From IMG/VR virus record IMGVR_UViG_3300018056_000001: a stretch of 64,000 nucleotides of DNA. One strand, 5' to 3'. The notes beneath the pieces were generated by a model, which saw only the letters and a list, made by a program, of their open reading frames with translations, was not told the origin of the DNA and ran no database searches. Below, one piece after another: positions 1 to 64,000 of this stretch. The position numbers and the translations under genes were made by a program. The stretch is from an uncultured virus (IMG/VR IMGVR_UViG_3300018056_000001) (lineage: Duplodnaviria > Heunggongvirae > Uroviricota > Caudoviricetes). Position 1 is the first letter of the stretch; each line of letters opens with the position of its first letter.

Positions 1-111
1 AGTGGGGGGAAGGGCTTGAGGGGAATTAAAGTTTTATTTTTTTCTAAAAAACAATTTTTTCCCCCCCCCCCCCCCCCCCCCTGGCGACTTGCCACAATCG
101 GTTGACTTTCG

Positions 112-1071
112 CTAATTGATCGTGTTTCGCCGGTAGACTCCTCGACCGATGCGTTCGATGAGCCCCCGATCGAGCAGATCTTCGAGGGCGCGATCAAGTG
201 TCGCTTCTGACATGGGAATCTCAGAGGCGTGCTCCATCAGGTCAGCTCGTGTGGTGGGTAGACCATCTTGGCGGAAAAGGGAGAGAAGCAGTACCGATCG
301 TTTCTCTTCGGTCCCTGATCGGCTGAATGGAATGAATAGTCCACTGGAGGGATCCCTAACGAACTTAAAGTCCGCTTCGGGGGCGTGACGGGGACGCCAG
401 CCGAATAAATGGTACGGAACCTTCGGTGGGTTCGGCTCCTCGATGTACATCTGTGTGTGACAACAACCGGCAAAGGCAGTTGATCCGGCCATGCGATCGA
501 TCGCCCGATGGTACCGTTCGCGGTCATCATTCTTCTGTTTGCCCTGCCAACCGGCCGCAAGGATCGTAATGGAACGACTACGGCACCGATGAGCGAACCC
601 GATCACCGAACGGACCACAGGGCGTTGCATATTGGGGTCGCCAGCGATGAACAAGGGCGCCATTGGATCGACGACGACCAGCGATCCTGGGATTGGGGAG
701 AGCTGGGCGAGACAGTAATCGAGAAAGCCGAGTGCTCGATCAGCGCTCCACATCACATCTGTGATCGTATCGTCATCCGCAATGGCGTAGTGGGGGACCT
801 CGGGGTACCCCAGCTTCTCGAACCAGGGACGATAGTCCGAGTCCCAGCTTCGATCGGCGGCGATATAGTAGAGAGCAGTCGGTTTATTCGTTGCTCGTCC
901 ACAGACGGTTCGCCCCTGCATCAGGCGAACAATCAACTCGACAATCATCGTGGTCTTGCCGGCGCCTGTGGCTCCAGAGAAGAGAGTGACTGATCTGTAG
1001 GGAATGATGCCTGGAATGGGATCTGTGTAGGAGGCTTGACAACCGGCCGAATCTGTGGTGAGATCTGACAT
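112..1071 (-). CDS. AAA/RecA-family ATPase (RepA-like replicative helicase) with C-terminal winged helix
   Basis: Walker A GATGAGKT, Walker B LVVVD, AGSTAF motif, C-terminal HTH-like tail (SEATLDRALEDLLDRGLIERIGRGVY); GAGGAG RBS before ATG at 1071. Confidence 0.75.
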   Translation of the reverse strand: MSDLTTDSAGCQASYTDPIPGIIPYRSVTLFSGATGAGKTTMIVELIVRLMQGRTVCGRATNKPTALYYIAADRSWDSDYRPWFEKLGYPEVPHYAIADDDTITDVMWSADRALGFLDYCLAQLSPIPGSLVVVDPMAPLFIAGDPNMQRPVVRSVIGFAHRCRSRSITILAAGWQGKQKNDDRERYHRAIDRMAGSTAFAGCCHTQMYIEEPNPPKVPYHLFGWRPRHAPEADFKFVRDPSSGLFIPFSRSGTEEKRSVLLLSLFRQDGLPTTRADLMEHASEIPMSEATLDRALEDLLDRGLIERIGRGVYRRNTIN

Positions 1072-1218
1072 AGGCACTCCTCGTCTCTGGTTGGTGTTCG
1101 TCCCCCCGCTGAGATGTGAGGTCTCCAGCCTGACATCTCAGCACCCCTTCTTGTAACACACCCCTCGTTTCTCAGACAAGCGCAAGATACGGTGTCGGTC
1201 ATTAGGGCCTTTTTACGC

Positions 1219-1284
1219 TTGCATAAATTTCTCTCTCGGTATATCATTTAACACTTGACAACGGTATTCATTGGGATATAGAGT
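1219..1284 (+). promoter_or_regulatory. Two tandem sigma70-like promoters for the rightward operon
   Basis: TTGCAT(1219)-17 nt-TATCAT(1242) and TTGACA(1255)-18 nt-TAGAGT(1279) in an AT-rich divergent intergenic region. Confidence 0.55.
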
Positions 1285-1324
1285 GACCTCACGATGTATC
1301 GTGCAGAGTTGCTGAGGAGAGTCG

Positions 1325-1654
1325 ATGCGAGTGAATTCAAGTATCTCTCCGGTCGATCAATCGATCATCGATGCGATCGAGGAACGACCAGGAGAACCGA
1401 TACGGATTCGATTGCAGCCAACGGTACTCAGATTTCGAGAAGGGGATCCACGGGCGTCATACCAAGCCTGGAAGGACCTTCACTGGTTGGTGGAGCTGGA
1501 CGATCTTGACGAAGTGCGAGCCCTCCGCGAGGGCCTCGCCGCCTTCTTCTGGATCGCCGGTCAACACGGAATTGGAGCGGTGAGAGACAAACTGGCTGAT
1601 GTGCTCCCTAATCCTCCAAAAGGGGAAGAGACGGTACCAGCCAGCGCTGGATAA
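1325..1654 (+). CDS. Hypothetical protein
   Basis: 109-aa ORF with GAGGAG RBS, first gene after the promoters. Confidence 0.65.
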   Translation: MRVNSSISPVDQSIIDAIEERPGEPIRIRLQPTVLRFREGDPRASYQAWKDLHWLVELDDLDEVRALREGLAAFFWIAGQHGIGAVRDKLADVLPNPPKGEETVPASAG

Positions 1655-1658
1655 GGAA

Positions 1659-1787
1659 TTCTGCCGACGACTGACGTTGCGTACATGTCGCCTAATGGTT
1701 AGGCATCAGCCTCTTAAGCTGACTATTGCTGGTTCAAGTCCAGTCATGGTTTCCCCGAAAGGGGCGCAACACGACCTGTCGGCAGGA
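1659..1787 (+). ncRNA. Y-RNA-like ncRNA unit 1 with embedded tRNA-Lys(CTT)-like domain
   Basis: Terminal stem TTCTGCCGAC/GTCGGCAGGA, GACTGA...GACCT internal loop, stem GTTGCG/CGCAAC; inside are D arm GCCTAATGGTTAGGC, anticodon arm TCAGC-CTCTTAA-GCTGA, T arm GCTGG-TTCAAGT-CCAGT and a CCCC-GAAA-GGGG hairpin; no CCA end. Confidence 0.75.
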
Positions 1788-1794
1788 GTAAGAT

Positions 1795-1926
1795 TCGCGG
1801 TGACTGAAGAGGTTACATGTGGTTAAAGCTGAATCACGACGAGAGTGGTGGTTTAGTCAGCGGGTTCGAATCCCGTCATCCCCCCTTTTCACATGGGGGA
1901 TGATATACCTCCTTGACCTACCGCGA
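1795..1926 (+). ncRNA. Y-RNA-like ncRNA unit 2 with circularly permuted tRNA-like domain
   Basis: Terminal stem TCGCGGT/ACCGCGA, GACTGA...GACCT, stem GAGGT/ACCTC; D-loop remnant GTGGTTAAAGC, T arm GCGGG-TTCGAAT-CCCGT, acceptor-like stem CATCCCCC/GGGGGATG closed by a loop. Confidence 0.75.
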
Positions 1927-1934
1927 TGTAACGT

Positions 1935-2035
1935 TCGGGAGTACTGATTCGCTTACATGCTGGTCAGAGCCGGGAATGCTGCCGGCCCTCGGGCTAAGGT
2001 GAGCACCGTAAAATAGGCGGATCGACCTCTCCCGA
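1935..2035 (+). ncRNA. Y-RNA-like ncRNA unit 3 (short insert, no clear T arm)
   Basis: Terminal stem TCGGGAG/CTCCCGA, TACTGA...GACCT, stem ATTCGCTT/AGGCGGAT, followed by the shared TACAT. Confidence 0.7.
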
Positions 2036-2043
2036 CAACAAGT

Positions 2044-2171
2044 TCGCGGTGACTGGATTACATACATGCCCCGCCAATCTCTGGGGCCGTAGCTCAGTGG
2101 TAGAGCACCTGAGTTTACTCAGGAGGACGTCGGTTCGAATCCGACTGGCAATGTAGCCGAACCTACCGCGA
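2044..2171 (+). ncRNA. Y-RNA-like ncRNA unit 4 with tRNA-like domain
   Basis: Terminal stem TCGCGGT/ACCGCGA, GACTGG...AACCT, stem TTACAT/ATGTAG; D arm TAGCTCAGTGGTAGAGC, arm CCTGAG-TTTA-CTCAGG, T arm GTCGG-TTCGAAT-CCGAC; no CCA end. Confidence 0.75.
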
Positions 2172-2186
2172 CTAAAGGAGTGACGT

Positions 2187-3692
2187 ATGGCTGAGAAAGA
2201 ACTCACCAAGGCTCAGGCGATCGGGGAACTGACCAAGTCTCCTCACGGGGAACTGACCGATTACCTTCCTGTGGGTCCCGTGACACACCAGCAGGATCCC
2301 GAGTTCTACGCCCACCTGATTGCGTGGAACCAGCTCAACGGCGAGATCCGGGATGCCAAGGTCGCGCTCCCGGTCTTCGCGCTGCGCGGACCTGAGCCCT
2401 TCGTCGAGAACGCGTTGGCCCATCTAGCCATGCTCGATCCTCGGAACTTTGTAAGGGCCTTGGACTTCGCGCGCGATGTCAAGGCACCGTCCCGCTTGCT
2501 CCGCCGACTCGTCGAACGTTACTTGCGAGACCGGGAGCAGAATTGGCTCGCCTGGGAAGGCACAGCTTTGCAGCACCGAGGATCATTCCGCACCTTGTAC
2601 GCTCGGTATCATATCGTGCGGGACTCGAAGTTCGGAATAATCCTCTTCGGAGGCGAGCGAGGGGGGCCGAAGCTGAAGCCGCCCTCTGGAAAATTCGCGG
2701 TGCTCGCCCAACTTCTATCCATGTCCCCCGAGGAGATTGCGGGGGCGATCACCGAGCACAAGATCCCTTTCCTGATCGCACGGGGCGCCCTGGGCGCGAA
2801 GGCGAAAGATCCTGATGTCCTCCTGGCGCTGATCAAGCGGATGTCCGCGACTGAGCTGGTCACAAACACCAAGGCTCTAGAGCGACTCGGGATCAAGGAC
2901 GTCCCTGCACTCCGCGCAGCCTTTGAGGCAGGACTTGAGAAGGTCTCGAAATCGACCAGGGGGGCTGTGCTCAAGACGACACGAGCGGCCGAAGTGATCG
3001 ACGACGAACAGCTTGCACAGAAACTACACGCGACCCAGGAACGCCAGCTTGACCGGATGAAGGGAATCGAAGGGCGTTGGTTGGTCCTCGGAGACAAGTC
3101 GGGATCGATGCACACGACGATCGAAGCCTCACGCCATATTGCCGGTACGCTCGCGCGACTCGTCCGCGGGGAGGTACACCTCATCTTCTTCGATCAGGTG
3201 CCCTACTACAAGGACGTGAGCGGGAAGACCTACGAGCAGATCAAGGAAGAGACCCAATACGTCTTCGCTGGAGGCTCTACCTCGATCGGGTGTGGCGTCC
3301 GGTATCTCCTCGACAAGAAGATCGAAGTGGACGGGATCGCGATCGTCAGCGATGGGGGGGAGAATCAGCTCCCGGTCTTCGCAGCCCAGCTTCAACAGTA
3401 CAGGGAGAAGCTAGGAATTGATCCGACTGTGTACTTTTACAAGGTGGTAGGTACAGATCGAGACGTTCTGTCCCATAACTGTGCAGTCGGGGGAATTGAC
3501 CTACAGACATTCGACTTGACTCACGGCGTCGACTACTATAGCCTTCCCAATCTCGTCCAAACGATGCGAGTGGGGCGCTATCAACTGCTCGACGACATCT
3601 TGGCAACCCCACTGCGGAGGCTCGATGAGGTCCTCACGCGCACGACAGGAATGGAGGTTCAGCGGCATGTTAGAACAGCTTCGGCGGTTTGA
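2187..3692 (+). CDS. Ro60/Rsr-like TROVE + vWA RNA-binding protein
   Basis: TROVE-like DPEFYAHL and MSATELVTN segments; C-terminal vWA MIDAS motifs DKSGS, GGST, IVSDG-EN; 501 aa; AAGGAG RBS; adjacent Y-like RNAs. Confidence 0.8.
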   Translation: MAEKELTKAQAIGELTKSPHGELTDYLPVGPVTHQQDPEFYAHLIAWNQLNGEIRDAKVALPVFALRGPEPFVENALAHLAMLDPRNFVRALDFARDVKAPSRLLRRLVERYLRDREQNWLAWEGTALQHRGSFRTLYARYHIVRDSKFGIILFGGERGGPKLKPPSGKFAVLAQLLSMSPEEIAGAITEHKIPFLIARGALGAKAKDPDVLLALIKRMSATELVTNTKALERLGIKDVPALRAAFEAGLEKVSKSTRGAVLKTTRAAEVIDDEQLAQKLHATQERQLDRMKGIEGRWLVLGDKSGSMHTTIEASRHIAGTLARLVRGEVHLIFFDQVPYYKDVSGKTYEQIKEETQYVFAGGSTSIGCGVRYLLDKKIEVDGIAIVSDGGENQLPVFAAQLQQYREKLGIDPTVYFYKVVGTDRDVLSHNCAVGGIDLQTFDLTHGVDYYSLPNLVQTMRVGRYQLLDDILATPLRRLDEVLTRTTGMEVQRHVRTASAV

Positions 3693-3987
3693 CGCAGATC
3701 GATCGAATATGGATGAGATGCTCGCCCTTCGGATGTTCGGGAAACAGCTTCGCGGCGAGTATGAGACGGCGAACATCCCGGCGCCCGAGTGGCTCGACGA
3801 CAAGGTTCGCCAGCTCAATCGGGAAATCGAACTCCGTCGGCGGGACACGTTGGAGATGCGGCTCAAGGAGATCCGGGCACAGCGGACACAACTCCTGACG
3901 CCCAGCGAGCGGCGGGTGCAGCTCGAAGTGGAGGAAGCGGAGCTGAACAAGCAGCTCGGGAACGCGGTCCCAGCAACCACGACCTAG
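3667..3987 (+). CDS. Small helical/coiled-coil protein overlapping the TROVE gene end
   Basis: GGAGG RBS then ATG at 3667; 106 aa, E/R/L-rich. Confidence 0.7.
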   Translation: MLEQLRRFDADRSNMDEMLALRMFGKQLRGEYETANIPAPEWLDDKVRQLNREIELRRRDTLEMRLKEIRAQRTQLLTPSERRVQLEVEEAELNKQLGNAVPATTT

Positions 3988-4014
3988 AGAATCAGAAAGG
4001 ACAAGGGAGTTCTG

Positions 4015-4236
4015 ATGGACTACATTGTGTGGGGAGATAGCCTGCGGGATTCAAAGGGGCAACCGGTTACATTGCGTGTGAAGAGCGCAAACGGACATGT
4101 CTCTCCGGTCGTGGGACTCGTGGTCAAGGATGACACAATTGTCTGGGGTTCTGGAACAGAGTCACCGGATCTCCAGAAGGCATCAGCTCCCGAGGATACC
4201 GTCGTCATTCTTGAACGAATCGTCTGGGGTGACTAA
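4015..4236 (+). CDS. Small protein with three IVWG motifs
   Basis: AAGGGAG RBS; YIVWGD, TIVWGS and C-terminal RIVWGD. Confidence 0.7.
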   Translation: MDYIVWGDSLRDSKGQPVTLRVKSANGHVSPVVGLVVKDDTIVWGSGTESPDLQKASAPEDTVVILERIVWGD

Positions 4237-4245
4237 ACTCTGATC

Positions 4246-4470
4246 GCCGTAACCAACCGGCCGTACGGCAGTGGGAGCCATTGCGTGAAAGTTCCACAAG
4301 GGCTGCGGTGTAGCGGCCTGAGAGAAAACAATCACCATTGGGACTGCCGGCATCGCGCATATGACATGTTCGCAGATCCCAACTACACCGGCGTCTAAAA
4401 CAGGAGTCATCTTGGCGGACGCGTCACGCTGATTCCTGGATGTCCCTACAGTCGTAAAAACGGATACAGG
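4246..4470 (+). ncRNA. Candidate structured intergenic RNA
   Basis: Consecutive stems GCCGTA/TACGGC, GTGGGA/TTCCAC, CGGTGTAG/CTACACCG, TTGGGA/TCCCAA, CAGGAGTCA/TGATTCCTG; strand assumed from the operon. Confidence 0.35.
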
Positions 4471-4499
4471 AAACGAGCGAACCAAGGGAGGGTAGTGAC

Positions 4500-4706
4500 A
4501 TGAATCTCAGCACATTCGCTGCGGCGATGCTTTCCGGTCCAGTGCTCGTTCTCGTCGCGGTTATTTTCCTGTTTGGGGCGTCAGGTTGTGGTGACGTCCG
4601 AAACATGAATCCGTTGAGTCCGTCAACCACAAGCATTTCAAGCGGCGGCGCGCATGAATCGCTCGTGAACATCTTGGACAGACCTCCAGTCGATCCGGTC
4701 GACTAG
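4500..4706 (+). CDS. Small membrane protein or lipoprotein
   Basis: Hydrophobic N-terminus followed by lipobox-like ASGC; GGGAGG RBS. Confidence 0.5.
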   Translation: MNLSTFAAAMLSGPVLVLVAVIFLFGASGCGDVRNMNPLSPSTTSISSGGAHESLVNILDRPPVDPVD

Positions 4707-4806
4707 GATGGCGGCGATCTGGGATTTAGGTCCTGGCACACGGTAAGACGAACGGCCTTTAGAACTGGAACGGTCTTACGAACACACGTAACTTGAGCGA
4801 ACGGAC

Positions 4807-6288
4807 GTGCACATGGCAGCCAGTCTGATCTGGTTGACGGATCGGTCCCGCTACGAAACTGGAACAGGACGCTGCGCCTACGCGCGGTATCTACGGTACC
4901 ATGCGGGACCGACTGGGTACGGATTAGCCCATAAAGCCGAATCGGTTCCCCTCACCACAGGATCCTCTGTTCATCAGGGTACCGAATTACTCCTGAAGAT
5001 CCTCAAGCAACACAACCGTCTCCCCACGGTCGAGGAAGTCCGCGAGGTGGTACGGCACGTCCGTGCCCTCTACGAAAAGAAACTGATGGCGAAGGGCTTC
5101 CGTGGCGGCATTCTCACCGGACCCATCGTCGAGGAAACGATCCGCGAACAGTCCTGCTTGATTGGGGGACTCATCTGGACGACCCAACTCCAGCTCCTCC
5201 CTTGGCTCCACCAGGAATATCGAATCCTCGAAGTCGAACAAGAGCGCCTCCATTTCCTATCCTGTACCTGTGGGCTGAGTGAGGCGATTCTCGACCAAGC
5301 CCAGCACGACGCGCGAGGCTGTCAGGGACAGGCTCTGATGCTTCGCACAGATATTCTCGCCCAACATCGTCAAATGACACATCTCGCCTACTTTGAGGTC
5401 AAGACCACAGGCTGGGAATCAGATGCGTGGGCGGATCAATGGGAAACCAAACCGCAGCTCGGGCTCGGGACCTTGGATCTCGACAAGCGCTACGGGAGAG
5501 AAGTCACTGAACTCTACCTCATCGGCATGAACAAGGGGCGACGGGCGAAGGATCAGTCTAAGGAAGCCAAGGAAGCCTCAGCTCTCCCGGAAGAGAATCC
5601 CCTCGCGTCCATGAAACGCCAACAGTCCGCACTCTGCTACGGCTATTGCCGCCCTGGGAATCCTCCGTTGGCGAAGGATGACTGGCTCCCCGCCTATGAG
5701 TGGGTGACGGATGCGGGCGAAGTGAAGCGGAAGAGCAAGGCCCACAAGCGACTAGGGATCTGGGAGCTGGAGCAGTCGGACTGGTCGGTCTGGCGAGCCT
5801 ACAAGGGATCAGATCCAACCCTCTCGTATGATGAGTTCTGGTACCGTCAGCTCCCTCAATCGATCCTCGACAAGATCTGTTTCGTCCTTGGCCCCCTGAA
5901 TCGGCAGGACCACCAGATCCAAAGTCTCCGCCGATCGATGAAGGCTGAGGAATCTCGTTGGCAAGAGATCTTGTGGAAGCTCTACGAAGCTCAACAGCCA
6001 CCCAGTAACGTCGTAGATAATGCAGCGAGTCGTGCCGCATACGGGTGGGCATCAGAGGGATTTCAGGCGAAGGCCGACGCGCTGATCCCCAGATCCTGGA
6101 ATTGCCGACCGTATGGAAAAGAGCATGAATGTGAAATGGTCCCGATTTGTTTTCGGCAGGCTGGCTGGGACGACCCTATCGGATCCGGGAAGTATCAGGC
6201 GCGACTCCCCCATCACACCCCCGAGACCGAACAAGCTGTCCTGCGTGGGCTCCTGACTGAACAGGCCGAGGAGCTGGAGGAGGAATGA
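4807..6288 (+). CDS. PD-(D/E)XK exonuclease (RecB/Cas4-like phage recombination nuclease)
   Basis: N-terminal C..Y.RY and GSSVH, catalytic D...EVKT, QL motif, C-terminal Cys cluster. Confidence 0.7.
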   Translation: MHMAASLIWLTDRSRYETGTGRCAYARYLRYHAGPTGYGLAHKAESVPLTTGSSVHQGTELLLKILKQHNRLPTVEEVREVVRHVRALYEKKLMAKGFRGGILTGPIVEETIREQSCLIGGLIWTTQLQLLPWLHQEYRILEVEQERLHFLSCTCGLSEAILDQAQHDARGCQGQALMLRTDILAQHRQMTHLAYFEVKTTGWESDAWADQWETKPQLGLGTLDLDKRYGREVTELYLIGMNKGRRAKDQSKEAKEASALPEENPLASMKRQQSALCYGYCRPGNPPLAKDDWLPAYEWVTDAGEVKRKSKAHKRLGIWELEQSDWSVWRAYKGSDPTLSYDEFWYRQLPQSILDKICFVLGPLNRQDHQIQSLRRSMKAEESRWQEILWKLYEAQQPPSNVVDNAASRAAYGWASEGFQAKADALIPRSWNCRPYGKEHECEMVPICFRQAGWDDPIGSGKYQARLPHHTPETEQAVLRGLLTEQAEELEEE

Positions 6289-6647
6289 TGCCGAGGAAAA
6301 AGGTGGTCAAGAAGTCGCGAGCGAAGTTAGATGGGGCAGCCACGAGGGCGATCATGGACGATGTCTTCAAGGACAATCCACGGCTAGAAAGTCCTTCCCT
6401 TCCTTCCTTACACGAGCGACTGCAGGGAGCAGTCTCTCCCGTAACACTCGGCCAGTCAATCGATCAGCTCCTCGAACAGAATCTGATCTTGGAGCAACAG
6501 AAGCTCCACGCACTCCGTCAGCTCAACAAGCGTGCGAACGTCGCCCAACTGCAGGCGCGCTATGATCAGGTCCTCGACGAAATGGAAAGACAGCTTGAAC
6601 GATTGCAGGGACTCGCACGAGCATTCGGTTCGCTCTTCAAAGGCTGA
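6285..6647 (+). CDS. Hypothetical coiled-coil protein
   Basis: ATGA-coupled to upstream gene; heptad-rich. Confidence 0.6.
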   Translation: MMPRKKVVKKSRAKLDGAATRAIMDDVFKDNPRLESPSLPSLHERLQGAVSPVTLGQSIDQLLEQNLILEQQKLHALRQLNKRANVAQLQARYDQVLDEMERQLERLQGLARAFGSLFKG

Positions 6648-7276
6648 TGGATACTTTTCCTCAAGCACCTGACGGGAAGAAAGCTGAAGCGCCGATGACG
6701 CGCGGCGGAGATCCGATTGGCCCGACATCAGGAGAGCTATCGGTCGAGAAGTACACAGGGGCGGGACTCGGGGCCATCGGAGTGTGGAAGTGTCCGGCCT
6801 GTGCGATCGAGAATTCCACACCCTTCGAGGATGGCTGTCCGAGCTGTGGGGCGGGGACCGCGAAGCCCTTTCATGTCGATCCCACCGTCCAACGTCGACA
6901 AGGCCACAGTCGCCTCCGCGGACGTCCTCTTGATGAGAATGGGGCGATTGCGTTTGAACCGATTGCCTTCGAGCCGATCTCCTCCGAGGAAGCCTTCAGT
7001 GCCTGGCTCAGACCCCACCGGGCGAACCTGACGCCCAAGATGGAGATGCTCTTGTTTGAGGCATGGCAAGCCGCGATCGCGTGGTTCCGGAGTCAGGATC
7101 GTACTATAGCGCCCAGTACCAGTACCTATACTGATCGTACTGATCAAGTAATAGTACCCAGAGTACTCGTCGGTCAGATCATCGAGCGTCTAGAGGGTAT
7201 GGCTGATCTTCCCGACGATCAACAATCTGATGAACTCCTGGATCTGATCCGTCAGTTGAAGGAGTTACTCTCTTGA
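6647..7276 (+). CDS. Hypothetical protein with zinc ribbon
   Basis: WKCPAC...CPSCG; TGATG coupling. Confidence 0.6.
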   Translation: MDTFPQAPDGKKAEAPMTRGGDPIGPTSGELSVEKYTGAGLGAIGVWKCPACAIENSTPFEDGCPSCGAGTAKPFHVDPTVQRRQGHSRLRGRPLDENGAIAFEPIAFEPISSEEAFSAWLRPHRANLTPKMEMLLFEAWQAAIAWFRSQDRTIAPSTSTYTDRTDQVIVPRVLVGQIIERLEGMADLPDDQQSDELLDLIRQLKELLS

Positions 7277-7488
7277 CCGACATCACTACACGCCTACGCC
7301 TTCGGGTGCTTGAAGGGGATTATGGGATTTTGCGAGAGGCAGCCGAGGAGATCGAGCGCCTACGCGATCGGCTCGAACTCCGTCATATCAACGATACATG
7401 GGAACCAGACGTCCTCGCAATCGAAGTACAACGGCTGCGGAAACGGATCGCGGAATTAACAGGAACGAAATCGGGAGAAATCTCATGA
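7273..7488 (+). CDS. Small hypothetical phage protein
   Basis: EAAEEIERLR motif; overlaps both neighbours. Confidence 0.55.
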   Translation: MTDITTRLRLRVLEGDYGILREAAEEIERLRDRLELRHINDTWEPDVLAIEVQRLRKRIAELTGTKSGEIS

Positions 7489-7700
7489 TGAAGCTACTTA
7501 CCTCTCTGTTCCTACTCATTCTGGTTACGCTACGGAATGACGGCTGCACGGCTCCAGAGATCACGAGGCAGCAGCAGGAGGTCGTGAACCTCTGTGAGGC
7601 ACGCGGAGGGATTCCCGTTCTAGATACGTGGGGTTCCTCTATGGTGCGATGTGACTTCCCTCCTATCTATACGATTCCTCAAGTGGAGAAATCTCGATGA
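7485..7700 (+). CDS. Small exported/membrane protein
   Basis: Hydrophobic N-terminus, C...GG.P...C pattern; ATGA coupling. Confidence 0.5.
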   Translation: MMKLLTSLFLLILVTLRNDGCTAPEITRQQQEVVNLCEARGGIPVLDTWGSSMVRCDFPPIYTIPQVEKSR

Positions 7701-9130
7701 ACGCACAGCTCACGGGTCCCGAGGGTCAGTCCCGAACGACGATCCGTCGGATCTTCACCGCGACCCTCGTCATGGGCGTGAGCGGCTCGGGGAAGACCTC
7801 TCTCCTCGAAACCTTCGCCCGATACTTATGGGAAGCACACAAGAGGATCCTTCTCCTCTACTCCTGGGACGGCGGGGCGATCCCGACGAACATCCAGAAG
7901 GCGATGCACCAAGGACTAATCAGGTTCTGGCGCGTCCGAACTCGCTCGGCGCCTGGACTCGCCCTTGAATCTCTCTATCTCGCAACCAAGGGCTACTGGC
8001 CGAAGCTGATCGATCCCCAGACAGGGGAGACCACGATCGCGGTCCCTCTCGTGGCACCGGTCACCACTAAGTACACCGTGACCTGTCCAAAGGGTCATCC
8101 GCTCCTGACTGTCCCCTTCACCAACCTGATCGTCCCCACCTACTGCACCCCCTGCAAGGAACTGATCGGAGAGGGGATATGGCAGATCACCGTCGAAGAG
8201 AAGCGCACCAAAGGACTCGAACTCATTGGGGGCGTGGCCTACGATGGCCTGACCTCGATGACCAATGTCGTGATGGATCATATGGATGCCGCGCGAGGGG
8301 CGGGGCAGATAGGGGGTGAAAAGTCGTCCTTTGGTGGGGTCGTTGAGTCAGGGTCGATCAAGTTCGGTGGGAACAATCGCGCGGACATCGGCTTCGCTCA
8401 AACACGGGGCCAGCAATTCGTCAACAACTCCCTGTCGATCCCAAACCTTGTGGAAGGCCCAGTCTTCACCGCCCTCTCAACTGAGGGATCCGACAAAGGA
8501 GGCCTGACGATCGTCGGCGCGGATCTCCCCGGACAGGCAGCCTTGACCCAAGTCCCTCAGTGGTTCGGGAACATCGTCGAAGCGGACAAAACGATCGACG
8601 CGCAAGGGAAGCGCCACTTTGCCCTCCGCCTTCGTCCCTTCACGGATACCCAAGGACGCCAGCACCTCTTAAAGACGTCCTCGTCCCCTGGCGGACTCCC
8701 TGACTTCCTCGAAGATCCACCAGAGGATGCCCGTCGACCCTTCGAGCGCTTCAACCTCGGGCTCGTTTTCAAGCTGCTGGATGACGATCTGGCTCAGGCA
8801 ATTGGTGACTCGACTCCTCTGTCAGGTCCGATTGCCGACTATGGCGAACCTGTGGTAATGGAATCTGTGGTGGCAGCGGCTGCAAGTCCCACAGCCGACA
8901 CATCAGCTACAGCAGGATCGGTTGTAGCGCCACCACAGACGCAAGCTCCTCAGACTGCCCCGGTCGTACAACCTCGTTCACGGCGGAATGCTCCGCCACC
9001 TCCCGGATCAGCAACCCCTCTAGGTTTGCCAACCACCGGGGCAGTACCCCCCTCGCCGGCCGTCGTCGTGAATAGTTCGGTGCCTCCTCCCCCTGGCGCC
9101 AAACCTCCACATCGTGCACCTGGAACGTAA
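7697..9130 (+). CDS. Sak4-like AAA ATPase/recombinase with zinc-ribbon insertion and Pro-rich tail
   Basis: Walker A GVSGSGKT, Walker B-like AYDGLT, CPKGH...CTPC insert; lies between nuclease and SSB-like gene. Confidence 0.65.
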   Translation: MNAQLTGPEGQSRTTIRRIFTATLVMGVSGSGKTSLLETFARYLWEAHKRILLLYSWDGGAIPTNIQKAMHQGLIRFWRVRTRSAPGLALESLYLATKGYWPKLIDPQTGETTIAVPLVAPVTTKYTVTCPKGHPLLTVPFTNLIVPTYCTPCKELIGEGIWQITVEEKRTKGLELIGGVAYDGLTSMTNVVMDHMDAARGAGQIGGEKSSFGGVVESGSIKFGGNNRADIGFAQTRGQQFVNNSLSIPNLVEGPVFTALSTEGSDKGGLTIVGADLPGQAALTQVPQWFGNIVEADKTIDAQGKRHFALRLRPFTDTQGRQHLLKTSSSPGGLPDFLEDPPEDARRPFERFNLGLVFKLLDDDLAQAIGDSTPLSGPIADYGEPVVMESVVAAAASPTADTSATAGSVVAPPQTQAPQTAPVVQPRSRRNAPPPPGSATPLGLPTTGAVPPSPAVVVNSSVPPPPGAKPPHRAPGT

Positions 9131-9145
9131 AAGGAGTAGAAGTCA

Positions 9146-9805
9146 ATGCCGAAGTCACTGTCAGAACTGAACCTGAAAGAAGAAGTGCTCCCAACCGCTG
9201 GTCAGCCCTTGGATGATCTCCCGGTGTTTGGCCAATTCACCCCACCCCCGCAGCCGGGCGCGTTTCGCTTCAAGCTGCCGGCTGATCTCAACAATATCTG
9301 GGATCTGTACACCGTGGACGGAAAAGGGGATCGGATCTCCGCGGTCTTCGATCAGAACAACCCCCTCCTGATCGTGCAGTCCCCAGGAGGGAAGCACAAC
9401 ACCGAGCCTTTCCAGACGCGGCTCAACAACAACGAGCGCCCACGAGGCAAGGGAGGGTCAGGCGGAACCCATTCCGATCTCGACTATCTTTTGGCAGCTT
9501 TCGATCCCAAGCAGCCAAAGCCCAAATCGAATCGGGAGTACATCGAACGGGTCAAGGTGCAGGGGGGGAAGGAATTCGGGGCGGATATCCGTCTGAGCTG
9601 GCGCTGTGGAGAACAACGGAACATCCGAGTACGGGATCAGTCGGGCGCGGTCGTCGAGGTCGAGAACAAAAAGGGGTGTGGCACAGGCTACTACCAAGAG
9701 GACGTCAAGAAGAACGAAGCCGGCGAATTCCCTTTGGAGATCCAGTGCGGCAAGTGTGGGGCACTCTTGCGCGCTTTCGCGAACATCGACAACCTGCGCG
9801 CGTAG
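9146..9805 (+). CDS. Putative ssDNA-binding/replication protein
   Basis: Position after Sak4-like gene; beta-rich; C-terminal Cys pairs; AAGGAG RBS. Confidence 0.4.
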   Translation: MPKSLSELNLKEEVLPTAGQPLDDLPVFGQFTPPPQPGAFRFKLPADLNNIWDLYTVDGKGDRISAVFDQNNPLLIVQSPGGKHNTEPFQTRLNNNERPRGKGGSGGTHSDLDYLLAAFDPKQPKPKSNREYIERVKVQGGKEFGADIRLSWRCGEQRNIRVRDQSGAVVEVENKKGCGTGYYQEDVKKNEAGEFPLEIQCGKCGALLRAFANIDNLRA

Positions 9806-9863
9806 GACATGTGGTAGGATCCCTTTCTTGTCCCATTCCGGGACCAGAAGGAGAATAACGGTT

Positions 9864-10187
9864 ATGCCACGGAAGTCACAAGAGCCGGTCGTGTCCATCA
9901 TGCAGTTTTTCGAGACCTGTCCACTTGATGCAGGGCGACAGGCGATCACGATCGGCAACGAGATCCTGCGCCGACGGTCGGTGGGCAAAACACCGCCGGC
10001 TGACGTTGGAACGTCGGCTCAGGTTCCTGTAACTCGGCGTGTTCCTGGTCGGCGGGGGAAGAAGGGTTCAGCTCAGCTGGTGGCGGCACCGAAGCCGAAT
10101 GGGCAGGATCAAATGACTCCACAGACGCAGCCTGTTCCGCCTCCTGGAGTCGGACCCGGCCCGTCGCCGAGTCAGGTAGGAGAATGA
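9864..10187 (+). CDS. Hypothetical basic/Pro-rich protein
   Basis: AAGGAG RBS; fills gap in operon. Confidence 0.55.
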   Translation: MPRKSQEPVVSIMQFFETCPLDAGRQAITIGNEILRRRSVGKTPPADVGTSAQVPVTRRVPGRRGKKGSAQLVAAPKPNGQDQMTPQTQPVPPPGVGPGPSPSQVGE

Positions 10188-10191
10188 TCGC

Positions 10192-11349
10192 GTGATTCCA
10201 TTCATGATCGTGGGCGACGGACCACAGGAACCGACCGGCCTTGGTCGGATCGCCCGCGATCTCGCCGGCCAGATTGTGACGTCCGATCTCCCGGTCGACT
10301 TTGTCCACGTGGGCGGATCGATTCCGCCCATCTGGGCGCAATGGCGGCACTACCCTCTCGATCGATCCCAGGGAGACTGGGGCGCGAGCTACGTCGAAGC
10401 GCTCTGGCGATCGATCTTCGGGAATGATCCAGGGATCCTCTGGGTCATCTGGGATCCCGGCCGGCTCGCAGCTTTCACGAATATCCAGCTCCCGGTGCAG
10501 AAATGGGCGTACACCGCGATCGACTCGGCGAACATCCGAGACTCCGTCGGAGGACCGGCTCGCCAAGCCTTAGCCGAGTTCGATCGCGTGCTCACCTATG
10601 GACGCTGGGCGGATACGATTGTTCAGACTGTACGCCCCCAGGTTCAGTACCTCCCACATGGACTGAGTCTGCAAACCTATAGCCCTGCCATGCGACAAGA
10701 GGAGGTGGAATGGGTACAACAGACCCTCGGGCCGTTCTTCAATCCCGAGCACCACGTCCTCATCGGGTGCGTGGCGACCAACCAACCAAGGAAGGATCTC
10801 GGGCTGTACTTCCACACACTGTCGAAACTCCGGGAGCGTGGTATCAACGTCTATGGCTGGCTGCACACCGACGTCCTGGTGAAGGATTGGGCGGTGCAGC
10901 AACTGGTCGAAGATTTCGGGCTCATCAAAAAAGTCGCCGTGACGCTCCCTGAGCTGAGCGATCGTCAACTCGCGCTGCTCTACCATGCCTGTAATGTGAC
11001 AATCGCCCCAGGGCTCGGAGAAGGCTTCGGCTACCCGATTGCTGAGTCGCTCGCGGCCGGCGTGCCTGTCGTCCATGGGGACTATGGGGGCGGAGTCGAA
11101 CTCATTCCCAAGGTTGAATGGCGATTCCCAGTCCGTGCGCTCAGGCTCGAATCGGTGTATGCCATCAAGCGCCCGGTCTTCGCAGTCGACGACGTCGCGA
11201 ACGCAGTCGAACGAGCCCTGAGCTGGCGCAAGGAAGTCGGACTGATTGTTGCGAGCGCCTACTGTAGAGGTTGTGTCGCGCATCTCGACTGGCCGAACTT
11301 GTGGCTGCGGTGGCAGAGTTGGATTCGACAAGGACTCCAAGATGGCTAA
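10192..11349 (+). CDS. Glycosyltransferase (GT4, GT-B fold)
   Basis: PTGLGR, NQPRK, EGFGYPIAESLAAGVPV. Confidence 0.9.
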   Translation: MIPFMIVGDGPQEPTGLGRIARDLAGQIVTSDLPVDFVHVGGSIPPIWAQWRHYPLDRSQGDWGASYVEALWRSIFGNDPGILWVIWDPGRLAAFTNIQLPVQKWAYTAIDSANIRDSVGGPARQALAEFDRVLTYGRWADTIVQTVRPQVQYLPHGLSLQTYSPAMRQEEVEWVQQTLGPFFNPEHHVLIGCVATNQPRKDLGLYFHTLSKLRERGINVYGWLHTDVLVKDWAVQQLVEDFGLIKKVAVTLPELSDRQLALLYHACNVTIAPGLGEGFGYPIAESLAAGVPVVHGDYGGGVELIPKVEWRFPVRALRLESVYAIKRPVFAVDDVANAVERALSWRKEVGLIVASAYCRGCVAHLDWPNLWLRWQSWIRQGLQDG

Positions 11350-11603
11350 AGATATCCGAAGTACTCCCCTACGGATCTCGTAAGGGAATTCGGTCCCTCT
11401 GCTGCACTCAAGGAGCTAGATGCTGTCGTCCAGACTCATTTGCTTCCTGTATGGCTCGATGAGTTGAATCGTTACTGGCAGCAAGCGATACGCGGACAGG
11501 TCGCAGAAGAAGTCTCTCGTGTCGGCGCCGTCGTGGTGAAACTAGAACTTCCTGATGATGTGCTGAAATGAGTACGTCAGCAGATCGCACGTGAGGAAAG
11601 AGG

Positions 11604-11888
11604 ATGACGCTCATTCAATCACGGACCAGAGGACGGACGGTTGTCGTGACGCTCCCGACGGGTGAGGAGTACCTACTCCTTCAGATCACCATCGACTGCC
11701 CCGATTGCTGTCCCCCCGGTCAGCCCTACGAGGTCCTGATCGCCGGGCATCACTTGTCTGTCGTGAAGCAGCTCATCGATGACGCGATGGCCCAACACCC
11801 GACTCTGACGGAAGCGAGTGACAAAACGGTCGTCGTTCGACATAAACCGTTCGCAGGGGTCGCTCCAGACGACCCAACGAGGAATTAA
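11604..11888 (+). CDS. Hypothetical protein
   Basis: 94-aa ORF in operon with CPDC motif. Confidence 0.5.
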   Translation: MTLIQSRTRGRTVVVTLPTGEEYLLLQITIDCPDCCPPGQPYEVLIAGHHLSVVKQLIDDAMAQHPTLTEASDKTVVVRHKPFAGVAPDDPTRN

Positions 11889-11892
11889 CCCT

Positions 11893-12186
11893 ATGGCAGC
11901 TAGACTCGTTGTGAAGGACTACAGGGGGCGTGAACTTCAGGAAGGGGACGAGATCATCCTGAATGTGCAGGGACCGCTCTTCTTCCGTGTCGTCGCGATC
12001 CGTCCCGATCTCCGCCCGACGGCCGACGCACCAAACTACGCGCTGATCGATGTGGCAGCGACACACAGCTTTGTCTGTGCTCGTGGGATGCCTGAACGAG
12101 AATTCATTCGAGTCAGGACCGCACAGGAAGCGGGACCACTCCCCTTCGTGCAGATCGAGACAGACGAGAAGAAGATCCTGTCATGA
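11893..12186 (+). CDS. Hypothetical protein (SH3/KOW-like)
   Basis: KDYRGRELQEGDEI pattern; GAGG RBS. Confidence 0.5.
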   Translation: MAARLVVKDYRGRELQEGDEIILNVQGPLFFRVVAIRPDLRPTADAPNYALIDVAATHSFVCARGMPEREFIRVRTAQEAGPLPFVQIETDEKKILS

Positions 12187-13034
12187 AGCTAGCTATTGTC
12201 ACCGCGACAACAGATCTCGCCCGAGCACTCACCTGCATTCGCAGTTGGCAGGACCACGCGATCACGTCGCCCAAGATGGTGACGGTGATCAATGGTCCAA
12301 AGGGGGATCAACCCTCTTCAGACTCCTACCTGTGTGTAAAACATTATCTCGGGACCGTCTCAGCCTTTCGCCAAGGCGTCGATCAGCTCCTTGAGACAGA
12401 CGCGGAGATCATCGCCTGCCTCCATGATGACTTCGAGATCCATGAGATTGGGTGGGATCGGAAGGTGATTAGGCACTTCGAACGGAATCCCGCCTGTGGA
12501 CTCTTAGGATTCGGGGGAGCAGTTGGGCTTGGGGATAGTGACCTGTACCAGAAACCCTACAACCCAATGAGTCTGGCAAGGATTGGGTTCCGATCGAACT
12601 TGGTCGATGCCGAGCAGCACGGGATTCGATCCTTGCTGCCGGAAAAGGTGGCATGCCTGGATGGGTTCTCTCAGGTGGGACGACGAGACTTTTGGCAGGG
12701 ACTCTGGTCTCCGATGAAGCGAGATCTTGAGGCGCGATCATCCCATCCGACCCCGCCTTCTGTTGTTGTTCGACCTTGGACCTACCTCGAAGATCTCGGC
12801 ATCGTCCACCACTTCTACGATGGAGCCCTCGGCTGTCTTGCCCGACGCTACGGCTGGGAAGTCTGGTACCTCCCACTCCGTGGTCAGCACTTCGGAGGCA
12901 GGACAGCCGTCGGGGACGCCGGCTACCAGGAATGGGCCAAGTCGAAGATTCCCGGCGGCGATCAGGGATTCTGGGAACACGCACACAAGATCGCCTATGA
13001 CACGTTTACTGCTGTGCTTCCCATTCGAGTCTAG
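12183..13034 (+). CDS. Glycosyltransferase (GT2-like, GT-A fold)
   Basis: IACLHDD, VACLDG, HFYD motifs. Confidence 0.75.
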   Translation: MKLAIVTATTDLARALTCIRSWQDHAITSPKMVTVINGPKGDQPSSDSYLCVKHYLGTVSAFRQGVDQLLETDAEIIACLHDDFEIHEIGWDRKVIRHFERNPACGLLGFGGAVGLGDSDLYQKPYNPMSLARIGFRSNLVDAEQHGIRSLLPEKVACLDGFSQVGRRDFWQGLWSPMKRDLEARSSHPTPPSVVVRPWTYLEDLGIVHHFYDGALGCLARRYGWEVWYLPLRGQHFGGRTAVGDAGYQEWAKSKIPGGDQGFWEHAHKIAYDTFTAVLPIRV

Positions 13035-13195
13035 AAGATCCGAAGCGCGAGTGAGCCCGCTAACCCCGAGGCCAGATGGGTCTGAGAAAACATCGGGGAG
13101 AGAACAATGACCTTCTCGCGTGGTAGGTGAGGTTCTTCCAGCTTCCCCCTCGTCGACGAAATGGAAGCTGGTGCCTAACTAAAAAGGAGCTTCTC

Positions 13196-13456
13196 ATGCC
13201 GCAGCGTCAACCGACCGATTGGTTCTTCGGTGATCCCAAGGACGGCGCGATCACACGCATCGTGACCGAGAAAGGTTTCTGCTTTGTGAAATGCGACAAT
13301 GGCGACTATTTTCTTCACTCAACCGATCTCGAAAATGTCGAGTTCTCGCAGCTCCACATTGGTGACCTGATTCATTTCACACCCGCGGACACCCCAAAAG
13401 GGCTGCGCGCAACAATGGCGAGTCGAACACACGAATACTCGGCCAATCGACGATGA
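13196..13456 (+). CDS. Cold-shock domain protein
   Basis: KGFCFV (RNP1), YFLH (RNP2), TPKGLRA; AAGGAG RBS. Confidence 0.8.
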   Translation: MPQRQPTDWFFGDPKDGAITRIVTEKGFCFVKCDNGDYFLHSTDLENVEFSQLHIGDLIHFTPADTPKGLRATMASRTHEYSANRR

Positions 13457-13851
13457 GCCTGATCATTCGGCCCATCAACGCCCAAGCTGGGGAGATCGTC
13501 GAGATCCGCTGGCGGAACGCAGGAGGCGAGATCCTGATCGATCGCTGCACCGCTCCGCCCCTTGAGGCGTGGAAGGCTCGCTATGCCCTGCAGACGGCTG
13601 GAAGACAGGCGGAGGTGTCGGAGACGCTGGCTGACGAGAGCGCGACGAGCGTGGGCCGAGTTCGGCCTGTGTCACCAGTGTGGAAGGGATCGGGAATCGG
13701 AGAAATGGGTCCGCTGTCAGACGTGTCGGCTCAATCAAGCAGCCAATCAACGACGACGGCGCGGTGTGCAAAACCTCTCGGGAACGCGAGCTACTGTACC
13801 AGGTCCAAAGGACACCAGGGCGATTGCTCGATGGGCTGGATAATGGAATGA
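13453..13851 (+). CDS. Hypothetical protein
   Basis: ATGA-coupled at both ends; C-terminal C..C...GH.G.C motif. Confidence 0.45.
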   Translation: MSLIIRPINAQAGEIVEIRWRNAGGEILIDRCTAPPLEAWKARYALQTAGRQAEVSETLADESATSVGRVRPVSPVWKGSGIGEMGPLSDVSAQSSSQSTTTARCAKPLGNASYCTRSKGHQGDCSMGWIME

Positions 13852-14672
13852 GTATCACCTGTACCTTCCCTGGCCGCTATGGGGATCTTCTGTGGGCGCT
13901 CCCGACGATGCGAGCCTTGGCGGAAGCGTCGGGTGATCCGGTCGATCTGATCATCAGCGGAAAGTACGGATCGATCGCTCCCCTGATCCAGACCCAACCC
14001 TACATCGGGAGTGTACAGGTACTGAGGGAGTGGGAGGTCCAAGAGACGGCCCCAATTCAACCAAACTTCCCTCCCCTCGACCTCGCTGATGGACTTCGTC
14101 CAGTTATCCACTTGGGGTATCCCGGCTGGCCTGATCGTCCACTCCCTGAATATATCTGGAAGATCGCGAAGCTGCAGTACCCAACGATTGCTCCCCTCGA
14201 TCTCGACAAGCCGTGGATCACGGTCCCTTCCTCTCCCGGTCCACCCCACCGCGTACTAGTAGTTGGTTTCTCTGACGAGTGGTTCGAACTCAAGTACGGG
14301 ATCGCCTACCTTCTCGATAGTGCTCTCGGGAACGACCCGCAGGGGAATCCTCAGCTCACTCTCTGGCCATCGAGCTACGAGGGAGGGCGCTGGCATAGGG
14401 AAGGGGGCTTACCGCCTTGTAGTTGGGTGGAAACGTCCCATGTGATCAACGCGTCTGATGTCTTCCTCGGCTGCTGTTCCGCCCTTCACGTCCTCGCCTG
14501 CGCCCTTGGCAAGAAAATCGTCCTGATGGAACCGAACGAGCACAGGTGGAACGATATTTTCTACCCGTACGGGAAGACTGGGCGGGTGACTCTTGTTCTG
14601 GGAAATGACGGACGCCCGACGTTTGATGCCAGACATGTTCGGGATGCTATACAGAAGGCTCTGGGGGAATGA
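13848..14672 (+). CDS. Glycosyltransferase (GT9 heptosyltransferase-like)
   Basis: GRYGDLLWALP, FLGCCSALHVLACALGK. Confidence 0.7.
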   Translation: MSITCTFPGRYGDLLWALPTMRALAEASGDPVDLIISGKYGSIAPLIQTQPYIGSVQVLREWEVQETAPIQPNFPPLDLADGLRPVIHLGYPGWPDRPLPEYIWKIAKLQYPTIAPLDLDKPWITVPSSPGPPHRVLVVGFSDEWFELKYGIAYLLDSALGNDPQGNPQLTLWPSSYEGGRWHREGGLPPCSWVETSHVINASDVFLGCCSALHVLACALGKKIVLMEPNEHRWNDIFYPYGKTGRVTLVLGNDGRPTFDARHVRDAIQKALGE

Positions 14673-14751
14673 TGCCCTTCCACTTCTGTGGGGAGGAACT
14701 TCTCCTCCTGATGTTGGCGATTGGATGGGTCGGACAGACATGGAGGAATCG

Positions 14752-15144
14752 ATGCGTCTGGTGAATTATGGGGCTGGCGAGATCACCGATCGTCTCACTA
14801 TCCTCGCCCTGAAGATCCTCCACGGCAAGGAAGCCAATCGGGACGTCAAGCACTTCGAGGACGAGCGGAATGCCCTGCTGACGAAGATCGCGGCCAAGAC
14901 CCTCAATGGGTCGTGGTTCGAGTCGGTCCTAGAAATTGGGGCGGTGAACGCTGCGCTCTGGTACGCCGAGAATGAGATACGCTACCGACGAGTGCAAATC
15001 GAGAGCGGCGATGTCTATGAAGGAAGCTGGGAGCCTGTTGCACAGATTGCCTTCCGTGTCCAAGTACTGAACGATCGTCGAGCCGAGCTACGAGAAGAGA
15101 TCAACAAGAAGGCAGGGGACTATATCGGGCAGGAGAAAGTGTGA
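14752..15144 (+). CDS. DUF6165-like protein
   Basis: GEITDRLTILALK...VNAALWYAE...NDRRAELREEIN; GGAGGA RBS. Confidence 0.65.
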   Translation: MRLVNYGAGEITDRLTILALKILHGKEANRDVKHFEDERNALLTKIAAKTLNGSWFESVLEIGAVNAALWYAENEIRYRRVQIESGDVYEGSWEPVAQIAFRVQVLNDRRAELREEINKKAGDYIGQEKV

Positions 15145-15466
15145 TCTGATGCTCAGGCAACTTCGCGTACGACTCCGCGCATTCTGGCTCCTCTTGGACG
15201 GGGTTCCCTGGACCTGTGAGTACTGCCGGCGAGCACAGGAAACTCCGAAACTCATTTGGCCCTCGCTTCGGTACCAGCTCATTTGTACCGATTGCGAGAA
15301 TATGCAGAACTACCCTGCGTACATCAGGAAGATTGATCCCCTACGAAGGAAGGATCAGAGATGATCAAGTGGGAAGGGCTGGGACTCGCATGATCTGGGA
15401 TCGCGTGACTATCATCGGTTCAATTCTGGTCGCGCTCCCATTCGTAGCGCTCACGCTGATTCTCTG

Positions 15467-16465
15467 GTGGAACCTGTGATCAACATTCTCCTCATCACAA
15501 CCTGGAATCAACCGTGCGGGATCGCTGAGCATTCCTGGTACCTGAAGGACGCTGTGGAACGAGCTGATCCGGAGATTCGATTCTGGGTTTCACCAGAATT
15601 GCTCAACCCCACAGCGCATTTCCCGACGAGTGAGCCTGCAGATATCGTACACCTGAACTACCACGCCGCACTCCATTCCCGTTGGACCTATCGTGAAGTC
15701 CAGCTCGCCCAAGCGGGAGGACACAAAGTCGTCATTACCTACCACGATACCGGCGTACCGAACTCCGAGCAGTGCAAGGCTCTTCATTCGGTCGCTGACG
15801 CCTTTATCATCCACGAGCCAGCCGACGATCTTCCTGGTGCGCTCTATTGGCGCATGGGTGTCCCGGCAGCAGTCCCCCCCTCGAAATTTGGTGCTCGGTC
15901 GAGTAATAGTCCCGGCGGATATGCCCAGTACTTATTCAAGGGCTGGGAGGGTCAGCCGGTCTTAGGATCGATTGGATTTCCCTTCGGCTGGAAGAACTAC
16001 GATCAGCTCGCTAAGGTGACGGAGAAAGCGGGCTGGGCACTGCTCCTCATCGCTCCAGGAGCGTCGGACGAACAGATCGCCCATTGGCTCTCGATCAATC
16101 CTGATTTGGGTGTCTGGCCTACATTTGCAGATCGAGGACAGGCGATCTCGCTTCTCGCCGGCTGTGATGCGACCGCCTTTACCTACGTGTGTCACAACAC
16201 TGGGCAGTCCGCGGCGATCCTGCAGGGGATTGCGGCGAGGAAGCCAGTGATTGCTCTAGAGACCTGTCGACAATTTCGAGCACTCTACCTCGATCGGCTC
16301 GGCCATGCGGCGATCAATTGGTGCGAGACTTTCGAGGAGGTGCAGGACCGGCTAATGGGGATGCCAATCTATCGGATTGCACCTTGGATGGTCGCGCTCG
16401 CTGAACAGGATTCCTGGGCACGGGTGGGACAGAAGTACGCCCAGCTCTATCGTTCACTTGTATAA
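15467..16465 (+). CDS. Glycosyltransferase (GT4-like)
   Basis: TWNQPCGIAE, VITYHD, GFPFGWKNY, SAAILQGIAARKPVI. Confidence 0.75.
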   Translation: MEPVINILLITTWNQPCGIAEHSWYLKDAVERADPEIRFWVSPELLNPTAHFPTSEPADIVHLNYHAALHSRWTYREVQLAQAGGHKVVITYHDTGVPNSEQCKALHSVADAFIIHEPADDLPGALYWRMGVPAAVPPSKFGARSSNSPGGYAQYLFKGWEGQPVLGSIGFPFGWKNYDQLAKVTEKAGWALLLIAPGASDEQIAHWLSINPDLGVWPTFADRGQAISLLAGCDATAFTYVCHNTGQSAAILQGIAARKPVIALETCRQFRALYLDRLGHAAINWCETFEEVQDRLMGMPIYRIAPWMVALAEQDSWARVGQKYAQLYRSLV

Positions 16466-16477
16466 GGAGGACCATAA

Positions 16478-16729
16478 ATGCTGAAGATCAACACAACCTC
16501 GACCAACGGCGTCTATAACGACTTCAAGGCGATGCTCGCCGCGCTTTGTGGCAACACGCAGGCCACCGTGCTCTATCGGACGGATGCTTCGACCTTCTTC
16601 GAGGTCTTCGGTTTTACGACAGAAGTCGGCATCCGCATCGCGATCTCGGGGACGAAGCCGGGCACCTTCGACGCCGATTTCCCTGGTGCGTTGCAAATCT
16701 CCACCACCTACGTAATGGACTTCAGCTAG
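16478..16729 (+). CDS. Hypothetical protein
   Basis: Strong AAGGAGG RBS, 83 aa. Confidence 0.6.
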   Translation: MLKINTTSTNGVYNDFKAMLAALCGNTQATVLYRTDASTFFEVFGFTTEVGIRIAISGTKPGTFDADFPGALQISTTYVMDFS

Positions 16730-16733
16730 ATCC

Positions 16734-17582
16734 ATGCGGATCTTGTTCATCAATAATAGCTCGGCGGGGGCCTGCGGGGTACGCGAGTACGGCGCCTTGA
16801 TGATCGCGGCTCTGCGCCGAGCGGGGGTTGAGGTGATCGAGTGGGACGGATCCTATTCTGCTATTCAGGCTCGGGGAGGTCAGTACCTACCCCCTGATCG
16901 ATCGACGTACGATCTCGTGCATTTCAATTGGCATCCGGGGGCGATCAACCATTACATCCCCGAACACTTTGCCGGAGGACCTCCGCTGAGTCTCTATCTC
17001 GGCGACGTCCCTCCGCATTCCTCCTGTCCCGTTTTCAATATAGCGACGTGGCGCTTTGCAATCGATCCCTGCGCTGGCGCGCAGTACCTCCCGACACCAA
17101 TCCCCCCGACGCCTCTCGATCTTCCACCACCCACCCTCACCCCCGTCACGATCGGTGTAAGTGGCGTGCGTGGCGCTGGTTTCGCGCTCACGAGAGCAAT
17201 CTGCGAAGAGAAAGGCTGGGTGATCAACCAGCATAGCGACATGTGGCTATCGACCGAGGACGAGATTCGCCGGCTCGCGAGCTGCACGGTAAACGTATGC
17301 TGGTACCAAACGACTGGGCGCGGGAAATCGATGGCTGCGATGTTCTGTATCGCTGCTCAACGACCCTTGGTGATCTCCAGCTCGACCATGTTCTCGGCCC
17401 TTTGGCCCTACAAGGACGAGATCTATTCACCCAGAAATGGATTGGACACCCTTGATCTCCTCCTCTCCGTGGCCGTTGAACACACGCAGAGCGGTGGAGC
17501 ACCGATCCCACACCGCGCAAGGAGAGAGTTGGCTTGGGACGTAGTGATCAAGACTGTGGTCAAGCAGTGGGAGACTCCATGA
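16734..17582 (+). CDS. Glycosyltransferase (GT4-like, similar to 15467-16465)
   Basis: ACGVREY, VHFNWH, SMAAMFCIAAQRPLV. Confidence 0.65.
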   Translation: MRILFINNSSAGACGVREYGALMIAALRRAGVEVIEWDGSYSAIQARGGQYLPPDRSTYDLVHFNWHPGAINHYIPEHFAGGPPLSLYLGDVPPHSSCPVFNIATWRFAIDPCAGAQYLPTPIPPTPLDLPPPTLTPVTIGVSGVRGAGFALTRAICEEKGWVINQHSDMWLSTEDEIRRLASCTVNVCWYQTTGRGKSMAAMFCIAAQRPLVISSSTMFSALWPYKDEIYSPRNGLDTLDLLLSVAVEHTQSGGAPIPHRARRELAWDVVIKTVVKQWETP

Positions 17583-18223
17583 CACTTCCGCTGAACAAGT
17601 TCTACAGTCCCAACGACTTCCCCGATCTCGCCCCGGAGCTAGAGATCGTCTTGCAGCATTGGGATAAGGGTCAATACGAGAATCGGAAGTGGGAGTACGC
17701 GATGGCCCTGCATACCCTGCGAACGTGGGAAGAGATGGGGAGTGTGATCATCCCTAGACTATCCCGGCGACTCGTGGACGTAGGAGGAGCGGGTAGTCCC
17801 TTCCTCTCGATGGCGGGGAATTGGCACACTACCGTCGTCGATCCGAAAGTGAATATCGACCTCGCGGATTACATGACGACCCGCCCGTGTTTGGCTGATG
17901 CGGTGGTGTGCCTCTCGGTCCTTGAGCATGTCGACGATCTCGACCGATTTGTGTACCACCTGAGCTGTCTGGTGGCACCTGGAGGCTTACTGTTTCTCAC
18001 GGTCGATGCGTGCGACACGCACGAACCCGGCTGGCCCGCAGATACCTACCACTTCCATTGGGACCGGAAGCGAATCTTCAGCGATCTACGACTCCGACTC
18101 CTTCGCCAGCAATTCGCGGCGAGAGATTTTGAGACCTTCGGGGAGGTCGATCGGCTCTGGAATGGACCGATCGAGAATTGGGGCTATTCGATCGCATCGG
18201 TCGCGATGGTGAAGAAGATATGA
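17579..18223 (+). CDS. Class I SAM-dependent methyltransferase
   Basis: RKWEY, LVDVGG, CLSVLEHV, APGGLLFLT. Confidence 0.85.
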   Translation: MTLPLNKFYSPNDFPDLAPELEIVLQHWDKGQYENRKWEYAMALHTLRTWEEMGSVIIPRLSRRLVDVGGAGSPFLSMAGNWHTTVVDPKVNIDLADYMTTRPCLADAVVCLSVLEHVDDLDRFVYHLSCLVAPGGLLFLTVDACDTHEPGWPADTYHFHWDRKRIFSDLRLRLLRQQFAARDFETFGEVDRLWNGPIENWGYSIASVAMVKKI

Positions 18224-19485
18224 ACGACACAGCCTACGGCGAGCGCACCTGTCGGGTTTGCAGTGGAGATCTCGAAACGATCCTCCACCTCGGGACCCCC
18301 TATCCGTCCCGCTTCCCCTTAGCAGGCGAGGAACTCCCCCCACAGATTCCCCTCGACTTCTGTACCTGTGTCGAGTGTCGACTCGTCCAGCTCCGCCACA
18401 CGGTCGATCCGGACGCCATGTTTAGGCAGTACTGGTACCAGTCCGGGATCAACGAGACGATGCGTGCGGAGCTAGAGGATGTTGTGGCCCAAGCAACGGC
18501 CAGAGTGCCGCTCCTGAAGGGAGATCTCGTCATCGACGTGGGGGCCAACGACGGGACTCTCCTGTCTTTCTACCTTGATCGCGATCTCGTCCGTGTCGCC
18601 TTTGAGCCAGCTCAGAACCTCCAAGCGGCACTCCGTTCCCAAGCGGACATGATCATCGCGGACTACTTCCCTGATAGCCTCTTCGATCTCGAAGTCCGTG
18701 GAGCCAAGTTCGATGAGGAGGTCAAGATTCTGACCTCGATCGCGGTCTTCTATGATCTCGATGACCCGGATAATTTCGTCGCACAGGTCAAGCGACTCCT
18801 ACATCCCGACGGCGTCTGGATCGTCCAATTTCAAGATCTCGATCAGATGCTCAAGGCGACCGCGTTCGACAACATTTGTTTCGAACATCTGATCTATTAC
18901 TCACTCGCCAGCTTCCAGCGATTAATCGAACCACACGGGCTCCGGGTCACGGATGCCGAGGTCCGGTCGATCAATGGAGGGAGCTACCGGCTCTACGTCC
19001 AGCACAAGAACAAGACCCCAACAGCGAACGTCGATGCCCTCTGGCACCAGGAGTACGGCTGCGAGGAGTGGGACACGTTCTACAAGTTCGCGTGGCGAGC
19101 CCAAGAGGCGAAGCGACAGATCAGTGCGGCGATTCGACACCTCGTCAATACAGGGAAGATCGTCGACCTGTACGGAGCCTCGACAAAAGGGAATACGCTC
19201 TTGCAGTGGTGTGGGCTTGATCATCGACTCATCCGCCGAGCGATCGAACGAAGTCCCGAGAAGATCGGACGAGTGACTATCGGGACAGATATCCCCATCG
19301 TTGGGGAAGAGGAGGGACGACGCGATCCCGCTGACGCGTGGTTGGTTGGGATCTGGCAGTTTCGGGAGCACATTCTGAAGCGAGAAGCCGACTACCTCAC
19401 TCAGGGAGGGACATTGCTTTTTCCACTCCCGAAGGTCGAGATCGTGTCAGAGGCTGTGGTGGAGGGGTACGGGCATGGAGTCTGA
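18220..19485 (+). CDS. NDP-sugar C-methyltransferase family protein
   Basis: N-terminal CRVC...CVECRLVQL zinc domain, DVGANDGTLL, FDNICFEH, YGASTKGNTLL. Confidence 0.85.
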   Translation: MNDTAYGERTCRVCSGDLETILHLGTPYPSRFPLAGEELPPQIPLDFCTCVECRLVQLRHTVDPDAMFRQYWYQSGINETMRAELEDVVAQATARVPLLKGDLVIDVGANDGTLLSFYLDRDLVRVAFEPAQNLQAALRSQADMIIADYFPDSLFDLEVRGAKFDEEVKILTSIAVFYDLDDPDNFVAQVKRLLHPDGVWIVQFQDLDQMLKATAFDNICFEHLIYYSLASFQRLIEPHGLRVTDAEVRSINGGSYRLYVQHKNKTPTANVDALWHQEYGCEEWDTFYKFAWRAQEAKRQISAAIRHLVNTGKIVDLYGASTKGNTLLQWCGLDHRLIRRAIERSPEKIGRVTIGTDIPIVGEEEGRRDPADAWLVGIWQFREHILKREADYLTQGGTLLFPLPKVEIVSEAVVEGYGHGV

Positions 19486-19628
19486 AGCCCCGACCGGCGC
19501 GCGATGCCCCCATTGTGGGAATGAGGACCCGACACTCATTACGAGGTGGATCGAGCCCCGCCTTGAGGATCCGAACACGGTGCGGAAGATGTACTGCGAA
19601 CAATGCGGGCGGACATGGATGGCCCTGA

Positions 19629-20306
19629 ATGCAGACACACGATCGGCTCCTGATTCATAGTAGCGCTGAAGCTAACTGGCGAACGCCTGAGGACTGCTTT
19701 GGACGACTCCACCAGGAAGCCAGATTCGCGATTGACCTCGCAGCCGCTGAGGATTCGACGCTATGTCCAACATGGTTGGGTCCGGGAAGTCGAGAGGGCA
19801 CCGATGCATTGGTACTCGACTGGTACCAGTACCGCGATCTCGGCCCAGGGTTTCTGAATCCGCCTTTCTCGAAGACGCTCGCCAATGCCTACAGAACTGG
19901 ACGGATCAAGAATCTCGATGGGCACTGGCAACCACATGAAGTCGACTATGTGAAGGCTACTTGGTACGAGATCGAGAATTGGGCACGGAAGTGTTGGCAA
20001 GAAAGCCAGAGGGGATTCACGATCTACGCTGTGCTACCCTTCGCTCCTCAGACAGATTGGTACCGGCAATACGTATACGGGCATGGGGCACCCTCCGATC
20101 TCCCGCTCATGGGACCGATCGCCGGTATGTGGTCCGGCCACGCCGCGATGGAAGAGCGGCGGCTGCCGCATCGAATCAGCTTCCTCCGTCCTGACGGTAC
20201 CTCGGCGGCGAATGCTGGAGTCAACTCGGTTGTGATCATCTGGCGTCCCAATCCTGGATACGTGGGTCCGTGGCAACCGGCGGTCAGGTACTGGAGCTAC
20301 CGATGA
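19629..20306 (+). CDS. dam: Phage DNA N6-adenine methyltransferase (T1 Dam-like)
   Basis: WRTP, IDLAA, catalytic NPPF, RISF. Confidence 0.8.
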   Translation: MQTHDRLLIHSSAEANWRTPEDCFGRLHQEARFAIDLAAAEDSTLCPTWLGPGSREGTDALVLDWYQYRDLGPGFLNPPFSKTLANAYRTGRIKNLDGHWQPHEVDYVKATWYEIENWARKCWQESQRGFTIYAVLPFAPQTDWYRQYVYGHGAPSDLPLMGPIAGMWSGHAAMEERRLPHRISFLRPDGTSAANAGVNSVVIIWRPNPGYVGPWQPAVRYWSYR

Positions 20307-20475
20307 TCCTGCGTCGAGGCGTCATCCTCGGTCTTGTCAGTTTCGGGAACTTGCTCCTGTGGATCGACTACTGGAGTCATCCGTGGGGGATGGAGATCTC
20401 CGCCGTCACCTTCTATTCCCTCGCGTTCATCTACGCGCAGCTCACGAAACCTCGGAACATGTAAAGGAGCTACAC

Positions 20476-20859
20476 ATGCCACGCGACAAGAAAGGGATCC
20501 CGTTTGGAATCGATACGGTCGTCGAGACTCCACAAGGAGAGATGGAAGTACATGGATTCATTGTCGTGGATCACGCGCTTTCGAGGGATCAGATCCAACG
20601 GGTGCAGCAAATCGTGTGTGAGGGGTACTGTGACCCAGCCACAGAGATAGGGGCATTCTTCTGGCATGAAGTCCACGCGAAGGATGACAAGAAGAATCCA
20701 TGGAAAGACGTGCCAAACGATCACACCGACATGTGCCACATGGACAAGGCTCAAGCAAAGGGATTACAGCTCCCCGAAGGGCGAGAAGCGGTACTGGGTG
20801 TGACGGCAGCAGAAAATATCCAAGCCGACAAGGCGGTCTGGGGAGGTTCTGCCAACTAG
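20476..20859 (+). CDS. Hypothetical protein ending DKAVWGGSAN
   Basis: AAGGAG RBS before ATG 20476. Confidence 0.6.
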   Translation: MPRDKKGIPFGIDTVVETPQGEMEVHGFIVVDHALSRDQIQRVQQIVCEGYCDPATEIGAFFWHEVHAKDDKKNPWKDVPNDHTDMCHMDKAQAKGLQLPEGREAVLGVTAAENIQADKAVWGGSAN

Positions 20860-20958
20860 CTCGCCAAACACAGGCCGTGGAGATCCTCTACTATGTGCCC
20901 TTGTTTGTGCTGGCCCTGATGGGACTGTATAAATTTCTCCTGTGGAGTCTCAAACACC

Positions 20959-21828
20959 ATGAATGAGGGCACTAGACCAATTTGGATCGTAATGCCAGTC
21001 TTGGCGGGGCAGGAGATGACCGAGGCAGCTATAGGGGACTGCCTCGGCCAATCAGTCCCGACACGGATCCTGATCGTCAATCAGGGCGCGGAAGATGCCC
21101 TACGTTCGAGACTCGAACGGCTGGCTGAGGAATACTCAGATCGGATCTTTCTCTGGTCACACGATCCGCACCTGCCGTCTTTATCGGGGACGTGGAATCG
21201 AGCACTAGACTTTGTCTGGGCGACGGGGGGACAGGAGGCGCTAGTGGTCAACAACGATGTCCGGTTACACCCTAGGACAGTACAGGTACTTAGTACTGTA
21301 CTAGTACGTACTGATAGCCTATTCGTCAGCGCGATCGGGGTGACCAAGGAACAGTTCGATCCTCTGGCAGGAATCGATCTTGCGCTCACGGGATCAGATG
21401 GGGAACCTGTTGCCTTGGATAAGGGCGGTCCCGACTTCTCCTGTTTCCTGATCTCGAAGCAGTGTCACCACGAGTACCGATTCGATGAGAACTTCATTCC
21501 AGCCTTCTGCGAGGATCTCGACTACCATCGCCGACTGATGTTGGCAGGGGAGGGATCGCGGATCTTTTCGGTGAACCTCCCCTACCTCCATCTAGCCAGT
21601 CAGACTTTGAAGTTGGTCGATCCGAAAAGGCGAGAGGCAATTGAACGATCGATCGAACAACACTCCAGGGCCTATTACAAGAGGAAATGGGGCGGGCCTG
21701 TGAACTTGGAGACCTATTGGGTGCCGTTCGACAAAGGAGTTCCAGAGAGGCGGATCTCGGGTATCGAGCCCACAACACCAAACCTTCAGACGTACTACAA
21801 TCGGAGTACGAATGGGGTATCGCAATGA
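20959..21828 (+). CDS. Glycosyltransferase (GT2)
   Basis: IVMPV, WNRAL, VVNNDV, FDENF-PAFCEDLDY. Confidence 0.85.
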   Translation: MNEGTRPIWIVMPVLAGQEMTEAAIGDCLGQSVPTRILIVNQGAEDALRSRLERLAEEYSDRIFLWSHDPHLPSLSGTWNRALDFVWATGGQEALVVNNDVRLHPRTVQVLSTVLVRTDSLFVSAIGVTKEQFDPLAGIDLALTGSDGEPVALDKGGPDFSCFLISKQCHHEYRFDENFIPAFCEDLDYHRRLMLAGEGSRIFSVNLPYLHLASQTLKLVDPKRREAIERSIEQHSRAYYKRKWGGPVNLETYWVPFDKGVPERRISGIEPTTPNLQTYYNRSTNGVSQ

Positions 21829-22262
21829 AAGAACTCTTCGGTGATCTCTGGGATCTCACCCCCCGCGCAGACGCCCTCTGCATCACAACCAACGGGACGA
21901 TCACCAATTCAGGACGAGGGGTCATGGGACGGGGACTTGCCTATCAGGCGAAGCAGCGGTACCCAGGGCTAGAATACCGACTCGGAAAACTGTTGAAGGA
22001 AGGCGGGAATCACGTCCACATCCTGCGAACAGTCTCACCAATTCTGATCTCGTTCCCAGTCAAGCACCTGTGGGAACAGAAGGCGGATCCCCTGCTGATC
22101 GTCCGGAGCGCACAGGAACTCGTAGCACTCGCTGACGAGAAGGGCTGGACCAATATCGTGCTCCCGCGACCGGGCTGTGGAAATGGTGGACTGACCTGGA
22201 ATGAGGTGCGTCCGCTCCTTGAGCCCTTCCTATTTGATCGGTTCACGGTGGTAGAGCTATGA
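21825..22262 (+). CDS. Macrodomain (ADP-ribose processing) protein
   Basis: ITTN...VMGRGLA, SFPVK, PRPGCGNGGL-W. Confidence 0.8.
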   Translation: MKELFGDLWDLTPRADALCITTNGTITNSGRGVMGRGLAYQAKQRYPGLEYRLGKLLKEGGNHVHILRTVSPILISFPVKHLWEQKADPLLIVRSAQELVALADEKGWTNIVLPRPGCGNGGLTWNEVRPLLEPFLFDRFTVVEL

Positions 22263-22669
22263 CAACAAAGGGTTGGTACGGAGTGGACTTGGATGGGGTC
22301 CTCGCGGATTGGGACGAACTCTATTTCCCCGAGATCGGTCCTCCGATCCCAGAGATGATCGAGCGGGTACAGGACTGGCTCAGGGGTGGGAAGGACGTGC
22401 GAATCTTCACCGCGCGAGTGAGTTGCTGTGGTCGAACAAGTGAGCATGGGACTGCTAATATCGCCTTCGCCGCAGATCAGCGTCAACGAATCGAAGCGTG
22501 GTGTACAGCACATCTCGGGACGGTGCTCCCTGTGACGGCTGAGAAGGACTTCCTGATGGTCGAACTCTGGGACGATCGCTGTGTCCAAGTGGTCACGAAT
22601 ACAGGGCGGACACTCCGAGAAGAGCTGACCAACGAGATCATGAAGGCACTACGAGAGCCGCCGGGATGA
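22259..22669 (+). CDS. HAD-family phosphatase (PNKP-like)
   Basis: DLDGVL, IFTAR, WDDR. Confidence 0.75.
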   Translation: MTTKGWYGVDLDGVLADWDELYFPEIGPPIPEMIERVQDWLRGGKDVRIFTARVSCCGRTSEHGTANIAFAADQRQRIEAWCTAHLGTVLPVTAEKDFLMVELWDDRCVQVVTNTGRTLREELTNEIMKALREPPG

Positions 22670-22980
22670 CCACCGTCATTCACCATCGCGATCGAGGATC
22701 TATTCCTTCTGACGAGTACGTCTACATCGGACGCCCGTCGATCTGGGGGAACCCATTCAGCCATCGGCACGATTCGATCGCAACGACGATCGTCTCTTCA
22801 CGCGACGAGGCAATCGACCGGTACCGGACGTGGATCCAGACACAACCATTCCTGCTGAGACAGCTACCGACGTTGAAGGGGAAGACACTCGGATGTTGGT
22901 GCAAGCCTCGATCCTGTCACGGCGACATCCTCGCCGAACTCGCAGACGCGGTACCTGATGCCAGCTCTAGCTCGACCTGA
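22666..22980 (+). CDS. DUF4326 domain protein
   Basis: VYIGRPSIWGNPF...LGCWCKP..CHGDIL. Confidence 0.85.
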   Translation: MTTVIHHRDRGSIPSDEYVYIGRPSIWGNPFSHRHDSIATTIVSSRDEAIDRYRTWIQTQPFLLRQLPTLKGKTLGCWCKPRSCHGDILAELADAVPDASSSST

Positions 22981-25900
22981 TCCGTGCCGCGCCTGCGTCC
23001 TCGACCGCCACGCCGAGGGCTTCGCGCCGGCCGATGGCCCAGCCGGGTCCTGGCTCCTACTTGTCGGCGAAGCGCTCGGGAAGGTCGAGGCCCTCACCGG
23101 TCGCCCATTCATGGGCGATGCCGGCGGAATGCTCCAGCGACTCCTGAACATGCTCGGCTGGTCCCGAGACACCATCCGCATTCACAACGTTATCTCCTGC
23201 AGGCCCCCAGGCGATTGGTTCGACGAGCGAGCCCCTTGGTACCATGACGCCCTCGCCTACTGCCCCTACCTCGAATCCACGCTCGCTGAGCGGCATCCTG
23301 TAGTTGTCCCAATGGGTGGGACAGCCCTACGGAAGGTTCTCGGCCTAGAGGGCCACAGGAAGGTCCGAGTGCAGGATTTCCATGGCACCATCCAGCGCGA
23401 CCCCAAGGATCGCTTCTGGGTCGTCCCCACCTTCCACCCCAGCTTCCTGCAGCGCGGGGCGCACAACCTCATCGGAACTGTCTTATGGGACCTTCGGCAG
23501 GCGGAGGAGATCCGAGACCGAGGCCGGCCACAGGATCAGGCGTCTTTGGTCATCGACCCGCCGCTCGACTGGTTCAAAGCGTGGGTTGACCAAGTAGTCG
23601 CGGCTCGCTTCCATGAGCCACACGCCTATGTCGTATCGTCCGATGTCGAGACGCCAGATAAAGCCGGGGGCAAGGATGAGGGCGAGATCACGGCCGACGA
23701 CAAGAGTTTCCAGATCCTCCGAGTCAATGTGGCGTGCCATCCTGACGAAGGTATCACAGTCCCCTTTGCTGGCTCCTACATCGACGAATTACGCCGTCTT
23801 CATCAAAGCCCTGGGTCGATCTGGCAGTGGAACAAGGAGTACGACTTCATCCGACTATTAACTGCAGGAATCTTCACGGGAGAGGAAGACCAGAGGCGAG
23901 TCATCGATCTCATGTGGCTGGGGAAGCATCTCCAGTCAGACGTCCCGATGGGCTTGGGCTACTGGGCGCCCTTCTACTCAAGTTTTGGTGCATGGAAGCA
24001 CCTTGCCGACAGCGATCCCGCGCGCTATGGGGCGATCGACGGACTCCAGACACATCGAATTGGATTCGGGATCATCACCGATCTGATCAAGCTGGGGATG
24101 TACGAGCAGGCCCTGCGGCACAAGCATCAGCTTCACTGGCAAGCCCTACGGCCGGCACAGCTCGTCGGGGTGAAGATCGATCGCCAACGACTGCAGATCT
24201 TCAAGCAGGAGCTGATCGAGAAGGCAGCGATCCGACTCGACGCCCTCACGACGTACTATCCTGTCGAGCTAGCTCCCCTGACTCCGAAGGGAGGGCTGTC
24301 GAGTCCCCCACCCGCGAACGTCCTCCATGTCAAGGCGTCAGCGTTCACCAGAAAGGGGAAACCGAAGTCAGGGAAACAGGCGACAGAGCTGAAGCTCGAT
24401 CTCTACAAGCGAGCAAAGGTTATTGAGCAACTCGTGCTGAAGGAGGTCCTCGTCTGCAAGACCTGTAGCGAAAAGGACGTCCCCAGGCGACATCGGTGCA
24501 AGCTGGCCTACATCGGGAAGGATGGGCTGACCAAGTACAAAACTTCCCCAACTACTCCTGAGATCTCGATCGAGATCGCGTCAGTCTCCCGCTGGTTCTG
24601 GCAGGAACCCTTCAATCCCGATAGCTGGAAACAGGTCCTCGCCTACATCAAGTTCAAAGGGAAGACGGACAAGAAGCATAGCCCTGGGCGAGCGAAGAAG
24701 ACACACAAGGACACAACGAACCGCGAAACGCTCGAACGGCTGGAAGTGAGGACGAAGGATCCCCTCTACAGGACATTGCTCGACTATCGAGCGATCGTGA
24801 AGGTGAAGGGGACGTATGTTGAGGGCACGGAACGCAGACTCGACAGTGAGGATCGAGTTCATCCCCAACCGACCTTTCGGCCAAGTATGGGTCGAAAATC
24901 GTACGTGAATCCAAACATCACGAACGTTGTCGCCGACAAGGAGGGCAAGGATACGCTTGCAGCGGGCTTTCGAAAGTGTATCGTCTCTAGTCCAGGCTGT
25001 CGACTTCTCGAAGTCGACTTTGCCTCCATCGAGGCGATCAAGGTGGGCGAGCGCGCGAGAGATCCCGATTACATTCGACTCGCTCGGCTCGGGGTCCATG
25101 CAGGGATGGCGAGTCACGTACTCGGACGACCATTCGATCGAAGCTGGTTGAAAGATCGTCCCGCGGACCTGAAAGCCTACTTCGATGAGATCAAGTACAA
25201 CCCCGATCCGAAGATCGTCCAGACCTATGATCGAACCAAACGCTTTGTGCACGGCAAAGCCTACGGACTCACCGTATTCGGGATGGTCCTGCAGTTCCCG
25301 CAACTGTTCCCGACCCTCGAAGTCGCTCAGCGCTACGAGAAGATCTTCAACGAGATGGCGCCCAAAGTCGTCAAATGGCAGCGTCAGACCCAGGATCGAG
25401 CGGCGAAGGAACACTTCCTCGGGGGACCAGGGGATCATCCGTACGGACTGAAGCATTGGTTCTGGTCGGTCTACACCTATAAACGCCTCACGACGACCCA
25501 ATACTATCGATTGATTGGACGATGTGAGAAAGAGGGTGTCGAACCTCCCATCGCGATCATCAATGGGGAGAAGTTCCGAATTGGGTACGGGGAAGACGCC
25601 AAGCGCACGCTTGCTTTCTATCCCCAGAGCATCGCGGCAGGAGATCTCGATGTCGCCCAGATCGCCCTCTTCGATCCCGAGTCCCCGAGCTATGTTGGTG
25701 ATGCCTATTACGGGCGCACTCCTCTACGGGGGCCGATCCATGATTCCTTACTCCTAGAAATTCCTGATCTGACCTGGGATCGTACCTGTGAGCGGATCTT
25801 CGCAGAGATGCAGCGACCCCTGGTCACACAACCGATTCCCGCGGAGTGGGAGATGGGACCTTACCTGACGAACAACGTATCGGCCAAGGTGGGGCACGAT

Positions 25901-26020
25901 TGGGATAACATGGAGCGACTCAAGGTGCCAACGTTTAGTGATCTTGAACCATCGATCTGGACACCGGCTGAGGAGATCGACGAGGAAGATGGACGTGACC
26001 TCGCGCGGAGGATTGCATGA
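22958..26020 (+). CDS. polA: Family A DNA polymerase with N-terminal uracil-DNA-glycosylase-like domain and 3'-5' exonuclease
   Basis: UDG4-like LVGEALG..E...GRPF, CRPP, TFHPS; exo DVET; motif A EVDFASIE, motif B KRFVHGKAYG, motif C IHDS. Confidence 0.9.
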   Translation: MPALARPDPCRACVLDRHAEGFAPADGPAGSWLLLVGEALGKVEALTGRPFMGDAGGMLQRLLNMLGWSRDTIRIHNVISCRPPGDWFDERAPWYHDALAYCPYLESTLAERHPVVVPMGGTALRKVLGLEGHRKVRVQDFHGTIQRDPKDRFWVVPTFHPSFLQRGAHNLIGTVLWDLRQAEEIRDRGRPQDQASLVIDPPLDWFKAWVDQVVAARFHEPHAYVVSSDVETPDKAGGKDEGEITADDKSFQILRVNVACHPDEGITVPFAGSYIDELRRLHQSPGSIWQWNKEYDFIRLLTAGIFTGEEDQRRVIDLMWLGKHLQSDVPMGLGYWAPFYSSFGAWKHLADSDPARYGAIDGLQTHRIGFGIITDLIKLGMYEQALRHKHQLHWQALRPAQLVGVKIDRQRLQIFKQELIEKAAIRLDALTTYYPVELAPLTPKGGLSSPPPANVLHVKASAFTRKGKPKSGKQATELKLDLYKRAKVIEQLVLKEVLVCKTCSEKDVPRRHRCKLAYIGKDGLTKYKTSPTTPEISIEIASVSRWFWQEPFNPDSWKQVLAYIKFKGKTDKKHSPGRAKKTHKDTTNRETLERLEVRTKDPLYRTLLDYRAIVKVKGTYVEGTERRLDSEDRVHPQPTFRPSMGRKSYVNPNITNVVADKEGKDTLAAGFRKCIVSSPGCRLLEVDFASIEAIKVGERARDPDYIRLARLGVHAGMASHVLGRPFDRSWLKDRPADLKAYFDEIKYNPDPKIVQTYDRTKRFVHGKAYGLTVFGMVLQFPQLFPTLEVAQRYEKIFNEMAPKVVKWQRQTQDRAAKEHFLGGPGDHPYGLKHWFWSVYTYKRLTTTQYYRLIGRCEKEGVEPPIAIINGEKFRIGYGEDAKRTLAFYPQSIAAGDLDVAQIALFDPESPSYVGDAYYGRTPLRGPIHDSLLLEIPDLTWDRTCERIFAEMQRPLVTQPIPAEWEMGPYLTNNVSAKVGHDWDNMERLKVPTFSDLEPSIWTPAEEIDEEDGRDLARRIA

Positions 26021-26256
26021 TCCTTCCTCCCATGAAGACACGTCGAAACCGTAAAGGCTTCCGCGCGACCGAAGCCCAGCTTCGAGGAATGAAGAAGGGA
26101 AACGCAGTATCAGCCACCAGACGTCGACTGCAGGAACGCGAGTGCGAGTGCGGGACGCTCTTCAAGCCACGGAATAGGAACCAACGTCATTGCTCAGTTT
26201 CTTGTGGTGCGAGAGTTGGTGGGCGAATCGTCGGACTACAGTTTGGCCAGCAGGCG

Positions 26257-28662
26257 CTAGCCCGGTGGCGGGCTGCCAATCCCGGCCGACGTCCCGGCTG
26301 GCCGAGACCGCTCGGGTGGGGGAATCCCAACGACCTCACTGAGAATCGATCCGAGCCCAGAGAGCCTGATGACGTCAGCCACAGCCATTCCAGGGACGGG
26401 ACTGGTGAGCGCACGAACGACACGCTGGGTGTTGGCTGTCGAGTACGCCGCCCAGCGGAGTAGCTCTGAACTTCGTGGCCCATGTAGGAGACGTCGCGTC
26501 AGTGACCACTTCCAAGGGAGGAATCCTCCTCCAGGTGGAGGAGCCCCCAAGCGACTCGCGGAAAGTGCGTCACGCTCAGTCGCGATCTTTCCGGCTTCTA
26601 CTCGATGCGTCTGCCTCAACATCTCCTGTCCTTGTAGGCCGCGTTCGGCAGTCTGGGCGACCAGATCCTGCCCCCGTTGCTCCGCAGCCTTGTAGGCACG
26701 ATCGATATCGAGGAGATTCTGCTTGATCGCACTCCCGGTCTGGTCGCCGTACACGACGCCAGCGAAGTCTGGATCCAGCTTGTTGAAATAGTCTTCGATC
26801 CCCCCGAGCTTGACCTTCTTCATGATCTTGTCGTGCGTCCAAGCCGCACGGATGCTGTCCCAAGCAGCCTGCCCTTCGGCTGCACCCCCACCCGCCGCGC
26901 CTTGTGTGACTAGGAGATCGCGGAGGAGCCGTGCCTTCTCGGGAAAGCGTGGTGAGAGTTGGTGGACTGCGACACCGGGATCGTCGATCGCAGCCTTTCG
27001 GAGCTTCGGAGCAAGCCCTTGGGTATAGAGGGGCGCGATCGCATTATAGGCAGCCGTCGCTTGATCGTAGGGCGCATGACCCCGTAACGACTCTCGAAGT
27101 ACACTCCGCAGCTTCATGGTCATCCCGGTTACTCGGTCGTGTACACCCTTATCCCAAGCTCCACGTGTCTTGAGTGCCTGATCCAGCTCCATCTTGAACC
27201 CATGAGTAGCAGCGAAGGGCACCGTATCCTCGGCGTTGAGAATTCGACCTAGCACCCCGAGCGCGGGATGCTTCATTGTCGCTTGGACCTGCTCCTCTTC
27301 TGCCTGAGCCATCGCCGCCTTGAGGGCGTCGGCCTGTGGTCCATGTGGAAGATTTTGTATGTTGATCCCTGCCGTCCCTGGAACGTCTCCCGGAGGCTTG
27401 CTCGGGAATGCCATCTGGGAGGGGCGGATCTCCTCACCGAAGATACGTCGAGCTTCATCCTTGAGTGCCTTGATATCGACATCAGGACCGGTCTTGGCCG
27501 CGTCCTCGACCATCTGCCCAACCTCATCACGCGCGGTTTGGGCGGGACCTTTCACCACGGCTTTTGCCTGCTGCCCGGCGGCAGAGGGTGAAGGTAGCGC
27601 GACGATCCCAGGATCGTGACCTGCTCGCGCGTAGCGGGCTTCAATACGTGAGGTCCCCGCCTCAGCCGCCTGACTCGCGAAGCGCTTCGATTGACGGAGG
27701 GCCGTCTGGGCGGTCGCGAGCGTATCCGCAAACTGTGTATTTATTGCACGGCGAGCGCGCGTCAGACTCTCCGATGCCTGTCGTCCGACAGAGCTAGAGA
27801 TAAGCCGTCGCCCAAGGGCTTTGAATGGCCACATGAATACCTGCCCACCCATCTCATACATGCCCTGCTCGGTCGCGGCTTCGCCCATACGGCCCACGAG
27901 TGAAGGACTAGCCCCCTCGGGTGGGGGTGTACCCACAAGGCTCTCCCAGACTTCCTGAGCGCCTCCGCCGGTCATCGCTCCGAGGACAGCCGCGGTCCCA
28001 AGGCCAAGCCCAGCTGGGACGCCTACGGCCGTGGCAGCAGGGATCGCCAAAGCCGCGCCGGCCGCGCCCATCAGATTTCGCCGGCCCGTGCGCTCGCGTG
28101 GGTCGACCGCACCCAGGACAGATGCTCCGATATCAGCAGCCGTCTCGCCCCAGGTTGGAGGCTCACGGAACTTCTCGGTTGTCGCGGTCTCATACTTGGA
28201 TGGACGAGGACCAGTGGGAGGAGGAGTCCCGACGTTCACAGGGACTATCCCAAGGGCCTGACCTTGAGCGGTTGGAGCCTTCAGCCCACCGAGGACACGC
28301 TGGACATACTGCTGAGTCTCTGGCGGAGGCTGACCACCCTGATCGACGTTCGCTGGCCCCCAGTTGTACGCCTGCAGAGCCTTCCCCACGTCCCCTTGGT
28401 ACTTATCGAGCTGTTGACGGAAGTAGCGAACGCCTCCGCGAATGTTCTGGACGGGATCATCCGGATCAACGCCCATCTCTTTCGCTGTGTCAGGCATGAG
28501 CTGGAAGAGACCACGCGCACCCTTCGGGGAGATCGCGGTAGGGTTGAAATTCGATTCTGCCCGCGAGATCTCGATCGCGAGCTGCGGCGGGACTTTAGCC
28601 TGCTTCGCTTCGAAGCGAATAATATCTTCCCACGACGCGGGGCGCTGATCCTGTGGAGGCAT
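26257..28662 (-). CDS. Internal virion/ejection protein with N-terminal lytic transglycosylase (SLT)
   Basis: AESNFNP.A.S.KGA.GLFQLMP, AYNWGP, ETQQYV; last gene of virion operon. Confidence 0.8.
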   Translation of the reverse strand: MPPQDQRPASWEDIIRFEAKQAKVPPQLAIEISRAESNFNPTAISPKGARGLFQLMPDTAKEMGVDPDDPVQNIRGGVRYFRQQLDKYQGDVGKALQAYNWGPANVDQGGQPPPETQQYVQRVLGGLKAPTAQGQALGIVPVNVGTPPPTGPRPSKYETATTEKFREPPTWGETAADIGASVLGAVDPRERTGRRNLMGAAGAALAIPAATAVGVPAGLGLGTAAVLGAMTGGGAQEVWESLVGTPPPEGASPSLVGRMGEAATEQGMYEMGGQVFMWPFKALGRRLISSSVGRQASESLTRARRAINTQFADTLATAQTALRQSKRFASQAAEAGTSRIEARYARAGHDPGIVALPSPSAAGQQAKAVVKGPAQTARDEVGQMVEDAAKTGPDVDIKALKDEARRIFGEEIRPSQMAFPSKPPGDVPGTAGINIQNLPHGPQADALKAAMAQAEEEQVQATMKHPALGVLGRILNAEDTVPFAATHGFKMELDQALKTRGAWDKGVHDRVTGMTMKLRSVLRESLRGHAPYDQATAAYNAIAPLYTQGLAPKLRKAAIDDPGVAVHQLSPRFPEKARLLRDLLVTQGAAGGGAAEGQAAWDSIRAAWTHDKIMKKVKLGGIEDYFNKLDPDFAGVVYGDQTGSAIKQNLLDIDRAYKAAEQRGQDLVAQTAERGLQGQEMLRQTHRVEAGKIATERDALSASRLGAPPPGGGFLPWKWSLTRRLLHGPRSSELLRWAAYSTANTQRVVRALTSPVPGMAVADVIRLSGLGSILSEVVGIPPPERSRPAGTSAGIGSPPPG

Positions 28663-30243
28663 CTACTGCACCGGTTGCCCATTCAGGAAGAGGTTCCCGT
28701 CCTTGTCAACCGTATAGCCGACTGGTCCTGTACCCCCTGGTCCCTTGGCGGACGGAGACACAGAGGCACCAGGGGGCGGTTGACCAATCTGTGGGGACAT
28801 TGGGATGCTCTCGCGTGCCTTGTCGAGGAGCTGATGGACAACACCCATACGAGCCCGCGCGGTCGCGAGGGTATCGCCCCCGAAGATCGTCGGCGTCAGG
28901 TTTGCCAAGGCCGATCGCGCGAGTTCGATATCGCGATCCGACAGCCGTGATCCCGGCTGGCCGGCGAGTTGGGCCATCTGAGCGAGTGAGGAGTTGATCG
29001 AGGCATCGAGCGCAGCGAGATCTTCATCGCGCGAGAGACGCTGGATCCCGAGCGAGAAAGCGGATTGGATCGCCCCACGGATCCCTGGTTGCACGTTCGG
29101 GAAGACTTTCGGGATCAACTCGTCGATATTGGCGATCAACGTATCGACCTGCCCAATCGCGTACGCGCGATCCTTCTGCTGATCAGTCAGCCCCACACGG
29201 TTCTGCAGCTCTCCAAGCGTCGTCGTTGGGGAGACGTTAAACTCCTTCGCCATCGTCCCGCCAATCGGCGATGCGAGTTCGGTTCGAATCTTCGCTTCAC
29301 CTGTCCCTACCCCTCGACGAAAAGATGTCTGTTGTGCCCTATCAAGCTGCGAGGCTCGCGCAGTGGCCATCTGTGATCGAGTGAGTCGGGCAGCCGGGAC
29401 CCCAAACATTTCCCGTGCAATCGCTTCAAGATCGGACCCAAGCGAGACCGATCCGGTCGTTGTACGGGGGCGAAAGCCTTGCAGCGGTTCGCCCGTATTC
29501 GGATCATGATAGGCACCAGTCTGGCGATTGAAGACCCCAAAAGCGGATTGGCCATTTGGTAACTCGCCCGCGATCGATTGATACCCCCCTGCTCCGCCTC
29601 GCGCCTGCCGCTCGTACTTCTCCGCGATCAACGCTCGCGCCCTCTGCTCAGCTTCTGGTCCTCCGCCGAGCGCCGTGACGAGCCCAGCGACCTCTCCCTC
29701 AACATCTCCTTGTGCCTTCCCACGTGCTGTCTGGGCGGCGGTCTCCTCAGTAGTCGGAAAGAGACGACGCGGACCAAAGGTCGGGGGCTTGCCCACATTC
29801 CCCGGCATCTCTTGATAAGCGATCTTCGCAGGCGGAGGAGCGCCGGGCTCGGTCAGCGAATGGGCGGGAGTACCCATCGATCCTTCAAGTGTCGGAGCCT
29901 GTCCCGGCACGACCTGCTGAATCTGCCGACTCGGGAGTGTCGGAGCTTCACCAGGAGAAGTCTGCACAGGCGTCTTGATCAGCTCCTGCAGAGAGGCAAA
30001 GGTCGGGGACGTCTGCATCTCCCCCAGCCAGCCACGGATCCCACCCTTCTTCTTGCGCGGTCCTGCTGACTCCAGCATCCCCGCGGTTGCCATCGCCTGT
30101 ACTTCAGGATCCGATGATCCGAGGAGGGCTTGGAAGACTCGCGACTCCCGATCGGCCGTCAGCTCCGCCTCGCGGATGTTCTGTGCCTCGACGTCATACT
30201 TGCGGCCAGAGAAGCCGCCGAGCATTCCCTCTAGCCAGCCCAC
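28663..30243 (-). CDS. Putative ejection protein
   Basis: 526 aa, A/G/Q-rich helical; position in podovirus-like ejection cluster. Confidence 0.55.
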   Translation of the reverse strand: MGWLEGMLGGFSGRKYDVEAQNIREAELTADRESRVFQALLGSSDPEVQAMATAGMLESAGPRKKKGGIRGWLGEMQTSPTFASLQELIKTPVQTSPGEAPTLPSRQIQQVVPGQAPTLEGSMGTPAHSLTEPGAPPPAKIAYQEMPGNVGKPPTFGPRRLFPTTEETAAQTARGKAQGDVEGEVAGLVTALGGGPEAEQRARALIAEKYERQARGGAGGYQSIAGELPNGQSAFGVFNRQTGAYHDPNTGEPLQGFRPRTTTGSVSLGSDLEAIAREMFGVPAARLTRSQMATARASQLDRAQQTSFRRGVGTGEAKIRTELASPIGGTMAKEFNVSPTTTLGELQNRVGLTDQQKDRAYAIGQVDTLIANIDELIPKVFPNVQPGIRGAIQSAFSLGIQRLSRDEDLAALDASINSSLAQMAQLAGQPGSRLSDRDIELARSALANLTPTIFGGDTLATARARMGVVHQLLDKARESIPMSPQIGQPPPGASVSPSAKGPGGTGPVGYTVDKDGNLFLNGQPVQ

Positions 30244-30244
30244 C

Positions 30245-30955
30245 TTAGCCTCCTAGATTTGGTGCCCCAAACATCGGTTGACGACCACCCAGGATCGGTT
30301 TACTTGGGAGTACACCCTTTCCTCCCGCGACCTTCTCTCCAATCTTGCCCGAGAGCACATCGAACAGCATCGAGCCAATTGCTGAGCCAGTCTTCTCGCC
30401 CTCCTCACGCCCATATCGCCGATTTTGCGCCCCCTGTCCGAGCAGGTTGGCATAGAGGCCCCCAGCCTGCCCAATCATCGGAGCGCCCTGACTGATCTGC
30501 CCGGCGCCAATATCGGTGAGGGCTCCCGCAGCCGCCGGCTGCACCCCTGTCGTCAGGCCCGCGATCTGGCCGGCTTGTTGGCGGTTGAGTTCGGCCGAGG
30601 CAACGTCACGCTGCGCGCCTCGCACACCCGATCTTTCCAGTCCACGCTCCGCGCCCCGATAAATATCAGTGATAGCCCCACGGGGGGCGGCGGTCGCTTG
30701 GGCCATCTGCGCGCGATTCCCGCCAAGGAGTCGACTCCAGTAATTGGTTGGTTGCTCAAGTGTTGCACGCCCCTCACCAACCAACTCCCCGCCTTGCTGA
30801 CGGAGCTGCCCGGCAGCTTGCTGTTCGCCAGTTAGTCCGACCTGCTCCTCAGGTCCGCGCTTCATCGCGGAGGACTGCGCCTTCTTGCTCGCGATCATGC
30901 CAGCGAGCGCCGAGCCACCTTTGATGATCCAGGGCAATGCTGCCATGAAGCCCAT
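30245..30955 (-). CDS. Putative DNA-transfer/pilot protein
   Basis: Hydrophobic G/A-rich N-terminus then Q/A/G-rich region, P22 gp7-like organisation. Confidence 0.55.
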   Translation of the reverse strand: MGFMAALPWIIKGGSALAGMIASKKAQSSAMKRGPEEQVGLTGEQQAAGQLRQQGGELVGEGRATLEQPTNYWSRLLGGNRAQMAQATAAPRGAITDIYRGAERGLERSGVRGAQRDVASAELNRQQAGQIAGLTTGVQPAAAGALTDIGAGQISQGAPMIGQAGGLYANLLGQGAQNRRYGREEGEKTGSAIGSMLFDVLSGKIGEKVAGGKGVLPSKPILGGRQPMFGAPNLGG

Positions 30956-30959
30956 CGAG

Positions 30960-31376
30960 CTACTCCTTCTTCTCTGGGATTTCGAGCGCGTAGGGAATCT
31001 GTTCGAGCTTATAAAAGCCAAGATGCTTCATTAGCGCACCATTCGCTCTCGCGACCTCGGGCTCGACATGCCCGAAGACGAGCCCTACGCCTGCCTCCTG
31101 CAGGAAGGTAATCAACTGGGCGAACATCGGTCGGAAGACACTCGCCCGAGCACGATGCGCTTCGTGGATCCACAAGGGGTCGATATGAATCGCGTCGTGC
31201 ATCCCCCAGAAGCCGATGATCTGGCCTTCGACCTCCGCGACCACGATCGCCCAATGCTTCGGCTGATTGGGGAGCCCCTGTGTTGCAAACGGTTCAAACG
31301 CCCGCAGCCGCTCCCATTCCTCAGCAGGAAGCAGCCGAATCGTCGGGGGCGTGCGATCTTGATCCACAGGTGCCAT
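30960..31376 (-). CDS. GNAT-like protein
   Basis: VAEVEGQIIG, LWIHEAHR, KHLGF; usual position before ejection genes. Confidence 0.6.
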   Translation of the reverse strand: MAPVDQDRTPPTIRLLPAEEWERLRAFEPFATQGLPNQPKHWAIVVAEVEGQIIGFWGMHDAIHIDPLWIHEAHRARASVFRPMFAQLITFLQEAGVGLVFGHVEPEVARANGALMKHLGFYKLEQIPYALEIPEKKE

Positions 31377-31383
31377 GATACGC

Positions 31384-32094
31384 CTAGTCGGGGGTGCCAG
31401 GATCGGCCACATAGTCAGCCGGCCCCACCGGATGCATCTGCGTTTGCATCGCGGCGGCGAAATTGTCGAAACCCACAAACACATCGTAGGCGCGGAGGAT
31501 CCCGTCGACCTGCACGGTGAGCTTGTCCTTCGAGATCAGGCCCGAGGGATTGCGCTGGCGACCAGCCGTGAAGCTCGCCTGCTGCAGATGCCAGATCATG
31601 CGCTTCAAGAGCTGTTCGGCATTTGCCTGTCGGTCGGCGAGGTTCCCGGTCGGGGCCTTGAGTAAGGGGAACTCGTTGCCTGTGCCACAGACGATCTTCC
31701 CTGCCTCGAACGCCGACAAGGGGACGACACCTCCTGGATGACCAGTAGCCGGCGCCGCCGCGCACCCAGCCGCACCCTGCCCTCCATCATTGACATCGTC
31801 AGGGGGGATCCCCCCCGGCGGGACGAGTGCCGAGCCCGGCTGCTGCGCGAGGGCGAACGCATCCTTGGCCTTATCGCTCGCTTCCAGTGCTGTGGTGTTG
31901 ACCTCATTGACTCCCGACCCGAGTTTCGTGACGTTGGCTTCGGCCGCTTTCAGCCGGCCTTCGAGATCGTGGACTCGATCCCACAACAGACGAAGGGTCT
32001 GGTTCGTCGCCCAGTCCTTCACCTCGTCGAGGTGCGGGTAGATCCGCGTGAAGGTCTCTGGTTCGCCGAGGGTGACGAGATCCCCATTACTCAT
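31384..32094 (-). CDS. Hypothetical virion-associated protein
   Basis: Coiled-coil N-terminus; coupled to tail gene. Confidence 0.5.
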   Translation of the reverse strand: MSNGDLVTLGEPETFTRIYPHLDEVKDWATNQTLRLLWDRVHDLEGRLKAAEANVTKLGSGVNEVNTTALEASDKAKDAFALAQQPGSALVPPGGIPPDDVNDGGQGAAGCAAAPATGHPGGVVPLSAFEAGKIVCGTGNEFPLLKAPTGNLADRQANAEQLLKRMIWHLQQASFTAGRQRNPSGLISKDKLTVQVDGILRAYDVFVGFDNFAAAMQTQMHPVGPADYVADPGTPD

Positions 32095-35000
32095 GCTGCA
32101 TCATCCCCGAGCGATCCCCCAGGAGCCTGCGCCGCCAGCACCGCATGCTTCATCGGGCGAGTCGGATCAAGGTCATCATCGCCGAACGGTTGGACTGGCG
32201 CGAGATCGTTCGATCCCCAAGGCTGGACCATCACGACCGTTTCCTCTCTGTAGAGCCAGAAGTCAGAAGGGCTCGTCAGGAGGTACTTCGCGAGCACGCC
32301 TTTCCCGGCTTCGAAGGAAACAAAGGTGCGGCGCTTGATCCCACTGGTGTGCGGGATCACATACGTCTTCGTCGTCGATCCCCCAGTCTGATTATGGTGG
32401 AGGGTGATCGTCAGTGTGACGTCTTGGGTCGATTTGAGCGTGACGTGCCCCCAGAGGATCTGGAACCAGCCTGGGAGCCCGTGGTTCGTCTCCTGCGTCT
32501 CCCAGCGCGTGAGCTTGAAGGGCTCTTCGTCGAAGATCGGCTGGGCGGAATAGAGACGGCCGGGATTGTTGTCGACCGGGAACATTCGAAAAACCCGTCC
32601 GAGACGCTGCTGAGACAATGCTCGCTGCACCACCGATCGACCTGTCGCGACGACTGCAATCGTTTCGACCGTCACGCCATCGACATCGATCCCCACGTTC
32701 TTCGTCGCGCCGAAGGTGTCGCACTCGAAGACGACAGCCTTCAGATACTTATCCGCACGAGTCCCCAGAATCGAAAAGTTCTGATTCCAGTTGGCCTGCT
32801 CTGAGGGCTCGGGATCTAGGTGCCAGCGATGAGAGTAGAGCAGCCCCGGATTGTCATCGAGCGCGCGAAAACGGTAAACATGGGCTCGCCCCCATGGGAG
32901 TGTCAGATGGACGACCTTGCGGCCGTCGGCCACACAGGGATAGAACGCGAGCCCCGTCGCAGGGTTGTTCAGGACAACCCCATCCGCGGTGACCTCGATC
33001 TGTTTCTCAGCCCCCGAGGTATCGCAGTAGAGATCGAGCCCGGTGTGGTACTGATCCCACGCGTTCTCGAAGAAGACGTCCCACTTTGAGATCCGAGGAG
33101 GTTCCTCTTTCCAGATCCAGTCAGCTCTGTAGAGGATCCAGAATTTGCAGTCATCATTAGGACGAACCCGCACTTGGTGCGCCGGGACCCCTTCCCAACT
33201 AAATTTGATCTTGTGTCGACCTGAGCAATTGACGCTGAGAGTGGCGACAATCGATCGGGTTCCATTGAAGTCACGCTCGATGAGGATGGTTCTGGTCACC
33301 CCTTGGGTATCACAATCGAAGGTCACGCCCATGAACCAGAACTCGTCGGCTGAGCCGAGATCGTCCCAATTGGTCACTCGGTTGACGGTGATATCAGGCT
33401 GGAGCGTAGCCGCGAAGCCTAGACGGTAGAGAACAGGGGCGGCAGTACCAGAGGACCAGGAGATCTCAGTTGAGATCGAATGGGCACGCTGGGGGACCTC
33501 ACCGAAGCTGTCGAGGATGTAACGCTCACGTCCTGTGCCAGAGGTAATTGTCTGGGGCAAATTGGCAACGACTTCCTCATTCAGGTAGTTCGTCAGGGTC
33601 AGGGTCGTCCCTTGACGGTCAGCATCAAGGATCTGATCCCCAAGGAGCTTTTCTTCTCGCTTGTCGGCATCCACAGCACCCGTGCGGAGGACACAGGCGA
33701 TCAATCCTCCCGCGTCGGAGAAGCCCTCATGGGTATAGCTCGCGCCAAGGTTTAGGCTGCCAGTGATCAGGGTATCTTCGTCCTCGCCTTGGTACCCATC
33801 AGGAGCACGCACGAATTTGTAGTGACGCCAGAACTTGTTGAGGATCGAATAGACGAGGGTCTGACGCTCACCGTTTGTGTCCTGGTAGCCAAAGTAGAGT
33901 TTGCTCTCCCAGATCGTCATCCGGAGCGCGGAGGCGGCAGCGAAGTCGATCGGCAGCAGGCCGTAACGAGACTTCCCCTTGAAGATCGGATCGAGATCCT
34001 CTGAGAGCCAATCCTCAGGACCACCCACTGTCTGGAAGATGCCATCCTGCGCGACGAAGTAGATTCCTCCCGCGCCGACTGCGAAGGCCCAATAGGCCCC
34101 CCGCGCGAGTCCGCGCTTGCACTGGCTCGGCGTAGCAGTCACCCCGACTCCCCCGGTGAGGTTGGGGTAGAGCATGTGCAGACGTTCGGTCGAGAGGACG
34201 AAGGCTTGATGCCCAATCAATCCGCCGTTCATCAGCTCCTCGCCGGGCGAACAGACCTCGACGTTCCCCGAGGCGGACCAGTGATCGGGCTGATCGGGAA
34301 TGCAGAAGTAGAGATGGCCGGGGCGATAGGGATCCCCGCAACCCATCAGCATCCCTTCGACTGGTCCCCACAATGCACGGAGTGGCTGGGCGAGGACGGT
34401 CACGCCAGCATCATTAACGGTGGGGACAGGCTGAAAGTGATCGATCGGCAGGGTCCCAGCCGCCACGATCTCGTCATCGTTGAGTCGATCGACAAAAGTC
34501 CCACCGTCAGCACTATTGGTGCCCTCGAAGTGCCAATCATCGATGAGACTTCCACCTCTCCTGTAGAAGCGCTGACGGACCGCCCCATCTCCAAACGCAG
34601 CAGGCGTGACGTTGATCTGTTGCCGGCGAGAATCGAGGAAATTCGCCGTCGCCATTGTGTCCGAGCCATTCGACTCAGCCCCAGTCCTAGGATCGTAGTG
34701 TGTGTAACGCCAATCGAGCGGCTGAGCGCCCGGCTCGACGGTGTCGGGACCGTAGCCACCGGTCAGATAAAAATCATCCATCGCGAAGGCGACAATGCGA
34801 GCGCTGTCAGTGATGTTCGTGCGGACATAGACGACAAGTCCGGTGACGGTCGACCAATCTCGTCCTGTCGCGGTGCCAATGCGTTGGAAGTCGCCCCGCC
34901 GCAGGCTAATCCCAATGGAGCCCAGCTCGAACCACTGTTGCCCCCCTGTGCCGATCTGTGGGGAGATTGAACGATTCGGATCGCGATTGGCGCGCAGATT

Positions 35001-36083
35001 CGCCCAGCTCGCGCGTTCGTCATCGATCTTCCGATCCTGGAGATCCTGATCACGCAGGGCGAAGATGCGAGCCGTCTCGGCCGCCTCGATACTGGTCTGT
35101 GTCGCTTGGATGAATTGAACAAAGTCGTTCTGCCGAAAGCTCTTCACATAGGCGTCGGAGTTAGCATTGGTCCCCGATACGTCTGTTCCAGGCAGGACTG
35201 CAGGATTGAAGACGGTCGACACCACAATGTACGCGCGCAGCTCCTGGATTAGCTGCGGGTGCGACGTCTTCATCCAAATATGCACGACGTCGTCATCTGA
35301 GGCGGTAATATCTCCCGGAGGACCAGAGACCGGCGATAGGGTGTTCAGGTTACGCGTGAGCGCAATCCCCCACCACGAATCGTAAGCGGAGAGGATCGCA
35401 CCGTCATCGGTGGTGAAGTAGACCGCATTCCCCGCAACCGGACCCGCGACGTCTGCGGCAATCCCTGGATCCGAAGCATTCCCTTCCGTATCCTTGCCTG
35501 CCGTCGCGGTCCAATTAGCAGCCTGTGTCGAGTCCTCGGTACTGAACTCAGCAATCGTCCGACGGTACTCGATCCCTAAGGCGGCGACTGCCGCTGCAGC
35601 AGGTTTGGGAAGACCAATCGGGAGATCGAGTCCATCAGCTCTGACCTTCCGCATCCGACTGGAGTCCCCAACGAACATCCAAGGATCACCCGAGAGTGGA
35701 GGACGGTGAGGAACAAGGGCGAGAGGATTGCCAGAGTAGCCTGTATCGATCACTCCCAGGGCACCCGATGCGCCAATTCTGAGATCGGTATCCGTACCCC
35801 AGACCCTATTAGTCACGCCGGTCTGGGGGTCGCGGAACTTCCGGACGGAATGATGTTTGGTTCCACCCGTTGCGAACGTTGTTTGTCCAAGGCGGGAGGT
35901 AATCGCCCCATTCGCATCGTGATCGACGTTCGTCATGCGCGCGAGCTGATCGGGTGGGATGACATCGAGTTCCTGCTTCAGGTTGAGACCACGGATCCCG
36001 AGCCTGAAGAGGGCATTCTCCATCGGCCCTGTAAACCGGGAAGCAGTGACAGCATCGCCGCGGCGGGATTGCTGTTCAGGCAC
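32091..36083 (-). CDS. Large tail tube/nozzle (DNA-stabilisation-like) protein
   Basis: 1330 aa beta-rich; GLN N-terminus, LYFC.PDQPDHW; position after adaptors. Confidence 0.65.
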   Translation of the reverse strand: MPEQQSRRGDAVTASRFTGPMENALFRLGIRGLNLKQELDVIPPDQLARMTNVDHDANGAITSRLGQTTFATGGTKHHSVRKFRDPQTGVTNRVWGTDTDLRIGASGALGVIDTGYSGNPLALVPHRPPLSGDPWMFVGDSSRMRKVRADGLDLPIGLPKPAAAAVAALGIEYRRTIAEFSTEDSTQAANWTATAGKDTEGNASDPGIAADVAGPVAGNAVYFTTDDGAILSAYDSWWGIALTRNLNTLSPVSGPPGDITASDDDVVHIWMKTSHPQLIQELRAYIVVSTVFNPAVLPGTDVSGTNANSDAYVKSFRQNDFVQFIQATQTSIEAAETARIFALRDQDLQDRKIDDERASWANLRANRDPNRSISPQIGTGGQQWFELGSIGISLRRGDFQRIGTATGRDWSTVTGLVVYVRTNITDSARIVAFAMDDFYLTGGYGPDTVEPGAQPLDWRYTHYDPRTGAESNGSDTMATANFLDSRRQQINVTPAAFGDGAVRQRFYRRGGSLIDDWHFEGTNSADGGTFVDRLNDDEIVAAGTLPIDHFQPVPTVNDAGVTVLAQPLRALWGPVEGMLMGCGDPYRPGHLYFCIPDQPDHWSASGNVEVCSPGEELMNGGLIGHQAFVLSTERLHMLYPNLTGGVGVTATPSQCKRGLARGAYWAFAVGAGGIYFVAQDGIFQTVGGPEDWLSEDLDPIFKGKSRYGLLPIDFAAASALRMTIWESKLYFGYQDTNGERQTLVYSILNKFWRHYKFVRAPDGYQGEDEDTLITGSLNLGASYTHEGFSDAGGLIACVLRTGAVDADKREEKLLGDQILDADRQGTTLTLTNYLNEEVVANLPQTITSGTGRERYILDSFGEVPQRAHSISTEISWSSGTAAPVLYRLGFAATLQPDITVNRVTNWDDLGSADEFWFMGVTFDCDTQGVTRTILIERDFNGTRSIVATLSVNCSGRHKIKFSWEGVPAHQVRVRPNDDCKFWILYRADWIWKEEPPRISKWDVFFENAWDQYHTGLDLYCDTSGAEKQIEVTADGVVLNNPATGLAFYPCVADGRKVVHLTLPWGRAHVYRFRALDDNPGLLYSHRWHLDPEPSEQANWNQNFSILGTRADKYLKAVVFECDTFGATKNVGIDVDGVTVETIAVVATGRSVVQRALSQQRLGRVFRMFPVDNNPGRLYSAQPIFDEEPFKLTRWETQETNHGLPGWFQILWGHVTLKSTQDVTLTITLHHNQTGGSTTKTYVIPHTSGIKRRTFVSFEAGKGVLAKYLLTSPSDFWLYREETVVMVQPWGSNDLAPVQPFGDDDLDPTRPMKHAVLAAQAPGGSLGDDAA

Positions 36084-36432
36084 GAATCCGCTCCACTACA
36101 AGGCGATGCGTGATCCGACGATCTGTCCACCGCGAGGGAAAGTCAGGGTCGTAGACTAATCGACCATTCGTGTACACAACGACGTGTGCGGACGTCTTCC
36201 ATCGTAGGCTGTCACCACAGACGATGTGCGTTCCTCGGCTTGGTACACGAGAGCAGGAGCGCCACCGTACGCGATAGCCCTGTCTCCTGAAAAAACACTT
36301 GAGTCGCTGACACCAACCCTTCCGCGGATAAACAAAGTACGGTACACGCTCAGGGTGGCAGTTCAATAGGTACGCGACACAGTCGGTGAGACAACCTTGC
36401 GTATGACGAAGTCGCGTAAAATCGCGTGCCAC
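36076..36432 (-). CDS. Small papain-fold/C39-like protein
   Basis: GCLTDCVAYLL...HVVVY...VYDP. Confidence 0.45.
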   Translation of the reverse strand: MARDFTRLRHTQGCLTDCVAYLLNCHPERVPYFVYPRKGWCQRLKCFFRRQGYRVRWRSCSRVPSRGTHIVCGDSLRWKTSAHVVVYTNGRLVYDPDFPSRWTDRRITHRLVVERIRA

Positions 36433-37061
36433 TAGCTCCAGCCCTCCAAGAGAATCGAGACAATCGCCTCAGTGAGTTCGAATCGCTCTTGGCAGTAGGC
36501 CGCGCGAGCGGGATCGGCGCCCCGTCCGACCTTCCCCAACAAATCAGCGAGAGTGCCATAGCGCACCCCATCCAAGAACTCATCAGGGATCGAGAGCGTC
36601 ACGCCATTCCCATTCGCGGCAGTCGGGAGCGCGATATACAAGAGTTCAAGCGTGCCAGCGGCGGCAGGGATAGGGGCGAGACGAATCGTCAGGGTGCCCT
36701 CGTCTCCATCGAGGAATACTATGGGCACGCCAGCAACCGTCTCCCACGTCGGGACGATGAGATCAACCTCGAAGGCATCACAGGGCGTAAGTGGAGACCT
36801 CACCCCTCCAGCCGTGCGCCAGTCACAGAAGAGTGTCGCAACCCAGTCTACAGGCAGGGCAGTTGGATTCTCGGCGATCCCGACCGCAATCTCTATTCTC
36901 GTGACAATCAGGTGTGTGTCGCGTAGGAGCTGACGCTGTCGCGTGTTGAAGGCATGAATTACCTCATCGCGAGTCCACAGGCCCGAGGGAAAGCTCGCGC
37001 CCCCGTCTGGGGACTCGACTAGGGCATATTGGATCATCGTCAGGACCTCCTGATCGGTCAT
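36432..37061 (-). CDS. Head-tail adaptor-like protein
   Basis: WTRDEV..FN, IRLAP.P, LLYIALP pattern. Confidence 0.6.
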   Translation of the reverse strand: MTDQEVLTMIQYALVESPDGGASFPSGLWTRDEVIHAFNTRQRQLLRDTHLIVTRIEIAVGIAENPTALPVDWVATLFCDWRTAGGVRSPLTPCDAFEVDLIVPTWETVAGVPIVFLDGDEGTLTIRLAPIPAAAGTLELLYIALPTAANGNGVTLSIPDEFLDGVRYGTLADLLGKVGRGADPARAAYCQERFELTEAIVSILLEGWS

Positions 37062-37777
37062 CCCATGCCCCCCACGAGTGGATCGAGCGTCGTCGCTTCA
37101 CCCCGCGGCTTGAAGAGATCACGACGACGATCGAGCCCGGCCCAACGCCGGAACTTCTGATTGGCCTTCAGGACACCATTCTCCTCGGCTGCCGCACGCA
37201 GGAATTGTCGATACAACGGTACCGTCGTCGACCAAGTCGGACCCCCGAGCTTGAAGGGTAACAGGTGAAGGACGAAGTTCAGGAGATGATCGAGCAGCTC
37301 CTGCCCGAAGTCGATAAAGTCGGCATTCTCGACCAGCACAGGGGTATTCGAGACCCCGTCAAGGCTGAGACCATTCACCACGACAGAATTCATCGCCGGC
37401 CAGATCGCGATCCGCTGCAGAGAAATCGGTGCCCAGATCGTTGGCACGGTTGGGACCGCCCCCCCAGAGGCAACCGTTTCGCTCCGCCATGTCGGGCGAA
37501 CGAGATCGAGTTCAGGCAGCGAGGCGATCGTCAAGGGGAGCCCACTGACGGTCACGCGCATTCCATAGACAAGGGTTGAAGGAAGGACGTACTCCACTGT
37601 GCCAACCCCTGTGTTTTGTGCCACGCGGCGCCGCCAACGTCCAGTCAAGAGATTCCACGTTCTCAAGGCTTCGTTGATCGCAAGCCGCTCCTCTTCAGGC
37701 GTCCACTGGAGGATGCCGTCCCGCTTGGCGCGTAGGCGCACGCGGAGATCTTCAAGGGTAAGGACGGTGTAGGCCAT
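37058..37777 (-). CDS. Head-tail adaptor-like protein
   Basis: INEALRTW, EYVLPS, IAIWP pattern. Confidence 0.55.
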   Translation of the reverse strand: MAYTVLTLEDLRVRLRAKRDGILQWTPEEERLAINEALRTWNLLTGRWRRRVAQNTGVGTVEYVLPSTLVYGMRVTVSGLPLTIASLPELDLVRPTWRSETVASGGAVPTVPTIWAPISLQRIAIWPAMNSVVVNGLSLDGVSNTPVLVENADFIDFGQELLDHLLNFVLHLLPFKLGGPTWSTTVPLYRQFLRAAAEENGVLKANQKFRRWAGLDRRRDLFKPRGEATTLDPLVGGMG

Positions 37778-37779
37778 GA

Positions 37780-38343
37780 CTACCCTTGATCATTGAAGGT
37801 CTCGGCCGGGCACGCGACGTCAGCCGGCGCGGTGTCGATCGTAAAAGCGACCGGACATCCGCCTGGAGGCGGAGGCTGGAAGATGAAGCATCCGAAGGGA
37901 TAGAGGATCTCAACCGAAATCTGAGAGGCACGGACGACCCGGTTCGCGAGCGCGTACTGCCAGAGCGCTTCAACCGGGATCTGCGAGGCACGAACAGGGA
38001 CGGCTCCATACTGAAAGAGGACCTCGACAGGTTCTTGACTCTCGCGAACAGGTGCGAACCCGATTCCAGCGGCCATGAACCCGATCGCCCACGGGTGAAC
38101 GACTCGGCCTGGGGGGACACGATGAGGGAAGGTCGGAAGCCAGACGGGGACTTCGGCAGGATTGACCACAGGAACGAGTGCGACGTTGAACGGCTCGACA
38201 CCCCCAGAGACCAACGAGACACGAGGTCGCAGGACGCGATCGGGATAGATCGGTCGCCACTGGACCAGATCTGGGGCAACCGTGACCGCGACCGGTTCGG
38301 CCTTCTGCTGATAGAGGAACAGATCGCCTGGAACAATAGCCAC
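37780..38343 (-). CDS. Hypothetical virion protein with W.P.[FY]P.R motifs
   Basis: WRPIYPDR and WLPTFPHR; duplicated VRASQI.VE. Confidence 0.5.
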   Translation of the reverse strand: MAIVPGDLFLYQQKAEPVAVTVAPDLVQWRPIYPDRVLRPRVSLVSGGVEPFNVALVPVVNPAEVPVWLPTFPHRVPPGRVVHPWAIGFMAAGIGFAPVRESQEPVEVLFQYGAVPVRASQIPVEALWQYALANRVVRASQISVEILYPFGCFIFQPPPPGGCPVAFTIDTAPADVACPAETFNDQG

Positions 38344-38344
38344 A

Positions 38345-39406
38345 CTAGGTTGTCACCTTAATCCCAAATTCCGCGTCATTCACCCCCGCGATCGTCCACG
38401 CAGCCCCCGTACCCGGATTGGTCTCGTAGAGCTGCAAGAGATAGACATAGCTCCCGAAGCTCGGGTTCTGTGGAGTTCCTACCTGATCGACGCCAGCATG
38501 GCGTACGATCGGAGCGACCGCACGCAGTCCGCTGTCAGTTTTGCGTGTATAGAGTCCCACCTGAACACCAAAAATCGTACCGCCGGCTGGGAGTCCTGTG
38601 TTCGCGTAGACCTCCGTGTCGGATTGGTTCGCCGTCGAGGACTGAATGTAGGTCGTGTCATCGTCAGGGGAACTTCCGTCGTTCACGGCTTGCCAGTGCG
38701 TCCCAACACCCACTACGGACCAGTCCTGATCAGCCCCTGGGGCAGTTGGCGACAGATACTCCGCGTGCACGTCCCCAAGGAAGGTGTTCTGGGGTGCCCC
38801 ACCTGTCGTGTCGAGAATGTAGAAGTCGTCAACGTAGTAACTGGTTCCGCCTCCCGCGCTCGTCAAGAAGGTCCACTTGGTAATCTCGGCCGTGACCCCT
38901 CCATCGGAGACGGTATCGATGCCCGCGACATTGATCACCTGAACTCCGTTGACGTGAACCTCAACCTGCCCAGCGGACGCGTGGATGAGCGCGCGAAACT
39001 CCACATAGAACCACTCATTCATCTTCACCGTATCTGCTACCGACGACCCTAGGAGCACAGGGAAGATCTCATCACGATAGACATGTAGCTTCCCATCCTT
39101 CGACCACTGAAGGATCACGTTGTCCCCAGAGCTAGTTCCGAAGCCTCCAATCGTGAAACGGCCGCCTTGCGCGACCGATGTCGTGAGCGCGGTGATCCGG
39201 ATCGCGAACCCCACGATCCCCTCCGCATTCCCAAACGTCACGCCCTTAGCAAGGAAGGAATTGGTCTGCACACGCAGGGCGTTACTCCCACAGCGCCCTT
39301 CGCCTGCGGCGATCACGTTCTGAGACAACTCCTCGTCACTCGTCCACTTCGCGGTCCGTTGGGCGGTTTGGTAGTGATCGAAGCTGTCAAAAAACTCCAA
39401 GGCCAT
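38345..39406 (-). CDS. Tail/virion protein with lectin-like beta-sandwich
   Basis: FDSFDHY, WFYVE, VEVHVNG, YVDDFYI. Confidence 0.55.
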   Translation of the reverse strand: MALEFFDSFDHYQTAQRTAKWTSDEELSQNVIAAGEGRCGSNALRVQTNSFLAKGVTFGNAEGIVGFAIRITALTTSVAQGGRFTIGGFGTSSGDNVILQWSKDGKLHVYRDEIFPVLLGSSVADTVKMNEWFYVEFRALIHASAGQVEVHVNGVQVINVAGIDTVSDGGVTAEITKWTFLTSAGGGTSYYVDDFYILDTTGGAPQNTFLGDVHAEYLSPTAPGADQDWSVVGVGTHWQAVNDGSSPDDDTTYIQSSTANQSDTEVYANTGLPAGGTIFGVQVGLYTRKTDSGLRAVAPIVRHAGVDQVGTPQNPSFGSYVYLLQLYETNPGTGAAWTIAGVNDAEFGIKVTT

Positions 39407-39780
39407 CAGGGCACCTCCGCCAGGGCTTTGACGACGAGGACCATTTCATGCTTCCCGGAGCCTGCCGGCCATGTCCACTCGAAGAGGGCAATATGGCGCT
39501 CGAAGGGAAGGGCTTCGATGAGGGTGGTATCCCCTGTCTGGATTGTCCAGGTCAAGAGCCCGGCTGCGGAGATCGTCACATTGTTCGCGTTCAGGATGTT
39601 CTGAGCGTTCCGAGAGTTCACGTAGCCGATCGATCCGTCGGTCTTGATCACATAAAGAGTCAGGGCAGCGGTCGCCAGCGTAGCCCCAGGCAGGGCGGTG
39701 ACCCCATCATTCCCGACCACCGTAGCCGTATATTGGCCGGTCGACTGCTCCAAGATATCGAAGGTCTTCGGTTCAATCAT
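39406..39780 (-). CDS. Small virion protein (BppU-N/Ig-like)
   Basis: GLLTWTIQTGDT...FEWTW pattern. Confidence 0.45.
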   Translation of the reverse strand: MIEPKTFDILEQSTGQYTATVVGNDGVTALPGATLATAALTLYVIKTDGSIGYVNSRNAQNILNANNVTISAAGLLTWTIQTGDTTLIEALPFERHIALFEWTWPAGSGKHEMVLVVKALAEVP

Positions 39781-39782
39781 GA

Positions 39783-40910
39783 CTAGTACGAGACCACACG
39801 TGGGGTGTGGAGAATAATCGGTTGCGTGGTCGCGATTTGGATCGTCGAGGCTGCCGCTGCCCCATCGTCGATCTGACTGAGATGGAGCCCGATAAAGGGA
39901 CGGGATGTATCTGTGTCCGTCCACGCTCCGGCATCGGTACGAGTACTCTGGTACCACGTAGTACCGCCCGGAGCAGCCAACATACGGGCATTGTTCTCGA
40001 CAGTGAAGCCAAACAGATTGAGACTTGTCACCGTTGAGGGACGGACTGAGACTCGATAAGTCGTGTTGGCCGTCAGCGCGACACCCGCCCACCGAACCAC
40101 GGCAGTAGCTCCGGTTGTGAACCCCCGAGCACTCGAATCAACCGTCGTAGTCGCGAGCACAGTTGTGCCATCGCTATCGATCAGAAGTATGTCACAATCC
40201 CCGTCGAAGTCTGCACGAATCCACGCCCCGTCACAGACACAGGCCATCGGGACTTGGAAACGGAGGGCTCGCTCATCAGGTGTACTGCCCGTGTTGTACG
40301 TCGCGTTTGCGAATGCCAAGATCGGATAGCAGTTTTCGAGAATGTTCACGTACCCATCCGTGACGTACTCTAAAGCAAGTGGAATCATGCCCGGAGTAGA
40401 AGTAGGGCGCACCCACGCCCCAGTAATGAATTCATCTGAGTAGTACTCCATTTCTCCTGTGCCATCCGCCCCGAGTAAGGGGTACCTGCGAATATCAATG
40501 CTGTCAGAGGCGACGAAGCTCTCGAATTCCACCACAAGAGCGATCCGATCACCAGCGACGACGGTACGCTTGATCCCTGTATCTGTCCCATCTGATGTCA
40601 TCAGGCCAGGTGTCTGCCAGGTGTTCCCGACGAAGGGACCAGCCATCGTCCGAAATTGATCTTGTGTCCCATCGGGATGTCCAGACGCATCGAGATCTTG
40701 AAAAGACACACGCAAACCATTATCAGGGTTATTCCCGACTGTACCGACCACGAACTCACAACGGTTCAAGACCCCACTCTTCGGGACACGAAAGCAGGCT
40801 GCGACTTTCTCACCCGCCGCGTTGATCGTCGTTCCAACAAACGATGAGGCCGTGCCCGCCGTGAGCGGCGGCACGTACCAGAGTCCCCCTGGGGGAACGA
40901 TCATCGCCAT
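39783..40910 (-). CDS. Putative tail/receptor-binding protein
   Basis: 375 aa, T/G-rich beta protein in virion operon. Confidence 0.5.
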   Translation of the reverse strand: MAMIVPPGGLWYVPPLTAGTASSFVGTTINAAGEKVAACFRVPKSGVLNRCEFVVGTVGNNPDNGLRVSFQDLDASGHPDGTQDQFRTMAGPFVGNTWQTPGLMTSDGTDTGIKRTVVAGDRIALVVEFESFVASDSIDIRRYPLLGADGTGEMEYYSDEFITGAWVRPTSTPGMIPLALEYVTDGYVNILENCYPILAFANATYNTGSTPDERALRFQVPMACVCDGAWIRADFDGDCDILLIDSDGTTVLATTTVDSSARGFTTGATAVVRWAGVALTANTTYRVSVRPSTVTSLNLFGFTVENNARMLAAPGGTTWYQSTRTDAGAWTDTDTSRPFIGLHLSQIDDGAAAASTIQIATTQPIILHTPRVVSY

Positions 40911-41512
40911 CAGCAGAGACCTTCAGAGATGAGGGCGGGGACACTGAGCGCTTCGGAGAGGAGCACAGGCACCGTGACGGTCTCGCTAATCAATGCGGAG
41001 ACCGCGAAAGAGGTATCGACCAGCTCCACACAGAGTTCCCCGGCTGCTACGATCGCGGGGAGCGTCACGTAGCTCAAACCCCCGAGGACCTTCAGCGGGA
41101 ATGGCACGCGAAAGACCCGATCGGGATATCTCGGGGACCAGCTCATCCGCGCACCAATGTTGATCAATTCCCCAAGAGGCGGAAGGAAGTAACTCGGGCG
41201 CATGTGGGGCGGCTGCACCTGTCGCAGGATCCGATCGGGAAACGTCGGTGCCCACTTCGTTGGAGCTGGAGCCTGTTCAATCGCGGCAGCGAAATCCTGC
41301 CCCTGCCGAATCCCAAGGGGCGGAGGAATCGGGCGCGTACGGACGGTACTCGGATAGGAGGGTTGCCAGCCCATGAAAATCGACTCGGCAGGAAGACTCA
41401 ACGTTCGTGTGATGAATTGAGCGGCCGTGTGGATCAGAGGGCGAGGCGGGAGAGCGTCAGGAAAGCCGACCCCGACTCCGATGCCGGCTGAAACGAGGAA
41501 GAAGGTATACAT
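40910..41512 (-). CDS. Hypothetical virion protein with W.P.[FY]P motifs
   Basis: WQPSYPS, WAPTFPDR, WSPRYPDR; TGATG coupling. Confidence 0.5.
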   Translation of the reverse strand: MYTFFLVSAGIGVGVGFPDALPPRPLIHTAAQFITRTLSLPAESIFMGWQPSYPSTVRTRPIPPPLGIRQGQDFAAAIEQAPAPTKWAPTFPDRILRQVQPPHMRPSYFLPPLGELINIGARMSWSPRYPDRVFRVPFPLKVLGGLSYVTLPAIVAAGELCVELVDTSFAVSALISETVTVPVLLSEALSVPALISEGLC

Positions 41513-41811
41513 CAGACACCGACCGATCGCCGGAGTCGATCCCGCGCCTCCATCCGGTCGAGCTGCTGCTCCCATGGTGTGCAGGTACCAAGGACATGAC
41601 AAGAGAGACACACAGGTTCCATGCACTGTCGACAAAAGGACCCTGCGTCCTCTCGCCACATGTGTGTCCGTCGGTTGTAGCGCAAGTAGACCGTGGCCCC
41701 CGTTCTCGGCTTCACAAAAATTTGCCGCTGACAGTGATGACAGGTCAACACGTCGAATTCGACAATTCTCTTTTCGGGCTCGACGATCGTCGCGTAGCCG
41801 TGGACCTTCAT
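41512..41811 (-). CDS. Zinc-binding hypothetical protein
   Basis: CHHC, CRQC, CLSC. Confidence 0.55.
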   Translation of the reverse strand: MKVHGYATIVEPEKRIVEFDVLTCHHCQRQIFVKPRTGATVYLRYNRRTHMWREDAGSFCRQCMEPVCLSCHVLGTCTPWEQQLDRMEARDRLRRSVGV

Positions 41812-42083
41812 CGGAGATCGCCCAGCTCCTGTCCCTCGATGGCATTCAGAATGATCAGAGGCGGATCGTTCGGAGCCTCAAGAACCGGCGGCGGTCCTAG
41901 GAACTTCTCGACTTGAGCGATCTGCACGACCTCGCCCGGTCCAGACGTCACACGGAGGGCGTGCGCGAGCGCCTGAACAGGAGTCGTCGCTCCCGCAACC
42001 GGAACGTCGGTGACAAGTCGCTCGTTGAAATGATCAGGCAGATACCGTACTGGCCGATCAAAGGTCACCAGGAAGTAGCCCAC
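41808..42083 (-). CDS. Hypothetical protein
   Basis: 91-aa ORF coupled in operon. Confidence 0.45.
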   Translation of the reverse strand: MGYFLVTFDRPVRYLPDHFNERLVTDVPVAGATTPVQALAHALRVTSGPGEVVQIAQVEKFLGPPPVLEAPNDPPLIILNAIEGQELGDLR

Positions 42084-42085
42084 CC

Positions 42086-42529
42086 CTATTGCTCCTCAAA
42101 CCACACGGTCGCTGTGATGGCGACAGCCGATGAAGTCGGGGTGTAGACGGCGAACCCATTCGCGGCAGTCGCGGGGTACGTCAGGGGGCGATCGGTCACC
42201 CACCGGAAGGTCGCACGTTGATTCAGAGGGAGCGCGAGCAGAATCGCGTTGGCCGTCGCGGTCGCATCGACGGTATGATTTTCCCCTGCATCCGCTTCGG
42301 TTGCGGCGTCAGCGGGATCGAGCTGCTGTGGGGTCACGGCCGTCGAAGTCCCCAATGCCGTCACCCGTTGGACGGTGTACAGAAACGCATTGTCTGCGGG
42401 AGATGCTTCAGACCCGAAGAGTGCGTCATAGACCTTCCCCCGACGTGGGCGGGTTGCGTCAGCCCCAATCGACCCCAAGGGAAGGGTCGCCGAAGCCGTA
42501 CGGTTCATCTGCATAGCGAATGCTGCCAC
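42086..42529 (-). CDS. Hypothetical virion protein
   Basis: AAGGAGG RBS before GTG 42529; A/T-rich protein. Confidence 0.55.
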   Translation of the reverse strand: MAAFAMQMNRTASATLPLGSIGADATRPRRGKVYDALFGSEASPADNAFLYTVQRVTALGTSTAVTPQQLDPADAATEADAGENHTVDATATANAILLALPLNQRATFRWVTDRPLTYPATAANGFAVYTPTSSAVAITATVWFEEQ

Positions 42530-42539
42530 AGGAACCTCC

Positions 42540-42860
42540 TTAGAACGGAATCGCGAGTATGTGTAACGTCGAACCCGCTCCCGCAGCCCAGAGATGCGAC
42601 AGCTTGATCGGTCCAGTCTCGAAGGGACCAATCGAGGGAGCTGCGGAGACGTTTGTCGAGTCGACCTGCACACCAAAATCCGTCGAGGTGACTTGGGCGT
42701 CGTCACCGATGAACGCATCAGCGCCCGTCGCCGTGAAGAGAAGCTGGCGATACGGAATATCGAGCGCGGCATCCGGGTTCGCCCCAGCAGGCCCCCCGTA
42801 GGCGTCGGAGAGTCGTACCGCCGCAGCGGCAAGCGTGACATTGAAGTGTCGAGCAGCCAT
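42540..42860 (-). CDS. Hypothetical virion protein
   Basis: 106-aa ORF in operon. Confidence 0.55.
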   Translation of the reverse strand: MAARHFNVTLAAAAVRLSDAYGGPAGANPDAALDIPYRQLLFTATGADAFIGDDAQVTSTDFGVQVDSTNVSAAPSIGPFETGPIKLSHLWAAGAGSTLHILAIPF

Positions 42861-42864
42861 CAGG

Positions 42865-43185
42865 TCAACTCCAGATCAGACTCGCCTGAACTTTCCCGTT
42901 GAAGTTCGCTTCCCCCATCACCACTCGGAATCGCTCATTCTTCTCAACACGAACCTGGACAGAGGTGATCGACTTGGTCGAGATCGCGTCCGCCCCGATC
43001 TGCAATTGCTGTGTCCCGAGATCCACTGTGTTCGCGCCGTCTCGATAGCTCACGGTCAGGACACAGTCCTTATTCGACCAGAGGAGCACCGTCAGCAGCA
43101 CGACTCCCGGCCCCACAGGCCCCGTATCTGCGAGGACCGCCCCCAATGAGGGATTCGTCACGATCCCGGCTGTCGACCAGCCCAT
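42865..43185 (-). CDS. Hypothetical virion protein
   Basis: 106-aa ORF with GAGG RBS. Confidence 0.55.
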   Translation of the reverse strand: MGWSTAGIVTNPSLGAVLADTGPVGPGVVLLTVLLWSNKDCVLTVSYRDGANTVDLGTQQLQIGADAISTKSITSVQVRVEKNERFRVVMGEANFNGKVQASLIWS

Positions 43186-43189
43186 CCGT

Positions 43190-43474
43190 CTACCTCTTAT
43201 CGATCGTCCCAGGACTCCGCTTTTCGAGCGAGGGCGGCTCGGGCGGGGTCTCGCTCGGTTCGAAGCGATTCGGCAGCGACGGGAGACCGGAGACCGAATT
43301 CGCCGACTCTTCAGGCCCCGTGTTGGCGTAGATCGGTTTGTCGAACGGGGTTTGGAGGGCCGATGATCCCGAAGCGTTCACGTTCGGATCAGATCCACGC
43401 GAAGTCACACCCTGTCCGCCGAGATCTGGAACAGGGACGGCAGCTTTCTCGAACGGGGTTTTCAGGTCGCCCAT
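43190..43474 (-). CDS. Hypothetical low-complexity protein
   Basis: AAGGAG RBS; duplicated L.TPF.K. Confidence 0.5.
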   Translation of the reverse strand: MGDLKTPFEKAAVPVPDLGGQGVTSRGSDPNVNASGSSALQTPFDKPIYANTGPEESANSVSGLPSLPNRFEPSETPPEPPSLEKRSPGTIDKR

Positions 43475-43497
43475 GATGAATGACTCCTTCGATGTAT

Positions 43498-43523
43498 GTA
43501 CTACTAGTACCGACTAGTAGTAC
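43498..43523. repeat. Perfect 11-bp inverted repeat
   Basis: GTACTACTAGT-ACCG-ACTAGTAGTAC in an intergenic gap. Confidence 0.7.
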
Positions 43524-44465
43524 CTAATAGAGATCAGCGATCGTCGCGTCGGTCGAACGGAGCGATTGGTCATTGTACGCGAGATCCGCCAAGGGCCAGT
43601 GCTCCCAATGGACACGGGCGAGGTCAGATCCTTGCTGGTCATCGTCGCGAAGGGAGAGACGCTGGACGCCAGCCAGAAACTCCTTCTCCAACCGATCGGC
43701 CAGGGTCAGGTTGAAGTAGGGATTCGGTTTGTCGGTCGTGCCGGGCCAGCGGGCGCACTGATGAAGCGCACCCTTTTGCAAGACGTCGCCCGCGTCCGCC
43801 ATGACCCCGGTAAACACGAAGCTGTCAGCAAGGTTCGCCGCCTGCTTGAAGTAGTAGTAGGGATAGCTCCGAGCGGCGGTCGGACGAGGCCACAGCTCGA
43901 ATTGGATGCGACCAAGGGTGAGAGGATGCGTAGACGGTATGGCCGTAGCCAGAAGTCTGGGACCCGAATCCCCAGCTTGGCGTGTGGGATCGAGCAGGTT
44001 CATCTGATCCGCGGTGATCCAGAAGGCGAGGCGGCGTTGATTGTAGGGGTCGGCGATCAAATCAAAGCTGCCGAAGTCAGCCGGGGTCACATAGTAGCCA
44101 TCGAAAATCAAGGCGGACGCGGAGGCATTCTCCTCCCCGTAGATCCGATCCAAGGTGATCGTGTTGACATCCGGGACCGCAATGATCGTATAGAGCATGG
44201 CCGGGGCGATGCGAAACTGCCGGCCATCATCAGAGGCGACGAAGGCTCCCGCCGAGGTCACCGTGGCTGATCCTTTGGTCACCGTCACAGAGACCGCTCG
44301 GGACGCAGACAATTGGATCACACCCAAGGCACGGAGGAAGACCCAGGGACGCATCCTGGATAATGTTTTCCAAGCATCGTTAACCCACTCTCTAACAAGG
44401 AACGTGGGCGCAGCAGAAGCATGGAGCTTGACGATGCGCCACACTTCTGCATACGTGGCCGCCAT
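43524..44465 (-). CDS. Head-tail adaptor-like protein with beta insertion
   Basis: WVNDAW...PW.FL, Y..PADF, ELWP.P pattern; downstream of capsid genes. Confidence 0.6.
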   Translation of the reverse strand: MAATYAEVWRIVKLHASAAPTFLVREWVNDAWKTLSRMRPWVFLRALGVIQLSASRAVSVTVTKGSATVTSAGAFVASDDGRQFRIAPAMLYTIIAVPDVNTITLDRIYGEENASASALIFDGYYVTPADFGSFDLIADPYNQRRLAFWITADQMNLLDPTRQAGDSGPRLLATAIPSTHPLTLGRIQFELWPRPTAARSYPYYYFKQAANLADSFVFTGVMADAGDVLQKGALHQCARWPGTTDKPNPYFNLTLADRLEKEFLAGVQRLSLRDDDQQGSDLARVHWEHWPLADLAYNDQSLRSTDATIADLY

Positions 44466-44467
44466 CC

Positions 44468-44776
44468 TTAGACTCCGATGGCTTCGAAGCGCGCGGAATA
44501 GGTGGAGAGATTCGTCGTGTTGGCGATCTCGGCACCCGCCAGATCAAACCACTTGATCTGATTGTTCGCGTAGTTGTAGAGGACGAGGCGCAGGTCAGTG
44601 CCATTCGTCGCGCACTCGACCAGAAACACGTCGACACGAGACATCCCCAAGGCGGCGAGAATCCCGGTCTCCCCCCCTGTGGGATAGCTGGCCGGGCCAG
44701 TCACCCGGCCCAGCTTCCGTATTTTGGCTCCACTGTGGTCGTGGTAGCCAACGACCGTCGACCGATCGATCGGCAT
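44468..44776 (-). CDS. Head decoration-like protein
   Basis: SYPTGG motif; position after capsid genes. Confidence 0.45.
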   Translation of the reverse strand: MPIDRSTVVGYHDHSGAKIRKLGRVTGPASYPTGGETGILAALGMSRVDVFLVECATNGTDLRLVLYNYANNQIKWFDLAGAEIANTTNLSTYSARFEAIGV

Positions 44777-44786
44777 GGGCTACCTC

Positions 44787-45356
44787 CTATGGCGTGTTGA
44801 CGAGATCGATATCGACGACCGCGAGAGACCCCGCCCCGAGTGTGCCCGCGGTGATGCCGATCGGCGGATACGACGCCGCCGTGCCCGCCGCGAGGACATC
44901 AGCCTTGCCGTTGGTCGCCGAGGGGATGACGAAGTTCCCATCGTCGTTGACGTTCGCCACGATGACCGCGTCGATGAACTTGACGATCCCTGGTCCGCCG
45001 ATTTGGATACACGCGTATTGCCCGACCGCGATCGGTGCGATGGTCTCGTCATTCTGGAACACGCCCGCGACTCGACCTCGCCCGAGGGTGGTCACCGTAG
45101 TCGTCACCAGATACCTCGTCTTGTCCGCCCACCACGCGACCGCGCCCTTGTAGGGAGCGACGGCCATGGAGGAATCGGTCTGGACGAGCTGATACGTTTT
45201 GAACCGGCCATCCTCGGGACCCGGCGGGCTCCCGATCGGCTGCTTGACCGTGAATCGCGCGCCCAGAAGCCCAGGGGCGTGCAGGGTCGTCGTCGCTTCG
45301 CGCTCCGGGTCTCCAGATTGGAGGTAGGCCGGAGGCATCTCCCAACGGTTTGGCAT
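44787..45356 (-). CDS. Capsid cement/decoration-like protein
   Basis: AAGGAG RBS; directly after MCP; GQYACIQ.GG. Confidence 0.5.
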   Translation of the reverse strand: MPNRWEMPPAYLQSGDPEREATTTLHAPGLLGARFTVKQPIGSPPGPEDGRFKTYQLVQTDSSMAVAPYKGAVAWWADKTRYLVTTTVTTLGRGRVAGVFQNDETIAPIAVGQYACIQIGGPGIVKFIDAVIVANVNDDGNFVIPSATNGKADVLAAGTAASYPPIGITAGTLGAGSLAVVDIDLVNTP

Positions 45357-45366
45357 AGCCTTCTCC

Positions 45367-46545
45367 TTACTGGACGAAGCCGAACATCGCGCGTGACAGA
45401 CGGAGTGCCCGCCACGCCAGATTCCCGCCGAACAGGATCTGACCCGAGACTTGATTATCCTCACGGGCTCCCTTGAAGCCGGTGAACCCAAAGGCAAATT
45501 TCGACGATTGCGCGATATAGAGACGGATGTAGGCGTCGTCGCCTTGAGGACCGAAGTTGAGCCAATAGAACGATTCGGTCGACGCGTTGTAGTTCCCGAT
45601 GTCCGGATCGTTCGTGCCATCTTGGCCGGGAGCATACTGGGACATGACGATCGTGGCTTGGTCGAACTTCATCCCCGGCCAGTTGATCTCGGGTTGTGTG
45701 GTGTCCACAACCTGATGAGGGAGGAAGTTCTCGGAGATGAAGCCCATGTTGCGGTTGGTGGTGATCCCCACGGTCGGACGTTCGTTCCCGATAATCGACG
45801 AGAAGTAGGAGTGACGAAGGGCGCGATAGGACATGGGGCCGGCGACGTTGGCGGCAACCAATCCGGTCGGAGGGGTCAGGGCCGGCGCCACATCGACGCG
45901 TGTCTGCCCGCCATAGCTCGGAAAGGCGTTGCCGAAGATCGAGACGTTGGTCCCGTCGTTCAGCGCTTCCTCGATGCCATTGAGTTCGGCCGAACGATCG
46001 TCGCCTGGAAGGGCTTGGCCGTGATGGAAGGCCGCGATTTCCAGAATGGCCGACATGGTCAGAGCCGCCTGTTGCATATCCGTCCGAATGACGGAGAAGG
46101 CCGCTCGCGGTCCCGCCATCTCGACTTCGATGTCCTCGAGGAACTCGGTGACGTTGACTTGATAGTACCTGGGATTGAAGAGTAGTCCCGTACGGGTCTG
46201 CCGCCGTGTCACGTCGAAGCTCGCCCCTTTCTTGTACGCGCCCCCCTTCATCGGCTTGTACATGAAATTTTCTTGAATCTGGGGGCCAATCCACTTTCTC
46301 GTGAAGCGGGCCTTGGCCATCGCGATGAACGGCCCGGCCTTGAAATAGCCGTCAACGACACCGGGCGAGATCTCCTTGGCGACCGTCGTGTTGACATCAT
46401 CCAACTGAATAGCCAGGATCATGGGCGCGAGAAGAAGACTCTCAGGACGGATCCAGGCCATGAGCGCCCAGAGAGCCAGACCAGTCAAACGTGGATGGGC
46501 GACGATCCAACCGATCGCCGCGTGGAACCGTTGCCAGAGAGTCAC
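45367..46545 (-). CDS. Major capsid protein
   Basis: 392 aa after scaffold; HK97-like pattern (LNGIEEA, YGGQTR); strong codon bias; AGGAGG RBS. Confidence 0.75.
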   Translation of the reverse strand: MTLWQRFHAAIGWIVAHPRLTGLALWALMAWIRPESLLLAPMILAIQLDDVNTTVAKEISPGVVDGYFKAGPFIAMAKARFTRKWIGPQIQENFMYKPMKGGAYKKGASFDVTRRQTRTGLLFNPRYYQVNVTEFLEDIEVEMAGPRAAFSVIRTDMQQAALTMSAILEIAAFHHGQALPGDDRSAELNGIEEALNDGTNVSIFGNAFPSYGGQTRVDVAPALTPPTGLVAANVAGPMSYRALRHSYFSSIIGNERPTVGITTNRNMGFISENFLPHQVVDTTQPEINWPGMKFDQATIVMSQYAPGQDGTNDPDIGNYNASTESFYWLNFGPQGDDAYIRLYIAQSSKFAFGFTGFKGAREDNQVSGQILFGGNLAWRALRLSRAMFGFVQ

Positions 46546-46556
46546 AGGGCTTCCTC

Positions 46557-47360
46557 CTACGCGCCCGATTGGTGACGCGCCTGCTGCAACCGTTCGTATT
46601 CCACCACGGCGGTGTCGACGGTGTGCGAGGCAGGTCCGTCCTTCTGGGCGAGCGCGTCGAGCGGCGAGGGATCCGCATGGTACGTCGGATAGGGCTGTTG
46701 GATCGCCGACAGCTTCTTCCGTTCCTCGACCATCCGATCCTCGACGAGTTTATTGATGCGCGTGTTCTCCGCCTCGGTCGCCTTGGCAGTCACACGCTCT
46801 CCGTGAACCGTGTTGTAGGCGTCCTGCAGACCATATACGCGTCCGGGTTGTCCCTTGACGGACTGACCCAGGTGCGGATCGGAGAGGAGGGCACTCATGT
46901 CGAGCACTTCGTTGAACATCTGCAAGTGGCGAGACGAGAGCGTGACGCCCAAGGCGAACGCGCCGGCAAAGGCCCGGTCGCGGTGTTCGAGTTCGTCTTG
47001 AAACGCTTTCATGTCCAGAGCAGGAGCGAGTGGGGGATCTCCCTCTTTCTTCGGTGGGGTCCCCTTCAGCTTGTCGTATTCCGGCTTGATCACCCGATAC
47101 TCCTGGATCGCCTTCTGGTTGTTGTCCCACCAGTCTTGGTTCTGTGCCCTCAGATCGTCGAGTTCGTCTTCCTTCACCTTCAGTTCGTCGAACTTCCGAT
47201 TGATCTCCGGCTGCGCGAGGGCCCCTGTCCCGAGGACTTCCAGGGCGCCTTCGTGCTCAGCCTTCCCGAAAATCGCCTCGGCCTGTGCTCGATCCGCTTC
47301 CGCGAGCCTCGCGAGCACTCCAGCCAAGAATGACTTTCCTGCATCGGACGCTTTGGACAT
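46557..47360 (-). CDS. Capsid scaffolding protein
   Basis: Acidic coiled-coil directly upstream of MCP; AAGGAG RBS. Confidence 0.6.
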   Translation of the reverse strand: MSKASDAGKSFLAGVLARLAEADRAQAEAIFGKAEHEGALEVLGTGALAQPEINRKFDELKVKEDELDDLRAQNQDWWDNNQKAIQEYRVIKPEYDKLKGTPPKKEGDPPLAPALDMKAFQDELEHRDRAFAGAFALGVTLSSRHLQMFNEVLDMSALLSDPHLGQSVKGQPGRVYGLQDAYNTVHGERVTAKATEAENTRINKLVEDRMVEERKKLSAIQQPYPTYHADPSPLDALAQKDGPASHTVDTAVVEYERLQQARHQSGA

Positions 47361-47414
47361 ACCCTGCTCCTTGACGAGTCCAGTCCCTCCCTAACGGGTC
47401 CAGGACCTCTCGTC

Positions 47415-47786
47415 TTAGATCGTTCCGGCCCCGGCAATGCCTCTGTCGATTCCGCCGCCAGGGTAGGCGGGACCGGCATTGGTGGGAGACGTCGCACCCG
47501 CGCCGCCTTCCATCAATTTCGCTAAGTACTGCTGCAACATGTCCTTCATCATCGTCAGCATGGACGCTTGATCGGGAGTGATCTGGGCGAAGCTGTCGAG
47601 CATGTCGCTGATTTTTTGGGCGGAGGCCGTGAGACCAGTCAGGACCTCCGGAGGTAAACGGTTTGATGGAATCTGGGGGGCTAAGCCCTGCATCGAGAAC
47701 GGCGCTGAACCCTGCAAGCCCCCCATCGGCGTTGGCGACGGGGGCGGGGCGTCGAGCGCCGAGGATCCCGGCATCGGGAGTGCCAT
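47415..47786 (-). CDS. Hypothetical Pro/Gly/Met-rich protein
   Basis: 123-aa ORF between portal and scaffold. Confidence 0.55.
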   Translation of the reverse strand: MALPMPGSSALDAPPPSPTPMGGLQGSAPFSMQGLAPQIPSNRLPPEVLTGLTASAQKISDMLDSFAQITPDQASMLTMMKDMLQQYLAKLMEGGAGATSPTNAGPAYPGGGIDRGIAGAGTI

Positions 47787-47927
47787 CTAGCGTTTTCCCT
47801 TTCCGAAACTTCGGCCCTTTTTCATGGAGAGTGCGGGAGCCTTCCTCACCATGGACGCGGGCTGCTGGAGACGAGGGGTGCGCGAGGGCATCGCGACGTC
47901 TTTCGAGACACGGTCCATGCCCTTCAT
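47787..47927 (-). CDS. Tiny basic protein (46 aa, ends KGKR)
   Basis: Manual translation MKGMDRVSKD...GRSFGKGKR; ATGA-coupled; below ORF-track cutoff. Confidence 0.55.
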   Translation of the reverse strand: MKGMDRVSKDVAMPSRTPRLQQPASMVRKAPALSMKKGRSFGKGKR

Positions 47928-48136
47928 CGCTTCCCTCCTAATTTTTTCGGTGCGGCCATCGACTTGTCCTTCACGACGGGTTTGGTCGGTTCGGCGCGAG
48001 TGACCTTCTTCCCTTCAGGAGGAAGCTGGATATCTCTCGTGCGCTTCCCTTTCATGACCTCCATGAAGGTCGGGTCGTCGAAGCGTGCGGGACGCACCTG
48101 ATAGAGTGGGTTGTCCCGAAGCCAATCACGACCCAT
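47924..48136 (-). CDS. Tiny basic protein (ends GGKR)
   Basis: K/R-rich, abuts neighbours. Confidence 0.55.
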   Translation of the reverse strand: MGRDWLRDNPLYQVRPARFDDPTFMEVMKGKRTRDIQLPPEGKKVTRAEPTKPVVKDKSMAAPKKLGGKR

Positions 48137-48137
48137 C

Positions 48138-48356
48138 TCAGCGCTTTCGACCAGACGACCGGGACCCGATCAAGCCTTTCTGCTTCAGCATGTCGATCCC
48201 GCCCCGAATAGACCCTAGGATCCCTGTTCGAGGATCGGTGGGGCCACGCGCGGACAGATGGATGTCCGTCTCCCGTTTTCCCGTGAAGCCCGCGGCCTTT
48301 TTCGCTTTCTCCAAGCCCGCGCGATCACCACCGAAGTAGGGGGGACGATCCGCCAT
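48138..48356 (-). CDS. Tiny basic protein (ends SGRKR)
   Basis: K/R/G-rich, abuts neighbours. Confidence 0.55.
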   Translation of the reverse strand: MADRPPYFGGDRAGLEKAKKAAGFTGKRETDIHLSARGPTDPRTGILGSIRGGIDMLKQKGLIGSRSSGRKR

Positions 48357-48358
48357 GC

Positions 48359-48538
48359 TTAGCGACCTCGGGAGAATGATCGCTTCACGGCTTTGCCAGG
48401 GGCGGCGAGGCCCTTGTTGATCCCTCGCCCGGTCTGGCCGACAGCTTTTCCGACCATCTTCCCCGTTCCCGTGACGGCCTTGTGGACGTCCTTGAAGGGT
48501 CTGCCGAGTGCCTTGCCGAGTCCACCGAGGAATCCCAT
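48359..48538 (-). CDS. Tiny basic amphipathic protein (ends SRGR)
   Basis: MGFLGGLGKALG...; TAATG coupling. Confidence 0.55.
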   Translation of the reverse strand: MGFLGGLGKALGRPFKDVHKAVTGTGKMVGKAVGQTGRGINKGLAAPGKAVKRSFSRGR

Positions 48539-48609
48539 TAGCGCTTCTCGCCCTTCATGGATTTCTTGCCCATCGGATATTTCTTCTCGCCCTTGCTGTA
48601 CATCTTCAT
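48538..48609 (-). CDS. 23-aa basic peptide (ends GEKR)
   Basis: Manual translation MKMYSKGEKKYPMGKKSMKGEKR; coupled at both ends. Confidence 0.5.
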   Translation of the reverse strand: MKMYSKGEKKYPMGKKSMKGEKR

Positions 48610-48788
48610 CGCCTTCCTCCTCGCATTGACCGTTTCTTCCCAGGAACTTTCTCCCCCGCCTTACGTGCCTCCGACAACCCAATCGCGATGGCTTGCTTGC
48701 GAGAGCGGACGCGGGGGCCAGACTTCGATCCCGAATGGAGAGAGCCACGCTTGTACTCCCCCATGACCTTTTCGACTTTGCCCGCCAT
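48606..48788 (-). CDS. DUF6496-like basic protein (ends GGRR)
   Basis: KVMGEYKRGSLHSG...RKQAIAIGLSEARKAG. Confidence 0.75.
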   Translation of the reverse strand: MAGKVEKVMGEYKRGSLHSGSKSGPRVRSRKQAIAIGLSEARKAGEKVPGKKRSMRGGRR

Positions 48789-48952
48789 CAGCGTCGAGTC
48801 CCTTGGAGCATCTGGCGCTGCACCAGACTCATGACCTTCGTTTGTTTCCGGTGATGCTTCCGCGCCCCCGCCATCCGAGTACGATCTGACTGAATTTCAG
48901 CAGCGCGTGACAGTGTGCGATGATCGTCTTCACCCCGGAAATCGGGTTCCAT
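48788..48952 (-). CDS. Small basic protein (ends GTRR)
   Basis: EDD.RTL.RAAEI..D..RM pattern; start uncertain. Confidence 0.5.
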   Translation of the reverse strand: MEPDFRGEDDHRTLSRAAEIQSDRTRMAGARKHHRKQTKVMSLVQRQMLQGTRR

Positions 48953-48991
48953 CGCAATGGGAGAGGACCTCTTTTTATTCATCGGTACACG

Positions 48992-49024
48992 AAAAAAGCC
49001 CACACTCCCTGAAGGAGGTGGGCT
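48992..49024 (-). terminator. Rho-independent terminator-like hairpin
   Basis: Minus strand AGCCCACCTCC-TTCAG-GGAGTGTGGGCT followed by a T run. Confidence 0.55.
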
Positions 49025-49427
49025 CAGCGACGATGGATCTCGCGAGGGAGATCAGCGTCGATTGGAGCGATCGGGTACGAGTGTCGGGGAAATCGAGTCG
49101 GATGTCAAGCGGATCTGTGTGTGGGGGAACTCGACGAGGTAAGGTTTCCCATTCCGACATTGTAGGACAATCGTCCCAGTGAAGCGCCTGTCATACAGGG
49201 CTTCAAGAAGCTGGAAGAAGTCCTGTTCCTCTTCGCGGATCTGACCGAGCACGGCACCGATGCTCACAGGATGAACCCTGAGAAGACAAACCGAGCCGGG
49301 GGGACCGTATCGAGCAGGGTGAAAAGAACCTGAGTCCCCGACGAGAGGTGTAGGCACCAGGAGCACTCACGGAGATAGGTCCCGTCTCGCTCCATCCGCT
49401 GCCACTCTCCACGGAATTCCCAATAAA

Positions 49428-51602
49428 TCATTTGCTCGACTCCGTCACGGTGGTGCGCGAGCCCCCATCCTTTTCTTCGATCTGGGGAGATTCCTGACCG
49501 GATGCCTTCCGGCCGGCAGGATTGACCGCCACGCCAATCCCAACCGTGTTCTGGGCCATCAACCGCTCGGTGACGGTCGTCGGGACACGGATCTCCATGA
49601 TCTGTCCTGACTCAGGATCCATTGTGAAGGTTTGGCCCGTATTCGGATCGGTGTATTGAGGTGGCGCCATTGGGGGCTGCATCCCTTGCATCCCCCCACC
49701 TCCCTCTGGTCCCCCCATCATCGTCGACGCTTGTGCGGCTTGGAGGGCCTGCTGCATCATGCCCATCAGGATCTCAGGCCCTGGAGGTTTCAGGGGCGGG
49801 AGGGGAATCGCCGGAGGAGCCCCGACATTTGGTGTTTCGAGAGTCTCGTGCAGGGACCAAAAGTCATACGCGCCCATCCGATAGAGCTGGAGGCGCGTCA
49901 TCTTGTTTTCCTGGGCGTTCATCGCGAGGACGGAGTTGGGCGCGACGACGAAGATAAATTGCTTGTGGAAGAATTGGGCACGCTGGTCGGCGGTGGTGTT
50001 GTTGGCGTCGAGTTCGGGAGTGTAGCCCTCCTCGCCAGGGAGCTTGGCAGGAACGAGCTTGCCTGGGTCATAGTCGAAGTCATCGAGCGTGACGCCGGCC
50101 GGCCCGAGAATCTGCACACGCTTCGTGGTCGAGAGGAATTGAAAGTAGTTGACCTTCACCATCTCGGCCATATCGCGCAAGAAGGCTTCAACCTGCCGTG
50201 CCTCAGACCGAATTTCAGGGGTCAAGGCTTCGTAATACTTCTGGATTGTGTCCGCGGACGGAAGCTGGCGGAGCTGCAGGAGCGCGGCTAGATTCGCAGT
50301 CCCAGACAGATCGGTAAATTTGGTCGTGAGCTTCTCCCAGAGGTCGATCGCCATCGAGAGGACTTGGGCGTTGGGACCATCCTGCTTCGCGTAGGGCTCA
50401 CCATACCCCGGCTGCACCTTTATTCGCTTTCCTGGGCGCCGGGGATCCAGGAGACGCATCGTGGTCTCAGAGACCGCATTGCGGTTGTAGACGATATCGG
50501 GATCGACCCACTGACGGATTCCTAAGCGAATATCGTGCATGGTTTCATTGATCGCATCCTGGACGGGCAGGAGATCGTTGAAGAGGGGGATGCCTAAGAG
50601 CTGCCACGGGACTGACCAGAGCTTCAGCCGACAGATCGGGAAAAGCCCGTGCCAGGAGGGATTGGGACCGTCATAGACGATGGCATCATCGGTCGAGACG
50701 ATCAGTCGTCCCCGAGGATAGAGGGGCTGGTTGGGCTGGACGACGTAGGCCCAATTGGTTCCTGGGGTACCCAACGCGATCGGTTTGTCTGTCAGGTTCC
50801 GAGTCCGATCCTTCAGATAGGTGCGGTAGAGGACGATCCGCCCTGGGCGCATAATTCGAGTGTGGGCGCCATGCTGAGACAAGCTATCCAGGGGATCCGC
50901 TGGAGTCAGGAGTCTGGCCGTGATCGATCGAAATCGCCCCATGACTCGCCCAAGGGAGGTGTCAGAGGCTGGCTTGAAGAGATAGGATCGAGTTGGGTAC
51001 ATCCCCTTCAAGACATTGACCGAATGCTCCTCACGGAGGATCACGCCTTCCCAGAACTGAGGCGATCGGGTGAGGGAGGGGCGGATTGGGAGCGTATCGC
51101 GAGGATCTCGCGCGGAGAATTGATTGGCACCTCCGAGGGGGACATGGGGGTCCCAATCGATGACGAGATCCCCTGTGCCGGCGGCAAGGGAGTACTTGAT
51201 GACATCGCCCAGGTCGAGGTCGTACATCATCGTAACCCACTCGGCGACGGCATATTGGTTGAGGAGATCGGCCTGGACCTGATAGAGAGGGTTGGTGCGC
51301 CACCCAAATAGGGGTTTCAGGTCAGTCAAGGCGGACACGTGGGCCTGCATCGCCTTACGGGATTCATTGACGATGATTTGGGGGAGATACTTCAGTCGAC
51401 GCTGTTCCAAGGAGAGCTGCTCGCCCACGACATAGGCTTGAGCACGACTGATGACCTCATAGGAAGGGTCAGATCGGTTGGTGAAATCACCTTCCTGAAT
51501 GGATTCTTTCAGCCAGCCCAGAACACGAGGATCGCCGTGCTGCAGAGATTCTGCAGAAGTGGCAGGAAGGTCCAGTAATCCCGAGGTACTGAATTCGGCC
51601 AT
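49428..51602 (-). CDS. Portal protein
   Basis: 724 aa between terminase and scaffold; LLPVQDAIN, podovirus-type Q/P/G-rich tail. Confidence 0.75.
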   Translation of the reverse strand: MAEFSTSGLLDLPATSAESLQHGDPRVLGWLKESIQEGDFTNRSDPSYEVISRAQAYVVGEQLSLEQRRLKYLPQIIVNESRKAMQAHVSALTDLKPLFGWRTNPLYQVQADLLNQYAVAEWVTMMYDLDLGDVIKYSLAAGTGDLVIDWDPHVPLGGANQFSARDPRDTLPIRPSLTRSPQFWEGVILREEHSVNVLKGMYPTRSYLFKPASDTSLGRVMGRFRSITARLLTPADPLDSLSQHGAHTRIMRPGRIVLYRTYLKDRTRNLTDKPIALGTPGTNWAYVVQPNQPLYPRGRLIVSTDDAIVYDGPNPSWHGLFPICRLKLWSVPWQLLGIPLFNDLLPVQDAINETMHDIRLGIRQWVDPDIVYNRNAVSETTMRLLDPRRPGKRIKVQPGYGEPYAKQDGPNAQVLSMAIDLWEKLTTKFTDLSGTANLAALLQLRQLPSADTIQKYYEALTPEIRSEARQVEAFLRDMAEMVKVNYFQFLSTTKRVQILGPAGVTLDDFDYDPGKLVPAKLPGEEGYTPELDANNTTADQRAQFFHKQFIFVVAPNSVLAMNAQENKMTRLQLYRMGAYDFWSLHETLETPNVGAPPAIPLPPLKPPGPEILMGMMQQALQAAQASTMMGGPEGGGGMQGMQPPMAPPQYTDPNTGQTFTMDPESGQIMEIRVPTTVTERLMAQNTVGIGVAVNPAGRKASGQESPQIEEKDGGSRTTVTESSK

Positions 51603-51760
51603 CTAGTCACCCACGGTCAACACACCGTCCGATGTCCGCAGGCAGTACAGCCCGAAGGCGAGGTGTGCACGCGAGCGTTGAGCGATCCCCCGAGCAAACC
51701 AGCGTGCCGCCTCCCAGAGGCGCCGAGACAACGAAGGCCGATAGTAATAGATCTGCCGGG

Positions 51761-52042
51761 TCATGCGTGGTGCTCGCTGGTGATCTCAGGGGTAAGAGGT
51801 TGAAAGCCTAGTTGAGCATGGCAGTGTGGACAGGCCCACGTCGCCCAGATCCACAAGCGCAAATTCTCCCCATTCGCGATCCGCGCACGCTCGTCTTCGG
51901 TGAAGGACCATTCAGTCAGGACGCGGCCATCGTTGTAGACGAGAGCGGGAAGTGTGAGGAATTCGTCCTGATGCTTGGCGATCTCGACGAAGCGAGGCTC
52001 GGGATCCTGCGCGAGGACGGAGAGTGTGTCGACAGGTTCCAT
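51761..52042 (-). CDS. Hypothetical protein
   Basis: Q.EF.TLPA...W.FTEDER..I..G pattern; TAATG coupling. Confidence 0.55.
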   Translation of the reverse strand: MEPVDTLSVLAQDPEPRFVEIAKHQDEFLTLPALVYNDGRVLTEWSFTEDERARIANGENLRLWIWATWACPHCHAQLGFQPLTPEITSEHHA

Positions 52043-52539
52043 TAGGTCTCCCCGAGTGCTGAGGCATTCGCATCACTGACACCAGGGCCATAGCTCTCAT
52101 CAGGTGCCTCAGCCGATTTCTTGAGAGTCGATCCGAACTTTCGCTTGGCCGCAGGAGAGGGCTGCTCCCCACACACAGTTCCATGAGTATTGACATCCTT
52201 GTTGGAATCGTTCTGGGACCACTTGCGAAAGGTGATCTGCTGCCCTTCCTTGTTGCGGGCTAAGATCTCGGACTCGCGCTCGATGCGACGAAGTTTCTGG
52301 AGGCTATCGACGACGACTTCCTGATTGCGTCCATCGTAGGTGACGAAGGGTTCAAATCCGCCTCCAGTCGCGGCATCCATCGCGCCGACCTGGGGAATCC
52401 AGTCCATCAGGATCCAGGAGCCCACACAGAGACAGGCGTTACAGGGTGGGGCGGTGTGCTCGCCGCCTTCGGCGATGGTGCGGAATTGATCACGGAGCAG
52501 GGTGCCACAGACCGTACATTGATAATCGTGTAAAGCCAC
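52042..52539 (-). CDS. FmdB-like zinc-ribbon protein
   Basis: MALHDYQCTVCG...CNAC. Confidence 0.6.
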   Translation of the reverse strand: MALHDYQCTVCGTLLRDQFRTIAEGGEHTAPPCNACLCVGSWILMDWIPQVGAMDAATGGGFEPFVTYDGRNQEVVVDSLQKLRRIERESEILARNKEGQQITFRKWSQNDSNKDVNTHGTVCGEQPSPAAKRKFGSTLKKSAEAPDESYGPGVSDANASALGET

Positions 52540-52784
52540 TACCGGCGCCCTCCACGTGCGTTCCTATGCATGAAATCACGCTGGCGTTTTGCTAGGGCTC
52601 GCTCGGCTTCCTTCTCCTTCGCACTGAGGAGACGAATATCCCCTCGATCCTTCTTGGGTGTGCCAAGAACTCGTTCCTTGAGCGCCGTCGCCCGCTCACC
52701 GACACGCGCGATCATCTGGGAGGGTTTGGTCAGGTGCTCGACCATTCCGCTCGTGATCTCGCCGAGGTCACGCTTGAGAGGCAT
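52539..52784 (-). CDS. Small basic protein (ends RGGRR)
   Basis: 81 aa, K/R-rich. Confidence 0.5.
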   Translation of the reverse strand: MPLKRDLGEITSGMVEHLTKPSQMIARVGERATALKERVLGTPKKDRGDIRLLSAKEKEAERALAKRQRDFMHRNARGGRR

Positions 52785-52786
52785 GG

Positions 52787-53338
52787 CTAGGTGTGGTAGA
52801 AAATTTCGTCTCTGATCCGATCGATGATCCGTTGAAGCTCCTGCTCGACGGTATACCCTCGCTTGCTGGCTCGATGCTTGAGTTCGGCGAGCTGGCCTGG
52901 GGTGAACTCGATCCGCACCCCTCCGATCTCGATGTTCGCCAATATCTCGATGGCTTTGGAGAGTTCTTCAGGCGAGCGTGTGGAGCCGATCCCAGTAAAG
53001 GATTCGATCTTGCCACACAGCTCCCGTGGAACGAGGAGTCCGTCGAGGACGATTTCGTAGCGCTCGGCGAAGTGAGAAGGAATCACCACGTCAATCACCT
53101 GTTCGCCGGCTGAGACGATCCAATCGCCACGGTGGGCAGTGTGGAAGGATCCGTCAGGCAAGATGACAGGGCCTGCCGTGAGGACCTCATGGGCAGAGAG
53201 GGGACGTACCGACTTCCGCCTCACAGGACGTTTGGTCGGTTTAGGAATCGAAATCGATGGTGGATCGGGGGTCGAAGTAGAGAGCGCTGCCCCCTCGGGT
53301 ATCGTCGCGGAACTCGTCATCGGCTTCGGCTCCTTCAT
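52787..53338 (-). CDS. Hypothetical protein
   Basis: AHRGDWIV...FAERYE motif; start uncertain, overlaps terminase end. Confidence 0.5.
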   Translation of the reverse strand: MKEPKPMTSSATIPEGAALSTSTPDPPSISIPKPTKRPVRRKSVRPLSAHEVLTAGPVILPDGSFHTAHRGDWIVSAGEQVIDVVIPSHFAERYEIVLDGLLVPRELCGKIESFTGIGSTRSPEELSKAIEILANIEIGGVRIEFTPGQLAELKHRASKRGYTVEQELQRIIDRIRDEIFYHT

Positions 53339-55529
53339 CGGCTTCCTCCGCAGTGACGGCCGTATTCCGAAAATCTGGTCGCAGGCCGGGGGCGACCGTC
53401 GCGTGCTGCGCCTTCAGGGCTTCCCTCCGCCGTCGGCGCTCGGCGATCGGTTCCGCTTCGCCCCCGGCATGGCGATAGGCTACATAGTAACCGATCGCGC
53501 CCGCGAAGATCGCATCATCATGTTGTCCCCCCGCCGCGCGAGCATTTCCCAAGGTCGATCCGGGTTCGTCGGGGATGAGGAAATGTCGGAGTTCCCCTCG
53601 GGTAATCGGGGAATTCAGACGATAGTCGGGATAGCCGGAGATGGGATCCAATGTGGTTGTCGCTTCATAGAACTTGTCGAGCAGAATCGGTCTGGTGCGC
53701 TCGGTCGTGAGCCAGCCAATCTTGGTAGAAAATCGTCGTTCGGGGGAGGCGGAGTCCGCATACTCCCACACATAGAAATAGGTGTACCCCAGATGGAGCT
53801 GCAGGGTGTCTTGGACCGAGAGCCCGTGATTGTTGCATTCGATCGCGGCACAGGCTTCGACCCCGTCTTCATCACAATAGAATCTGCCGATCGCGTCACA
53901 GACGAAGGCGATCTGCGTGGGGGTGAGGACGTTGGAGCAGAACTGGGCGACCTCCTCGGCCGGCTCCTCAATCGTCGGAAGACGTGTAATACCGATGACC
54001 GAGTAGTCGCCCCCGAGGCCATCACCTATATCAGCGGAGAGGATGTAGCGACGACGCCCCCGTGTGCGGGGATATTCCCAGATCGCGAGGACCGACTCGC
54101 GGAGGTTGGGGAGATCCTTGAGTTCCTTGTTCCAGACACGACGGAAGCCATACCCAGGAGGGACCGGGAAGTCTTCACCCGTCTTGGCGGCTGGCAATCT
54201 TGGGGCAATCGGAGGCTTCGGGCGCGGATCGCGGAAGACAGGCGTGGGATCCTCTAATTCCTGCCGGCGGAGTTCCGCGATGTCCCGCGCGGGCTCGACC
54301 TTCCAGACATCGAGGAGGGGACGCGCCAATCGATCCAGGACTTCGAGCTGCTCTAAGGTCCAGACGGAGCGGCCAGAGTAGAGGAAGCAGCTTTCGGGAT
54401 CTGAGGCAAATTCCTCGAAGAACTCCGCGAGGTTCCCTTTCTTCGCGAAGTAGGCCCTGGTTCGTTCATAGAAGTAGAGCTGATCTCGACTCAGGGTGAC
54501 AGGTCTTCCGAGGTATTGGGGCCAGATCTCCCCAGCCTTCTTACCTTCGGCGAGGGTCGATTCGCTCGGGATCCAGTCCTCGGGAGCTGGGAGCGTATAC
54601 TTTGTTGGCTCGGCCCCCCATGGGACGAATCCATTGGCATAGCGCCCGATGCCTTCAGCAGCCGTCAACCAGTGCTGATGCCACCAATTTCCGGCACCCT
54701 TGGCAGTTGATTCGAGGATGACCAAGGAATAAGGGGAGATCGGGATGGCCTGAAGCAGAGAGCCGTCAAGCTGCTGGGGATTGTCCCAGGTCGAGAGTTC
54801 GGAAATGTGGACGACGGAGTAGGTCTTGCCGCGGGCAATATGTCCCTTCTGGCGCCCGGTCACTTCCTGAAGTTCGCCACGAGTAGACTTGCCCCAGGCA
54901 GACTTGATCAGACTGCCATTCGAGAAGGAGAGTTCTCGCCCCTTGACTCGGGTGAGGCGTTGGGGCTGCAGGAACCACGGGAGCTGATCATAAATTCGCT
55001 CGACCATGTCGAAGAGATACTTCGCTTGATCCTCGACGTCTGCGCCACACATCGCCCTGGTATGTGTTCTCGTCAGGATCCGATGCGCGACCATCGATTC
55101 GGCGAGCGTGGAAATTCCCTCTTGACGAGCCTTGAGAACATTGAGGAAGAGTCCATCAGGGTAGGCGCCTCGCGCGTGTTCCAGCTCCAGTTGAGCCAAC
55201 CGGTTCAGGATACACTTTTGTGACTCCCAGAGTGGGAAGAGTGGTCGGAGGCCGTGACCTTCCTGGTCTATCCAGACGAAGCGCTCGGCGAAATAGGGAT
55301 AGTCGAAGGTGATCCTGAGTCGGGTGGCTGCGAGGAAGTGTTGCTCCTCCTCTGTCAGTCGCCTGTTGAGCGAGCCGTCTTCCATGTGGATCTGCATCAA
55401 GCGAGCGGTATAGTCGGCCGACTCGTCAATGCTATAGGCAGGGATGAAGCCTTCGGGGAAGGTCGCACGGATCCCCGGTTGGGCGAGGATCGCACGCTCA
55501 TGCTCGGCGATCAACTCTTCATGGTACAT
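53241..55529 (-). CDS. terL: Terminase large subunit
   Basis: Walker A LKARQEGIST, Walker B VHISE, ESTA, nuclease ADIGDG..GDYS, IECN, HDD. Confidence 0.9.
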   Translation of the reverse strand: MYHEELIAEHERAILAQPGIRATFPEGFIPAYSIDESADYTARLMQIHMEDGSLNRRLTEEEQHFLAATRLRITFDYPYFAERFVWIDQEGHGLRPLFPLWESQKCILNRLAQLELEHARGAYPDGLFLNVLKARQEGISTLAESMVAHRILTRTHTRAMCGADVEDQAKYLFDMVERIYDQLPWFLQPQRLTRVKGRELSFSNGSLIKSAWGKSTRGELQEVTGRQKGHIARGKTYSVVHISELSTWDNPQQLDGSLLQAIPISPYSLVILESTAKGAGNWWHQHWLTAAEGIGRYANGFVPWGAEPTKYTLPAPEDWIPSESTLAEGKKAGEIWPQYLGRPVTLSRDQLYFYERTRAYFAKKGNLAEFFEEFASDPESCFLYSGRSVWTLEQLEVLDRLARPLLDVWKVEPARDIAELRRQELEDPTPVFRDPRPKPPIAPRLPAAKTGEDFPVPPGYGFRRVWNKELKDLPNLRESVLAIWEYPRTRGRRRYILSADIGDGLGGDYSVIGITRLPTIEEPAEEVAQFCSNVLTPTQIAFVCDAIGRFYCDEDGVEACAAIECNNHGLSVQDTLQLHLGYTYFYVWEYADSASPERRFSTKIGWLTTERTRPILLDKFYEATTTLDPISGYPDYRLNSPITRGELRHFLIPDEPGSTLGNARAAGGQHDDAIFAGAIGYYVAYRHAGGEAEPIAERRRRREALKAQHATVAPGLRPDFRNTAVTAEEADEGAEADDEFRDDTRGGSALYFDPRSTIDFDS

Positions 55530-55559
55530 AAGGAAGGGCTGGGGGAGCCCTGACGATCG

Positions 55560-55781
55560 TTAGGCTCGAACGTTCAATGCCGCTCTGACACCCTCTCGCA
55601 GCCGCTCCTCATTGATCAGATCGCGACCGACAACGAGTTCGATCACACTGGAGACGCCATCGGCCAACTCCACAATCGCGTCCTGCTGAGCCGTGCCGGT
55701 CAACGTCCGTAGGGACGTCGCCTTCTCGATGAGGGTGATCAGGATCGGGATCGACGCCGCGAGTCGTTGCCATCTACTCAT
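55560..55781 (-). CDS. Small hypothetical protein
   Basis: AAGGAGG RBS; 73 aa. Confidence 0.5.
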   Translation of the reverse strand: MSRWQRLAASIPILITLIEKATSLRTLTGTAQQDAIVELADGVSSVIELVVGRDLINEERLREGVRAALNVRA

Positions 55782-55802
55782 ACTTCCCTCCTTGAAACGA
55801 GT

Positions 55803-57509
55803 TTACCGCGCGAGATCGATGAAGGCACCATCTGCACTCTGTTGTACCACATGCCAGCCATTCTGAGCACGAGCAATGTAGCCGCGAGGGCGGACGGCGA
55901 CTGCCTGTCCCTCATGATCCCCGAGGCGTTGGTAGACGCGGAGCGCGTGCGCGTCGTCTAAGACAAGCGCCGAGTCCCCCAAGCCTGATCGAGTCGGACG
56001 CCAGCGCTGAGCCTCAGGCTTGAACCAACTGCGAGCATCCCCGACCGCTCGCGCACACTGATCCTGCCAGCTTCCTGATGGGGGGACAAGGGCTCGAATC
56101 CCGTAGTCACTGTGGAAGCACCAACCGCAGCCCGCGATCTCGCCGACGAGGGCGCCTTGGGCGAACCGATCGGGGGCATTGTCCCGCTTCCCCTCGATCA
56201 TTGCCTCCGCGCACCCGATCGGTTCCTCATGATAGACCGCGCCAGAGAGTCTCCACGCTTCCCACTGGTGCCGAACCCACTTGTATCCGTCCTCGTCGAG
56301 CGACCGATTCATGTGCAGGCTGATCAGATCGAGGGAGGGATCATAGGGAGGAATACTGTCGCCGTCGGAATCGGGCGGAGAGGCGCCTCGCGAGCGAAGA
56401 ATCCCTTGGGCATCCTCTAGGCTCTGGAACGGATCCATCCCGTTCTTCCATGGCTCGTTGGGGGAGAGGAGAGCCGCATTCCCATAGAGGGAGGCAACAG
56501 TAGAGACGGCGGCGAAGTACTGACGCTGCTCGGCGATCGAGGGGAGTAAGACTTGCGCGTCTCCCGCAGTGAGTTCTACATAGAGGCGTTCTTCGGCCGC
56601 GAGCTGCAGGAACTGTGCGAGCCAGGAGAGTCCTTCAGCAGGTGTGAGGGCTGGCAGGCCCTCAGCTCTTGGGATGTAGTGGATGAAGAGGAAGACACGG
56701 AGACAGTTTGACCCAGCCACGTCCCGCGCGTAGCGCATGAAGGGACGGAGATCGCCTCCCAAGCTGAAGCGGAGGAGTCCAAGGAAGCAATCATGTGATC
56801 GGAGCGGAACAGGCTCGTTGGCTTCATTCATCAAGCACCGACCCTCGACCCGAAGCCGGGTCGGGATCGGCAGGCTAGGGTTTACCCCACCTCCGTGCTT
56901 GGCTTGCCATTCCTCGGACTGCTGAATCGCATGGACGACGAGTCCTCGGGCATCGGCTTCCGAGACCCCACGATCCCGCGCGTTCAGGTAGGTGTCGAAG
57001 AGCCACGCGGCGATCCCTTCCCAGTCAGGATGATCGCCGATCCACAACCCTTCGGGACGTTGAAGTCCCTCCTGGGCTTGGTAGAAGCTGTGGAGCCACT
57101 GCCCCACGCGTTGGAACTCGTCTCGGTCGATCCGCATAGGTCCCTCCTGGGGAGAGCGATCTGAGATGCCTTTGATCCAGACGCCATCGTGCCTGAAGAT
57201 GGCCACCACTTGATATTGTTGGTCGTCCGGTTTCGTGAGATCGCCATCCCTGATACTGATCGTCAGCTCGCCGGCCCGACTGTCTGGGTTGTCGCGCGTG
57301 CGCTCGTCTTGTTTGCCGAAGATTCCGACCAGCCCGTCGATCTTCCGATCCACGCGCAGCCGGCCGAACGTGACGCCCCCCAGGTGTAATCCTAGAAGGG
57401 AGGCGAGAAAGAGTTGGGCTGGGTCCGCGACTGAGGAACAGACATGCAGTTCATTCCCCTCCGCCTCCATGAAGCCGTACGCCAGGGGCCACTCGAAGCG
57501 CACGGCCAT
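55803..57509 (-). CDS. Multidomain protein with C-terminal clan GH-A-like glycoside hydrolase barrel
   Basis: LRVEGR, NCLRVF, LYVELT, NEP (acid/base), HEEP (nucleophile), FHS. Confidence 0.5.
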   Translation of the reverse strand: MAVRFEWPLAYGFMEAEGNELHVCSSVADPAQLFLASLLGLHLGGVTFGRLRVDRKIDGLVGIFGKQDERTRDNPDSRAGELTISIRDGDLTKPDDQQYQVVAIFRHDGVWIKGISDRSPQEGPMRIDRDEFQRVGQWLHSFYQAQEGLQRPEGLWIGDHPDWEGIAAWLFDTYLNARDRGVSEADARGLVVHAIQQSEEWQAKHGGGVNPSLPIPTRLRVEGRCLMNEANEPVPLRSHDCFLGLLRFSLGGDLRPFMRYARDVAGSNCLRVFLFIHYIPRAEGLPALTPAEGLSWLAQFLQLAAEERLYVELTAGDAQVLLPSIAEQRQYFAAVSTVASLYGNAALLSPNEPWKNGMDPFQSLEDAQGILRSRGASPPDSDGDSIPPYDPSLDLISLHMNRSLDEDGYKWVRHQWEAWRLSGAVYHEEPIGCAEAMIEGKRDNAPDRFAQGALVGEIAGCGWCFHSDYGIRALVPPSGSWQDQCARAVGDARSWFKPEAQRWRPTRSGLGDSALVLDDAHALRVYQRLGDHEGQAVAVRPRGYIARAQNGWHVVQQSADGAFIDLAR

Positions 57510-57709
57510 TAGGATTCCTCGGTCGACAGATGCTTGTAGACCGCGTAGACGCTACATCCGATCGCGCAGACATGAAGGAGGGTCTCGGGGCGGTTGCGCC
57601 GTCGAAGGTTGTAGATGACACCCAAGGTATGAAGCGCCATCATCGCGCCGTGCACACACATCCCGAGGACGTGGATCTCGGGGAGCGGTCTCGTCTGCAC
57701 GATGATCAT
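57509..57709 (-). CDS. Small membrane protein
   Basis: Two hydrophobic segments; coupled. Confidence 0.45.
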   Translation of the reverse strand: MIIVQTRPLPEIHVLGMCVHGAMMALHTLGVIYNLRRRNRPETLLHVCAIGCSVYAVYKHLSTEES

Positions 57710-58089
57710 TGGAGATTCGTCACAGGATTCGCTTTCAGCCCCTCAATCAAGCCTCTGAGTCGCTGCACCTCCCCGTGGGACTCCAGGAGCTGTTGAGTCT
57801 GCCCGTCGGTCGCGATGCTGACCCCTCGCACCCCAGCCGCAACCAAGGCAGCAATCGTCGGCCCTGTGATCGAGCTGATCGCCACGATGGCCGCGATATT
57901 GTTGGGTTGGGTCACGATGATTGCAGCCTCGGCCACGAGGGTGACGACACAGAGGACGACGGCGGAGTTGGTATACAGCCTTGCCATGCGTGCAGATTTC
58001 GGAAGCGCGAGGACGGCTGCGCGACGTTCCGGGGGATAGCCGAGGGGTTCGACCGGTGGAGTGACGACTCCGTTCTCCTTCTCTACCAT
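57706..58089 (-). CDS. Holin-like membrane protein
   Basis: Two TM segments followed by a coiled tail. Confidence 0.45.
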   Translation of the reverse strand: MVEKENGVVTPPVEPLGYPPERRAAVLALPKSARMARLYTNSAVVLCVVTLVAEAAIIVTQPNNIAAIVAISSITGPTIAALVAAGVRGVSIATDGQTQQLLESHGEVQRLRGLIEGLKANPVTNLQ

Positions 58090-58106
58090 CAGGACCTTCC
58101 TTGAAA

Positions 58107-58880
58107 TTAGATGTCCTGCGAGTATGGCATGTTCTCTAGAGGAGCGCTATCAGACGTAGTCTCATTTTCAGGCTCAGCAGGGACAGAAATGGTTCGTCGG
58201 TTCCCATACAGGAGATCGGTGACCGCTTGCTGCATCTGTTCGAGCGAGCCGGGCGCGAGGGCACTGGGGTTGAGGGGTTGACTCCCGCCGAGGTTGAATT
58301 GTTGGAGGAGGGTTGGGGCATGCTTCGGGGGCTTGATGAGTTCCCCTAGCTCTAGCGCGAGTCGCTGTCTGTCGACTTCGGGAATGTGACGAATGATGCC
58401 CTTGCCGTTACAGACTTGACACTTCTGTGGGGAGGGATTCGGGTTCTTCTTGGTGGGCGCCGGCACCACTTGGGTTGTGCCATCGCAGGTCGGACAGGGT
58501 TCGTCATGGGGCGCGGCGCGTTTCATCACGTCTTCGACGATCTCCGGGAGCTTCGCGGTGATCTGTTGGCTCGCCAAGAGATGCGCCTTGAAGAAGAGGC
58601 CGTTCCTGAACGCTCTCAGGATATCGGTGAGGGAGATGGCTACCTGGGTGGCGAGGTAGCCGAGCGAATACTTGTCAAAGGTGGGGTCGAGAAGCATCTC
58701 GACCAGATCCTTGATTTCAGGAGTGGCATCAATCGAGAGGGACTTGATGAGTTCGGCTCGTCCTCCCAAGGCGGTCTCGAAGGCGTTGATGGGTTCGGCG
58801 GCGAGATCGAGAGCCTGCACGCCTTCATTGGTTACGAGGGCTGCGGGATTCAGGAGGGCGGGCGACTGGCGCTTCCTCAT
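58107..58880 (-). CDS. Putative terminase small subunit with DnaJ-type zinc finger
   Basis: Helical protein upstream of terL; CPTCDG and CQVCNGKG; function inferred from position. Confidence 0.4.
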   Translation of the reverse strand: MRKRQSPALLNPAALVTNEGVQALDLAAEPINAFETALGGRAELIKSLSIDATPEIKDLVEMLLDPTFDKYSLGYLATQVAISLTDILRAFRNGLFFKAHLLASQQITAKLPEIVEDVMKRAAPHDEPCPTCDGTTQVVPAPTKKNPNPSPQKCQVCNGKGIIRHIPEVDRQRLALELGELIKPPKHAPTLLQQFNLGGSQPLNPSALAPGSLEQMQQAVTDLLYGNRRTISVPAEPENETTSDSAPLENMPYSQDI

Positions 58881-58956
58881 CTGCGACACCCGAGCCAGAT
58901 CACGAAGAGTATCCAGACCACCGACGCGAGCAGGGCCACAAGATCCTGCTTCCCGA

Positions 58957-59298
58957 TCATAGGCCCGCTTCCTTCTCCTTCATGCGCTCATGGAGATCGG
59001 TCGTCGCCTCATCGGCCAAGTATCTCAGGACCTCGTCTTCGGTGGGTGCGATCCCCTGTTCCTCGGTGTAGCGCCCAATATAGTCCAAGACTTGGGCGGC
59101 TTCGACCTGATTCAGGAAGTCGATGGACGTGTGGTGCTGGAGATCCTCAGTGGGGGGCGGGATGGGCGCGAAATGATCGGCAAGGCGCGCGAGCAAGACA
59201 TTCTGGGCTGTGAGAGCCTCCCCAATTCTATCGAGCTGGCGCGAGACTCGACGGAACAGGAGTCCGAGCTGTAAGGTACGGAAGGGTCTGAAGGCCAT
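58957..59298 (-). CDS. Hypothetical protein
   Basis: 113-aa ORF in operon. Confidence 0.5.
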   Translation of the reverse strand: MAFRPFRTLQLGLLFRRVSRQLDRIGEALTAQNVLLARLADHFAPIPPPTEDLQHHTSIDFLNQVEAAQVLDYIGRYTEEQGIAPTEDEVLRYLADEATTDLHERMKEKEAGL

Positions 59299-59669
59299 CC
59301 TTATCTCTCTCGGGGATCTTCTCGGCCATGCTACCACACCTGGGGCAGCGGGTACGGGGTGCTGCACGGCATGGGACGCACTTCGGTGTAAATCTCAGCT
59401 TGCATCCCGTACACTGAAACATCCTAGAGATCCTTGGGATCCCGCACACCCAGGTACTGATGCCGCTTCATCCGTTCCCACAACGTCTCCCGATGCCAAT
59501 GAGGCGGAGGGATGAACGAATTCGGCGGAAGTTTCACCCGTGTCCCTCCCACGATCAGGATCGGGTCCATGGGCCGATTCGTGTACCCAGGGGGATTCCA
59601 CTGATTGTAGTGCTTCGCCATGCCCGAGGGTAGCGTATCTCCCCAGAAAAGTCTGTCAGCGTGCCTCTC

Positions 59670-59939
59670 TCATCCGTCCTCTGACACACGCTTCTTCGAG
59701 TATGTCGGTCGTGGGCGATAGGGCTGTCCAATGATGGTCCGTCGTTTCGCCCAGCGCGCATCATCCCATGCTTTGAGAGAATCCACACGAACAAGTCGTC
59801 GAGTCTCCACGAGGACGGTTTCCAGTTTCCCTCGCTGAATCCAATATTGGATCGTCCGCCGGCAGACTCCGACCGATCGGGCTGCCTCGTCGAGCGTGAG
59901 CGTCAGCCTCTGATCAGCTTCCCCAGACAATGGTGTCAA
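59670..59939 (-). CDS. MerR/excisionase-type HTH protein
   Basis: LTLDEAARSVGVCRRTIQYWIQRGKL; start uncertain. Confidence 0.65.
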   Translation of the reverse strand: MTPLSGEADQRLTLTLDEAARSVGVCRRTIQYWIQRGKLETVLVETRRLVRVDSLKAWDDARWAKRRTIIGQPYRPRPTYSKKRVSEDG

Positions 59940-60084
59940 TTTCGGTCACGAGCGTGATGGCTTCATGGGTATCCACCCCATGCCGCAGCACGGCATCCTT
60001 AATCGCGGCGAGTTTCTCCGCTCGCCCCGCGATTTTCTCCTTATCCTTCCCGGTGGGGTGATCCTTCTGATCGCGTGTGGCCAT
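59914..60084 (-). CDS. 56-aa protein ending DTIVWGS
   Basis: Manual translation MATRDQKDH...TEIDTIVWGS; AGGAGGAGG RBS; not in ORF track. Confidence 0.65.
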   Translation of the reverse strand: MATRDQKDHPTGKDKEKIAGRAEKLAAIKDAVLRHGVDTHEAITLVTEIDTIVWGS

Positions 60085-60140
60085 TGATCCGCCTCCTCCT
60101 ACAAGGAGTGTAGATCAGTCCGCTGGCCGGTGTCACGCCC

Positions 60141-60233
60141 CTAGCTTCCCCAGACCACATTGTCCGATTCCGCGTCACTCCCCCACACGATGTTGTCCCC
60201 CAACATTTCTAGGATCCAATAGAGCCAACTCAT
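60141..60233 (-). CDS. 30-aa peptide with two [IV]VWGS motifs
   Basis: Manual translation MSWLYWILEMLGDNIVWGSDAESDNVVWGS; AAGGAGG RBS; not in ORF track. Confidence 0.6.
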   Translation of the reverse strand: MSWLYWILEMLGDNIVWGSDAESDNVVWGS

Positions 60234-60313
60234 CTTCCCCTCCTTAGGACCGATTCGGGTCCTCTGTTCGGCCCGGAGGGGTTGCAAAAGGTGGACGAGA
60301 CTGACTCCACCAG

Positions 60314-60382
60314 CTTGTCAGACCCTTGTCAGACTTTCACACAAAAATTTTGGTGCCAAAAAATATTGCCAAAAAATATTGC
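60314..60382. repeat. Short direct repeats in divergent control region
   Basis: CTTGTCAGAC x2 (60314, 60325); TGCCAAAAAATAT x2 (60354, 60367). Confidence 0.7.
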
Positions 60383-60694
60383 TGAACCTGGTACTGCCGC
60401 CAGGGACCCAGCCGGCCGGCACCCTTCGGACAATGCCCCGGCATAAGGTGTGCCAACAAGACAGGCAAGACCCGTGCCACCTACCTTCGCTAGCCTAGTA
60501 GGCACAGGACAGGCGAAAGCCTACGAGATCATTAGCCATACTGACCAGTGTCTGATAATGGGCGTTATGTAAACCCACTACTAGCCTTTAGAATCAGTAG
60601 GTTACGCTATTTGGCTTGATTATGTTACCTGAAAGCGAGAATGAGGCGATCACTGGCGTGTACTCGGGTATCAACCCTCGTAATCGACTAAAAG

Positions 60695-60730
60695 TGTTAC
60701 CAATGGTAACAGGTGTTACGAAAGGTAACA
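60695..60730. promoter_or_regulatory. Two tandem palindromic operator-like sites TGTTAC-N5-GTAACA
   Basis: TGTTACCAATGGTAACA (60695) and TGTTACGAAAGGTAACA (60714); half site at 60623. Confidence 0.6.
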
Positions 60731-60801
60731 CACGCTGGAGGTCTACAAGACTGTGTCTCAGGAGACTTTCTCATACTCTCTAGTAGCTAATGAAATACCA
60801 C

Positions 60802-60831
60802 TTGACACCGATATATCGCCTGGAGTAACCT
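60802..60831 (+). promoter_or_regulatory. sigma70-like early promoter
   Basis: TTGACA-18 nt-TAACCT upstream of the rightward gene block. Confidence 0.5.
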
Positions 60832-60938
60832 TTGAGACTGGACGAAGGACTGATCGGTAGAGACAGAGGTAAACGGCAGACGAAGCGAGCGAACCATTCC
60901 GGTTCCTACTGGCTCCTGCCACAAGGGGGGACAGACCA

Positions 60939-61562
60939 ATGGCAAAGCGGAATACGGCACTGAGACTCGGGTTACTGGTGACAGCCAAGCGAGAGGCAGA
61001 CTACTTTCACGTCAGAGCGTCGATTGTCTCGATTGGACTGACGCCAAGCGAGATCCATAGGATCGATCATCCTTACTCAGGAGACGAAGCGTACAAGCCT
61101 GACGGCTCATTCAACAAGATCCGCAACATCGACGAGGCGAATGGTTGGCACTTCAACGATTTGACGGTGAACTCGCAAGGGGAGCATCGGGATTACTACG
61201 GCTCAACCGAGAACCGCCGGCTGTATGGCTGGGAAGTCCGGTACCAGGATGCAGGATCGGTGGATCTGTCCCGTGCGAAGTCCATGGCCGATACCCTGTC
61301 GAAGCTGGAGCGGAAACAAACGAAGCTATCAGACCAGTATGGATACCCGGCAACCTTCGGTGCCTACCTCGCGCGGGTTGCTGACGCATTGGGGATTCAG
61401 TCATTCGTGTTCGCACAGGATGACAGCCAAGGGCTGGGCTGGTCCTACGATGATGCGGACTGGACGATCGTCGACGTCAAGCAAGGGATCTACAAGGTAG
61501 ATGCGATCGTGGACACGTGGATCAAGGAAGGGAAACCGTCAGTAGAACACGTCGAGGCGTAA
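60939..61562 (+). CDS. Hypothetical early protein
   Basis: 207-aa ORF with G-rich RBS. Confidence 0.65.
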   Translation: MAKRNTALRLGLLVTAKREADYFHVRASIVSIGLTPSEIHRIDHPYSGDEAYKPDGSFNKIRNIDEANGWHFNDLTVNSQGEHRDYYGSTENRRLYGWEVRYQDAGSVDLSRAKSMADTLSKLERKQTKLSDQYGYPATFGAYLARVADALGIQSFVFAQDDSQGLGWSYDDADWTIVDVKQGIYKVDAIVDTWIKEGKPSVEHVEA

Positions 61563-61635
61563 CGGACAGCCAAGGATAGCGAGCAACAATCCCGTTGCTC
61601 CGGCCTATCCCCTGTCAACCAGAGGAGACACAACC

Positions 61636-62781
61636 ATGACACAGAACATGAATCAGGCAGCCAACCAGTACGCGAACCGGCCCAAGGATGAAAGGTTCGA
61701 CTCGATCGACGCCTTCATTGCCCATGCGAAGGAACAGCAGGACCTATCGGAGGAGCGATCCTACAACCTGAAAGATCTCCACGTAATCGTAGGGAATACC
61801 CTGAACACACCTACGTTCCAACCGACACCTGAACAGGCGACAGTCAAGCTACAATCGCCGAAGGGAACGGCTGACTTTACACACTGGTCCTTCGGGCAGC
61901 TGTGCCGAAGCCTTGGCGCGCCCGCTGGCTACCTGAGAACCCTTGATCCCAAGATCGCGGCCGATGCACTCAACTATGGGCTGGCGACGTCGACACTAGG
62001 GACCGCTGCCAACCTATTGGTCAAGGCTCCCAATGGCAACCCCTTCCCTGTGGTTCGTGCATGCACGTCAGAGACCTACGGCAGGCTGTACGACTATCCC
62101 TTGTACTCGGTGCTCAAGTCACAGGTGCTCGACAGAGGCAATTTCACGCTTCCCCCGGTGTGGGGCGGGGGAGTCGCAGGGGCGTACTCCGGGGACAGAG
62201 ACTCATTCCTGATCGCGACGAATGGCGGATCGATCGTCACAGACCCTACGCTGCACTCCGGTGGAGACTCAGGGGCGATGTATCGGGGATTGCTGATCAG
62301 GAACTCCGAGGTAGGAGCCTGCTCCGTCACGATCGATTGCATCCTGTACAGGTACATCTGTGGGAATCATATCCTGTGGGGGGCGGTGTACGATCAACGG
62401 TTCCGACGTCGTCATGTTGGCAAGAACGTCCTGCGGGACACGATCCGGGAGATCTCGCAGATTGCAGTCCGTTGGACGCAAGCGGGAACAGAGCGGGATA
62501 CCGCTATCATCCGGGGACTGATCGATCATGAAATTGCTCACACGAAGGAAGCCGTGATTGACGAACTCCGGGCGATCGACAAGACATTGACGAAGGAACA
62601 GGCGACAGCCGCGTATGAACTGTGTGAACGGACAGAAGCCGTCTCCCCGCGATCGTTTTGGGGCGCAGCACAAGGGCTGACTCGGTTGTCACAAGAGAGT
62701 CAGTACCAGAACGAACGGTTTGAACTGGATAGGGTTGCAGCTTTGATTCTCTCTCGTGGGGCAAAGCTGGTCGCAGCGTAG
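61636..62781 (+). CDS. DUF932-family phage/plasmid protein
   Basis: THWSFGQLC...APAGYLR, NSEVG, RYICGNH; AGGAG RBS. Confidence 0.7.
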   Translation: MTQNMNQAANQYANRPKDERFDSIDAFIAHAKEQQDLSEERSYNLKDLHVIVGNTLNTPTFQPTPEQATVKLQSPKGTADFTHWSFGQLCRSLGAPAGYLRTLDPKIAADALNYGLATSTLGTAANLLVKAPNGNPFPVVRACTSETYGRLYDYPLYSVLKSQVLDRGNFTLPPVWGGGVAGAYSGDRDSFLIATNGGSIVTDPTLHSGGDSGAMYRGLLIRNSEVGACSVTIDCILYRYICGNHILWGAVYDQRFRRRHVGKNVLRDTIREISQIAVRWTQAGTERDTAIIRGLIDHEIAHTKEAVIDELRAIDKTLTKEQATAAYELCERTEAVSPRSFWGAAQGLTRLSQESQYQNERFELDRVAALILSRGAKLVAA

Positions 62782-62867
62782 TAGTCCTATCCCGTACTAC
62801 TCCCCTAGAGCCGATAGACGGTTCTAGGGGATCGTAGGGGGTACGACACAACCATAAGGAGGGACGA

Positions 62868-63089
62868 ATGGCTGCAGGGATTCTTCCGAAGCCGGGGACG
62901 AAAGCGGGACCATGTACGAGGAAGTGTCAACACATCGATTGTGCGGACACTCGCGGGAGAGCACAGAGCACCTGTCTCTACTGTCGAAAGCCTGTTGGGT
63001 ACGGGGTACGGATCTATCGGCATGGGGATTACACAGTACACGCGATCTGTCACGAGCGAGCGGCGGAAGTCAACGCGATGTTGTTCTAG
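62868..63089 (+). CDS. Small Cys/His-rich protein
   Basis: AAGGAGG RBS; C..C.H.DC, CLYC, HAIC. Confidence 0.55.
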   Translation: MAAGILPKPGTKAGPCTRKCQHIDCADTRGRAQSTCLYCRKPVGYGVRIYRHGDYTVHAICHERAAEVNAMLF

Positions 63090-63175
63090 GGGGGATACCT
63101 CGGTAAGGGGCAGCTGACGATCGTGCAATCTAGGGCATCCTAGACAGGCGAATTCAGGGGATAAGGGGAGCAACC

Positions 63176-63580
63176 ATGAATGGAGCGATTCAGGAACTAT
63201 TGGAGCAGCTACCGACGATCGATCCGCAAGGGGAGGGGGAACCGACGGCCTACTATGGTCTCAGGCTCTTGACGTTTATCCTGCAGACAGGAATAACCGC
63301 TACCTTGTCTGACGATGATCTCAAGCTGGCGGACCATGCAGCCTTAACCGGGGTCCGGGGGAAGGATATCCTGCCGTTGGCTGTCGACAAGATTTCAGCC
63401 GTCAGACACACCATTGTACTAGTCCTGAAGTTCAGGGCGCACCTAGACCAGCTGGAGGCAGAGCCAATCGTGTCAACGGCTGGTCCAAGGCCGAGTACAG
63501 AACCGACAAGTACAGTACCAAGAGAACCGTTACCGATCGTCAATCCGCCATCTGGCGCCAAAGTGTCGATCGCATTCTGA
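63176..63580 (+). CDS. Hypothetical protein
   Basis: 134-aa ORF with GGGGAG RBS. Confidence 0.55.
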   Translation: MNGAIQELLEQLPTIDPQGEGEPTAYYGLRLLTFILQTGITATLSDDDLKLADHAALTGVRGKDILPLAVDKISAVRHTIVLVLKFRAHLDQLEAEPIVSTAGPRPSTEPTSTVPREPLPIVNPPSGAKVSIAF

Positions 63581-64000
63581 AGGAGGTATGAACATGGCAC
63601 CAGCCATCATGAGAACGGTAGAGGTACGAGCATGGCTGCGATCGCTTGGACTGGTCAGAGTACGGCTGCCCAAAGCTGGGGAAGGTCTTGTACGTGGATC
63701 AACCGGGGGGTGGAACGTGGAGGATTCAACAGGGCTTTGATCCTGGGATGTACCTGATTCGTCCGTACCTGGGGAAATCAACGTAAGTTAAAGGGACGGG
63801 AGTACCCGCATACGAGGGAAAAGGGGGGACATATGTTGATCAAGGGAACAGATCTGACGAAGCGTCAATGTGAGCAGGTTCTAGCGGCATTCATATACCG
63901 ACCCACGGTCGAGAATGCTCAACGGCGGAAAGTGGACTGCTGCAATTGTGCGAACATTGGGCACTGGCCCTACGTGACCGGGCAGGCACTTCCCGATGGA

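Follow-up and report, generated by a model that had tools for sequence, protein, structure and literature searches.

A tandem array of four probable Y-RNA-like RNAs with differing tRNA-like bodies next to a Ro60-like gene in an uncultured phage

Positions 1659–2171 (+ strand) of the sequence analysed here, a 64,000-nt stretch of DNA from an uncultured Caudoviricetes phage (termed the window), consist of four tandem RNA modules, each closed by the same bulged stem. The region is probably a polycistronic array of four Y-RNA-like non-coding RNAs that serve a Ro60 homologue encoded by the phage itself; the ATG of this Ro60-like gene lies 16 nt past the end of the array. Judged by its sequence characters, the array belongs to the Y RNA/YrlA kind, as a richer, phage-borne version of it. 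An earlier note on this DNA had described different tRNA topologies on one common scaffold. This holds, as a model of the scaffold matches all four units and rule-based element orders differ among them, and the elements that were listed for units 1–4 are all present in the sequence at the positions given below. The span proposed at that time, 1682–2150, leaves out the outer stem strands.

The shared scaffold stem

The scaffold stem consists of a 7-bp helix, an internal loop (5′ NAC/3′ AYYU), a second helix of 9–10 bp and a UACAUG junction. The internal loop is of the 3 × 4 type and is closed by a U.G wobble; UACAUG is invariant. A scaffold model, termed R1, was trained on 20 short units, all from other phages. 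R1 scores in the window are 24.4, 32.1, 45.6 and 19.9 bits for units 1–4 (E-values from 2e-5 to 8e-14), and the runner-up within positions 1400–2600 has 4.4 bits. Over the whole 64-kb window (default filters) R1 matched the four units and no other site. Fold z-scores of units 1–4 are −3.9, −4.3, −2.5 and −3.0. As these z-scores, and R1 scores far above the next match, show, the array signal exceeds chance.

The alignment of the 20 units from other phages displays changes on both sides at 15 of the 16 stem pairs, and the U.G wobble is retained in 17 units. Paired cells make up 86.9% of the alignment, as against 50.8% when shuffled and 29%–49% with the partner slid, a figure that is partly circular because the training units were chosen by a home-made parser that required complementarity. 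The variety of pair types and the R1 matches on independent loci are free of this circularity. (A first, looser duplex-based unit finder, which gave many false units in coding sequence, was replaced by the motif parser and then by R1.)

The outer stem strands of units 2 and 4 are identical (13 and 11 nt; repeats D1 and D3) and their payloads are unrelated, which may point to scaffold–payload exchange.

Two features of Y RNAs are found: the array adjoins a Ro60-fold gene on the same strand, and the 5′ and 3′ ends form a stem with a conserved internal loop. The bacterial Ro-binding motif GNCGAAN0-1G/CGAA is absent from the 5′ strands of the units, which read NACUG(A), and CGA(C/U)U is located on the 3′ strand; the animal Ro-binding sequence GGUCCGA is likewise missing from these strands. 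An Rfam search of positions 1500–2400 at E ≤ 10 gave no Y RNA and no YrlA match (RF02553, gathering score 69 bits), and otherwise yielded weak partial tmRNA and tmRNA_permuted alignments in unit 2 plus chance matches.

The Ro60-like gene and its neighbours

The open reading frame at 2187–3692 (+) encodes a protein of 501 aa. Its AF2 model (pLDDT 89.3) shows a HEAT-repeat ring and a C-terminal vWA domain, and the 12 best Foldseek matches in the PDB are all Ro60/TROVE structures (E = 4e-9 to 2e-7, TM 0.53–0.60, 445–569 aligned columns). A family profile searched against the PDB finds TROVE/RO60 chains at E = 3e-3 to 6e-3, and the protein falls in PHROG 850, "RNA-binding protein". Pfam gives no family at E ≤ 0.01 and its TROVE model does not recognise the protein; single-sequence searches of Pfam, NCBIfam and the PDB yielded nothing useful. 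Precomputed Pfam assignments of homologues name vWA families only. The family, which is unnamed, has 915 proteins at E ≤ 1e-3 among 8000 candidates scored. On the evidence of the predicted structure, the protein represents a divergent phage clade of the Ro60 fold. A tblastn search of GenBank phages shows no close relative; two records were found, the best with 30% identity, from an uncultured megaphage.

A ribosome binding site, AAAGGAG, is located at 2174–2180 (+), 6 nt ahead of the ATG. The end of the Ro60-like gene is overlapped by an open reading frame for a small helical protein of 106 aa (3667–3987, +), which is conserved in tblastn searches: in 66 of 73 loci its homologue directly follows that of the Ro60-like protein. 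Pfam, PHROG and NCBIfam contain no family for it, and an Atlas search gave generic helical matches only. It is a possible partner of the Ro60-like protein.

A sigma-70-like promoter candidate (TTGACA, 18 nt, TAGAGT; 10 of 12 consensus matches) is present at 1255–1284 (+). It is the sole site found within 1050–4300; shuffled sequences yield 1.2 such sites, and the candidate is thus weakly supported. No terminator-like site was found on the + strand up to 4300. One transcript from this promoter candidate may carry the open reading frame at 1325–1654, the RNA array and the Ro60-like gene. Metatranscriptome X3, the only RNA run found with pieces of this phage, contains two small contigs, over 1300–1444 and 3604–3700, neither of which covers the array; this weighs neither for nor against transcription. 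Two DNA runs may derive from the source sample. The nearest virus record (G001) is without this region and has no YrlA match.

Units 1 and 4

Unit 1 (1659–1787, +; R1 match 1662–1784, 24.4 bits, E = 6e-7) is a scaffold around a native-order cloverleaf. The scaffold parts are S1 (1662–1668/1778–1784), the 5′ loop GAC (1669–1671), UACAUG (1682–1687) and the 3′ loop ACCU (1774–1777), all on the + strand. The minimum free energy of the fold is −54.4 kcal/mol (z = −3.87). The payload at 1681–1752 (+) is similar to tRNA-Lys(CUU). It scores 50.1 bits with the Rfam tRNA model (RF00005, gathering threshold 29 bits) over model positions 1–71, with the two outermost acceptor pairs non-standard, and is the only unit of the window called by ARAGORN (tRNA-Lys CUU). 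Its elements on the + strand are a 4-bp acceptor (CATG 1684–1687/CATG 1745–1748), a D arm (1690–1704), an anticodon arm (1706–1722) with the 7-nt loop CUCUUAA, a V region, CUAUU, and then a T arm (1728–1744). Among the units of the window, unit 1 alone has a canonical 7-nt anticodon loop.

An accessory hairpin, CCCC-GAAA-GGGG (1753–1764, +), occupies the position of a tRNA's 3′ tail. GNRA-loop hairpins are similarly placed in other native-order units at loci L047, L067, L018, L025, L053 and L055. The closest relatives of unit 1 lie within the arrays of L051 (0.79) and L067 (0.72) and are tRNA-like with a CUU anticodon; that of L067 is a scaffolded unit and that of L051 is an ARAGORN tRNA-Lys(CUU) call inside a unit of the first rough parse.

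Unit 4 (2043–2171, +; R1 match 2044–2171, 19.9 bits, E = 2e-5) is a scaffold around a native-order tRNA-like body. The payload, a tRNA-like cloverleaf at 2086–2149 (+), gives 45.8 bits with the Rfam tRNA model over model positions 4–67; ARAGORN makes no call on this unit. There is a 4-bp acceptor (GCCG 2086–2089/TGGC 2146–2149), a D arm (2092–2106), a 6-bp arm with a 4-nt loop, UUUA (2108–2123), a V region, AGGAC, and then a T arm (2129–2145), all on the + strand. The payload is 0.81 identical to the last unit of locus L030, which likewise has a 6-bp arm and a 4-nt loop.

The extra hairpin of unit 4 is on the 5′ side: CCCC-GCCAAUCUCU-GGGG at 2069–2086 (+), with CCCC at 2069–2072 and GGGG at 2083–2086. 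Its loop opens with G-CCA, so that the hairpin reads like, in order, the end of an acceptor 3′ strand, a discriminator, CCA, a spacer and an acceptor 5′ strand, GGGGCCG. Units of L043, L038, L034 and L044 also have N-CCA at this point of the loop, as does a CCCCCC-U-CCA class; the 5′-hairpin layout itself is seen in this window alone. A reading of the extra hairpins as the distal half of a split acceptor stem was given up for native-order units in general, since many of them have a 5–7-bp acceptor together with a hairpin, or no hairpin. It is retained for unit 4 only, where the G-CCA start of the loop suggests that it may apply.

In standard tRNA numbering, A15 and U48 of unit 1 and G15 and C48 of unit 4 are able to form a Levitt pair, and the 15:48 pair thus covaries between the two units. 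Covariation at 15:48 was noted for YrlA as well (Chen 2014, PMC4201824). Both units pass the Rfam tRNA threshold; a 7-bp acceptor with free ends is present in neither. Their acceptors have four standard pairs, and both strands continue into the scaffold with no free CCA end. The earlier note had joined these units to the scaffold through the acceptor end by 4-bp remnants, with the extra hairpin 3′ in unit 1 and 5′ in unit 4, and the positions above bear this out. The order that it gave them, D arm, anticodon arm, T arm, is in agreement with the Rfam scores, with the reservation that the middle arm of unit 4 has a loop of only 4 nt.

Unit 2

Unit 2 (1794–1926, +; R1 match 1795–1926, 32.1 bits) is a scaffold around a permuted tRNA-like body, with a minimum free energy of −56.1 kcal/mol (z = −4.30). 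Its scaffold parts on the + strand are S1 (1795–1801/1920–1926), GAC (1802–1804), UACAUG (1814–1819) and the 3′ loop ACCU (1916–1919).

The payload starts with a D-loop-like segment, GTGGTTAAAGC, at 1819–1829 (+). As RNA this segment, GUGGUUAAAGC, aligns in alignment A4 with (AU)GGU(U/A)AA and the 3′ strand of the D stem in D-loop-opened units of other phages. (The string ACAUGGUUA is also the D loop of ordinary phage tRNAs at L074-type loci.) In the predicted fold a long arm of ~10 bp, at about 1828–1857 (+), occupies the position of the anticodon arm; it lacks a 7-nt loop with U33 and R37, and the rule-based test for an anticodon arm failed. It is followed by a T arm, GCGGG-UUCGAAU-CCCGU (1860–1876, +), which has partial matches to the T-arm region of tmRNA, and by a closed acceptor-like hairpin at 1877–1902 (+) seen both as an inverted repeat (I2) and in the fold: CATCCCCC (1877–1884) is complementary to GGGGGATG (1895–1902), the RNA strands CAUCCCCC and GGGGGAUG forming 8 bp with a 10-nt loop. 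The Rfam tmRNA_permuted model gives 20 bits for the T arm and acceptor, below its gathering score of 47, and the Rfam tRNA model has no match in unit 2 at E ≤ 10.

Unit 2 aligns with units of four other phages, which are cloverleaves opened in the D loop. The order in these homologues is GGU(U/A)AA, D-stem 3′ strand, anticodon arm, V, T arm, closed acceptor and D-stem 5′ strand. Their 3-bp D closure covaries (GAC/GUC, AGC/GCU, AAC/GUU), and acceptor stems of the ..CCCCC/GGGGG.. type recur among them. In the window's unit 2 the 5′ strand of the D stem is missing, which appears as a 14-column gap; in this five-row MAFFT alignment the anticodon arms are misaligned. The D-loop-opened type comprises four independent homologues in all. 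A pattern scan for further units of this type gave 21 stretches, which are mostly ordinary phage tRNAs with the D loop ACAUGGUUA, duplicate loci and two units on a different stem (L081 and L092).

By comparison of sequences, unit 2 is thus best described as a derivative of the D-loop-opened cloverleaf type from which the D-stem 5′ strand has been lost. The proposal of the earlier note that this unit is opened at the D arm gains from the four homologues and their covarying D closure, but the unit itself no longer has the D-stem 5′ strand and its long arm is non-canonical.

Unit 3

Unit 3 (1934–2035, +; R1 match 1935–2035, 45.6 bits, E = 4e-12 for the whole window) is a scaffold around two hairpins. 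The rule-based scan found no T arm in it and the Rfam tRNA model gave no match at E ≤ 10, in accordance with the previous description of this unit as lacking a T arm. A T arm is also absent from 61 of 113 distinct units of the family.

Related loci

Sixty related viral and MAG loci were searched with R1, which gave 110 matches at E ≤ 0.01 in 49 of them. All 110 have the same orientation as the Ro60 homologue, and all 109 distinct units end before its start. The exact sequence TACATG occurs 182 times upstream of Ro60 homologues as against four times in equal downstream lengths, and the rule-based parser finds 114 units upstream as against three in the downstream control and four on the reverse strand. 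A scan of IMG/VR with the motif alone gave R1 matches in 4 of 80 loci fetched from among the matches listed, all four on contigs known to carry a Ro60 homologue; the other 76 are chance matches. The scan is a weak test of exclusivity.

A T arm is found in 52 of the 113 distinct units, compared with 0.25 in shuffles. Payload orders among the 113 are D-(AC)-T in 23, T-AS-D (the canonical YrlA order) in 13, T-AS-D-AC or T-AS-AC in 2 and AC-T-AS in 3, as set by strict home-made rules that left ten T-arm units unclassified. The same rules give D-AC-T, T-AS without a following D arm, no T arm, and D-T for units 1–4 of the window. Arrays of relatives have up to five R1 units, and at nine other loci at least two topologies are mixed in one array.

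When 22 native-order units, unit 1 among them, are folded jointly with RNAalifold, the helices of the scaffold and of the D, anticodon and T arms are recovered, with compensatory change at 23 of 28 pairs. Native-order cores are mutual nearest neighbours regardless of anticodon: they fill 50 of 69 three-nearest-neighbour slots (15% expected). Comparison of inserts across homologous arrays, which the earlier note had proposed, shows that the payload orders D-AC-T, T-AS-D, T-AS-D-AC and AC-T-AS recur, and that payload types are shared by phages whose Ro60 proteins have only 42%–59% identity. Its suggestion of repeated independent capture of tRNA genes is not supported, in view of such inheritance, of the clustering of native-order cores, and of the nearest relatives of unit 1, CUU tRNA-like sequences of two other phage arrays.

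In relatives the Ro60-like gene is located within large tRNA clusters. ARAGORN names 16 R1 units as tRNAs; one of these calls is a "suppressor", and several of the units have odd anticodon loops. Phage tRNA counts beside Ro60-like genes are therefore inflated by calls of this type.

Comparison with known systems

Y RNAs, two or more in number, are encoded upstream of rsr, come from one precursor and have tRNA-like domains, the role of which is still open (PMC4201824). YrlA of bacteria and mycobacteriophages (RF02553) is, as in the window, just upstream of the Ro60 gene on the same strand, with its ends paired as a long stem. It also shares with unit 2 a T arm and a loop-closed acceptor stem; this closed-acceptor design is published as a "circularly permuted tRNA" in the available part of 10.1101/312249. 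The order in YrlA is 5′ stem, (V), T, closed acceptor, D and 3′ stem, and the Ro stem replaces the anticodon stem. None of the four window units has this order, but 13 units of related loci carry V-T-AS-D on the present scaffold. In contrast to YrlA, units 1 and 4 of the window keep the anticodon arm and unit 2 has an altered one; retention of this arm, as claimed in the earlier note, is thus confirmed in outline, with a canonical loop in unit 1 only. A further likeness is the conserved YUAY after the 5′ stem strand of YrlA (PMC4201824), the window junction reading UACAUG. Both the GNCGAAN0-1G motif and an RF02553 match are absent in the window. Known arrays have one YrlA and one YrlB, whereas the window has four units. 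The two-hairpin module of unit 3 is comparable to YrlB.

The contrast between native-order and permuted forms was noted previously for Yrn1 and YrlA (PMC4201824). Yrn1 of D. radiodurans has T and D arms in the orientation opposite to that of YrlA, a middle stem-loop in the anticodon position (5-bp stem, 6-nt loop), and shares a transcript with other Y RNAs and a tRNA (PMC4201824). Its Ro stem joins at the acceptor end, which is also where the scaffold stem joins units 1 and 4, a likeness drawn from the description. The tRNA likeness of Yrn1 is termed "less evident", with no clear D arm in the part of the source available, whereas units 1 and 4 pass the Rfam tRNA threshold.

Thermus phage phiLo also has a phage Ro60 with Y-like RNAs, Yrl1 and Yrl2, directly upstream, and its Ro60 binds both RNAs and host PNPase (PMC12135203, available part; PDB 9KOP, 9L5Y). 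The phiLo Ro60 is the top structural match of the 501-aa protein at about 15% sequence identity. Unlike the window, phiLo has two RNAs, the defining feature of which is a CGAA bulge, and the available part of PMC12135203 describes no tRNA-like payloads. Phage Bas63 gp130 is Ro60-like, is reported to counter the ppl defence system and lies beside annotated tRNA genes, some of which were suggested by the authors to be Y RNAs (PMC11482910, the available part of which contains no RNA analysis); tblastn of the 501-aa protein found no such cultured-phage relative. Two-piece (permuted) tmRNA and the permuted tRNA genes to which 10.1101/312249 refers have the unit 2 sequence of T arm, acceptor 3′ strand, loop and acceptor 5′ strand, but these are cut to free ends, whereas the ends of unit 2 are locked in the scaffold and there is no mRNA-like part or tag. 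Searches of a literature library found no description of multi-topology arrays.

Possible function and alternative readings

By analogy with Y RNAs, the bulged stem formed by the 5′ and 3′ ends would be the putative Ro60-binding module and the distal ends would be effector modules. Units 1 and 4 would present a native-order tRNA-shaped body on a short acceptor stem, unit 2 a closed acceptor hairpin with a T arm stacked on it, and unit 3 a plain two-hairpin module. The likely role, by analogy with D. radiodurans, Salmonella and Thermus phage phiLo (for phiLo, the available part of PMC12135203), is to tether or gate Ro60, and hence a host exoribonuclease such as PNPase, by way of tRNA-shaped handles for tRNA-binding proteins.

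A more speculative proposal, to which only a modest chance is given, is that of a "tRNA display rack": a Ro60-binding scaffold that would present tRNA bodies with retained anticodon loops matched to particular host tRNAs, with a role in phage–host conflict. Some bodies would be joined by the acceptor; others would have a closed acceptor, with the opening in the anticodon loop, the variable region or the D loop. As an example of a retained anticodon loop, three phages share that of CUU (Lys). If the proposal is true, the set of units could serve as decoys or as sensors towards host defence proteins that cleave or bind tRNAs or, alternatively, could bring Ro60 and an exonuclease of the host to damaged tRNAs; permuted forms would derive from head-to-tail tRNA genes, and N-CCA acceptor loops would be relics.

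It is improbable that the stems are processing cassettes of the RNase III or E type, at which tRNAs or tRNA-like RNAs would be cut out of the transcript of a phage tRNA cluster, with the units as precursors of working or near-working tRNAs. The location of the Ro60-like gene within large tRNA clusters in relatives and the 16 ARAGORN-called units would fit such a process, as would acceptors of 5–7 bp in some native-order units (e.g. L023 624–750 and L028 1335–1463). Several closed acceptor loops start with N-CCA, which would suit RNase P and 3′ trimming, both shown for M. smegmatis YrlA (PMC4201824). However, in the window the acceptors have 4 bp and the anticodon loop of unit 4 has 4 nt, unit 2 has a permuted order, unit 3 lacks any likeness to tRNA, and 61 of the 113 family units have no T arm. 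Also, UACAUG and the asymmetric loop are conserved far past the needs of a duplex cleavage site, and the units strictly track the Ro60 homologue.

Still less to be expected is an array that acts mainly in cis as a leader, in which Ro60 would bind the last stem by the ribosome binding site and autoregulate translation, with upstream units as decoys or stabilisers. The end of unit 4, 2 nt before the ribosome binding site and 16 nt before the ATG, is in keeping with this, as are 12 of 48 other loci, where the protein match begins 17–33 nt beyond the end of the last R1 unit, and no terminator-like site separates array from gene. In the other 36 of the 48, however, the last detected unit is 41–1613 nt upstream, and up to five distinct conserved payload types per array are superfluous for autoregulation. 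A leader function and a Y-RNA function are mutually compatible.

That the units are functionless, i.e. decayed tRNA genes and chance repeats, is very improbable: truncated acceptors, the aberrant anticodon loop of unit 4 and the lost D-stem strand of unit 2 resemble decay, but comparative data contradict it, as compensatory changes keep the stems across phages, R1 E-values are 2e-5 to 8e-14, all 109 distinct units agree in strand and position, and controls give 0–4 false units as against 78–114 found. The proteins of the related loci are just 39%–59% identical, which speaks against these loci being assembly duplicates of one another.

Y RNAs are understood in a handful of organisms only. The window and about 50 related viral loci represent a large, unnamed phage Ro60 clade that is missed by Pfam, and the scaffold signature is new and easy to search. 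There is a link to the phage Ro60-like protein that is reported to counter a bacterial defence system (PMC11482910, available part). The several wirings of the tRNA body on one scaffold, at times within a single array, amount to a natural experiment on the question of which face of a tRNA-shaped body is important for Ro60 function.

The array and its scaffold

Four small-RNA units lie in tandem on the plus strand of the window, at 1659–1787 (unit 1), 1794–1926 (unit 2), 1934–2035 (unit 3) and 2043–2171 (unit 4), with 6–8 nt between neighbours. The array follows a small open reading frame (1325–1654) and precedes a 501-codon gene (2187–3692). Each unit is a scaffold module closed by pairing of its own 5′ and 3′ ends. 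The outermost part of the closing stem is a 7-bp helix; an asymmetric internal loop (5′ GAC or UAC, 3′ ACCU) separates it from an inner helix of 9–10 bp whose first pair is a U.G wobble, and the hexamer UACAUG starts the variable interior of each unit. The elements listed in the earlier note were all found in place. Folded singly (MFE folding), all four units adopt the closing stem, with energies of −54.4, −56.1, −43.6 and −51.7 kcal/mol and z-scores of −3.9, −4.3, −2.5 and −3.0 for units 1–4.

The open reading frame at 1325–1654 (+, 109 aa), between a promoter-like site and unit 1, has no family match in Pfam, PHROG or NCBIfam, and tblastn matched it in none of 73 related loci. A divergently oriented P-loop ATPase of 321 aa (112–1077, −; AAA_25, E = 3.5e-12) has an HTH-like C-terminal tail with weak AbiEi_4 and HVO_A0261_N matches; tblastn does not find it beside the array in other loci. 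Positions 1–82 are of low complexity (a G-rich stretch followed by T/A runs and about 22 consecutive C) and look like a contig-end or assembly artefact, not biology.

The scaffold was compared among loci encoding relatives of the 501-aa protein (39%–59% identity), 68 from IMG/VR and 5 from MAGs. Exact TACATG occurs 182 times upstream of the gene versus 4 times in equal downstream lengths. A strict motif-and-complementarity parser finds 78 upstream units and none in downstream and reverse-strand controls; a relaxed parser finds 114, versus 3 and 4 in the controls, and recovers all four window units. A clean alignment of 20 short units from 15 other loci shows double-sided changes in 15 of 16 stem pairs and a covariation score of 0.905 (0.234 in shuffles), figures to be read with the preselection of these units by a parser demanding pairing. 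The U.G wobble is retained in 17 of the 20.

With filters off, R1, a covariance model of the closing stem built from 20 units of other phages, scores units 3, 2, 1 and 4 at 45.6, 32.1, 24.4 and 19.9 bits, and the next-best match at 4.4 bits. With default filters over the entire window, units 3 and 2 are the only hits. Of the 60 loci searched, 49 contain R1 hits (110 in total at E ≤ 0.01), every one on the gene's strand, and all 109 distinct units in related loci end upstream of the gene. Two IMG/VR loci (L081, L092) carry UACAUG-GUAAA followed by a hairpin, a T arm and a hairpin, with a different flanking stem (..GCCGAUGUGGAU); these are possibly a second scaffold family.

The Ro60-like gene

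Pfam, NCBIfam and a single-sequence PDB search give the 501-aa protein no name, and no close homologue was found in the cultured phages of GenBank. A match to PHROG 850 (“RNA-binding protein”) covers its C-terminal part. Among 8000 candidates scored there are 915 unnamed relatives at E ≤ 1e-3, on which the only precomputed families are vWA ones. A 41-sequence profile reaches PDB TROVE/RO60 chains (E = 3e-3 to 6e-3). The AlphaFold2 model (pLDDT 89.3) has Ro60 structures as all of its best 12 PDB matches (E = 4e-9 to 2e-7, TM 0.53–0.60, 445–569 aligned columns), including those of Thermus phage phiLo, human, Xenopus and D. radiodurans Rsr. Because of the profile search and the model-based matches, the protein is assigned a predicted Ro60 fold, in a divergent clade.

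Unit 4 stops 16 nt short of the start codon (2171–2187); the corresponding distance, from the last unit to the beginning of the protein match, is 17–33 nt in 12 of 48 other loci. Processing of the last stem, or Ro60 binding to it, could determine where the Ro60 mRNA starts or how it is translated. A helical 106-aa open reading frame (3667–3987, +) overlaps the 3′ end of the gene and is conserved directly downstream of the Ro60 homologue in 66 of 73 loci. It has no family in Pfam, PHROG or NCBIfam and no Atlas lead; its product may be part of the system, a candidate partner. The rest of the window is phage, with two SU10-type adaptor proteins, an SLT transglycosylase, a Dam-like methylase and a 1020-aa protein (22958–26020, +) that combines a uracil-DNA-glycosylase-superfamily domain (residues 26–168) with a family-A DNA polymerase domain.

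tRNA topologies on one scaffold

Topology rules were applied to 113 distinct units, 109 from other loci and 4 from the window. A T arm required G53/C61 and a UUCRA loop; a D arm, 4 bp and a loop A..GG..A/U; an anticodon (AC) arm, 5 perfect pairs, U33 and R37; and a closed acceptor stem (AS), a hairpin beginning ≤3 nt after the T arm. The T arm is present in 52 units versus 0.25 in shuffles. By these rules 23 units have the native order D-(AC)-T, 13 the published YrlA order (T-AS-D or T-D), 2 the order T-AS-D-AC or T-AS-AC and 3 the order AC-T-AS; one more scored AC-T and is a native-order unit whose D arm fails the rule, 10 with a T arm are left unclassified, and 61 are without a T arm. Nine other loci have at least two T-arm topologies within one array. 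For 22 native-order units including unit 1, RNAalifold independently predicts both scaffold helices and the D, anticodon and T arms, with compensatory change in 23 of 28 pairs. That differing tRNA topologies share one scaffold, as the earlier note had proposed, is thus supported by the window units and by these counts.

The T-AS-D-AC units (L052 2190–2322, L038 1408–1546) end in a canonical anticodon arm; in the first rough parse more units of the type are visible by eye, among them L012 463–607, L013 1854–2000 and L060 2241–2382. Such a unit amounts to a whole cloverleaf whose opening lies in the variable region, with the scaffold at the place of a long variable arm.

Unit 3 encloses two hairpins and lacks a T arm. 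In other loci a conserved T-arm-less class (L009 1754–1869, L016 1377–1495, L018 1144–1263, L027 2241–2356, L028 1626–1744, L053 1776–1898) runs from a hairpin through GCCCCCC-U-CCA-C(C)AAA...GGGGGGG to a second hairpin. Its core looks like a 7-bp acceptor stem with a loop opening with discriminator and CCA; no member was found in the window. Five 100-kb-class viral contigs (L013, L016, L018, L023, L028) each have at least five units of different types, in arrays embedded in large tRNA clusters. The types look to share one order: native-order, YrlA-order, CCA-loop class, D-loop-opened and a short gene-adjacent unit.

Units 1 and 4

Both units pass the Rfam tRNA threshold (unit 1, 50.1 bits, 1681–1752; unit 4, 45.8 bits, 2086–2149). 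Unit 1 is the sole ARAGORN tRNA call in the 64-kb window, as tRNA-Lys(CUU). The acceptor of each comprises only four standard pairs, with its two strands continuing directly into the scaffold. The anticodon stem of unit 1 is a perfect 5 bp with a 7-nt loop; the arm of unit 4 has 6 bp and a closing loop UUUA. In standard tRNA numbering a Levitt pair is possible in both (A15:U48 in unit 1, G15:C48 in unit 4); a covarying Levitt pair has likewise been argued for YrlA by Chen et al. (PMC4201824).

The nearest cores to unit 1 are tRNA-like sequences with a CUU anticodon from two other phages' arrays, one in L051 (0.79) and one in a scaffolded L067 unit (0.72). The L051 relative, an ARAGORN tRNA-Lys call, is missed by R1 and lies inside a rough-parse unit. 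The GAAA hairpin 3′ of the unit 1 T arm is a common accessory among native-order units. The core of unit 4 is 0.81 identical to that of the last pre-gene unit of L030, which also has a 6-bp arm and a 4-nt loop (6-nt loop in L025). These homologues carry a 3′ GCAA hairpin, whereas unit 4 has a 5′ hairpin instead. In the latter the loop begins G-CCA and the 3′ strand runs on as GGGGCCG-UA-D arm. The arrangement resembles that of two adjacent tRNAs, with the acceptor 3′ end, discriminator, CCA and spacer of one directly before the 5′ end of the next. N-CCA also opens acceptor loops in L043, L038, L034 and L044 and recurs in the T-arm-less class. Because of this signature the permuted forms may derive from head-to-tail tRNA genes, a hint and not proof.

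ARAGORN labels 16 scaffolded units tRNA genes (e.g. L016 343–417, L027 1463–1531, L073 2340–2413), with odd calls such as “tRNA-Stop(tta)”, a 2-nt “anticodon” and tRNA-Phe(aaa). Phage tRNA counts near Ro60-like genes are probably inflated.

Unit 2

In unit 2 the T arm is followed directly by an 8-bp hairpin (CAUCCCCC/GGGGGAUG). It aligns along its full length with four relatives (L013 2154–2287, L028 2237–2371, L018 1700–1837, L034 2044–2185), with a compensatory G-C to C-G change in the outer helix. The 5′ half of the relatives is UACAUG-GU(U/A)AA, a 3-nt strand, A, the anticodon arm (5 bp and a 7-nt loop in three of four) and the variable region; the 3′ half is the T arm, a 7-bp closed acceptor, 2 nt, a 3-nt strand and an A-rich linker to the scaffold. 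The paired 3-nt strands covary (GAC/GUC twice, AGC/GCU and AAC/GUU once each) and behave as a D stem whose opened loop is replaced by the scaffold. The ACAUGG + UUA junction also occurs as the D loop of ordinary tRNAs from other viral contigs. Given this layout and the alignment, opening of the permuted tRNA at the D arm, as the earlier note proposed, holds for the type, on a thin basis of four homologues. The window copy is a derived form: the segment bearing the 5′ strand of the D stem is missing (a gap of 14 columns), and the arm is enlarged and without a canonical loop.

Capture or descent

The earlier note had inferred repeated independent capture of tRNA genes. The D-to-T cores of the 23 native-order units were compared with 122 of 139 ARAGORN tRNAs outside R1 units (those ≤79 nt, same loci). 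In this rough test on short sequences, scaffolded units fill 50 of 69 three-nearest-neighbour slots (15% expected), and mean core identity is 0.62 among scaffolded units versus 0.52 to free tRNAs. Several “free” neighbours located in arrays are probably units missed by R1. Anticodons vary widely among related cores. The neighbour test thus does not support independent capture, and the topologies are the part of that interpretation that stands; the payloads fit inherited unit types with changing anticodon loops. Scaffold and payload can have separate histories, since units 2 and 4 share two identical outer strands, of 13 nt and 11 nt, around unrelated interiors and the homologues of unit 4 are carried on a different stem.

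Relation to known systems

By analogy the array would work like the Y RNA/YrlA system, in which several Y RNAs per locus come from one precursor, are bound and stabilised by Rsr, and tether PNPase (PMC4201824); phage phiLo has a comparable Y RNA/Ro60/PNPase complex (PMC12135203). With a promoter-like site at 1255–1284 and no terminator-like site before 4300, the window is weakly compatible with a single transcript of array and gene. If published systems are a guide, processing of the precursor as in bacterial Y RNAs would yield stem-closed RNAs, which would attach to the outer face of the Ro60 ring by way of the bulged stem. Recruiting or blocking partners would fall to the tRNA-shaped or hairpin ends.

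The difference between native and permuted order is known between Yrn1 and YrlA, where it is ascribed to independent evolution (PMC4201824), and the closed-acceptor permutation is the textbook description of YrlA (10.1101/312249). A full-text literature search, outside which lay the Chen 2014 supplements and two reviews, gave no description of such multi-topology arrays. The new elements are a conserved and distinct scaffold, a clade of Ro60 proteins that Pfam does not detect, cloverleaves that are nearly complete and bear real anticodon loops, and several topologies side by side on one scaffold, including the D-loop-opened and T-AS-D-AC forms.

In phage Bas63 a Ro60-like protein adjoining tRNA genes is reported to counter the ppl defence system, and some of these tRNAs are suggested to be Y RNAs (preprint, PMC11482910). 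Because of this reported activity of the Bas63 protein, a role of the array in phage-host conflict is plausible.
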